Source: a virus (lineage: Duplodnaviria; Caudoviricetes). From it: DNA of 36,890 nucleotides. The translations under genes were made by a program, and so were the position numbers. The notes under the pieces are model-generated. The model was not told the DNA's origin and searched no databases. It saw only the letters and a program-made list of their open reading frames with translations. Shown piece by piece: positions 1 through 36,890 of the stretch. The stretch spans positions 1 to 36,890 of IMG/VR virus record IMGVR_UViG_3300028369_000016. One strand, given 5' to 3'. Every line of letters starts with the position of its first letter. Position 1 is the first letter of the stretch.

Positions 1-486
1 CCCGGTCATGTTTTCAGGCTCAACCGCCTGTTGCAAAATGATGTTCGGATAGTAGCTGGCAACATCGAAATCTGATAAGAAATAACCTTCCCCTGCGCGC
101 ACGCTTTGCGCCTTTTCGGTGCTATGGAGGCCACCGATTCCCATTTGATATGACCCGCCGCCTATCTTGATCTTTGTATCTGCCAGCCAGTCGGGCATTT
201 TAATCGAGCCGTTGCCCGACAGTTCAAAATCATGCCCGCATATGCGTTTGAAAATAGCAGTCAGCGTGGGGTCGATAAATGACACCATGCCCGGATCAAT
301 ATAGCGCACAGTGTGGCCATCCTTTAATCGCAACGGGTGCAATACCTTTCCGCTGATGGCTTCAATTTCTGATTTCAAGACCGCCTCGGCGATCTGCGCG
401 TCCGACTTGCTGCGCAGATCAAGCCCATATTGCGCGCCCATATCAACGCGCAAGGCAAGCTGCGGTGCGATCTTATCAGCAAGCGC
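1..486. repeat. Terminal direct repeat, left copy (circular overlap with 36405-36890)
   Basis: 1-486 aligns ungapped to 36405-36890, with mismatches only at 31, 94, 97, 139, 163, 290 and 359. Confidence 0.97.
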
Positions 487-960
487 CTTTGTCACGCGTA
501 AGTCATTGACGCAATAATCACGCACTGCATCCATCTGCGCATCGGTCAAGGTGGCGTCGTGCTGATAGGGCAAGTCCTGAAGTTTTGGCTGATCTATGCG
601 TGCGCCGTAAACCTTCAAAGACGCCTGCCCAGGTAGCACATCAATGATGTCAATCGTATCCCAATCGCGCGGGATCATAACATCAACCGCTTTCCACGGG
701 GGCAGTTTGCTAAGGATTATTTCTTGGCTGACGGCCTTCAATTCTGCACAGTTTCGGTTTTCAAGCGCAGCGGCGATCATGTAAAGGTCATATGAGTTTG
801 AATTGAAACCAAGCGTTGTGTTGGTTTTCATAAAACGCGACAGCTTCGCAACATCCAGCTTTCCATCGCCGCGCATTTCTATATGCGCAACCTTGCCGTC
901 AGCGTTTAGAAAACTGACAAGGAAATAGTTTTTGTATACCTCAACATCAAAGATCAACAT
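1..960 (-). CDS. Family B DNA polymerase, N-terminal part (3'-5' exonuclease domain); continues through the circular junction into 36404..35604
   Basis: Not in the ORF track. ATG at 960 gives MLIFDVEVYKNYFLVSF (ExoI DxE), GFNSNSYD (ExoII) and DYCVND (ExoIII), in frame with 35604..36857 via the repeat. Joined length is about 586 aa. Confidence 0.9.
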   Translation of the reverse strand, partial: MLIFDVEVYKNYFLVSFLNADGKVAHIEMRGDGKLDVAKLSRFMKTNTTLGFNSNSYDLYMIAAALENRNCAELKAVSQEIILSKLPPWKAVDVMIPRDWDTIDIIDVLPGQASLKVYGARIDQPKLQDLPYQHDATLTDAQMDAVRDYCVNDLRVTKALADKIAPQLALRVDMGAQYGLDLRSKSDAQIAEAVLKSEIEAISGKVLHPLRLKDGHTVRYIDPGMVSFIDPTLTAIFKRICGHDFELSGNGSIKMPDWLADTKIKIGGGSYQMGIGGLHSTEKAQSVRAGEGYFLSDFDVASYYPNIILQQAVEPENMTG

Positions 961-977
961 GGGAGTAGCCCACCTAT

Positions 978-1010
978 ATAAAAGAATGGCGGCGAGTTGC
1001 CCCGCCGCCC
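978..1010 (-). terminator. Rho-independent terminator after the SSB gene
   Basis: Minus strand GGCGGCGGG-GCAA-CTCGCCGCC hairpin followed by ATTCTTTT, just after the stop of 1017..1541. Confidence 0.65.
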
Positions 1011-1016
1011 TTGATG

Positions 1017-1541
1017 TCACATGAAGTCGTCAGCCTCATATGGCACATCGTCGAAGTCATCAACCGATGCAGCAACACCATCGCCAAACGGATCACCGTC
1101 TTTGGCAAACTGGACGGCCAGCAGGTTCGCGTTCACACGCTTCCCATAGGTGTTATCCTGCCCCCACAGTTCAATGATGGCGTTGACATAGCACCCGGCG
1201 TAAGGCTTGCCGTCATCCTCAGCCAATGGGGCGCGGTCCGTTCCGATCACCATAGGGCGTTGCTTGGATGATGCCTTGATCGACATTGTTCCGGCATAGC
1301 CGTCATACTCAATCGTATCGCCGTCCTTGAGGCACAACTTGTCAGCAGGCGGGGTTTTGCCTTTGTGCTTTTCCTTGCTCACCGCCGTGATTGCGGCCTC
1401 GATTTCCGCGATCTTGTCGGCGTGCGCTTCTTTGTCGAGCAGGAACGTAGCTTCAAATTTCGTTTCTTCTCCCCCAAAAACAGCCCTGCGAAACAGAGAT
1501 GGGAACGACAGCCGCACGTTAGTCAGTTTAATCTTAGCCAT
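1017..1541 (-). CDS. DUF2815-family ssDNA-binding protein
   Basis: MAKIKLTNVRLSFPSLF...LKDGD...YAGCYVNA...L.AVQF.KDGDPFG with an acidic C-terminal tail (DDFDDVPYEADDFM). AAGGA lies upstream of ATG 1541. Confidence 0.88.
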   Translation of the reverse strand: MAKIKLTNVRLSFPSLFRRAVFGGEETKFEATFLLDKEAHADKIAEIEAAITAVSKEKHKGKTPPADKLCLKDGDTIEYDGYAGTMSIKASSKQRPMVIGTDRAPLAEDDGKPYAGCYVNAIIELWGQDNTYGKRVNANLLAVQFAKDGDPFGDGVAASVDDFDDVPYEADDFM

Positions 1542-1613
1542 TTTCTTTGTCCTTTTGACATTTTCAGTTTTGTTGCGCGAATGTGCGCTTTCGTATCTTA
1601 ACACCACTTTACG

Positions 1614-2717
1614 TTATTCCACAACGTCAAAATCGTCAAGCGTTGCGTTTAACGCAGGGCGGCTGTCGCTGTCCGGGGCAACCGTTGGTTTCCCAGATGA
1701 TGTTGCGATCATATCGGCCACATCGGCCTTGCGCTTGGCACCCAGTGCCTTTTCAGCTTGGGCGGGGCTGATGACTTTAACCACTGTGGCCTTGGCACCT
1801 ATCATCTTGCCCAGTGCCGCCAAGGCTGCATCCTCGTTGATCCAAATGCGCGACGATCTACCCGCCACCAGCTTAAAGCCGGGGAAGCCTTCACCACTTA
1901 GCAGGCGTTCGGTAACGTGTGCCGATACGGCATTGATCCAACCATCTATCAGCGACTTGGCAGATAGCGCCGCCCCGATCTGCGCATCTGTCAACGTGTC
2001 GGGATTGGGTAGCTGATCGAGGTTGTCGAAGTCGGTCAGCAATGTCGATTGGACATGATCGGCAAGGGCTTTGCAGTTGTGCTTTGCTTTGCAGAAACGA
2101 CATTGCTTCTCACCCGGTTGTCGCGCCGCGTCATCGGCCCGCGTGGCGTCAGCGCGTTGCGTTACCCATTCGGCCCAACGCAACAAATCGTCAACGCTGA
2201 TTTCCCATTCGCTGATATGATCAAGGCGGGGCTGAATGATTGCGATGGATACCTTACGCACATCAACGATGTTGCAGACCTCGGCATAAGCCCCCAGGGC
2301 ATAAAGCATCCCTTGGGGGTTGTTTTCAGCAAAGACCTGAACACCCATACCATACTTGAGGTCGCAGACGTGCAAGGTGTCACCGCGCAAGATAACGGCG
2401 TCGGCAGTCCCAAACCCACCTACAACCCAGTCAGAATAATCGACACGCTGCTCGATCAAAACCGTATCGGCATCAACAGACAGGGCGCGAACATAATCAG
2501 TATACACCCGCACAAAATCGGCCATTTCTTGATTGTCAAAATGGTCAAGGGCCGCGTCAGATGTTGTCAGCGCAAACTCTGCTAGGTCGTGAGCGGTTGT
2601 GCCTTCCTGCGTAAACACGCTTGATGTGTCAGGCAGTGTGCTTTCAGCCTTTACACTGCCGGGGCAGTAGAGCCAGCGGTGCGCGTTGGAGGCCCCTAGC
2701 GCTGCGTGCGCAGTCAT
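1614..2717 (-). CDS. DUF2800-family Cas4-like PD-(D/E)xK exonuclease
   Basis: HA.L.AS..HRW..CPGS start, EGT.AH, GTAD...DLKYG, NPQ..LYALG, QPR and CRFCKAK..C motifs. Sits next to DUF2815 as usual. Confidence 0.88.
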   Translation of the reverse strand: MTAHAALGASNAHRWLYCPGSVKAESTLPDTSSVFTQEGTTAHDLAEFALTTSDAALDHFDNQEMADFVRVYTDYVRALSVDADTVLIEQRVDYSDWVVGGFGTADAVILRGDTLHVCDLKYGMGVQVFAENNPQGMLYALGAYAEVCNIVDVRKVSIAIIQPRLDHISEWEISVDDLLRWAEWVTQRADATRADDAARQPGEKQCRFCKAKHNCKALADHVQSTLLTDFDNLDQLPNPDTLTDAQIGAALSAKSLIDGWINAVSAHVTERLLSGEGFPGFKLVAGRSSRIWINEDAALAALGKMIGAKATVVKVISPAQAEKALGAKRKADVADMIATSSGKPTVAPDSDSRPALNATLDDFDVVE

Positions 2718-3043
2718 TGTGCCACCGCCCATGCTGCGAAGGTAGCGAGGTTGTCGCCCTTCAGTTCACCAACGCGCGCCGCGCCAAGTTCCGACAGCTT
2801 TGCCTTGATGTCATCCTTTTTACCCGCCCGTGACAAGGCAAGGCAAACCCGCGTCAGTTCTTCCTGGTTGATTGTGATCAATCGGGCGTCAGCCGTAGGG
2901 GCGTCAGCCGTAGGGGCGTCAGCCGTAGGGGCGTCAGCCGTAAGGGCGTCAGCCGTAAGGGCGTCAGCCGTGCCAAGCCGCGCGGTCAAGGCTTCAATGG
3001 CGGCAGTAAGCTTTTTGATTTCAGTTTCCAGCATTTTTTTCAT
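2714..3043 (-). CDS. Hypothetical protein with TADA(L/P) repeat linker
   Basis: N-terminal MLETEIKKLTAAIEALT helix, repetitive linker and C-terminal helical domain; stop overlaps the DUF2800 start (ATGA). Confidence 0.75.
   Translation of the reverse strand: MKKMLETEIKKLTAAIEALTARLGTADALTADALTADAPTADAPTADAPTADARLITINQEELTRVCLALSRAGKKDDIKAKLSELGAARVGELKGDNLATFAAWAVAQ
2884..2971. repeat. 15-bp tandem repeat x6 (GGGCGTCAGCCGTAR)
   Basis: Units start at 2884, 2899, 2914, 2929, 2944 and 2959 (last one partial). Confidence 0.95.
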
Positions 3044-3115
3044 CCTTGCTTTTTGTTGCCTTTCGTATCTAATCGTGTTTATACGTCAAGGCAAGATGTT
3101 TTTCAGGAGGCAAAA

Positions 3116-3289
3116 ATGCTAACATCAACCGAGTTGGGAAAGGCGCTGGGCATGGCCAAGTCAACCGTTCTCAAGCTGGCCAACGCTGGAAAAATACCAG
3201 CGTTGAAGATCAATGAGCGGGGCGACTATCGCTTTGACCTTGATGAAGTGAAGGGCGCGCTACGTGCGACCGATGGGGCAGATGAATGA
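3116..3289 (+). CDS. Excisionase/MerR-like HTH DNA-binding protein
   Basis: MLTSTELGKALGMAKSTVLKLANAGKIPA...YRFDLDEV (HTH_17-like). AGGAGG RBS precedes ATG 3116. Confidence 0.8.
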   Translation: MLTSTELGKALGMAKSTVLKLANAGKIPALKINERGDYRFDLDEVKGALRATDGADE

Positions 3290-5769
3290 TGCCCGCGCAA
3301 AACCGTGCGCAAGATGTGGCGTTCACATACTGCATCAACTTCGGATCGGCTGAAACCAAACGCGCAGCGTGGCCCAAGTTCGCCGCTACCGTATCTCGAT
3401 CAGAGCCTTTTGACACAAAAGAACAAAGCATCCGGCGCGCTGCTATCGTCGGTGGCGTCAGGCGCGATGAAAAGACAGGGCGCGCTGACAACGTGACATC
3501 CCGCACCATCTTGACGCTGGATTATGACGACTTCCCCAGCGGCACGAACCTTGACGAAATAGAACTTGCCTTGGAGATGGGGTTAGTCTGCACCTTTGTG
3601 GCCTATAGCACTTTCAGACACACACCAGAGGCACCCCGCATCCGCGTCATGGCCCCTTTGTCGCGCGAAGTCAGCGTGGTTGAATATCCACTCATTGTTG
3701 ACGCGGTTGCGGCGCTGATCGGTCTCAACGGAATCGACCCGTGTTCAAAAGTGGTCAACCAGCTTATGTTCATGGCATCGCACCGCACAGGCGTTGATCC
3801 GTGGAGCATCACGGGTGGTGAAGGTGCGCTTGATGTTGACGCGCTAGGCATAGACTTCGGGGGTGTCAGCACAAGCGAACCCGACATCTTTGATCTCGAC
3901 ATGGCGTTTGCATCACAGCCGCTCGACATCAGCGACAGTGATGTTGACAGCTTGCTAGAAAACCACCCTGCAGCAGATTGTGATTATGACGGCTGGCTCA
4001 AAGTGGGCATGGCAATCGCGCATCAATACGCAGGCGCATCGGCGGGATTCGATCGCTGGATGGCGTGGTCGGCACTATCATCAAAGCACGATCCAAAAAC
4101 AATGCGCACCAAGTGGCGGAGTTTTGACGGTAATGCAAACCCCGTCACAATGGCGTCAGTTATCAAAGCTGCAGGGGGGTTGCGGGGCGGTGCTTTGCAA
4201 ATCGCCCCTGCGTCAGAAGTCGCGCTGACCCTTCGTGATGAAGCCATGGGCGTGTCTGACATGGGCGGATATTCGGCTTTCAAAAAGCGCATGGTGTCAT
4301 TGTCATCCGTTCAACTCCCCAACGACTTACGATCTGTTTTGGCAACGGAAGTTCACAAGGCGTTCGGAAAGGCCGAGGGCATGGGCCTGCGGGACATCAA
4401 AAGCGCATTTGCCCCGTTGAAGGTAAAGCGACCCGCAACAGATGATGACGAAGCGCGCGGTCCCATGCCTGAATGGCTTGCGCCGTGGGTATACGGTGAG
4501 GCTGACTGCGTGTTCATCAACACCTCTACATCTGATTATGCAATCAAACGCGAGGCGTTCCGCGCCAAGTTTGACCGCACATCAGAAGCCGTGGCGATGG
4601 AAACCGACGCCGCAAATTATGCCCTTAACATGGCGCAAATACCGACCGTGGTGCGGTCCATGTATTGGCCTGGCCAAGATCGCATGTTTGAGGCAGACGG
4701 CAAGGAATACGTCAACTCATATCATGAAAGCGGTATACCTCACGCCGACTCAATCGACGAAGATGGTGCGCGCGTTGTTGAGATGTTTCTCAAGCACGTT
4801 GAAAACTCAATCGAAGATCCAAGGGAACAGCGCATCCTCTTGGACTTCATGGCCTACATTTATCAGAACCCGGCAAACCGGGTGCAGTGGGGCATCCTTC
4901 TATGGGGGATTGAAGGGAACGGCAAAACATATTTCTACAACATTTTGCAAAATATCATGGGTCGTAATGCCCGCACAATCACCACGTCGATGATTGAACG
5001 GCCATTCAATGACTGGGCAGTCGGGGCGCGCCTGATCGGTATTGAGGAAATCCGAATCAGTGGGACAAACAAGTGGCGCATTCTGGATCAACTAAAGCCG
5101 ATGATATCAAACGACACCATTGCCGTTGAGCCGAAGGGGTCCACTTCATATCACGCGCCAAACTTCGCGTCATACTTTATGACCACAAACCACCAAGACG
5201 CCATCCCTATGTCGGACAACGACAGGCGATACTGTGTTATCTTCACCCGCCACAGGTCGCAAGATGATCTTTTCCAGCAACACGGGGGTGTGAAAGAAGC
5301 GGGGGTTTATTTTGACACGCTGTTTTCCGAAAGCAACCGCCGCGTGGATGCAATCGGACACTACCTCAAGCATCACGTTTTGTCAGAAACCTTCGAACCC
5401 AGGGGGCGCGCGCCGCTGACTGACGGTATCACGGAAATGCGCCAAGCCAACCAGTCAGACGACAAGATGATGCTGGATGATGCAATCGACGAACATAGGT
5501 GCGAGGTGATCAGTGACTATCTTTTGGATATGTCGCACCTGAACACGCTCGTCACGATGGCAGGGGGCGACATACCCACCGGGCGTGCGCTGGCAAACAT
5601 ACTGCGTGAAAAAGGGTTCAAGCCTATCGACAAGCGCCGCATCAAGCGCCGGGGCGCATACCACTACGTCTGGTTCGTGCCGGGGCGTGATAGGGCATCA
5701 GACTGGGCCAAAGCTGCTGTGCTTGCTTGGCACGATAGAGATGACGGCTTCAAAGATGTGCCTTTTTGA
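3286..5769 (+). CDS. DNA primase-helicase (primase N-terminus, PriCT-2, SF3/DUF5906 NTPase)
   Basis: LDYD and YSTFRH..P..PR.R primase-type motifs; YDGWLKVGMA...W..WS..S.K...KWRSF (PriCT_2); Walker A WGIEGNGKT, Walker B IGIEE, TTNH and DRRY. Confidence 0.88.
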   Translation: MMPAQNRAQDVAFTYCINFGSAETKRAAWPKFAATVSRSEPFDTKEQSIRRAAIVGGVRRDEKTGRADNVTSRTILTLDYDDFPSGTNLDEIELALEMGLVCTFVAYSTFRHTPEAPRIRVMAPLSREVSVVEYPLIVDAVAALIGLNGIDPCSKVVNQLMFMASHRTGVDPWSITGGEGALDVDALGIDFGGVSTSEPDIFDLDMAFASQPLDISDSDVDSLLENHPAADCDYDGWLKVGMAIAHQYAGASAGFDRWMAWSALSSKHDPKTMRTKWRSFDGNANPVTMASVIKAAGGLRGGALQIAPASEVALTLRDEAMGVSDMGGYSAFKKRMVSLSSVQLPNDLRSVLATEVHKAFGKAEGMGLRDIKSAFAPLKVKRPATDDDEARGPMPEWLAPWVYGEADCVFINTSTSDYAIKREAFRAKFDRTSEAVAMETDAANYALNMAQIPTVVRSMYWPGQDRMFEADGKEYVNSYHESGIPHADSIDEDGARVVEMFLKHVENSIEDPREQRILLDFMAYIYQNPANRVQWGILLWGIEGNGKTYFYNILQNIMGRNARTITTSMIERPFNDWAVGARLIGIEEIRISGTNKWRILDQLKPMISNDTIAVEPKGSTSYHAPNFASYFMTTNHQDAIPMSDNDRRYCVIFTRHRSQDDLFQQHGGVKEAGVYFDTLFSESNRRVDAIGHYLKHHVLSETFEPRGRAPLTDGITEMRQANQSDDKMMLDDAIDEHRCEVISDYLLDMSHLNTLVTMAGGDIPTGRALANILREKGFKPIDKRRIKRRGAYHYVWFVPGRDRASDWAKAAVLAWHDRDDGFKDVPF

Positions 5770-5775
5770 GGAAAA

Positions 5776-5900
5776 CGGGGCGCGTTGTTGCCAAAAAGGG
5801 CGCATTAAAAAGAATGCGCCCCGACAATGCGCCCCGCACTAACCCTTTGATTTCCTTTATATTTTTCTCTTAAAGATACCAAAGACCAATAAAAGGGTAA
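5776..5900. other. Putative replication origin: nested inverted repeats plus AT-rich tract
   Basis: Four copies of an AATGCGCCC-like unit arranged as nested inverted pairs at 5776-5836, then an AT-rich stretch, directly after the primase-helicase gene. Confidence 0.45.
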
Positions 5901-6151
5901 AATACTGCTAAGCCGGGAAAGTTACACTTACAGAGCCATATTATGGTGTCTCGCAATTAAGTCGTTTGTATAGTGACCGACTTGGAAAGAACGCGCTCCG
6001 CGCCCCGTTGCATAAATACAACACATTTGAGAGCGGCAAAAACACCTTGGAAAAACACCTCTGCTTGCCCCCACCACGCCCAGATACCCGATTGACAATC
6101 CCCGCAAATTGCACGACAGTGGCGGGACACACACACACAGGAGACACCACA

Positions 6152-6298
6152 ATGCCGAAAATTGAACTGAGGATGACCGACGCGGATAAGGCTCGGATGC
6201 AAGCCGCCGCTGACGCAAGCCAACTGCGGCTGGCAACATGGGCCAAGGCGCAACTGATGATGGCGGTCTTGCGCACTGGCCGTGGTGATGGCCAATGA
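6152..6298 (+). CDS. Small ribbon-helix-helix-like regulator
   Basis: MPKIELRMTDADKARMQAAADASQLRLATWAK (beta-alpha-alpha pattern). CAGGAG RBS; TTGACA at 6092. Confidence 0.65.
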   Translation: MPKIELRMTDADKARMQAAADASQLRLATWAKAQLMMAVLRTGRGDGQ

Positions 6299-6630
6299 CC
6301 CCCGCACACCGCGCCGCCATCAAAGCCAACCCGATCCGCCACCAGAACGAGGCCGCGCTGCTCCGAGCCATGAAAAAAGAAGGCCGATTGAAGGTTGATG
6401 CACACCGCCAATTCGCAACACCCAAACCGCGCGCCGAGGTTGAGGCGGATATCATCGCGGTCCTAGATCGGCATGGCCGCATGACAGCCCCCGCCGTATC
6501 TGAGCATCTGGGCAAGTCGCGCAACTTCGCGCATGTCCACCTGGCGCGGATGGCCGAGGAGGGTAAGCTGGTGAGAACGTCGATCAGCACTGGCAAGGCG
6601 CGGATATTTCTGTATGAGGTGGTAAAATGA
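6295..6630 (+). CDS. Winged-helix DNA-binding protein
   Basis: IIAVLDRHGRMTAPAVSEHLGKSRNFAHVHLARMAEEGKLVR; ATGA-coupled to both neighbours. Confidence 0.75.
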   Translation: MTPAHRAAIKANPIRHQNEAALLRAMKKEGRLKVDAHRQFATPKPRAEVEADIIAVLDRHGRMTAPAVSEHLGKSRNFAHVHLARMAEEGKLVRTSISTGKARIFLYEVVK

Positions 6631-6791
6631 CCGACGCCAACACCGCGCTAATCAACGCGCACCTGGACGCAATGGATGACTGGTGCGGAGACTGCCCGGA
6701 CTGCGACGGGGTGGATTGCACATGCGCCCAAGACCACGCCGAAGGGATGGCCGATTACCGCCGCGATTTGCAGATGGAGGATGATAGATGA
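6627..6791 (+). CDS. Small acidic Cys-rich hypothetical protein (54 aa)
   Basis: Below the ORF-track cut-off: MTDANTALINAHLDAMDDWCGDCPDCDGVDCTCAQDHAEGMADYRRDLQMEDDR. ATGA overlaps at both ends. Confidence 0.65.
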   Translation: MTDANTALINAHLDAMDDWCGDCPDCDGVDCTCAQDHAEGMADYRRDLQMEDDR

Positions 6792-6970
6792 CCCAACCCA
6801 CCATAGCCGACCTGTGCCGCCCACTGAGCGCCAAGGTGCAGCCGCAACGCTACGGCCTAGACCACACGCCGCACACACAGGCAGAGGCACGCAAACACGC
6901 AATGAAGGGTGACGGGCAGCGCATTACGGCACGGCTGCGCAGGATGGCGTTGGCAAGGGATAAGCCTTGA
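6788..6970 (+). CDS. Hypothetical protein
   Basis: GGAGG RBS and ATGA coupling to the upstream ORF. Confidence 0.6.
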   Translation: MTQPTIADLCRPLSAKVQPQRYGLDHTPHTQAEARKHAMKGDGQRITARLRRMALARDKP

Positions 6971-6999
6971 CACCTGCCGCGCATTGTGGCCTTTTGCAA

Positions 7000-7224
7000 C
7001 CATGCGGCCCCCTCCTGTGGACCGGCCCGCCCCACCGTTTAACGCCCTGATGCGCGCAAGCGTCAACCCCGTGGCCAGTAATCTGATATGCGGGGAAATC
7101 AGGGATGGGGCAACACACCCGCTTGTCGGGCTTAAGACCTAGAGGACTAGGCACACAACCTCCCGGTAGCGATACCGGACAACCCCGCCCGCCTCTTGAC
7201 AATGCGCCTCTGGCGGGGTTTCTT
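7000..7224 (+). ncRNA. Candidate structured non-coding RNA
   Basis: Nested stems, two GNRA-capped hairpins, TTGACA at 6967 upstream and a terminal GC stem followed by TTTCTT. No convincing ORF here. Confidence 0.4.
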
Positions 7225-7271
7225 ACGCGCATCGCAGCGGGATGCTGCAACACAGATATGGCGGGAAGCCC

Positions 7272-8489
7272 ATGACAGAACAGAATTGGCCAGCCGACAA
7301 AGTTGAGCGCCGCAAGGTTGCCGACCTAATCCCATATGCACGCAACAGTCGGACACACAGCGCCGAGCAGGTTGGACAGATCGCGGCATCCATCAAAGAA
7401 TGGGGCTGGACGGTTCCCGTGCTGATTGAGCCGGATGGCGGGCTGATCGCAGGCCACGGGCGCATTCTCGCACCGCAAAAGCTAGGCATTACCGATGTGC
7501 CGTGCATGATCGCCGAGGGCTGGACGGAAGCTCAAAAGAAAGCCTACATCATTGCTGATAACAAGCTGGCGCTAAACGCGGGCTGGGACAACGACCTGCT
7601 GAAGGTGGAATTGCAGGATTTGGGCGATCTTGATTTCGACCTGTCGCTAACGGGCTTTGGCACTGACGAACTGGCTGCGTTTTTTGTTGAGGAAACCGAA
7701 GGGTTGACAGATGAGGACGCGGTGCCGGATGCTCCAGAGGTTCCCGTGACGGTCCTGGGCGACGTGTGGCTGCTGGGGCGGCATCGGCTCATGTGTGGCG
7801 ACTCGACCAGCATTGGCGCGGTGGAGCGGCTGATGGATGGGCAGCGGGCTGATATGGTGTTTACCGATCCGCCATATGGGGTGGATTACAAGGGGATCAA
7901 CAACGACGATAGGGGTGGCTTGGAGGATTTGCTGCGGTCATCCTTTGGCAACTATCTGGCGAGTTCTAAGTCTGGCGCTGCGATCTACGTATTTCACAGC
8001 GATAGATGCGCAGACATATTCCACACAGTTTTTCGAGAGTTCTTCCATTTTTCCAGCATGATCGTTTGGGCAAAGAACAGTTTGACTCTTTCGCGGACTG
8101 ATTATCAAAGCCAGCATGAGCCTTGCCTCTACGGCTGGATGGATAACGGGACGCACACATTTCACGGCGACCGGAAGCAAACCAGCGTGTGGAAGTTCGA
8201 TAAAGAGCGCGTGGATGGCCATACGACTCCGAAACCTGTTGCGCTAATTGAGCGCGCCCTGTCAAATAGTAGCAAGGGCGGCGACATGGTCACTGACCTA
8301 TTCGGCGGCAGCGGCTCAACCCTGATCGCCTGCGAAAAGACCGCCCGCGACTGCCGCATGATGGAACTCGACCCAAAGTATTGCGACGTCATAATCCAAC
8401 GCTGGCAGAACTTCACCGGCCAGACCGCCACCCTTGAATCCACGGGCCAGCCGTTCGCAGAGTTGCAGGCCGAGCGGGTGGTAGCATGA
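7272..8489 (+). CDS. ParB-N domain plus N6-adenine/N4-cytosine DNA methyltransferase
   Basis: LIPYARNSRTHS..Q...IAASI.EWGW..P, IAGHGR and ADNKLA (ParB); HRLMCGDST, TDPPY, HTTPKP and DLFGGSGSTLIACE (beta-class MTase). Confidence 0.93.
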   Translation: MTEQNWPADKVERRKVADLIPYARNSRTHSAEQVGQIAASIKEWGWTVPVLIEPDGGLIAGHGRILAPQKLGITDVPCMIAEGWTEAQKKAYIIADNKLALNAGWDNDLLKVELQDLGDLDFDLSLTGFGTDELAAFFVEETEGLTDEDAVPDAPEVPVTVLGDVWLLGRHRLMCGDSTSIGAVERLMDGQRADMVFTDPPYGVDYKGINNDDRGGLEDLLRSSFGNYLASSKSGAAIYVFHSDRCADIFHTVFREFFHFSSMIVWAKNSLTLSRTDYQSQHEPCLYGWMDNGTHTFHGDRKQTSVWKFDKERVDGHTTPKPVALIERALSNSSKGGDMVTDLFGGSGSTLIACEKTARDCRMMELDPKYCDVIIQRWQNFTGQTATLESTGQPFAELQAERVVA

Positions 8490-8872
8490 AGAAACCCACA
8501 GGCAGACCGCCATTCACCCTGAGCGACGAGCAGTTCAAAACCATTGAGGGCATGGCGCGCATTCAATGCACCCAGGATGAAATCTGCGACATCTTCGAGG
8601 TGACTGACAAGACGCTGAACCTTGCGCTGCAAAAGCACAGCGGCGTTTCTTTTTCCGACCTTATTAAAAAGAACATGAGCCATGGCAAGGCATCGCTCCG
8701 CCGGTCACAGTGGAAGGCGGCAGATAAGGGCGTGCCATCGGTGCTGATTTGGCTTGGCAAGCAATATCTGGGCCAAAAAGATCAGGTCGAGGCGACGGGC
8801 AATGTGACCCTGCATCCATTTGACGGATGGGAGACCAGGCGTGCGCAACCCAATCCGCCTGACGCTGACTGA
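8486..8872 (+). CDS. terS: Terminase small subunit
   Basis: GRP start, HTH, SLRR.QW..A..G...LIWLGKQYLGQKD; directly upstream of TerL. Confidence 0.8.
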   Translation: MKKPTGRPPFTLSDEQFKTIEGMARIQCTQDEICDIFEVTDKTLNLALQKHSGVSFSDLIKKNMSHGKASLRRSQWKAADKGVPSVLIWLGKQYLGQKDQVEATGNVTLHPFDGWETRRAQPNPPDAD

Positions 8873-10094
8873 GCCGCAAGAGCGGTTTCTGATGTCGGAG
8901 GCAAAGCACCCGGCGTTCGTGGCAGGGTTTGGCGCGGGCAAGTCCGAGATCATGGCCTATGCGGCGCTAGGGGATGCGGCACACAGCGCCACGGCGCTCA
9001 TTGGGCTATACGCGCCCACCTATGACCTTGTGCGCCTGATTACGGGTCCGAGGATATGCGCCAAGCTGCAAGAGCAAGGCATTCCACACCGATGGAACAA
9101 GACGGAAAATATCGTCTACACATCATGGCCGCGATTTGGTGACTTCCTGATGCGGACAATGGACAACCCCGAAAGAATTGTAGGCTACGAGACTTACCGC
9201 GCGCATGTCGACGAACTTGACACGCTAAAGATTGCCAACGCTCGCAAGGCTTGGAACCAGATTATCGCGCGAAACAGGCAGCGCCCCGAGGGCATCAAGC
9301 GCCCATTCAATCGCGTTTCGGCCTATACGACGCCGGAGGGCTTTCGGTTTGTCTATGAGCGATGGGCCAAACAACCGACGCCAGGCTATGAGTATTTCCA
9401 AGCGCCAACCTACAGCAACCCATTCTTGCCTGCGGAATATGTCGACAACCTGCGCAACACCTACCCGCCCGAACTGATCGACGCCTATATCGAGGGCCGC
9501 TTTGTGAACCTCACCAGCGGCACCGTTTATAATTCATATGGGCGTGAGGTAAACCGCAGCCGCGAAACGATCCAGCCAAATGAGCCGATCAAGTTGGGCA
9601 TGGACTTCAACGTGGGCAACATGGCCGCTTGCGCGTTCGTGTTGCGCGACAAAGATTGGCATTGCGTCGATGAACTCAAGGGCGGTGCTGACACGCCTTC
9701 GATGATCCAGACAATCAAGACGCGATACGAAGGCCACCACGTCACGATCTACCCGGACGCCAGCGGGGCAAGCGCCAGCAGCAAGGGCGCGTCACTGTCC
9801 GACATCGGCCTGTTGCGCGCGGCGGGGTATTCGATCCGGGCAAAGGGTAGCAACCCGCGCGTCAAGGATCGTATCAACGCGGTGAATCTGGGCTTCCACG
9901 GCGGCAAGCTATGGGTCAACCCGGACACATGCCCCGAAACTTCGCGTTGCCTTGAGCAGCAGTCCTATGATAAGAACGGGGAACCTGACAAGACATCGGG
10001 ACTTGATCACCAGAATGACGCATTCGGATACCCGATTGCTTACGAAATGCCGGTGATCAGGCCGACCATGACCGCCGCGCCGCTGCCGTTTTAG
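8841..10094 (+). CDS. terL: Terminase large subunit
   Basis: Walker A AGFGAGKS, APTY, Walker B HVDE, TTPEG, nuclease GMDFN and DHQNDAFGY. GTG start at 8841 inferred from upstream GGAG. Confidence 0.95.
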   Translation: MRNPIRLTLTEPQERFLMSEAKHPAFVAGFGAGKSEIMAYAALGDAAHSATALIGLYAPTYDLVRLITGPRICAKLQEQGIPHRWNKTENIVYTSWPRFGDFLMRTMDNPERIVGYETYRAHVDELDTLKIANARKAWNQIIARNRQRPEGIKRPFNRVSAYTTPEGFRFVYERWAKQPTPGYEYFQAPTYSNPFLPAEYVDNLRNTYPPELIDAYIEGRFVNLTSGTVYNSYGREVNRSRETIQPNEPIKLGMDFNVGNMAACAFVLRDKDWHCVDELKGGADTPSMIQTIKTRYEGHHVTIYPDASGASASSKGASLSDIGLLRAAGYSIRAKGSNPRVKDRINAVNLGFHGGKLWVNPDTCPETSRCLEQQSYDKNGEPDKTSGLDHQNDAFGYPIAYEMPVIRPTMTAAPLPF

Positions 10095-10104
10095 AGGATC
10101 ACAC

Positions 10105-11496
10105 ATGGTAGACACAGTAGCGAAACAGACTGCCACGATGGCCGCAATGGTGCAGGCTGGCGCTAAGGGGCGCGCGCTGATGTCCGGCACGGCTGGCATG
10201 CGCAAGGAAGGCACGCGATACCTGCCGAAATTCAAGGCCGAGGCCGAGGATGATTATCAAGCGCGCCTGCATTCGTCCTGGCTGTTCAACGCGCTGCGCA
10301 AAACCATCAAAGACATGACAGGCCGGGTGTTCGACAGCCCTATTGAGATACAGGACGCGCCGCAACAGATCATTGACATGACCGAAGATATTGACATGCA
10401 GGGCCGCGACCTGAGCGTGTTTGCGTCCGAGGTGTTCAAGGACGCGTTTGTGCCTGGCGTTAGCTACATCATGGTTGAGGCACCCCGCCGCAATGCAGAC
10501 ACCACGCGCGCTCAGGCGGCTGCACAGGGCTTGCGTCCGTATCTGGTGCATCTACGAGTGGAGGACGTGCGGGGATTCAAGCCCGGGCTGTTTGGCAACG
10601 TGCTGGCCTTGGCGCAGTTGCGCATCCGTGAAACCGTTAGCGAGGACGATCCAGAAGGCGAGTTTTCGCAGGTTGAGGTTGAACAGGTGCGGGTGCTGGA
10701 CCGCCTGCCCGATGGTGTGCGAGTGCGGCTGTATCGCCAGAACAGCAAGAAGCACTGGGCGGTAGTTGATGAATATATGACCGAAGCGCCTGAAATCACG
10801 GTGATTCCGTTCTATGCCCAGCGCACGGGGTTCTTTACCGGCGAGCCGGTCCTAGAGGATTTGACCGACGTCAACATCGCGCACTGGCAGTCGCAATCTG
10901 ATCAGCGCAACATTCTCCACTTTGCTCGCGTGCCGATCCTGTTTGCATCCGGTCGCGGTGATGACGAGCCATTGACGATCAGCGCGGGAACGGCGGTCGT
11001 ATCACGCGACGTTGGCGCGACCCTGCAATGGGTTGAGCATAGCGGCAAGGCGATCGACAGCGGACGGCAAGACCTGAAAGACCTTGAATTTCAGATGCAA
11101 ACGCTTGGCCTGCAATTGCTGGTGGCGCGCGCGCAGTCCGCAACCGGGGCCGCGCTGGATGCTGTCAAGGAGACCAGCACGCTTGCCATGATGGCGGACA
11201 GCCTCAAGGACGCGCTGGAACAGGCGCTGCAATGGATGGCGTTCTATGCAGGGCTTGGCGATGTGTCGATCACGGTAAACGTCAACAAGGAATTCGGCGT
11301 TACGATGATGACACCGCAGGAAGTGCTGGCGATGCAGAAAGACGTTGCGATGGGCTATCTGACGCTGGAAACGTATTTTGAGGAACGCAAGCGGCGCGGT
11401 GTGTTGCGGCCTGACTTGGACACGGCGGCGGAATTAGACAGGCTGGCGGCGACTGCGCCTGCGCTGACTGGCGCGCCGATGGGATTGGGGGAATAG
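10105..11496 (+). CDS. Portal protein (DUF4055-like)
   Basis: YLPK...E....Y..RL, RPY, NIAHWQSQSD...ILH.ARVP; follows TerL. Confidence 0.9.
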   Translation: MVDTVAKQTATMAAMVQAGAKGRALMSGTAGMRKEGTRYLPKFKAEAEDDYQARLHSSWLFNALRKTIKDMTGRVFDSPIEIQDAPQQIIDMTEDIDMQGRDLSVFASEVFKDAFVPGVSYIMVEAPRRNADTTRAQAAAQGLRPYLVHLRVEDVRGFKPGLFGNVLALAQLRIRETVSEDDPEGEFSQVEVEQVRVLDRLPDGVRVRLYRQNSKKHWAVVDEYMTEAPEITVIPFYAQRTGFFTGEPVLEDLTDVNIAHWQSQSDQRNILHFARVPILFASGRGDDEPLTISAGTAVVSRDVGATLQWVEHSGKAIDSGRQDLKDLEFQMQTLGLQLLVARAQSATGAALDAVKETSTLAMMADSLKDALEQALQWMAFYAGLGDVSITVNVNKEFGVTMMTPQEVLAMQKDVAMGYLTLETYFEERKRRGVLRPDLDTAAELDRLAATAPALTGAPMGLGE

Positions 11497-11535
11497 ATGG
11501 CATACATGAAAAAGCGCAAGCCGAAGAAATAACCC

Positions 11536-13689
11536 ATGGCCAGCGTAAACACCGAAATCCTTGACAGCATCACTGGCCGCGCGTTGGACCTGCAACGGCT
11601 GACGGCCACGCAGTTGCGCGACAGTGCGATGTTCCTGCGCACGTTGGAAGGCGATATCGTGGCGCAACTTGCCCGCATCGACCCGACAGGCATAGCGGCA
11701 CCATCGCGGCAGGCTGCGCGGCTGGAAAAGCTGCTGGACCAAACCCGCGAAACAATACGCAACGCATACCGGGCAGAATCCACGCGCCTGGTGGGTGAGT
11801 TGCGCGAGTTGGCGGATATCGAGACACAGTTTGCGGCGTCGTCAATAAACAAAGCCGTGGGCGCAACCTTAATCACCACAAGCATTACGCGCGGGCAGCT
11901 TGTAGCGATTGTTGACGGCGTGCTGATCCAAGGCGCGCCCGTGTCGGATTGGCTCTCACGGCAGGCTGGTGACACGCTGCAAAAATTCACTGACGCCATG
12001 CGGATGGGCATTGCAGAGGGAGAGACAAACGCCAGCCTGATCCGGCGCATACGGGGCGGGGTGCAGGGCGGCGAACCCGTGCAAGGCTTCATGCAGGTTT
12101 CGCGGCGCAATGCGGAATCGCTGGTGCGGTCGGCAACGCAGGCTGTTTCGCAGAAGTCGCGGCAGTCGCTATACGAGGCCAACCAGGATTTGGTGAAGGC
12201 GCTGCAATGGGTATCGACCATTGATCTGCGCACGACGATTGACTGCGCCACACGCGACGGGCTGACATACACCGTTGAAGGCCACGAGCCTATTGGCCAC
12301 ACGCTGCCGTGGGGTGGCGGGCCGGGGAATCTGCATTGGGGCGCTTTGGTCGAAGGCACGCTAATCAGGACAAAGGCGGGGCTTGTCCCAATCGAGTTTA
12401 TAAAGGTTGGCGATCTTGTCCTAACCCACCTTGGCAGGTGGAAGGCGGTCACTGATACGAAGTGCAAGCGACTTGAGGGCGGCGTCGTCCGGGTGATAAA
12501 CACGAAGTCCGGCGGGGTTCTCAGGGCAACGGATGACCACCCCATATTTGCGGGCGGGTGGAAATTCGCGGGTTCCTTGAAGGTTGGGGATAATTTGCGC
12601 AGCGATACTTATCGCATGAAGGAAGTAATCCGGGCTTGCCGCCTTGTCGCATCGGAATCGGAATATGGTCCAACCTTGACGGACGAGGGCAGCATCGCGG
12701 TTAAGCGAGCGCTCAAGCTTGTGGCCCCCGACATCGGGTTCGAATGCGCATCTAATATCTGGGCGGGCAAAATCGAGAACCGCGCAATCGAAATGGTATT
12801 GCGAGACCCACTTGCCATCCAAAGGGATCAAAGCTTCAGACATCATATGCTCTCTGTCGCTCATGTTCTCTCTGAAGTAGGACGAAATCGTCTTGGCGAC
12901 CTTGTATCTGTGATCGTGACTGAGGGGGATACCACCAAGCCTCGCGCGCATGGTGTCAGCAAAGCCGTTGGCGCGTTTGGTTGCGTTGGCCTTGGCGATA
13001 GTTTCAGGAACTTTGCTGGGGTTATTAAGCGTCATGCGCAACGATGCTTTGGCATACTTGACGTGGGTTTCTTTGGTGTGGCCGAATCCCCAATGGTCAG
13101 CGCCGGAGGGGTTAACAATGTTTCCGCTGGCGTGGTCAAGTCGGGCTTGGTCGGTTTTGTTGCGGACGTCCATACCGTGCCGCTTGGCATAGCTGGACAG
13201 AATGCCGTTGCTAAATCCTTCCTCTCTCTCAATCCTGCGAAGGGAGAATCCGTCGGTGATGTGGCGTCGAGTGATGATGTCTGCAAGGGCAGGATTGAGT
13301 TTGGGCATGATGTGGTCCTTTCATTGGGCTTGCAGACTTATAGCGGGCTTGTTTACGATTTGGAAGTGGAAAGTGACGCGTCCTATATCGCAAACGGGGT
13401 TGCAGTTTCGAACTGTCGATCGACTTCCGTGCCCGTTCTCAAGTCGTTCCGCGAACTCGGCATTGACCTAGACGAAGTGCCACTATCCACGCGCGCAAGC
13501 ATGGACGGGCAGATTGCCGAGGATACCACGTTTGAAGGGTGGCTATCGCGGCGCACCGTTGCCGAGCAGGGCGAGGTTCTGGGCGTTGGCCGTGCAAAAC
13601 TATGGCGCGACGGTGAAATATCGTTCCGGGATTTGGTGGATGGAAATGGCAGACCTTTGACCTTAGAAGAACTACGCGCTAGAATTTAA
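11536..13689 (+). CDS. Head morphogenesis protein (MuF/SPP1 gp7-like), intein-containing
   Basis: R.AE.LVR, WVSTIDLRTT..C..RDG, then P..HWG|intein|CRST. Removing the intein leaves a 360-aa protein with the HxxCRS motif restored. Confidence 0.9.
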   Translation: MASVNTEILDSITGRALDLQRLTATQLRDSAMFLRTLEGDIVAQLARIDPTGIAAPSRQAARLEKLLDQTRETIRNAYRAESTRLVGELRELADIETQFAASSINKAVGATLITTSITRGQLVAIVDGVLIQGAPVSDWLSRQAGDTLQKFTDAMRMGIAEGETNASLIRRIRGGVQGGEPVQGFMQVSRRNAESLVRSATQAVSQKSRQSLYEANQDLVKALQWVSTIDLRTTIDCATRDGLTYTVEGHEPIGHTLPWGGGPGNLHWGALVEGTLIRTKAGLVPIEFIKVGDLVLTHLGRWKAVTDTKCKRLEGGVVRVINTKSGGVLRATDDHPIFAGGWKFAGSLKVGDNLRSDTYRMKEVIRACRLVASESEYGPTLTDEGSIAVKRALKLVAPDIGFECASNIWAGKIENRAIEMVLRDPLAIQRDQSFRHHMLSVAHVLSEVGRNRLGDLVSVIVTEGDTTKPRAHGVSKAVGAFGCVGLGDSFRNFAGVIKRHAQRCFGILDVGFFGVAESPMVSAGGVNNVSAGVVKSGLVGFVADVHTVPLGIAGQNAVAKSFLSLNPAKGESVGDVASSDDVCKGRIEFGHDVVLSLGLQTYSGLVYDLEVESDASYIANGVAVSNCRSTSVPVLKSFRELGIDLDEVPLSTRASMDGQIAEDTTFEGWLSRRTVAEQGEVLGVGRAKLWRDGEISFRDLVDGNGRPLTLEELRARI
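12343..13413 (+). mobile_element. Intein (357 aa) with Ala1 and Ser-Asn/Cys C-terminus, KlbA/class 2-like
   Basis: Block A ALVEGTLIRT..G.VPIE.IKVGDLVLT; block B LRATDDHPIF; block F VYDLEVESDASYIA; block G NGVAVSN followed by Cys+1. Confidence 0.92.
12421..13308 (-). CDS. Putative homing endonuclease (basic NUMOD3-like DNA-binding region plus Vsr/DUF559-like nuclease), antisense inside the intein
   Basis: SDRE...L...WVSQY...LDFARPDIRCAFEPDVGGH...RDAALVRQGWTIFRF matches the DUF559/Vsr pattern. N-terminal SLRRI HTH-like segment, HWGFGHTKET and LSHDHRYKVAKT. AAAGGA SD lies 7 nt before the ATG. Confidence 0.82.
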   Translation of the reverse strand: MPKLNPALADIITRRHITDGFSLRRIEREEGFSNGILSSYAKRHGMDVRNKTDQARLDHASGNIVNPSGADHWGFGHTKETHVKYAKASLRMTLNNPSKVPETIAKANATKRANGFADTMRARLGGIPLSHDHRYKVAKTISSYFRENMSDREHMMSEALIPLDGKWVSQYHFDCAVLDFARPDIRCAFEPDVGGHKLERSLNRDAALVRQGWTIFRFRCDKAASPDYFLHAISIAAQIIPNLQGTREFPPARKYGVVIRCPENPAGLRVYHPDDAALKSLALRISDRLPPAKVG

Positions 13690-13698
13690 CACACCGCT

Positions 13699-13730
13699 GA
13701 CGGGAAGTCGGCACAACCAGACGGGAAGTC
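13699..13730 (+). promoter_or_regulatory. Tandem GACGGGAAGTC motifs in the scaffold gene leader
   Basis: Exact 11-nt repeat at 13699-13709 and 13720-13730; the second copy occupies the RBS position of ATG 13734. Confidence 0.5.
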
Positions 13731-13733
13731 ACC

Positions 13734-14438
13734 ATGGAAATCGACGTAACAGACGCCACAACCCTGCCGGAATGGCTGCAAGGCCACGTCAAGGACGGCA
13801 AGCTAAACCTAGGCGCGCTTGCTGCACCGGAGGACGTGACGGGCCTTAAAACCGCCCTATCCAAAGAGCGCGGCAATGCGGCGGCATGGGCCAAATATGG
13901 CACGCCAGCCGAGATGGACGCCAAGATTGCCGAACTCACCGAAAAGGCCAAAGGCACCGGCAAGGGCGCGGATGACGCGCAGGCCAAGTTGGACGCAATG
14001 AAGGCGGATTACGAGGGCAAGCTGTCCGACGCGCAGACGCGAATCAGCAAAATGCACCAGCGCGGGGCGGCTTCTGACCTCAAGGCGGAACTCGCAAAAG
14101 CCGGGTTTATTGCCGAGGCTATTGACGACGTGGCAAATTCGTCTATGATGCGTATTCAGTTCCATGAGGACGGGTCTGCAAAGATCATGACCTCAGACGG
14201 AAAACCGATGATTGGCTCAGGCGCGGATCACGGGGCGACCTTAGCCGATCTGGCGAAGGAGCTTGCAGCATCCAAGCCATACGCGGTTCGGGATGCAGGC
14301 AAGGGCGGCGGCGGGAAGCCAGCCGGATCGACGGGCGGGAAGCCAAACCAACTCACAATCACACGCGCGCAGTTTGACGCATTGTCACACCCGGCCCGCG
14401 CGGCTCATGCAAAATCTGGTGGCGACGTTGTTGACTAA
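13734..14438 (+). CDS. Capsid scaffolding protein
   Basis: GLKTALSKER coiled coil, GGGG linker and C-terminal ITRAQFDAL motif; lies between MuF and MCP. Confidence 0.8.
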   Translation: MEIDVTDATTLPEWLQGHVKDGKLNLGALAAPEDVTGLKTALSKERGNAAAWAKYGTPAEMDAKIAELTEKAKGTGKGADDAQAKLDAMKADYEGKLSDAQTRISKMHQRGAASDLKAELAKAGFIAEAIDDVANSSMMRIQFHEDGSAKIMTSDGKPMIGSGADHGATLADLAKELAASKPYAVRDAGKGGGGKPAGSTGGKPNQLTITRAQFDALSHPARAAHAKSGGDVVD

Positions 14439-14462
14439 GCCCCGCAAAAGGATACCCCGCCC

Positions 14463-15623
14463 ATGGCAAACGTTCTTACAAGCCTTGCAAGTGACCTCTA
14501 CCGAGCTGCCGAAATTGTCGGCCAGACTGCGGTTGGGTTCATTCCATCCGTAACGGTAAACGCTGGTTCGCAAGCCGCCGCTCAAGGCGTGACTGTTCGT
14601 TCATACACGACCGTTGAGGGAACTATCAACACCAGCGTTACCCCGTCGATGACGATTCCCGAAGGCGACGACAACACCGTCGGCAATCGGACCATGACGC
14701 TGAATAAGGAGATCAACGCAAAGATTCCATTCACTGGCGAGGATCAACTTTTCCTTGAGCAGGGCGCAGGGTTTCAGACCGTATACGGCGCGTTGCTGGT
14801 TCGCAAAATGAATGGCATGGTTCGCCAGATTGAATCGGACATTGCAACCGAGGCTTATCGGTATGCATCTCGCGCGGTCGGGACTGCTGGCACAAACCCC
14901 TTTGCCACAAACTTCGACATTATCGCCGAGGCTCGTCAGGTCATCTTTGATAACTCCATGCCGGTTGATGATGGCCAACTGTCTATCGTCGTGAACTCGA
15001 TTGCAGGCACCAAGCTTCGCCAGCAGGCGCAACTGCAAAAGGCCAATGAGGCAGGCGGAACTGACATGCTGCGCCAAGGCACGCTGCTGGATTTGCAGGG
15101 CTTTATGTTGAAGGAATCGGCGGGCGTTCAAACTCACGTCAAGGGCACCGCAACCGGCGTGACCGTAAACGGGGCGCTTGCCATTGGTGCAACTGCGATT
15201 GTCTTTGACGGTGCAACTGCTGGCGCAACCGGCATCAAGGCTGGCGACGTTGTGACCTTCGCTGGTGACGCGGTGAACAAGTATGTGGTTGAGGTTGGGC
15301 AGGCATCCGGTGCATCTGGCACGTTCACCATCGCAGCCCCCGGCTTGCGTGTCGCAATCGCAGACAATGCGGCTGTGACCATCCTCAACGCCTACACCGC
15401 CAACGTCGGCTTCCACCGCTCGGCTATTGAGTTGGCCATTCGCCCGATGGCATCCCCTATGGCATCGGCAGCACAAGAGCAGATGATTATTCAAGACCCC
15501 AATTCGGGCTTGGCCTTCACTGTTGAGGTCTACGGTGGCTACAAGAAAGCCATGGTGGACATCACCGCGATCTACGGCGTGAAGGCATGGCAGCCAGACG
15601 CTATCGTCACGGTTCTAGGCTAA
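14463..15623 (+). CDS. Major capsid protein (P22 coat-like, with insertion domain)
   Basis: 386 aa after scaffold; LRQG.L..L.GF, Gly/Ala/Thr-rich insertion (KAGDVVTFAG), FHRSAI.LA.R and C-terminal YGVKAW.PD. Confidence 0.88.
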   Translation: MANVLTSLASDLYRAAEIVGQTAVGFIPSVTVNAGSQAAAQGVTVRSYTTVEGTINTSVTPSMTIPEGDDNTVGNRTMTLNKEINAKIPFTGEDQLFLEQGAGFQTVYGALLVRKMNGMVRQIESDIATEAYRYASRAVGTAGTNPFATNFDIIAEARQVIFDNSMPVDDGQLSIVVNSIAGTKLRQQAQLQKANEAGGTDMLRQGTLLDLQGFMLKESAGVQTHVKGTATGVTVNGALAIGATAIVFDGATAGATGIKAGDVVTFAGDAVNKYVVEVGQASGASGTFTIAAPGLRVAIADNAAVTILNAYTANVGFHRSAIELAIRPMASPMASAAQEQMIIQDPNSGLAFTVEVYGGYKKAMVDITAIYGVKAWQPDAIVTVLG

Positions 15624-15631
15624 TCTTTGCA

Positions 15632-15657
15632 GAGGGGCGGGCCACGGTTCGCCCCTT
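15632..15657 (+). terminator. Hairpin after the MCP gene (terminator or mRNA stabiliser)
   Basis: GAGGGGCGGGC-CACG-GTTCGCCCCTT, with no strong U tract. Confidence 0.45.
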
Positions 15658-15681
15658 CACTGAGGTTAGTTAGAGGCACGC

Positions 15682-16173
15682 ATGGCACTTGATACCACCA
15701 TCGGCGGCACGCAATCCGACAGCTACGGCACGCTGGCGGCGTATGAGGCGTATGCCCTGGCCATGGGGTGGACGCTTGCGACGACAGACGCGGCCAATGA
15801 AATCAACCTGCGCCGCGCGGCAACCGTGATCGACCGCAAGAATGAGTTTTTCGGCTTGCAGCAATACCAGTATCAGGCGCGTTCATGGCCGCGTCTGGTG
15901 CGCGGGCTGTTCAACGATTGGCCGATTGATCCAGACACAATCCCGATCGACATCATCAATGCGCAATTTGAGGTGGCGTATATTCTTCAAGGCGGGCTTG
16001 ATCCGTTTGCCACGATTGAGACAAGCGCCACATCGGAAAGCATCAAGGTCGGGCCGATCACGATTGCGGGCAGTAACCTGCCAACGTCACCCGCCCGAAT
16101 TCTTGCGGTCGAGGGCCTGTTGCGCGCCTACGTTCGTGGTGGTCAAGGGCTTATCAACATGAGGCGCGGGTGA
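15682..16173 (+). CDS. Head-tail adaptor (DnaT-like family)
   Basis: DSY...A..AY, LRRA...ID, Q..SWPR, IP.DI..AQ.E.A and KVGPI motifs; follows MCP. Confidence 0.8.
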   Translation: MALDTTIGGTQSDSYGTLAAYEAYALAMGWTLATTDAANEINLRRAATVIDRKNEFFGLQQYQYQARSWPRLVRGLFNDWPIDPDTIPIDIINAQFEVAYILQGGLDPFATIETSATSESIKVGPITIAGSNLPTSPARILAVEGLLRAYVRGGQGLINMRRG

Positions 16174-16421
16174 TGGGCCGGTTTATATTGGGCGAAGGGC
16201 AGAAATCCGACCGCGATGTTGTCTTAGTGAATCGAAAGCTAGGGATTGCAATCCTTGATGACAATGAAGCGCTAGATGTCACTAATTGGCTTGGGATTGA
16301 TGGGGAGGAATGCGAGCCAATGGAGGCTGTTGTTTGCGTTGCGGGGCCGTCACTACACAAACACAAGATCGGCTTTTACACGATTGATTTGCGTCAGTTT
16401 GAAGGGGCGGTAATTCAATGA
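16170..16421 (+). CDS. Hypothetical protein inserted in the neck operon
   Basis: Overlaps both neighbours (GTGA and ATGA). No recognisable family. Confidence 0.6.
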   Translation: MMGRFILGEGQKSDRDVVLVNRKLGIAILDDNEALDVTNWLGIDGEECEPMEAVVCVAGPSLHKHKIGFYTIDLRQFEGAVIQ

Positions 16422-16786
16422 CCACCATTCGCGCCCAAGTCACCGCCGCATTTGACACGCTGGTTGCAAAGCAGCCGGACGCGGTGCAGACGGGCAGCAT
16501 CCAGCGCGCCACGCGCGCAGGTGGCGGGCCTAGTGACCCCACAGGCGGAACCGTAACAACCGCCACCACGGCGGCGCGTATGGCCGTGTTTGAAATCGCA
16601 GAACGCCGCATTGACGGCACCAATATCTTGGCAGGTGACTTCCAAGTTATCATTGAACCGATAGGGATTGAGATTGACCTAGAGGATCTTATCATCTGCG
16701 ACCGTGGCACGCTGACAATCGCCAAGCTGGGCCGCGTTGCATCGGGTGGCGTGACTGCCCTCTATGACGCGGTAGGGCGGCGCTGA
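16418..16786 (+). CDS. Head closure protein
   Basis: DP.GG...IDGTNILAGD motif and gene position. Confidence 0.7.
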   Translation: MTTIRAQVTAAFDTLVAKQPDAVQTGSIQRATRAGGGPSDPTGGTVTTATTAARMAVFEIAERRIDGTNILAGDFQVIIEPIGIEIDLEDLIICDRGTLTIAKLGRVASGGVTALYDAVGRR

Positions 16787-17190
16787 TGGCTGGCTTTGCA
16801 GATCAGGTGCGCGGATTCGAGCGCAAGACTGCGCGCAAGATGGACTTGGCGGTGCGCAAGATCGCTTTGGAAATGTTCCGCCGCATCATCCTAAAAAGCC
16901 CCGTGCTGTCTGGCCGGTTTCGCGGCAACTGGCAACTTGCAATCGGTTCTGTGCCAAATGGCACGTTGGAGCTTGACGACAAGACAGGAACCGCGACGAT
17001 TGCCAAGGGCGCGGCGACTGTTATGGGCATCAACGCAGGCGACACAATCTACTTCGCCAATAACCTGCCATATGCGCGGCGATTGGAAGAAGGGTATTCG
17101 CAGAAGGCACCCAACGGCATGGTCGCGCTGACTATCCAAGAGTTTCAATCCGTGGTGTCGCGCATCGGCATAGAATTGAGCATCCAATGA
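16786..17190 (+). CDS. HK97 gp10-like neck protein
   Basis: SPV.SGRFRGNW...NNLPYARRLE.G.S.KAP.GMV. Confidence 0.85.
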   Translation: MAGFADQVRGFERKTARKMDLAVRKIALEMFRRIILKSPVLSGRFRGNWQLAIGSVPNGTLELDDKTGTATIAKGAATVMGINAGDTIYFANNLPYARRLEEGYSQKAPNGMVALTIQEFQSVVSRIGIELSIQ

Positions 17191-17591
17191 GCGCCGAGGC
17201 TGATATTCATGTGGCACTGATGGCACGCGCCGAGGTAATGGCTACCGCGCTGTCCTATCCCGTGCTATGGCCGCAAAAGGGCGGCGGCATTCCAACGGGT
17301 GAGCATATCAAAATTGCGCATTTGCCAAACGATAATGAGCCTGCCGAACTGTCCAGCAACGTCATGCGGCGGCAGGGGTTTCTTGTGATAACGCTGGTGT
17401 CACCGCTTGGCGTTTATGAGGCGGTCACAAGGGCAAAGGCGGGGCTTATTGCGGCGTTTTTCTACCGCGCCTTGCGCCTGACTGTGAACACGACAACGCT
17501 AACAATCAACGGCCACTCGGTGCGGACCGGACGGCAGGAAGGGCAAAGATGGGAAACCCCGATCTTCGTAGGCTACCAGGCAACCGCGTGA
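17187..17591 (+). CDS. Tail terminator protein (DUF4128-like)
   Basis: Position before the tail tube gene; G.L.I...P.G motif and W.TP....Y ending. Confidence 0.7.
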   Translation: MSAEADIHVALMARAEVMATALSYPVLWPQKGGGIPTGEHIKIAHLPNDNEPAELSSNVMRRQGFLVITLVSPLGVYEAVTRAKAGLIAAFFYRALRLTVNTTTLTINGHSVRTGRQEGQRWETPIFVGYQATA

Positions 17592-17761
17592 AAAAAGACG
17601 CGCGCGTGTCTCTGACAAACACAAACAAGGCAAACGGTCTCATTGGCGCAATTGCTACCCCGTTTGAATCTGACGCCGCGCAATGGCTTGCAAAAGGCTG
17701 GACGCGCACTCTGCCCGAAACAACTGAAACGCTGACCCCAAAGGACAACACACATGACTAA
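17588..17761 (+). CDS. Small hypothetical protein
   Basis: GTG start overlaps the upstream stop; ...AQWLAKGWTR... Confidence 0.5.
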   Translation: MKKDARVSLTNTNKANGLIGAIATPFESDAAQWLAKGWTRTLPETTETLTPKDNTHD

Positions 17762-18227
17762 CTTCATCGGCCAAACCCTGTTTGTCGCGGAAGCGCTTCC
17801 GACCGCAAACACCGCCGCAGCATTTGCCGCCCTGACTTGGGTTCGCGTTAATGGCGAGTTGGATTTGTTCCAGCTTGGCGTCACGCATTCCATGATCGAA
17901 ATTCCGGCGTTGTCCGGATTTACGAAGGCGGACAAGGGCGCAGGCACCGGCAGCGAAAGCACCGCGACCTTCGAGGAAGTGCCATCAGACGCTGGCCAAG
18001 AGGACATCAAGAACGCCGCTGATGGCGACTCGGGCATCCTGTCGGTCAAGATCGTGGACGGTTCCGGGGTGGCAAATGCGCCAGTTGCGGGCGATCCGGT
18101 CAAGTATGCGCAAGGCATCGCGCATAGCCATGTGCCGAACCAACCCACCAACGCGAACTTCCAAGGCTTTTCGATCAGTTTCCGGCAGAACGCAGCTACG
18201 ATTGTGGCGACTGAGCCAGCAGCCTAA
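17754..18227 (+). CDS. Major tail tube protein
   Basis: 157 aa; LP.....AFAALTW..V, K..KG, DAGQ; AAGGA RBS; upstream of the tail chaperones. Confidence 0.8.
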   Translation: MTNFIGQTLFVAEALPTANTAAAFAALTWVRVNGELDLFQLGVTHSMIEIPALSGFTKADKGAGTGSESTATFEEVPSDAGQEDIKNAADGDSGILSVKIVDGSGVANAPVAGDPVKYAQGIAHSHVPNQPTNANFQGFSISFRQNAATIVATEPAA

Positions 18228-18310
18228 TCCTGCTCCGGCAGGCTAGGGGCGCGCGTGGAGGTGGTTGGCCACCGCGCCCCGTTATCAACCACAACCAAAG
18301 GATTTGAACC

Positions 18311-18868
18311 ATGGATATGAACACCCGAAATTCCCGGCAGAAACAAGAGGACGGAGTTTTTGTGCCGTTGTGCGATCAGTGGACAGGCGAGGCCATCAAG
18401 ACCGGCAAGGACGCGCCGGGCTTCCTTGTGCGCGGCATCGCCGCCCGCTCAACGCAGATGCGGCTGGCAGAGGCGCAGCTTGCCGCCAAGCAGGCCGCCC
18501 AGGCGGTTGCGGACGGCAAGGGCGAGGCTGAATCCGCTGACGCCTACTTTGATCAGGTCCACAAGGCCACGATTGAAACCGCCATGAAATACATCATCGA
18601 GCCGCGCAACATGACGCTTGGCGATACGCCAGTGACAACGCCGGACCATATGCGCGAAATTCTCAACATGACCTTCCCGGATTTTCAGGTTGAGAAAGAC
18701 GACAAGGGTGCGCCCGTGATGACTACGGTCAGCATCAAGGACAAGGACGGCAAGCCGATTGATGTGCAAACGCCAAAGCTGATCGTGGTTGGCAAGACGT
18801 TCGCCCAGCAGGTCATTGATGCAGCGGAGAATCAGCAGGGTTTTTTGGACAAACAGCCGACTGGTTGA
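18311..18868 (+). CDS. Tail assembly chaperone (gpG-like)
   Basis: Between the tail tube and TMP genes; ends over a slippery site. Confidence 0.8.
   Translation: MDMNTRNSRQKQEDGVFVPLCDQWTGEAIKTGKDAPGFLVRGIAARSTQMRLAEAQLAAKQAAQAVADGKGEAESADAYFDQVHKATIETAMKYIIEPRNMTLGDTPVTTPDHMREILNMTFPDFQVEKDDKGAPVMTTVSIKDKDGKPIDVQTPKLIVVGKTFAQQVIDAAENQQGFLDKQPTG
18838..18844 (+). promoter_or_regulatory. -1 programmed ribosomal frameshift site G GGT TTT
   Basis: X XXY YYZ heptamer in the chaperone frame. The -1 frame (GGG TTT TTT GGA CAA...) is open into 18865..19236. Confidence 0.8.
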
Positions 18869-19236
18869 CACTGGCTGCGCATCAAGCCGGTTGGCTATCG
18901 AGCGCGGTTGAACACAAGGACGGACGGCCCATGATCACGCGCGCAAAACAGTATCAAGACGCGGGCCGTCCGGTGCCATTTGTGCAGGTCCATGCGTGCG
19001 CATATTTGCTTGAGGCGCTGATCGAGGCGGGGCCGGTAAAATCAGACGGCATGGGCAACCGCGTGGCGCTGGATTGGCACGATCTGAAAGCCTATGCCGA
19101 CATGACAGGGGCCGTGACAGAGGCGTGGGAAGCGTCTATGTTGCGGCGTATGAGCATGGCGTTCGCAAACGGACTGCAAGAGGGCAAGAGCGCGTTTAGT
19201 ATCGCGCCGGTGGATAGGGAGCCGACAAATGGTTGA
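18865..19236 (+). CDS. Frameshift extension of the tail chaperone (gpT-like)
   Basis: -1 frame relative to the upstream ORF, no good start of its own; L.W.DL.AY...TG.....WE motif. Confidence 0.75.
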   Translation: MTLAAHQAGWLSSAVEHKDGRPMITRAKQYQDAGRPVPFVQVHACAYLLEALIEAGPVKSDGMGNRVALDWHDLKAYADMTGAVTEAWEASMLRRMSMAFANGLQEGKSAFSIAPVDREPTNG

Positions 19237-22200
19237 CATGGCATCCCTTGCGGTTCGCATGGACACGTCGGACTTGCGGCGTGGGAAGCGCGACCTTGGC
19301 GACGTTAGCACGGCGGCGGGTGGCGCAGAGCGATCCGCTGACAGGGCTGGGCGCGCGTTTGGTGGCATGTCTGCCGCCATGGTCGCGGCGGCGGCTGCGG
19401 CGGCTGCTTTGGGCGCGGCGTTGGCGGCTGGCAAGCTGCTTGGACAGTTCATTGACGCCACCGTGACCGCCGAGGCATCGCAGGCACAGCTTGGCGCGGC
19501 TATCCTGTCAACGGGTGGCGCGGCGGGCCGGTCGATTGAGCAGTTGAACGCGCATGCGGCATCCTTGCAGCGGATCACCAATTTCGGAGACGAGGCGACT
19601 AACGCTATGCAAGGCGTGCTGCTGACGTTCACGCAGGTGCGTGGCGATCAGTTTGACGCCGCGACGGTGGCGGTAATGGACCTTGCCACGGCGATGGGGA
19701 CCGACCTCAGCACGGCGGCTTTGCAGGTTGGCCGCGCGTTGAATGATCCGGTCTTGGGCATGACGGCGCTGTCGCGGTCGGGTATCCAGTTTACCGAGGC
19801 GCAAAAGGAAATGGTGCGCCAGCTTGTCGCCAGTAACGACGTGATCGGCGCGCAAACCATTATCCTGGCCGAGTTGGAAACGCAGTTCGGCGGATCGGCG
19901 GCAGCGGCGCGGGATACCTTGGGGGGTGCGCTTGGATCGTTGCGCAATGCGTTCGGCGATCTGTTTGAGTTGTCTGGGCCGGGTTCCGAGGCATTGCGGG
20001 CGTCGATTGAACGTCTCACGGCGGCAGTTGCCAATCCCGAGTTTTTCGCAGCGGTGCAGTCGATTGGCACGGGGCTTTTCAAAGCGGCAGAAATTGGCGT
20101 GAATGCGCTAGTCGGGCTGTCCGAGGCGTTTACCACACTGGCGGATAACCTTGATCTGGTGGCCATATCGGTCGGCGTGCTTGGGGCGATGAAGGTTCCG
20201 GCTCTTGTCATAAGCCTTTCGGCCATGGCCACCAGCGGCGCACTGGCAGCGGGCGCAATGGCCACGCTTGCATTGGCCATGAACCTGATCCCCGCAGTCG
20301 CGCTATTCACCGGACTGGCGCTTGCGGCGACCACACTCTATCGCGGGTTTACAGAAAGCACTGCGGGGGCAGCGGCATTTGAAGGCGCGATTGCCCGCGT
20401 CGTGAGCGTCCAGGATGCGCTGAACACCGCGACTGAAAGGTTCTACAACAACGTCACGCAGCGGAACCTTGACGCCATGCTACAGGTAGCAAGGGATGCG
20501 GTTGCAACGGCTGAAACTGCACTTGACGCAGCACGGGCCGAGGCCGAGGCCGCGTCGTTCATGGTCACTCTGTTTGGCGCGGGAATTGGCGTTGACCGCC
20601 TGACAGAAGCGGCGGATGCAGTCACGCAACTTGCGCTTGATCTGTTTGACGCGGAAACGTCACTATCGGCGGCTGAACACGCGGCGGCGAACTTTGCCAG
20701 CGGGCTTGGTGATGCCGAAGATAACGCAGGCGCAATAGCGCGCAGCATCAATGGCCTCAGCTTCGCCAACGCCGTCACGGGCGCGTCTGCCCTTGCCGTC
20801 CAGCTTGGCATAGGTGCAGACGAAGCGCGCGCCATCAATGCTGCAATGAATGAGGCGGCTGGCATCCCGGAACAGGCCGCACCATCTACGGGCCTGTCGT
20901 TTGGTCTGGGCACAGTCGATACACAGACTTTTGGCGACTTTGGTGATGCGGTCTTGGAGTTTGGCGACAACGCTGAAACTGCGCGGCGTCGCGTTCAAAG
21001 TCTCACCACTTCCTTGGACGGGCAAGGCGGAACTGGCGGCGGCGTTGCAACCGCAGCAGCAGCGGCGGCTGCCGAAATCGAAGAACTCACCACGTTTGCG
21101 CAGGGCATGGGTGCGGCGTTGCAAGGCGGCACCAAAGACGCTGTTGAGATGGGCCGCGAGTTTGGCGGGTCACTGTTGCGCGGGATCGGCAGCGTGTCGG
21201 ACGCATTCGGTGATTTTATCATGCGCGGGTTTACCGACTTCAAGGGGTTCGTGGCCAGCATCTTGGACAGCTTCAAATCCATGTTGGCGCAGATGATCAG
21301 CATGGCAGTTCGCAATCGGATCATGCTGTCTATCGGCGCGTCTGGTGGCGGCGTGGGGCAAGCCGTGGCGGGCGTTGCTGGCAAGGGCGGCGGTGGGTTT
21401 CTGAGCAACCTGTTGCGCGGCGGCGGTGGCGCGGGCGCAAAGGGCGCAGGCGGCGGTGGGGGTTTGCTGGGCGCGTTCGGTAGTGGCAGCGGCCTCTTGG
21501 GTCTGGGCGGCGGTAGTGGCCTTCTAGGTCTTGGTGCAGGCTCCGGCTTGGCCACTGGGATCGGGTCGCTTGGCGTCGGCGCTGGACTGGCAGCGTCTCT
21601 TAGCGTGGCGATTCCGATCATCGGCGCGGTGGCCTTGGCGTTCTCAGCGTTCCGCACCAAAACCAAGGTGCTTGACGAAGGCATCCAGGGCAACATCACC
21701 AATATGGGCGTGCTGGCCAATACCTACAAAACGGTTGAGAAAAGCCGTTTCTTCGGCCTGTCCAAAAAGATCAGCACAACACTGGGGGCCGTTGACGCGC
21801 AGACAATGAGTTCTATCACTGGGGCGGTTCAATCTCTACAGACCGCCATAATGGACAGCGCGTCGACGCTGAATGTCGGAGCGGATGCGTTTGACCGCTT
21901 TTCGTATTCTTTTAAGGTGAGTGGGGGCGGCGGGCTTGAGGGTGTTATCGCTGCGTCGGCAGAAGCGTTCGCCGGTCTCATTCCGGGGCTGCAGGGGTTT
22001 GTCCTAGAGGGTGAAAAGATCACCGAAACGCTGGACCGCCTTGTCACTAGCCTGACGCTGGTAAATACCCGCATGGGCGACCTGGGCCTGAACACCTATG
22101 ACGTATCTGTTGCCGGTGCCGGTGCAGCAGCGGCATTTGCTGGACTGTTCGGGTCACTTGAAAACTTCAACGCGGTGTCGCAGTCCTACTATCAGAATTT

Positions 22201-22666
22201 CTACACCGACGCGGAACGGGTGGCGCGCGCGACTGAACTGCTGTCGATCGAGATGCTTGCGCTTGGCATCGACGCATTGCCATCCACCCGTGCAGCATTC
22301 CGCGCGCTGGTGGATGAAGCCGACGCGCTTGGCGATAGCGGGCTGGTGGCCTCACTGATGCAGCTATCCCCCGCATTTGCGGAAATCAGCGCGGGGGCCA
22401 ATGCGCTTGGCAACAGTCTGCGCGCGCTGGTCAATGAGGATTTGTTTGCCACGGGCCAGGATTACATCCGCGCGCTGTCACGGGCCGGGAACGATCAGGC
22501 ATTCACGCCGCGCGAGTCCGATGCACACTTGCGGGCAGAGTTGCGAGCGCTTAACGTGAGCATGGAGCGGCTGGTGTCGTCGTCGGAAATCACGGCGGGC
22601 AATACCGGGCGCGGGGCAGACGCGGCAGATGACACGCTGGCCTTCCAGTTGGAGCAGACCCTATGA
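19229..22666 (+). CDS. Tail tape measure protein
   Basis: 1145 aa, Ala-rich and helical; QVGRALNDPV.G..AL.R.GI.FT motif; Gly-rich hydrophobic segment. Confidence 0.93.
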   Translation: MVDMASLAVRMDTSDLRRGKRDLGDVSTAAGGAERSADRAGRAFGGMSAAMVAAAAAAAALGAALAAGKLLGQFIDATVTAEASQAQLGAAILSTGGAAGRSIEQLNAHAASLQRITNFGDEATNAMQGVLLTFTQVRGDQFDAATVAVMDLATAMGTDLSTAALQVGRALNDPVLGMTALSRSGIQFTEAQKEMVRQLVASNDVIGAQTIILAELETQFGGSAAAARDTLGGALGSLRNAFGDLFELSGPGSEALRASIERLTAAVANPEFFAAVQSIGTGLFKAAEIGVNALVGLSEAFTTLADNLDLVAISVGVLGAMKVPALVISLSAMATSGALAAGAMATLALAMNLIPAVALFTGLALAATTLYRGFTESTAGAAAFEGAIARVVSVQDALNTATERFYNNVTQRNLDAMLQVARDAVATAETALDAARAEAEAASFMVTLFGAGIGVDRLTEAADAVTQLALDLFDAETSLSAAEHAAANFASGLGDAEDNAGAIARSINGLSFANAVTGASALAVQLGIGADEARAINAAMNEAAGIPEQAAPSTGLSFGLGTVDTQTFGDFGDAVLEFGDNAETARRRVQSLTTSLDGQGGTGGGVATAAAAAAAEIEELTTFAQGMGAALQGGTKDAVEMGREFGGSLLRGIGSVSDAFGDFIMRGFTDFKGFVASILDSFKSMLAQMISMAVRNRIMLSIGASGGGVGQAVAGVAGKGGGGFLSNLLRGGGGAGAKGAGGGGGLLGAFGSGSGLLGLGGGSGLLGLGAGSGLATGIGSLGVGAGLAASLSVAIPIIGAVALAFSAFRTKTKVLDEGIQGNITNMGVLANTYKTVEKSRFFGLSKKISTTLGAVDAQTMSSITGAVQSLQTAIMDSASTLNVGADAFDRFSYSFKVSGGGGLEGVIAASAEAFAGLIPGLQGFVLEGEKITETLDRLVTSLTLVNTRMGDLGLNTYDVSVAGAGAAAAFAGLFGSLENFNAVSQSYYQNFYTDAERVARATELLSIEMLALGIDALPSTRAAFRALVDEADALGDSGLVASLMQLSPAFAEISAGANALGNSLRALVNEDLFATGQDYIRALSRAGNDQAFTPRESDAHLRAELRALNVSMERLVSSSEITAGNTGRGADAADDTLAFQLEQTL

Positions 22667-23568
22667 CACTGCGGATAATCGAGCCATTTGCCATAACCGA
22701 GACCAATATTGACAGCACGAATGTCGTGCTGGAAACGGCATGGACGGCTGGCACATATACGCTTGGCGACGTGCGGCGGGTGGATGAACGGCTGTTTGAG
22801 GTATCAGCGGCCAGCACAACGCAAGAGCCGGGGCTTGCCGCCACGACAGAATGGTTTGACGCTGGACCGGCCAATCGTTACGCGGCATTCGACCTGCAAT
22901 TCGGGGCGGACCAATACCGGGTGATCGACACGATCACGAGCCGCGCGGACAGCATCACTTACACGCTGGAAGGCTTGCCCCGACTTTCGGCCATGGCGTT
23001 CTTTGGGTTGCAGGCAACGCAAATCACAATCGTCGGCACGCTGAACACGACGGGCGATGTGGCCGACGTGACATACAATTTGCAGGACGACACGCCTTAC
23101 CTCGGGTCGTTCTGGCGCTGGTTTTTTGTGCCGCAATCGCTTGAGCGGTCGTATGTGACTTTCGGCCTGAATATCCCACAAGGCTCAACAGTGGTGGTGA
23201 CGATCACAAACACCGGCGCGACGGCAGCGGTCAGCACGATTGCCATGGGCATTGCTGATGAATACGGGACCGTAGAGACGCAATCCCCGCGCGGCTTGCG
23301 CAGTCGATCCGTCAAGAAAACTGAGGGCACGCTCACGTCCCTGTTGCGCCGGACCCCTGCATCGCGGGTCGGGTATCGGGTGCACCTGGACGGATACGCC
23401 GCCGATCCGTTCTGGCGCACGATAAACGACTTGGACGGGGTGGCGGCAGTATTTGCCGGACCTGATGACAACCCCGAATTAATAGCGTATGGTTTTGTCA
23501 GCTCGTGCCAGACGGTCAGCGACGTTCGCGGGATAACAAAAGTTCAACTCGAAGTGGAGACGCTCTAA
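22663..23568 (+). CDS. Tail tip protein (putative)
   Basis: Directly after TMP and ATGA-coupled; W.AGTY..GD and W...GP.NRYA.FD motifs. Confidence 0.7.
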   Translation: MTLRIIEPFAITETNIDSTNVVLETAWTAGTYTLGDVRRVDERLFEVSAASTTQEPGLAATTEWFDAGPANRYAAFDLQFGADQYRVIDTITSRADSITYTLEGLPRLSAMAFFGLQATQITIVGTLNTTGDVADVTYNLQDDTPYLGSFWRWFFVPQSLERSYVTFGLNIPQGSTVVVTITNTGATAAVSTIAMGIADEYGTVETQSPRGLRSRSVKKTEGTLTSLLRRTPASRVGYRVHLDGYAADPFWRTINDLDGVAAVFAGPDDNPELIAYGFVSSCQTVSDVRGITKVQLEVETL

Positions 23569-25079
23569 TGACCGCGCCAGTAATCAGACAATTCCTTGGA
23601 ACCATCCCGGACAAGGGGCAGTCACAGACGGCGTTTGACACGAACCTCGATGCGTTTCTTGACTGGCAGGCGCTGCAATTTGCGCCGGACCTTGTGGCGT
23701 TCGGGACGTTTGCCCAGTCAACGGCGGCGGCTTTGGTGGCCGCAAATCTGCCATCGCTTACCGGCAATGAGTTGGACGCGGTGCGGGTAAACGCAGCGGC
23801 TGACGGCGTGGAGTTTGTGGACGTAACGGCGGCGGGCTGGACGTTCTTGGCGGCGGCAGACTTGGCGGCGCAGAAAACCCTTCTTGGGATAGAGCCGTCG
23901 TTTCAAATTGGCGACACTATCACGTCTGCCCGTGCGCTTGCGTCGCCGGAATGGCTACCGAGCGATGGCGCAGTTTATCTGCAATCCAGCTATCCGGCGC
24001 TGTTTGCGGAATTGGGCATTATCGGTGACTTCAATCCCGGGTTGAAATTATCTGATCCTGCCACACTACCGGCAGGGACTGGCAACGGAACAGCCTTTTC
24101 CCCAGATGGCAACTACCTGTCCGTCGCTCACGCCACCTCTCCGTTCGTGACCATCTACAAACGCGATGGTGATGTGTTCACCAAACTGGCCGACCCTGCC
24201 ACACTACCGACAGGGATTGGTCTAGGCACTGCCTTTTCCGCAGACGGCACCTACCTATCTGTCGCGCACGCCACCTCGCCGTTTGTTACAATCTATAAAC
24301 GTGCGGGTGACGTTTTCACCAAACTGGCAAACCCTGCGACATTGCCTGCGGGGACTGGCCGGGGAGTGGCCTTATCAGCAGATGGAACCTATCTGTCCGT
24401 TGTGCATGACATATCGCCTTTCGTGACCATCTATAAACGTTCGGGTGACGTTTTCACCAAACTGGCAAACCCTGCCGCGCTGCCTGCGTCCAATGCCAAC
24501 GGAACAGCATTCTCACCAGACGGCACCTACCTATCTGTCGCGCACGGGGCCTCGCCGTTTGTGACCATCTATAAACGCTCTGGAGATGTGTTTACCAAAC
24601 TGGCAAACCCCGCGACATTGCCTGCTGGTAATGGACTCGGAACAGCCTTCTCAGCAGATGGAACTTACCTGTCCGTCGCGCATGACACATCACTATTCGT
24701 CACCATCTATAAACGTTCGGGTGACGTTTTCACCAAACTAGCCAACCCTGCCACACTACCGGCAGGGACTGGTAGGGGAACAGCCTTCTCAGCAGATGGA
24801 ACTTACCTGTCCGTCGCGCATGACACATCGCCATTCGTGACCATTTACAAACGCGCTGGCGACGTGTTCACCAAGCTGGCCAACCCTGCCACACTACCGG
24901 CAGGGATTGGCCTCGGAACAGCCTTTTCCCCAGATGGCAACTACCTGTCCGTCGCTCACAGCGGCTCTCCGTTTGTCAGCATCTACAGTTCAGCGATTTA
25001 CGACAAGGCCACAAGTTTTGCCGTAACTGCGTCTCCAGAAGAAAACCTCCCCCTCAAAACATTCATAAAGGCGACTTGA
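23568..25079 (+). CDS. Tail fibre/receptor-binding protein with collar-like domain and 7-bladed beta-propeller
   Basis: IGD......WLPSDG..Y....YPALFA.LG (tail collar), seven 46-aa AFSxDGxYL repeats and a C-terminal FIKA. Confidence 0.85.
   Translation: MTAPVIRQFLGTIPDKGQSQTAFDTNLDAFLDWQALQFAPDLVAFGTFAQSTAAALVAANLPSLTGNELDAVRVNAAADGVEFVDVTAAGWTFLAAADLAAQKTLLGIEPSFQIGDTITSARALASPEWLPSDGAVYLQSSYPALFAELGIIGDFNPGLKLSDPATLPAGTGNGTAFSPDGNYLSVAHATSPFVTIYKRDGDVFTKLADPATLPTGIGLGTAFSADGTYLSVAHATSPFVTIYKRAGDVFTKLANPATLPAGTGRGVALSADGTYLSVVHDISPFVTIYKRSGDVFTKLANPAALPASNANGTAFSPDGTYLSVAHGASPFVTIYKRSGDVFTKLANPATLPAGNGLGTAFSADGTYLSVAHDTSLFVTIYKRSGDVFTKLANPATLPAGTGRGTAFSADGTYLSVAHDTSPFVTIYKRAGDVFTKLANPATLPAGIGLGTAFSPDGNYLSVAHSGSPFVSIYSSAIYDKATSFAVTASPEENLPLKTFIKAT
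24048..24985 (+). repeat. Seven tandem 138-bp repeats (propeller blades)
   Basis: Equivalent positions at 24061, 24199, 24337, 24475, 24613, 24751 and 24889. Confidence 0.95.
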
Positions 25080-25080
25080 T

Positions 25081-25668
25081 ATGATCACCATTTATCAACT
25101 GGACGCCCAAGGGGTGTTTGTCGGGGAACGTGAGATTGATCCGATGGGGCCGCTGCCGCTACCGCTGGCGATGACTGCGCCGCCCAAAACAACGGGCGAT
25201 CAGGTCGCGCGGTGGAACGGATCGAAATGGGAAAAGCTGGCAGAGCGGCCAGCTTTACCAGTGGCCCCTCCAAAGTATGCAACAGCCTCCGCCGCCAAAT
25301 TGGCAATGACTGCTTGGATCAATGGACTCACTGCACAAATTCAGGATGAATACCCTGACGTCGTGCAGAAAGGCTGGATTGAAGAAGAAGCCATGGCAAC
25401 CGCGTTCACGGCTGGAACGCAAAGCGCGCAGCAGCTTGCCATTCTTACGGCGGATGCAACCAGCAAGGGCAGAACCCCTGCTGAACACGCAGCCCGCATC
25501 TTGGAAAAGGCACAAGCATTCAGGTCAATCGCACTGCAGACGCGCAATCTCTGGCTGTCGGTCGATAAGGCACTGGATAACGCCACGCCAGATCAATTCG
25601 AGGCCATCTTGCAGGGTGCCATTGCACAGGCCGCGCCGTTGGCAGCCGCGTTTGGGCTGAAAACATGA
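25081..25668 (+). CDS. Tail fibre assembly chaperone-like protein
   Basis: IYQLD..G.FVG...P...PP......W.G.KW N-terminus then Y.....W...E.EA-like helical domain; follows the fibre gene. Confidence 0.65.
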   Translation: MITIYQLDAQGVFVGEREIDPMGPLPLPLAMTAPPKTTGDQVARWNGSKWEKLAERPALPVAPPKYATASAAKLAMTAWINGLTAQIQDEYPDVVQKGWIEEEAMATAFTAGTQSAQQLAILTADATSKGRTPAEHAARILEKAQAFRSIALQTRNLWLSVDKALDNATPDQFEAILQGAIAQAAPLAAAFGLKT

Positions 25669-26057
25669 TTGACACCGCCGCCCTATTCGAGCGCGGTAAG
25701 GTCAGACGCTGGCGCACGACGGTCCCTATCGAATGGGACGTCGGGCGCAAGGCATCGGGGCACCGCGTCACCATCCCCGCAGGGACCGAGTTTGAAAGCA
25801 GCGTGCCTTGCTTGCTGCGCTGGTGGATGCGGCCCGATGATCCGCGCTACCTGCTCGCCGCGCTGGTTCATGACTACCTGCTTGAGGCAGGTGTCTACGG
25901 GCGGTTGCAGGCGGGGGCGGATTGGGACGATGCCGCGCGCGCGGCAGGCGCACCGGCAGGCAAAACCAATCTGGCGCTGATGGGTATCATGGCCAAGGCG
26001 CTCTGGCTCAACGAGCGCGATCGGCGGCGGACACCTAGCCAACCGGGGGCGGCATGA
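25665..26057 (+). CDS. DUF1353-family protein
   Basis: TIPAG..F..SVP..L.W...P.....AALVHDYL. Confidence 0.8.
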   Translation: MIDTAALFERGKVRRWRTTVPIEWDVGRKASGHRVTIPAGTEFESSVPCLLRWWMRPDDPRYLLAALVHDYLLEAGVYGRLQAGADWDDAARAAGAPAGKTNLALMGIMAKALWLNERDRRRTPSQPGAA

Positions 26058-26287
26058 CTGACATGATAAGAACATGGTGGCCAGTTGCCGTTACCGTCAT
26101 TGCCGCGATTGCATGGCTTATCCGGCTTGAGGCGCGCGGCATATCAAACGGCACCGAAATCAAGCGCCTGTGGTATCAACGCAAGGAGGACATGGAAGCC
26201 GCGAAAGACAGCCGCGACCGCATGGATCGCAGGCTTGACGAAATCGGGTCGGACATAAAGACGTTATTGAGGGGAATGGGGAAGTGA
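26054..26287 (+). CDS. Small membrane protein of the lysis region
   Basis: N-terminal TM (WWPVAVTVIAAIAWLIRLE) plus coiled coil; directly upstream of the endolysin. Confidence 0.7.
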   Translation: MTDMIRTWWPVAVTVIAAIAWLIRLEARGISNGTEIKRLWYQRKEDMEAAKDSRDRMDRRLDEIGSDIKTLLRGMGK

Positions 26288-26895
26288 ACCGTATCATAAT
26301 TCACTGGACCGCCGGGGGCAACAAAGCCAACGCGACCGACAAGCGGCACTATCACACCATTGTGGAGGGTGATGGCAACATTGTCTCTGGCAATCATCCG
26401 GTTTCCGCCAATGACCCGATCCGCCACCCGAACGACGGCAGCACATATGCGGCGCACACGCGGGGCGCGAATACCAAAGCCATCGGCATCGCTATGGCGG
26501 GAATGCGCGGCGCAAAGGAACGGCCATTTGACCACGGGCCATCGCCTATCACCAAGGTTCAGGTTGCGGCGCTTGTTGCCGAGGTGGCCAGATTGTGCCG
26601 CGCTAATGGCATCCCCGTGACGCGCGAAACCGTCCTGACCCATGCCGAGGTGCAGTCAACGCTTGGCATTGCGCAGCGCAACAAGTGGGACGTGATGTGG
26701 TTGCCGGGAATGGCAGCGGCGGGTGACGCGCACAAGATCGGTGATCATCTGCGCGAACGCATAGCTGTGTCTGCATCAAACAAATCCGCGCTGCACACCA
26801 CACCACGCACTGTGGCCCGTCCCGCGCCCGTCAAAAGCCTGTGGGCGCGTATCCTTGAATTGCTGGCATCCCTTATTAAAGGCAAGCGCACATGA
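26284..26895 (+). CDS. Endolysin, N-acetylmuramoyl-L-alanine amidase (Amidase_2-like)
   Basis: RIIIHWTAG, YH..V..DG, AHTRGANT.AIGI, LTHAEV and KWD motifs. Confidence 0.88.
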   Translation: MNRIIIHWTAGGNKANATDKRHYHTIVEGDGNIVSGNHPVSANDPIRHPNDGSTYAAHTRGANTKAIGIAMAGMRGAKERPFDHGPSPITKVQVAALVAEVARLCRANGIPVTRETVLTHAEVQSTLGIAQRNKWDVMWLPGMAAAGDAHKIGDHLRERIAVSASNKSALHTTPRTVARPAPVKSLWARILELLASLIKGKRT

Positions 26896-27098
26896 AATTC
26901 GTAGACGATGCGCGCCGGTGGTGGCGATGGCTATCTATGCAAGCGATGGGTGCCGCCTTCGCATTGCAGGGCGCGTGGGTGTTTATTCCGCCCGACCTCA
27001 AGTCGCGCGTAGGCGATGACACCGCCGCGTGGGTCACGGGCGCGCTGCTGGTGCTTGGCATGGTCGGGCGCATGGTTAAGCAGGGGGATGGGACATGA
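26892..27098 (+). CDS. Holin
   Basis: 68 aa with two TM segments; WRWLSMQ...W...P...GRMVKQ pattern; follows the endolysin. Confidence 0.75.
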   Translation: MKFVDDARRWWRWLSMQAMGAAFALQGAWVFIPPDLKSRVGDDTAAWVTGALLVLGMVGRMVKQGDGT

Positions 27099-27346
27099 CC
27101 AGCGTAGTCAACCTTTACGACGGCGGGCCTGCATCATCGGCGGGAAACCCTGACCTCGTGGAGCAACTAGAAGAATTGCTTGAGCGCGCCAAGGCCGGTT
27201 CGATCACGGCAATGGGCATGGCGATTGTAAACAGTGACGGGTCCGTGGGCACGCGCTGGTCTGGCGGCGATCTGACCATTCCAATGATTGCGGCCATATC
27301 AATGTTGCATCACGAATTTCTAACCGGGGTTGGGGGTGGCACATGA
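27095..27346 (+). CDS. Hypothetical protein
   Basis: V..LEELLERAKAG.I motif; ATGA-coupled on both sides. Confidence 0.65.
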   Translation: MTSVVNLYDGGPASSAGNPDLVEQLEELLERAKAGSITAMGMAIVNSDGSVGTRWSGGDLTIPMIAAISMLHHEFLTGVGGGT

Positions 27347-27609
27347 TCGCCGCAATCCTATCCAGCCGCCCCGTGCGCTGGATTATAGGCGCAGGGGTGG
27401 CGGTCCTTGGGTTTCTGGGCATCATCATGGCCCAGCGACGTGACGCCGCCAAGGATGCACTCACACAAGCGGAAAATGCTGAGGCTCGGAACTACATCAA
27501 CACGCGCAAGGAGATCGACAATGCGGACCTTGGTATTGGTGCCACTGATGCTGGCAGGATTGAGCGGTTGCACGACATTGCAGACAGGCAGCGCGGCGGC
27601 GGCGATTGA
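27343..27609 (+). CDS. Inner-membrane spanin (Rz-like)
   Basis: N-terminal TM plus helical periplasmic part; overlapped by a lipoprotein ORF. Confidence 0.7.
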   Translation: MIAAILSSRPVRWIIGAGVAVLGFLGIIMAQRRDAAKDALTQAENAEARNYINTRKEIDNADLGIGATDAGRIERLHDIADRQRGGGD

Positions 27610-27721
27610 CGCCAGCGCGCCGTTTGTCGGACCGTGTGCTGGTGCATTGGCTGGCGATGATCTGCCTGCCGCCCGTGAGCGGTGCCTGCCGATACTGGTT
27701 ATTCTGGACGGTGCGCGGTGA
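27521..27721 (+). CDS. Outer-membrane spanin lipoprotein (Rz1-like)
   Basis: AAGGAG RBS; MRTLVLVPLMLAGLSG-C lipobox; starts inside the Rz-like gene in the +1 frame. Confidence 0.7.
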   Translation: MRTLVLVPLMLAGLSGCTTLQTGSAAAAIDASAPFVGPCAGALAGDDLPAARERCLPILVILDGAR

Positions 27722-27999
27722 GTGAGCCACTGCGCGTATCTTGCCTGCACGAGGCGGCAACGCTAACCGCAGGCGATAGGGAAGCCACCTATGGCCCGCC
27801 CGTCCAAAACATGCAGCACATTGCGGACATATTCAACGCATGGACCGGGCGAGACCTGACCGCGCGGGAAGTTGCCCAACTGCACATCGCAACCAAACTG
27901 GCCAGATCACAGACAAGCCCAACACACCGGGACAGCTACGTTGACACAATGGCCTATCGTGGGATTGAATACGAATGTGCGGTTGCCGCACTGAAATAA
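27718..27999 (+). CDS. DUF6378-like protein
   Basis: DR..TYG.P..N...IA......K.AR......DSYVD..AY; GTGA overlap with the upstream stop. Confidence 0.75.
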   Translation: MSEPLRVSCLHEAATLTAGDREATYGPPVQNMQHIADIFNAWTGRDLTAREVAQLHIATKLARSQTSPTHRDSYVDTMAYRGIEYECAVAALK

Positions 28000-28120
28000 G
28001 GGAAAGACGCCATGAAGCATCTACTCGCCACCGCCGCACTTATTGCCGCCGCATCTACCGCGACTGCACCGCCTGCCCGCACATGCGCGGCACTGAATGG
28101 TGGAACGGGGAGTTGATGTA

Positions 28121-29353
28121 ATGCCTACGCCGCCTCTATCACATGAGGCGATGCAGGAAGCCGTTGACGCCGTAAGAAAGCACGGCTCGCAATCCGCTGC
28201 CGCGCGGTGGCTTAAAATGCCCGAAAAGACATTCAACAGCCGCTATAAGCGCGCCGTAGATGCCGGGTTACACCTGTCCGAAGGCGCAAGGGCCATGATG
28301 AAGCTGTCCGGCCTGGGCGGCGCGGAAATCAACGGCGGGTGGGTTGCGGTCCTAGATGACAATGGCCAGAAGATCGGCAACAACCGATGGACCGCGCCAA
28401 CGTCATCCGAAGAAACAAGCCAATTCCTTGACATGATCCGGGGCGCGATCGATGATCTGCGCGACGAAACATTCCCGGCGTATGAAGTTCGGCCCGCACC
28501 TGATGGCGATTGCCTGCTGATCATTGACCTTGCGGACGTGCATGTCGGCAAACTGTCTGTCGAGACTGAAACCGGCCACGCCTACAGCCGCGATATTGCC
28601 GTGCATCGGATGGTGGAGGGCACGCGCGAATTGATCCGCAAGGCATCGGGATCGGGCATCGGGCGCATCCTGTTCGTTCTGGGCAATGACGTTTTGCATG
28701 TGGACAACGCGCGATCCACCACGACAAGCGGCACCTATCAGGACAGCGCGGGCACGGTCCACCAGATTTACCGCGATGCATTTGCAGGCTATGTCAAGTG
28801 CATTGAATTGGCCCGCCTTACCGCGCCCGTCGATCTGATATTCTGTCCGTCAAATCACGATTGGCTGATGGGGTGGTGCATCGCGCAGCAGGTCGGCGCT
28901 TGGTTCCGCAATGCGCCGGACGTGACCGCAACCGATTATAACCTGTCGGAACTGCATCGCAAATACTACCGCTTTGAGGCCAACCTGATCGGCCTGACAC
29001 ATGGCGACGGCGCGAAGGAAGCGGACCTGTATCCGCTGATGATGACCGAGGCCCGCGCGCATGTTTCAGACTGCCTGCACCGCTACTGGTATCTCCACCA
29101 CGTCCACCACAAGACGCGCAAGGCGGTGGGCGTCACGACGCACAAGCGGGAAAAAGATCACATTGGAATGACCATGATGCACAACGCGGCCCGCAGTATG
29201 GAAGGCGACAACATCCAGATTGAGCATGTTCGCAGCCCGTCACCGCCCGACGGCTGGCATAATCGCAATGGATACATCAATCGGCAGGCGGTGGAGTGTT
29301 TCGTGCATCACCCATACGACGGCCAAGACGGGCGGTTTACTGTGTGGTTCTAG
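28121..29353 (+). CDS. Calcineurin-like metallophosphoesterase with N-terminal HTH
   Basis: ADVHVG, GND..H.D, SNHD, HGD and HVHH motifs; N-terminal HGSQSAAARWL....TF..R. Confidence 0.82.
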   Translation: MPTPPLSHEAMQEAVDAVRKHGSQSAAARWLKMPEKTFNSRYKRAVDAGLHLSEGARAMMKLSGLGGAEINGGWVAVLDDNGQKIGNNRWTAPTSSEETSQFLDMIRGAIDDLRDETFPAYEVRPAPDGDCLLIIDLADVHVGKLSVETETGHAYSRDIAVHRMVEGTRELIRKASGSGIGRILFVLGNDVLHVDNARSTTTSGTYQDSAGTVHQIYRDAFAGYVKCIELARLTAPVDLIFCPSNHDWLMGWCIAQQVGAWFRNAPDVTATDYNLSELHRKYYRFEANLIGLTHGDGAKEADLYPLMMTEARAHVSDCLHRYWYLHHVHHKTRKAVGVTTHKREKDHIGMTMMHNAARSMEGDNIQIEHVRSPSPPDGWHNRNGYINRQAVECFVHHPYDGQDGRFTVWF

Positions 29354-29439
29354 GTGCATTGCCTTTGCATTACCAAGCGCGGGCTTCTATTGATCCTCTG
29401 GAACGGGATTGACTTACACACCGCATCGTCACAAGATGC

Positions 29440-29524
29440 ACATCCTACCGGACGTAGGCATCCCCTCCCTGGTGGCGTCCGGTCACTCGCCCCCGCGTGT
29501 TAAATCACGCGGGGGCTTTTTTTA
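29440..29524 (+). ncRNA. Putative small regulatory RNA with anti-Shine-Dalgarno loop
   Basis: TTGACT-17-CAAGAT promoter-like sequence from 29409; stem ACCGGACG/CGTCCGGT enclosing CCCCTCCC; then an intrinsic terminator. Confidence 0.55.
29489..29524 (+). terminator. Rho-independent terminator
   Basis: GCCCCCGCGTG-TTAAAT-CACGCGGGGGC followed by a T8 tract, at the convergence of the two genome arms. Confidence 0.9.
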
Positions 29525-29532
29525 TGGCATTA

Positions 29533-30147
29533 TCAGCGCGTGCCGCCCAAGACCGCCTCCACCCCGACAAACCACGCGGTGCTGTTGCCCTGCAATGATT
29601 GGGATACCTTGCCATAGACCGACACTCGGTCGCTGATACCATAGCGGACGCCAAGGGATATCGCTTCAAAGTTGTCGCCGCCTTGGATGATGCCACCGAT
29701 ACCCCCGCCGATGGACCAGTCGCCCTCGCCCGGTGTGCGCAACTCAAGGCCACCAAGCGCAGTGGATGCAGCAACGCTATGGCCGTAGCGGTCCATCATC
29801 CGGTCGAAGCTGTCCTGCGGGAACACGGCATCAGCCCCATCCGCACCATCGCGCGCCTCAAGCCCCGTGATAACCACATCGCGGCGTGAGATATTGCCAT
29901 CAGCACCCGCGCGCATGTCCTGCGTTTGCAGGGTCAGCGTTCCTGTCGTGGGGTCATATGTGCCGGATACAAGCCGCTGATCCTCGTCGTTCAGTTCACG
30001 CATGGCACGCACCACATTGGCCGGGGTGCGAAGCTGCGGGTTGTTTTCCAATCGTTGCAGTTGGCACCCTGCATTGCAGCCTTGCGCGTAGACGGGCGCG
30101 GCCATAAGGGTCAGAGCGGCGGCGGTTATCATAAGGGTCTTTTTCAT
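29533..30147 (-). CDS. Secreted protein with YadA-like trimeric autotransporter anchor
   Basis: Signal peptide MKKTLMITAAALTLMAAPVYA; C-terminal VAASTAL helix then four beta strands (WSIGGGIGG, AISLGVRY, VSVYGKVS, AWFVGVEA). Confidence 0.7.
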   Translation of the reverse strand: MKKTLMITAAALTLMAAPVYAQGCNAGCQLQRLENNPQLRTPANVVRAMRELNDEDQRLVSGTYDPTTGTLTLQTQDMRAGADGNISRRDVVITGLEARDGADGADAVFPQDSFDRMMDRYGHSVAASTALGGLELRTPGEGDWSIGGGIGGIIQGGDNFEAISLGVRYGISDRVSVYGKVSQSLQGNSTAWFVGVEAVLGGTR

Positions 30148-30181
30148 TGGGTGGTCTCCAGGTTATGCCCATTGCGGGCGG

Positions 30182-30352
30182 TTATGCGGCGTATTCTTTT
30201 TCTGTGATCTGGCGTCTAACGTCCCAAAGATCATTCCGCGCCTTCCATAGCGCGTCCAGCCCTTCATGGCCGAGGCGGTCCTTGTTTTCCAGCATTATGA
30301 TAACTGTCACAAGGTGGCGCTTTTGGGTAAATAGATCGTCAAGCGTGGCCAT
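30182..30352 (-). CDS. Hypothetical protein
   Basis: MATLDDLFTQKRHL...; TGATG coupling with the upstream small ORF. Confidence 0.6.
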   Translation of the reverse strand: MATLDDLFTQKRHLVTVIIMLENKDRLGHEGLDALWKARNDLWDVRRQITEKEYAA

Positions 30353-30453
30353 CAAAAAGCCCCCACAAGCAGCACGACCGTGGCCACACAAAGAACGATG
30401 CAGGCGAACAGCGCGATGGCGTCAAACAGCCAGCGGCGAATGCGGCCCCTCAT
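30352..30453 (-). CDS. 33-aa single-TM peptide
   Basis: MRGRIRRWLFDAIALFACIVLCVATVVLLVGAF; coupled at both ends (ATGA, TGATG). Confidence 0.55.
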   Translation of the reverse strand: MRGRIRRWLFDAIALFACIVLCVATVVLLVGAF

Positions 30454-30653
30454 GGCTTAGCATCCGGCGCGGCGTAGACAGCCTCGCCCAAGTCACGATC
30501 CGCCAGCGCGGCCCGTAGCGCGTCTACGTCGTCTACGTGGATGAGGTCATGCAGCATCCCGTGCAACTCTGACCAGTCGTCATAGGTCAGATTGCCGGGG
30601 CGTGTGTTGCGCACGACATCTAGCCATGCGAGTGTGTTTGCGGTGGTGGTCAT
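30450..30653 (-). CDS. Hypothetical protein
   Basis: ATGA-coupled member of the leftward small-gene operon. Confidence 0.6.
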   Translation of the reverse strand: MTTTANTLAWLDVVRNTRPGNLTYDDWSELHGMLHDLIHVDDVDALRAALADRDLGEAVYAAPDAKP

Positions 30654-31039
30654 GTCGGCACCGGCCCGGCCAGCAGGTTGTCGGACATTGCCTTGACTGT
30701 CAGGCGCAGAGGCGTGACGTATTCATCGGCGATTCCGTCACTGTGCGCCGCGTGTATGCAATCAGCAACGCGCGCCATGTGGCGGTGTAGCTTGGCGTTT
30801 TCCAGATCGGGCAAGGCTGCGATAATGCGGTCTGCATCGTCAAGAGCGGCTTCTGGGGTATCACCGGTAGCAGTGCCTATAATGTAGTCGTTGCCGTTCC
30901 CGTAGTTGCGACAAAGGTCAACGCTGCAAACATTATCTCTAATCTTTAGTGATGGCCCAATCCAAGGCGTTTCGCCGGTCTTGTCCAAGATCGCCGCGCC
31001 GATGGCGTAAAGGCGGGCGGTGGTTTCTGTAACGTCCAT
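30650..31039 (-). CDS. Hypothetical protein
   Basis: GAGGAG RBS before MDVTETT... Confidence 0.7.
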   Translation of the reverse strand: MDVTETTARLYAIGAAILDKTGETPWIGPSLKIRDNVCSVDLCRNYGNGNDYIIGTATGDTPEAALDDADRIIAALPDLENAKLHRHMARVADCIHAAHSDGIADEYVTPLRLTVKAMSDNLLAGPVPT

Positions 31040-31049
31040 GTCGTTCTCC

Positions 31050-31223
31050 TCACTTCGTTGGTTTGAATATCGAGCCGATACCACGGCCCGCTAGGTATCC
31101 CGCAATGCGACGGCCAATGCGCTTGGGTATGGCCGTGCCGGGTTTGCGGTGAGTTAACGCTTGCACGTCCCCGGCGATCCGGGCGATGGCGTAGAGGTGG
31201 GTGCGGAGCTTGCTGATGGTCAT
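31050..31223 (-). CDS. Small basic amphipathic protein (57 aa)
   Basis: MTISKLRTHLYAIARIAGDVQALTHRKPGTAIPKRIGRRIAGYLAGRGIGSIFKPTK; ATGA-coupled; below the track cut-off. Confidence 0.6.
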   Translation of the reverse strand: MTISKLRTHLYAIARIAGDVQALTHRKPGTAIPKRIGRRIAGYLAGRGIGSIFKPTK

Positions 31224-31378
31224 GGGGCTTTAGCCGCCATGGATTGCATCACATACGCGAGCCAGCGCGTTGCAAAGTCGTCGCCGCGTTCAACATCAAT
31301 GGCAATTTCCAATGCCCTTGCGGGCGATATGCCAAACTTTGTCAGTGCGGTGATAATTTCTGGGCGCGTCATTTTCAT
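31220..31378 (-). CDS. Hypothetical protein (52 aa)
   Basis: AGGAGG RBS; MKMTRPEIITALTKFGISPARALEIAIDVERGDDFATRWLAYVMQSMAAKAP. Confidence 0.6.
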   Translation of the reverse strand: MKMTRPEIITALTKFGISPARALEIAIDVERGDDFATRWLAYVMQSMAAKAP

Positions 31379-31423
31379 CCTCCTATCGGTGTGGTGTCCC
31401 CGGCGCGTGGCCGAGGCTTGGGG

Positions 31424-31627
31424 TTATGCGGCGCGGCAAACCATCTTGTCGTGGCATGTTTTCAGGTTCATGTAATCTTCAATCGCAGCGGCGTGAACCA
31501 TCTCAAGGCGGGTCTGCTCCATTGGGGTGCCCGACATGATCACTTCGCAGAGTTTGTCGCGTGCTTGATCCATGCGCATCCGTGCGATTTCCATGTCGTT
31601 TTCAATTTGTGCTATGGTGCGGATCAT
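31424..31627 (-). CDS. Hypothetical protein
   Basis: CAGGAG RBS before MIRTIAQIE...; promoter-like sequence upstream. Confidence 0.65.
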   Translation of the reverse strand: MIRTIAQIENDMEIARMRMDQARDKLCEVIMSGTPMEQTRLEMVHAAAIEDYMNLKTCHDKMVCRAA

Positions 31628-31660
31628 GTCGGTATCTCCTGGTTGCGTTTCTCTTACCCA

Positions 31661-31690
31661 TGTATAGGACCAATGGCCCCCTACCGTCAA
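31661..31690 (-). promoter_or_regulatory. Sigma70-like promoter
   Basis: TTGACG-18 nt-TATACA on the minus strand; the spacer contains the imperfect palindrome GGGCCATTGGTCC. Confidence 0.55.
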
Positions 31691-31875
31691 GCACTATTTT
31701 TAACCGCCACCATGAGCCTGATCGCATACGCCGCCACCCTGCTAACGGCGCGCTCTCCATTCTCCCATCGCCGGATCGTGCGCTCGCCGTTGTCAGTCAT
31801 GCCCCATTCTGTGGCAAGCTGGATTTGCGTCAGGCCCAGTGACAGGCGGGCGTTGCGGAATTGGTCGGGGGTCAT
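31687..31875 (-). CDS. XRE/Cro-like HTH regulator
   Basis: MTPDQFRNARLSLGLTQIQLA..WG......RTIRRWENGER. Confidence 0.85.
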   Translation of the reverse strand: MTPDQFRNARLSLGLTQIQLATEWGMTDNGERTIRRWENGERAVSRVAAYAIRLMVAVKNSA

Positions 31876-32087
31876 GTGGTGATGTCCTTCATGCTAGCGC
31901 GTTTAAAGCATTCCCGAATCAGCCATGCGCGCAGAAAGCTGACGACGAAATACATGCCCGTAATGCCACCAGCCTGCATGGCTGACGGTTGCAGCCCCCA
32001 CAATGGCAGCGCAAGGAACGTGATGGCCCAAGATACGACAAGTCCCACAGCAGCGTTCGTTAGGGCCTCTATGGCGCTCATGGTCAT
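31872..32087 (-). CDS. Small membrane protein
   Basis: S.IEA.TN..VG..VS...two TM segments...S..R.W.IR..F. Confidence 0.7.
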   Translation of the reverse strand: MTMSAIEALTNAAVGLVVSWAITFLALPLWGLQPSAMQAGGITGMYFVVSFLRAWLIRECFKRASMKDITT

Positions 32088-32794
32088 ATCATCGGCTCCT
32101 GCTTGGGTTGCGGATCAGGCGGCGTCACGAACATGTCAGGCTGGCGGGTGGCCTCGTCTACGCGGCGGCAAGCTATGTCGAAATAGTCCGGGTCCAGTTC
32201 AATCCCCGTTCCGCTGCGGCCTAAACGCTGGCAGGCGACAAGGGTTGTGCCGCTGCCCATAAATGGGTCGAGGATTGTTTCGTCTGTTGCAGTATACCTT
32301 TGAACCATTCGCACCATAATGTTTAACGGTTTAGGGCAAACGTGCAGCTTTGATTCCTTGTCTCTTTGAAAGCCAACAGAACCGCCGCCGCTTATGTGAT
32401 ATGTGTCTGTTTTCGTAATTCCGTTTACATTACCGAACCCCTTGAGGTCTAACCCATATAGTAAAACTGGCGTCCACTGACTGTAACCAAACTTGCCAAA
32501 TGATCCTGTTGTGTTCCAGTTTATACACCCAAGCCAATCACAGGCAGGATACTCATGGACTTGAGACGGGCCGCAGAGAATTATCATTCTCTGAAAAGAA
32601 TCTCGATGCGTAAATAAGCCAGAAACTAACGCCCTTAGATTTTCCCTTGTGTCCTCATATCTGGCGTATTCAAAGTTTATCCCATAAGGCGGATCAGTCA
32701 CCACCGCATCAAACATCCCAAGCCCCGGCATAACCTGCAAGCAATCTCCCAATATCAGCCGCTGCCCGCCTATGCGTTCCTCGCGTATGATCAC
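32084..32794 (-). CDS. N6-adenine/N4-cytosine DNA methyltransferase
   Basis: GDCL, VTDPPYG, H.CPKP, LDPFMGSGTT, GIELDP.YFDIAC.R; GTG start at 32794 is coupled to the upstream stop. Confidence 0.92.
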   Translation of the reverse strand: MIIREERIGGQRLILGDCLQVMPGLGMFDAVVTDPPYGINFEYARYEDTRENLRALVSGLFTHRDSFQRMIILCGPSQVHEYPACDWLGCINWNTTGSFGKFGYSQWTPVLLYGLDLKGFGNVNGITKTDTYHISGGGSVGFQRDKESKLHVCPKPLNIMVRMVQRYTATDETILDPFMGSGTTLVACQRLGRSGTGIELDPDYFDIACRRVDEATRQPDMFVTPPDPQPKQEPMI

Positions 32795-33003
32795 ACCACA
32801 CCCCCAGACAGCGCATCGGCTAGGCTCATGCCATACCACAACTGGCACAGGCGCGCGGCAACTACAGCGCTAGCACGTTGCCTGTGCGCCGCGTCCCGCC
32901 TCACATACTCGTTGCGCGCGGCCTGCACAGTGAACGCGCGGATTTCCGGGTGGCCCCAATGTGCAACGGCGGCAGAACTGCGGTCTATGGCGTAGTAGGT
33001 CAT
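32791..33003 (-). CDS. Hypothetical protein
   Basis: MTYYAIDRSS...; coupled on both sides. Confidence 0.55.
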   Translation of the reverse strand: MTYYAIDRSSAAVAHWGHPEIRAFTVQAARNEYVRRDAAHRQRASAVVAARLCQLWYGMSLADALSGGVV

Positions 33004-33116
33004 TTGGCACCCCCAGACATAATCCGCAGCGCATCCGCAATGACGGGCGCGTAAGGCGCGCGGCGGGTGTCTGCACCCTTGCGCCTGCATGTGTCCTGTC
33101 GTATTTGTTTGGTCAT
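33000..33116 (-). CDS. Hypothetical protein (38 aa)
   Basis: AAGGAGG RBS; MTKQIRQDTCRRKGADTRRAPYAPVIADALRIMSGGAK. Confidence 0.45.
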   Translation of the reverse strand: MTKQIRQDTCRRKGADTRRAPYAPVIADALRIMSGGAK

Positions 33117-33178
33117 TGGCGAAATCCTCCTTCGCTGATCGGGCGGGATCGAGGTTGTGGTGGCCTCTCCCGCCCAAC

Positions 33179-33208
33179 TTTATAAGCACAACAGCCCGCG
33201 CGCGTCAA
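33179..33208 (-). promoter_or_regulatory. Sigma70-like promoter
   Basis: TTGACG-18 nt-TATAAA on the minus strand, just after the helicase stop. Confidence 0.6.
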
Positions 33209-33215
33209 CACGACA

Positions 33216-34559
33216 TTAGCCCTTCGGTTTCAGCGCAGACAGCAATGACTTTTGCGTTGCGTCTTTGCTGGCCAAGACATTCAAAACCCGCTCGTCAATC
33301 GTATCGCGCCCGACAAGATGAATAATACGGACAGGGCGCGCCTGCCCCTGGCGATGCAGTCGGGCATTGAATTGTAGATAGTATTCAAGGTTCCACGTCA
33401 TCCCAAACCAAACACACAGCGCCCCGCCGCTTTGAAGATTCAGGCCATGCCCGGCACTTGCAGGATGGGCCAGCAACATCGGGATACCTCCACAGTTCCA
33501 GCGGTCTATCGTGCTTTGCTCTTTGTCCAGCGCAACAGCCTGCGGAAAGCGTTTGCGCAATCTCTCCAAGTCGCTTTTGAAGTTATAAGCGACAAGCATG
33601 GTTTCGCCCGCGTTATCATCCACAATGTCGGAAAGGGCATCCAGCTTTGCCTTGTGTGTTTCACACCAAGCGCCGTTGGCGTCGGTATACATTGCCCCGT
33701 TGGCGTATTGCATCAGCTTGCCCGCAAGCACGCCAGCGTTGATAGCCTCAACTTTGTGGCCGTCATCAAGTTCGGCTAGTGAAGTCTTTTCAAAATCTTT
33801 ATACCCCGCAAACGCTTTTGCCCCCAAATCGACAGGGGCAGTGATGTCAATCCTGTCTGGCAGATCAAGGTAGTCATCTGCGCTCATGTGCATGACGCAA
33901 TCCGACACAAGGCCCTGTATCTTATCGGCAGACCCGGCCCGCAATTCGTATCTGTGTCCAAAGTAATCAGTGTCGAAGAACCGCTGGCGAAACCCTGTCA
34001 GGGTTCGGCCAAGGCGTTGCCCATAATCAACCAAATACATCTGCGCCCATAAATCGTGCAAGCCGTTCGGGCTGGGCGTTCCTGTCAGCAAAACCATCCG
34101 CTGGATGTTCGGCAACATCTTTTTCAGAGCCTTGAACCGCTTGCTTTGCGCGTTTTTGAACGTGCTGCTTTCGTCAATCACAACCATGTCAAACGGCCAG
34201 TTGTCACTATAATGGGCAACGATCCACGGGACGTTCTCTTTGTTTATGACGTAGACATCAGCCGACTTGAACAACGCCGCCGTGCGCGCCCTAACCGGAC
34301 CTGTCGCCACCGACACCCGCAAGTGTTCAGTATGCCCCCACTTGCGCGCCTCCTGCGCCCACACGCTATTGCAGACGCGCAAGGGCGCAATCACAAGCAC
34401 CTTGCCAACAAGGCCCGCGCCGATCATGTCAGCGATGGCTGTCAGTGTTGACACCGATTTGCCCAAACCCATATCCAAAGCAAGGACGCAGCCTTTTTTT
34501 TCAATCGCGTAGTCAACGGCTTTTGCCTGATACTCGTGCATGTCATCCCGTGAAAGCAT
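33216..34559 (-). CDS. SNF2-family helicase
   Basis: LDMGLGKS, IAPLRV, VIDESS, LTGTP, HPASAGHGLNLQ and RLHRQGQ. Confidence 0.93.
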   Translation of the reverse strand: MLSRDDMHEYQAKAVDYAIEKKGCVLALDMGLGKSVSTLTAIADMIGAGLVGKVLVIAPLRVCNSVWAQEARKWGHTEHLRVSVATGPVRARTAALFKSADVYVINKENVPWIVAHYSDNWPFDMVVIDESSTFKNAQSKRFKALKKMLPNIQRMVLLTGTPSPNGLHDLWAQMYLVDYGQRLGRTLTGFRQRFFDTDYFGHRYELRAGSADKIQGLVSDCVMHMSADDYLDLPDRIDITAPVDLGAKAFAGYKDFEKTSLAELDDGHKVEAINAGVLAGKLMQYANGAMYTDANGAWCETHKAKLDALSDIVDDNAGETMLVAYNFKSDLERLRKRFPQAVALDKEQSTIDRWNCGGIPMLLAHPASAGHGLNLQSGGALCVWFGMTWNLEYYLQFNARLHRQGQARPVRIIHLVGRDTIDERVLNVLASKDATQKSLLSALKPKG

Positions 34560-34812
34560 TGGCGTCATCCTTGCTGTCGATGATCCGCACATCACAACCC
34601 AAAGCCCGTCGCCTTGCATGGTCTCGCCCCTGCAACTCGGTCGGCTTTTTGCCCGGTGCTTTCAACTCGACAAAAACAACCCGGCCACCCGGCAGTGTTA
34701 CAATGCGGTCAGGCACAGACCTGCGCCCTGGTGATGTGAATTTTTCGCATGTTCCCCCAAGGGTTTTGACGCGGCGCACAAGCGCGTTTTCAATATCTTT
34801 TTCAAATGTCAT
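34543..34812 (-). CDS. VRR-NUC domain nuclease (in frame with the upstream C5 MTase)
   Basis: EKDIE..L...V...GG...KF.SPG...VPDR......G...FVELKAPG...T.LQ; GGAG upstream of ATG 34812. Confidence 0.85.
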   Translation of the reverse strand: MTFEKDIENALVRRVKTLGGTCEKFTSPGRRSVPDRIVTLPGGRVVFVELKAPGKKPTELQGRDHARRRALGCDVRIIDSKDDANAFTG

Positions 34813-35607
34813 TTGCCAACACTCCGCCGCAAGTATAGCGCGGCCTATGAGTTCGGGGATTTGGGGGACAACGGCGTTGCCGACAGCGCCTAATCTAGCC
34901 ACGAGGTCGGGAACCCCATGAGGCTCAGGGAGAAACGGGGATTCGCCGACCAATCCCCCGGCCGATCTTGCATCAAGACAGCGCGATGAAGCCAGTGCAG
35001 TTGCCGCTTGGGCTTGCCCGTAGACCGTAGCACTGCACTCCGATGCGAAAGACGGTAAAACCCACGCCCGTCGTTTTTGCTTGGGGTAGGCCACAATCCA
35101 GACACGCTCTCTCGCATGAGGTAGTCCCATTGCCCATGCCGGTATATTTCGCCACTCTGCATCGAACCCGCTGCCGGCCAAGTCTGACAAAACTCGGCTA
35201 AACCATCCACCTGGCCTGACAGAAGGGCCACTAAGCAAGTCTGCGACGTTTTCAAAGATTGCGTATTGGGGTCGTAACTCGCCAACCAATCGGATACACT
35301 CGGACCACAAACCGCTGCGGGTGCCATCCCCAATGCCGGCCTGCTTTCCAGCGCAGCTAATGTCTTGGCATGGGAAGCCGCCCGTGATGACATCAACGGC
35401 AATTCCATCCCGTCGAAGAATGTCGCCTGTGAGTTTGGTAACATCTTCATATTGCGGCACCTCCGGCCAATGTTTCGCCAACACCCTGCGCGGGAATGGC
35501 TCTATTTCGCAAAACGCAACTGTTTCAAATCCGCCTGTGCGCTCAAGTCCAAGGCTAAATCCTCCGATGCCGGAAAAAAGATCGAGGACGCGCAATTTGT
35601 CAGTCAT
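34543..35607 (-). CDS. C5-cytosine DNA methyltransferase (alpha polypeptide), reading in frame into VRR-NUC
   Basis: LDLFSGIGG (I), GGFPCQD (IV), ENV (VI), PHARERVW (VIII) and GNAVVP (X); motif IX is absent from this frame. Confidence 0.9.
   Translation of the reverse strand: MTDKLRVLDLFSGIGGFSLGLERTGGFETVAFCEIEPFPRRVLAKHWPEVPQYEDVTKLTGDILRRDGIAVDVITGGFPCQDISCAGKQAGIGDGTRSGLWSECIRLVGELRPQYAIFENVADLLSGPSVRPGGWFSRVLSDLAGSGFDAEWRNIPAWAMGLPHARERVWIVAYPKQKRRAWVLPSFASECSATVYGQAQAATALASSRCLDARSAGGLVGESPFLPEPHGVPDLVARLGAVGNAVVPQIPELIGRAILAAECWQMTFEKDIENALVRRVKTLGGTCEKFTSPGRRSVPDRIVTLPGGRVVFVELKAPGKKPTELQGRDHARRRALGCDVRIIDSKDDANAFTG
34890..35450 (-). CDS. Alternative-frame beta polypeptide of the C5 MTase (TRD plus motif IX)
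   Basis: +1 frame inside the MTase gene; LWPTP...D.RG and terminal NPRFSLSLMGFPTSW (motif IX-like). Confidence 0.72.
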   Translation of the reverse strand: MKMLPNSQATFFDGMELPLMSSRAASHAKTLAALESRPALGMAPAAVCGPSVSDWLASYDPNTQSLKTSQTCLVALLSGQVDGLAEFCQTWPAAGSMQSGEIYRHGQWDYLMRESVSGLWPTPSKNDGRGFYRLSHRSAVLRSTGKPKRQLHWLHRAVLMQDRPGDWSANPRFSLSLMGFPTSWLD

Positions 35608-36890
35608 ACACCCAGCCCCTTTAGAGCAATCATCGCCATGCCGACATATCGCTCAAAATCAACATCGTCAGGCATGGTGTCGGGCAAGTCCATGAGGGGC
35701 CTTGCGCCGTCCGACTTCGGAACCTTGTTTCCTGACTTGGCATAGGTGATGGCTTCATCCTGCGCGGCGCGGGTTGAGTAATAAAACCGAACAGATTTAC
35801 CCAGCATATCACCCCGCCACTCTGCCCCGCCTGTCACCTTGCGCACGGTAACAAACTGCGTCACGTCCTTGCAGTTGCGGATCACATCTCGAAAGTCAGC
35901 ATTGCCGGAAAGGTGCTGCGCCATTGCGTCAGCAACAATCGGGAAGTCGGGGTTTTTGCTTATTGCTGCCCCGCCAAATACACCCTTACCCTTGGTCGAT
36001 CCGTCCAGCTTGACAGCGATATAGTTATTCACGTCACGGCTATGCAGCGCGGTGTAGTCTGTCCGCTCAAGTTCGTATGATGTGGCCATCATCCAATCCC
36101 AGTTGGCTTGCGCTATGGCACCCTCAATTGCCTTTGGTGCCAAAACCACAACGCCGTCGGTGTTGGCGCTTACAACCTGCGCACCCGCCGCCTCATAGGC
36201 TTCTATAAGCATCAGCAGGCACAACTGTCCCGTGATTGTGGTTTGGATCATAAGGTTCGGGGCATAAAGGATCGACCACTTACTTCCCAGCTTTCCAAAA
36301 GACCCGTTCACAACAATCTTTAGCGTCTCGTTCGTTACCTTGTCGCCTGTCCGTTTAGCGACAAGGCGGCGCTCAAGTATCGACTGATACACCTTCAAGA
36401 AATACCCGGTCATGTTTTCAGGCTCAACCGCCTGCTGCAAAATGATGTTCGGATAGTAGCTGGCAACATCGAAATCTGATAAGAAATAACCTTCCCCGGC
36501 CCGCACGCTTTGCGCCTTTTCGGTGCTATGGAGGCCACCGATCCCCATTTGATATGACCCGCCGCCGATCTTGATCTTTGTATCTGCCAGCCAGTCGGGC
36601 ATTTTAATCGAGCCGTTGCCCGACAGTTCAAAATCATGCCCGCATATGCGTTTGAAAATAGCAGTCAGCGTGGGGTCGATAAATGACACCATGTCCGGAT
36701 CAATATAGCGCACAGTGTGGCCATCCTTTAATCGCAACGGGTGCAATACCTTTCCGCTGATGACTTCAATTTCTGATTTCAAGACCGCCTCGGCGATCTG
36801 CGCGTCCGACTTGCTGCGCAGATCAAGCCCATATTGCGCGCCCATATCAACGCGCAAGGCAAGCTGCGGTGCGATCTTATCAGCAAGCGC
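35604..36890 (-). CDS. Family B DNA polymerase, polymerase domain (start lies at 960 across the junction)
   Basis: Motif A DFDVASYYP, motif B KIVVNGSFGK, motif C NTDG, plus NNY and KGKG. Confidence 0.92.
   Translation of the reverse strand, partial: ALADKIAPQLALRVDMGAQYGLDLRSKSDAQIAEAVLKSEIEVISGKVLHPLRLKDGHTVRYIDPDMVSFIDPTLTAIFKRICGHDFELSGNGSIKMPDWLADTKIKIGGGSYQMGIGGLHSTEKAQSVRAGEGYFLSDFDVASYYPNIILQQAVEPENMTGYFLKVYQSILERRLVAKRTGDKVTNETLKIVVNGSFGKLGSKWSILYAPNLMIQTTITGQLCLLMLIEAYEAAGAQVVSANTDGVVVLAPKAIEGAIAQANWDWMMATSYELERTDYTALHSRDVNNYIAVKLDGSTKGKGVFGGAAISKNPDFPIVADAMAQHLSGNADFRDVIRNCKDVTQFVTVRKVTGGAEWRGDMLGKSVRFYYSTRAAQDEAITYAKSGNKVPKSDGARPLMDLPDTMPDDVDFERYVGMAMIALKGLGV
36405..36890. repeat. 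Terminal direct repeat, right copy
   Basis: Matches 1-486 with 7 substitutions. Confidence 0.97.

Follow-up and report, generated by a model that had tools for sequence, protein, structure and literature searches.

Can a contiguous phage intein hold, on the strand opposite to its own open reading frame, a functional nuclease gene, and could that gene spread the intein? The question is raised by a MuF (head morphogenesis) gene within a 36,890-nt stretch of tailed-phage DNA (the window), in which a first-pass annotation proposed exactly this arrangement. Our analysis makes it probable that the MuF intein is self-splicing, likely by the class 2 route, and that its opposite strand encodes a conserved, predicted Vsr/EDxHD nuclease which likely spreads the intein by homing. 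Feature coordinates are collected in Table 1.

Table 1. Features of the MuF intein locus (window coordinates)
Feature	Position	Strand	Remarks
MuF N-extein, 269 aa, C-terminal NLHWG	11536..12342	+	phrog_241, E=6.5e-105
Contiguous intein, 357 aa, Ala1 to Asn357	12343..13413	+	Exact ends from seven intein-free relatives
N-terminal splicing domain	12343..12600	+	Block A with Ala1; block B with Thr63 (12529-12531), His66 (12538-12540), Ile at B:12
Vsr/EDxHD-type endonuclease gene, 295 aa, codon-aligned with intein	12421..13308	-	Helical N-terminal half; nuclease fold ~aa 148-268
Dual-coding stretch, last 59 nuclease codons over intein aa 28-86	12424..12600	-	YGVVIR strand is antisense of block B
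Plus-strand insert, 236 codons, stop-free antisense shadow of nuclease gene	12601..13308	+	
C-terminal splicing domain	13309..13413	+	Asp F:4 (13357-13359), Ser G:6, Asn G:7
Shine-Dalgarno-like AAAGGA, 7 nt ahead of nuclease ATG	13316..13321	-	Within intein C-terminal region
Candidate -10 element TATAAG (weak), 28 nt ahead of nuclease ATG	13337..13342	-	Not significant; same place in L004
MuF C-extein, first residue Cys+1 (CRSTS)	13414..13689	+	Agrees with intein-free relatives

Host gene and intein boundaries

The MuF gene (11536-13689, plus strand) is a single 717-aa ORF interrupted by the intein, both splicing halves of which sit in that one open frame; the portal gene lies on one side and the scaffold gene on the other. 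The N-extein also matched Pfam Phage_Mu_F (E=2.1e-6, slightly short of the Pfam cut-off), and Hint and Intein_splicing matches to the intein were both sub-cut-off. The intein ends were fixed exactly by seven relatives (L031-L037) that read NLH[WF]G/CRSTS without interruption and encode an empty MuF protein of 350-360 aa, and the boundaries given in the first-pass annotation proved correct.

Opposite strands under selection

The 295-aa minus-strand ORF, its AAAGGA site and its codon register relative to the intein were as originally described. The plus frame is open throughout the insert, however, and this gene (57% GC) is rich in long shadow ORFs, so the converse reading, in which the plus-strand insert is a functional domain and the minus ORF a chance shadow, had to be weighed. 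An example of such a shadow is a 396-aa minus-strand ORF over the N-extein (11355-12545), which we rejected as a gene: its best Pfam match was DUF819 at E=0.17, and it was missing in L004, the second allele used here.

Within the insert purifying selection acts on the minus strand, within the splicing domains on the plus strand. For the single allele pair compared (window versus L004), dN/dS across the insert was 1.15 on the plus strand and 0.11 on the minus strand, with 73 of 112 substitutions at position 1 of the plus-frame codons. The reverse held for the splicing parts not overlapped by the nuclease gene (0.06 plus, 2.5 minus); on the plus strand, values were 0.02 for intein aa 1-27, 0.10 for the C-terminal splicing domain and 0.09 for the first 80 codons of the C-extein. 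Homology searches agreed in direction. The plus-strand insert (12601-13299) had no Pfam match at E<=1 and no PHROG match at E<=0.1, and its best score in the ESM Atlas, 0.82, was uninformative; the minus ORF matched Pfam DUF559 above the cut-off (21.1 versus 20.6 bits). A profile of the nuclease family matched 19 of 19 antisense ORFs and none of the 19 plus-strand inteins. The minus-strand gene is almost certainly real and selected, and the per-strand selection test refutes the chance-shadow reading, to which we give negligible probability. The proposals that the plus-strand insert is an antisense shadow and that the predicted nuclease is separately encoded were both borne out.

In line with the suggested avoidance of TTA, CTA and TCA by the nuclease gene, the plus frame stays open where codon usage alone would close it. 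Across 19 loci, codons that would place a stop in the host frame numbered 0 against 177 expected, and the host frame was open in every one. Within the window, these three codons occur in none of the 22 Leu and 19 Ser codons of the minus ORF, where usage in eight other window genes predicts 5.8 (P ~0.002). The 19-locus counts leave out L012 (nuclease on the same strand, out of frame), L024 (free-standing nuclease), L014 and L029-L041 (intein-free, partial or identical), L042-L044, and the near-duplicates L001-L003 and L005-L008.

Predicted nuclease structure

Full-length homologues of the minus ORF were found at 62% and 52% identity, with 186 representatives at E<=0.001. Low-sensitivity searches detected no nuclease relatives in GTDB genomes and no relatives of the Vibrio nucleases in IMG/VR. 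The family profile matched 3HRL (E=4.5e-15); an earlier four-sequence profile had found no solved structure, and a first fold from four sequences (pLDDT 56.5) was discarded. The final predicted model (pLDDT 91.8) superposed best on I-Bth0305I (3R3P; Z 8.9, rmsd 2.5 over 92 residues), followed by 3HRL (Z 8.6) and Vsr (1CW0; Z 7.2), with two mitoribosomal chains tying with the nuclease matches (Z 8.0-8.2). Foldseek E-values for the model were 0.14-0.41 (3R3P, 0.32). Glu153, Gln170, Asp179, Glu190, Asp192 and Arg217 are invariant in a 46-row alignment and His196 is present in 41 of 46 rows; the window nuclease has Ser201 where 37 of 46 members have Asp, five residues past His196. Glu190, Asp192, His196 and Asp205 are present in it as candidate EDxHD residues. 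The N-terminal region is helical in the model (pLDDT >90), with weak matches to HTH folds (Z 3.5-3.7). Of the original description, a NUMOD3/HTH-like half joined to a Vsr/DUF559 nuclease, the DUF559 assignment and a predicted I-Bth0305I/Vsr-type fold stood, whereas no NUMOD family was matched in Pfam.

I-Bth0305I, the EDxHD prototype (PMC3239194, PDB 3R3P), shares with the window nuclease a Vsr-like C-terminal catalytic domain; an N-terminal half that may bind DNA and conserved Glu, Asp and His are probable further points of agreement. It resides in a group I intron, and its relatives lie between split-intein halves, whereas the nuclease predicted here is antisense within a contiguous intein. 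The window nuclease also differs from the prototype in the missing NUMOD match and in the replacement of the common Asp by Ser201.

Splicing domains and a class 2 signature

Blocks A, B, F and G, reported at first as intact, could all be located, but block A is atypical, residue 1 being Ala and not Cys or Ser. A class 1 intein was rejected on this residue, with the boundary set by the empty alleles, and a class 3 intein on the absence of the WCT triplet (Trp B:12, Cys F:4, Thr G:5), for which the window intein has Ile B:12, Asp F:4 and Val G:5. Class 2 inteins are defined by Ala1, Thr B:7, His B:10, Asp F:4, Ser G:6, Asn G:7 and Cys+1 without WCT (PMC4031507, PMC2807308). The window intein has this full residue set and lacks an N-terminal nucleophile, and the identical signature occurs in P0005, P0006 and P0156. 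The signature is not uniform in the Ala1 clade: its Vibrio members have Cys2, with Asn at F:4 and His at G:6. All 19 loci retain Cys+1 and the terminal Asn.

The residue signature is shared with the class 2 KlbA intein of Methanocaldococcus jannaschii and its orthologues (PMC4031507, PMC2807308), whose host gene is the archaeal KlbA. The window intein sits instead in a phage MuF gene and carries an antisense nuclease gene, and there was no special sequence closeness: the best solved-structure match of the N-terminal splicing domain was the BIL domain 2LWY (E=1.2e-11), and the Mja KlbA intein 2JMZ came fourth (E=0.0035), with class 1 and class 3 inteins around it. One putative class 2 intein outside KlbA is reported to have been called a pseudogene later (PMC3196547).

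The window intein very likely splices. A class 2 route is predicted because the usual starting Cys is absent, and we lean towards it with less assurance than towards splicing itself. Translation of the head operon would give a 717-aa precursor in which, with Ala at position 1, Cys+1 would attack the Gly/Ala1 peptide bond directly, aided by Thr63, His66 and Asp339. Cyclization of Asn357 would then release a 360-aa MuF, and the 236-residue shadow peptide would depart with the intein. Alternatively, the antisense homing nuclease could be just as described and the Ala1 intein not class 2, with BIL-like cleavage only, another internal nucleophile, or poor splicing tolerated in a dispensable MuF. 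The rank of 2LWY far above KlbA and the Cys2 of the Vibrio relatives, which lack Asp F:4, point this way, and some MuF proteins are non-essential. Against it stand purifying selection on the splicing domains and both exteins, the Cys+1 and terminal Asn present at all 19 loci, a plus frame held open against codon usage, and, in the window intein, Leu at position 2 together with every listed class 2 residue. We regard this alternative as unlikely.

Overlap of the nuclease gene with block B

The nuclease had been placed within the insert between the splicing halves. It does cover the insert, but it also extends by 59 codons into the N-terminal splicing domain, across block B, and does so at each of the 19 loci. 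Both strands are constrained over some 59 codons that take in block B: for window versus L004, dN/dS in the overlap was 0.22 on the plus and 0.47 on the minus strand (59 codons, ~17 substitutions), with dS reduced on both. Read on the minus strand, the B:12 codon specifies Tyr at 16 loci and His at the other 3, and the Vsr superposition of the nuclease model extends to residue 268. We see about an even chance that class 2 splicing arose in the MuF intein lineage separately from archaeal KlbA and that block B is truly overprinted, with the codons of the splicing Thr and His forming the last nuclease strand. If block B is so overprinted, nuclease and splicing domain would be inseparable by simple deletion.

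Candidate expression signals

The AAAGGA site is identical in the second allele and unexpected in synonymous shuffles of the plus-strand codons (P=0.005). The best minus-strand promoter score in the window was not significant against such shuffles (P=0.22); scores reached P<0.05 in 6 of 19 loci, four of the six being close relatives. A consensus promoter scan found no site on the minus strand and a single plus-strand site, where 0.8 were expected. Among 24 sequencing runs, none listed as carrying the locus was of RNA. The nuclease would be translated from its own ribosome site on an antisense transcript that begins within the C-terminal splicing region or beyond it.

Distribution and probable homing

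The intein is patchily distributed, in a manner that fits homing. The seven intein-free relatives have N-exteins 88-96% identical to that of the window, whereas an 85%-identical intein sits in a MuF that is further removed (62 differences over 200 aa). Ten of 13 matched loci were examined; L038, L040 and L041 match the N-extein in part, and L039 is frameshifted. Contigs joined across the intein site were present in six of eight metagenome runs, some of which also contain intein sequence. A single branch sets the Ala1 group apart in each of two trees, that of the splicing domains (99/99) and that of the nucleases (100/99), the latter with a long-branch warning. Cultured members of the Ala1 clade include the Vibrio phages 1.082.O, 1.266.O (whose host is Vibrio breoganii) and 1.265.O, and coliphage Snoke belongs to the Cys1 clade. 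Any transfer was not recent, given that dS in the intein (0.68-0.87) falls only moderately short of that in the exteins (1.1-1.4).

Homing of this intein is likely to be driven by the nuclease. During mixed infection, the nuclease would cut the empty H[WF]G/CRS site of a related phage, and repair would copy the whole 1071-bp element. A competing account holds that the nuclease is expressed and selected for another role, such as harm to co-infecting phages, or that its site has been lost, and that patchiness reflects repeated loss or ordinary recombination. Several observations suit it: two gains are not required by the extein tree, which is unresolved; Ser201 replaces the usually conserved Asp; summed contig depth in several runs is far lower for the intein than for the exteins (e.g. 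X10, ~5-9 versus 150-440), although depth is no copy number; and at L024 a related nuclease stands free next to an intein-free MuF. Yet the predicted fold and the motif match a characterized homing endonuclease, the nuclease tree and the splicing-domain tree show the same grouping, and vertical descent would require repeated precise loss among L031-L037. We judge this account slightly less probable than the non-class 2 alternative, and retain homing as the preferred explanation. A non-exhaustive search found no mini-intein of the Ala1 clade. The suggested role as a split-intein precursor gained no support, a broken host frame being seen in 0 of 19 loci.

Relation to known systems

The layout is not new, contrary to its initial presentation as unreported. 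In actinobacteriophages, full inteins whose antisense strand encodes a VSR-like nuclease are described in a 2025 preprint by Gosselin, Arsenault and Gogarten (bioRxiv 10.1101/2025.01.02.630785), which cites antisense LAGLIDADG cases from 1998 and in whose set the minor capsid (IPR006528) inteins all have non-canonical nucleases. Common to those inteins and the window are a contiguous intein, an unstructured in-frame insert, and a VSR-like/EDxHD nuclease that is antisense and helical in its N-terminal part. In a 19-sequence file, our profile A2 matched antisense ORFs of Malisha (E=2.6e-16), Vivi2 (5.5e-13) and Sejanus (4.8e-11); the first two lie in MuF inteins of Gordonia phages and the third in a head-gene intein of a Mycobacterium phage, at the window's insertion site, and these are presumably cases of the preprint. 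The preprint covers class 1 and class 3 inteins only, places second ORFs typically outside the splicing domain, and gives, in the sections consulted, no per-strand selection test. By that comparison, the Ala1 class 2 signature, without WCT, and a nuclease tail over block B constrained on two strands go beyond it, and a selection test is given for the window.

We found no experimental characterization of the antisense-nuclease layout in the literature, and its description is by computation only. It is easily missed because annotations omit the nuclease gene: among 18 annotated phage regions with the nuclease inside a host gene, 17 have the host gene alone annotated, and the Snoke record marks the intein and not the nuclease gene. 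What the window adds is selection evidence for each strand, natural empty alleles that could serve as substrates, and cultured carriers, which make the layout directly testable. A nuclease in a non-host frame with the host frame left open is also known from a cyanobacterial dnaX intein (bioRxiv 10.64898/2026.09.14.751524) and the ShiLan HNH insertion (PMC11855218); these differ in using a +2 or third-frame ORF and a LAGLIDADG or HNH fold, and ShiLan has no splicing domain.

The nuclease gene lies on the minus strand

The antisense gene for a predicted nuclease within the MuF intein is real, and the model proposed in the first-pass annotation is largely right. The minus-strand ORF, its codon alignment with the intein and its upstream AAAGGA were all found in the sequence as claimed (table). 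A second intein allele (L003, L004, L005 and L008), carried by another phage whose MuF is 972 aa long, shows 160–162 differences from the window in 1071 nt, and both frames are open there. Between the two alleles, substitutions in the 236 codons of the insert number 73, 14 and 25 at plus-strand codon positions 1, 2 and 3, position 1 being where minus-strand codons wobble. For this one allele pair (Nei-Gojobori), dN/dS of the insert was 1.15 on the plus strand versus 0.11 on the minus strand, placing selection on the latter, while the non-overlapped splicing parts gave 0.06 and 2.5, respectively. As had been predicted, the minus-strand protein exceeded the Pfam cut-off for DUF559, and the plus-strand peptide of the insert had no Pfam or PHROG match.

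Of 13 related MuF loci in IMG/VR, ten were examined: two were identical to the window, one was frameshifted and seven (L031–L037) were uninterrupted, encoding MuF proteins of 350–360 aa that read NLH[WF]G up to the site and CRSTS after it, with N-extein identity of 88–96%. These uninterrupted relatives therefore set the intein limits exactly.

Coordinates of the MuF gene, its intein and the antisense nuclease in the window
Feature	Position	Strand	Basis
MuF ORF, 717 aa	11536-13689	+	ORF call
Intein, Ala1 to Asn357, then Cys+1	12343-13413	+	Empty relatives L031-L037
Nuclease ORF, 295 aa	13308..12421	-	Codon register with intein; AAAGGA 7 nt before ATG

An open host frame and overprinted block B

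We compared 19 loci. Besides the window and L004 they comprised 17 phages, cultured or annotated, drawn from tblastn hits of two nucleases and chosen before their reading frames were known; two loci with other layouts (L012 and L024) were left out. The loci are not independent, as they include four Guernseyvirinae and two near-copy pairs. An open host frame with a codon-aligned antisense ORF was present in 19/19, and the nuclease family profile A2 matched all 19 antisense ORFs and none of the 19 plus-strand inteins. The proposal that the nuclease gene avoids TTA, CTA and TCA, so that the sense frame stays open, was borne out: none was observed, where extein codon usage predicts 177. The nuclease of coliphage Snoke alone had matches in 103 of 50,697 phage records.

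The nuclease ORF passes through intein block B in 19/19 loci. Over this overlap (window intein aa 28–86), dN/dS for the one allele pair was 0.22 on the plus strand and 0.47 on the minus strand, and dS was lowered on both strands (0.26 versus 0.87; 0.17 versus 0.68). On the minus strand the Ile/Val codon at B:12 has four possible readings, Asn, Asp, Tyr and His; only Tyr (16 loci) and His (three loci) occur, with ATA and GTA making up only 3–37% of Ile/Val codons in the exteins. The facing column of the nuclease alignment holds Tyr in 36/46 rows and His in 5/46. Predicted strands 257–261 and 264–270 of the nuclease model fall inside the overlap, and superposition on Vsr extends to residue 268. 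We read the overlap as true dual coding, with counts inflated by shared ancestry.

A predicted Vsr-like nuclease

Homologues of the nuclease comprised 186 representatives at E<=0.001. Seven residues were invariant across an alignment of 46 rows (Asn96, Glu153, Gln170, Asp179, Glu190, Asp192 and Arg217), and His196 was present in 41 rows. Against solved structures, the profile of this alignment matched DUF559-type 3HRL (E=4.5e-15). The predicted model (pLDDT 91.8) gave Foldseek probabilities of 0.96–0.99 for 3HRL and I-Bth0305I, yet E-values of 0.14–0.41. By VIA-align, I-Bth0305I ranked first (Z 8.9, rmsd 2.5, 92 residues) and 3HRL second (Z 8.6), followed by mitoribosomal chains (Z 8.2 and 8.0), another at 7.3 and Vsr at 7.2. 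The EDxHD family, of which I-Bth0305I is the prototype, is defined in PMC3239194 by a Vsr-like fold and an N-terminal DNA-binding half. At one position where Asp is usual, the window nuclease has Ser201. Its N-terminal half is helical in the model with weak HTH matches, leaving the earlier NUMOD3 label unconfirmed.

A class 2-type splicing domain in a known layout

Residues at the splicing positions of the window intein are Ala1, Thr B:7, His B:10, Asp F:4, Ser G:6, Asn G:7 and Cys+1, with no WCT triplet. By definition, class 2 inteins have neither an N-terminal nucleophile nor this triplet (PMC2807308); those known in 2014 were, according to PMC4031507, all KlbA orthologues that carried Ala1 together with Ser G:6. 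The signature is common to the window and the related proteins P0005, P0006 and P0156, and its residues suggest that the window intein would splice by the class 2 mechanism. Compared with the Mja KlbA intein it is not especially close (E=0.0035); the BIL domain 2LWY matched at E=1.2e-11. In trees without outgroup, seven Ala1 rows formed one side of a branch for the splicing domain (99/99), as did the five Ala1 rows with DNA for the nuclease (100/99), the latter with a long-branch warning. Literature searches on class 2, MuF and Jerseyvirus inteins, mostly without subscription papers, turned up no report of a class 2 intein in MuF. Inteins of Vibrio phages 1.266.O (L009), 1.082.O (L010) and 1.265.O (L011) have Ala1-Cys2, Asn F:4 and His G:6.

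The first-pass annotation knew of no characterized example, but the antisense layout is already published. In their preprint, Gosselin, Arsenault and Gogarten (bioRxiv 10.1101/2025.01.02.630785) describe full inteins with an anti-sense VSR-like nuclease, tie these nucleases to 3R3P, report non-canonical nucleases in all minor capsid inteins, propose invasion by a free-standing nuclease and cite Gorbalenya 1998 and Dassa 2009. Our search returned no further report of this combination; related hidden-frame nucleases appear in a dnaX intein preprint and PMC11855218, and PMC11766414 contributed nothing further. What is new in the window is the Ala1, class 2-type splicing domain together with overprinted block B, which make it a variant of the published layout.

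Expression signals

Against synonymously shuffled codons, the AAAGGA ribosome site was improbable (P=0.005), and the best promoter-like site on the minus strand of the window was not significant (P=0.22). On the minus strand, TGnTATAAT occurs inside blocks F and G of several Cys1 relatives; in L013, L017, L027 and L028 (Guernseyvirinae), L018 and L023 it lies in block G codons, 45–54 nt upstream of the nuclease start, with P of 0.008–0.03 against synonymous shuffles in five and 0.125 in L018. In the window, the genome of a tailed phage, the plus strand codes for terminase, portal, MuF, scaffold, major head, connector, tail and lysis functions. Polymerase, helicase, exonuclease and single-strand binding protein genes are on the minus strand, the orientation of the nuclease gene. 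That nuclease expression is timed with replication is a guess.

Mobility and genomic setting

Seven closer relatives are intein-free, and the intein is present in a MuF that is more distant. In 6/8 metagenome runs examined (X4, X10, X1, X5, X9 and X12), contigs joined across the intein site; at ~85–90% identity they therefore derive from related phages, not the window's phage. X1 may be the run from which the window came. Counting against recent homing are an extein tree that did not resolve and an intein dS (0.68–0.87) only moderately below that of the extein (1.1–1.4). Lake water and salt lake metagenome are the labels of the runs that contain window DNA.

Gordonia phages Lennon and Barsten (L042:1397-2100, L043:1397-2074) have Cys1 inteins at the same MuF site, with an antisense ORF in which AAFIDGEG was recognized by eye as a LAGLIDADG-like motif. 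The extein of Vivi2 (L015) is very similar, but its antisense ORF is Vsr-like; two different putative antisense nucleases occupy one site. In Acinetobacter phage P1068 (L024:1106-1999), a free-standing relative of the Snoke nuclease is convergent with a 258-aa MuF that lacks an intein and touches its 3' end; this nuclease may be an ancestor or remnant of the nested form. In a helicase intein of Corynebacterium phage phi673 (L012:2324-2968), a related Vsr-like nuclease is encoded in a different frame of the same strand, without annotation in the record.

A 396-aa minus-strand ORF (11355-12545) over the MuF N-extein was rejected as a shadow ORF, its family match being unconvincing and the ORF missing in L004. 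The window has three methyltransferase genes; one DNA methyltransferase ORF (34543-35607, minus strand) has a C-terminal endonuclease match (phrog_93, aa 265–352). The MuF of the second phage (P0005; L004:3858-4700, reverse strand) is extended at its C-terminus by ~250 aa, in which a THEYGH motif resembles a zinc metalloprotease site.
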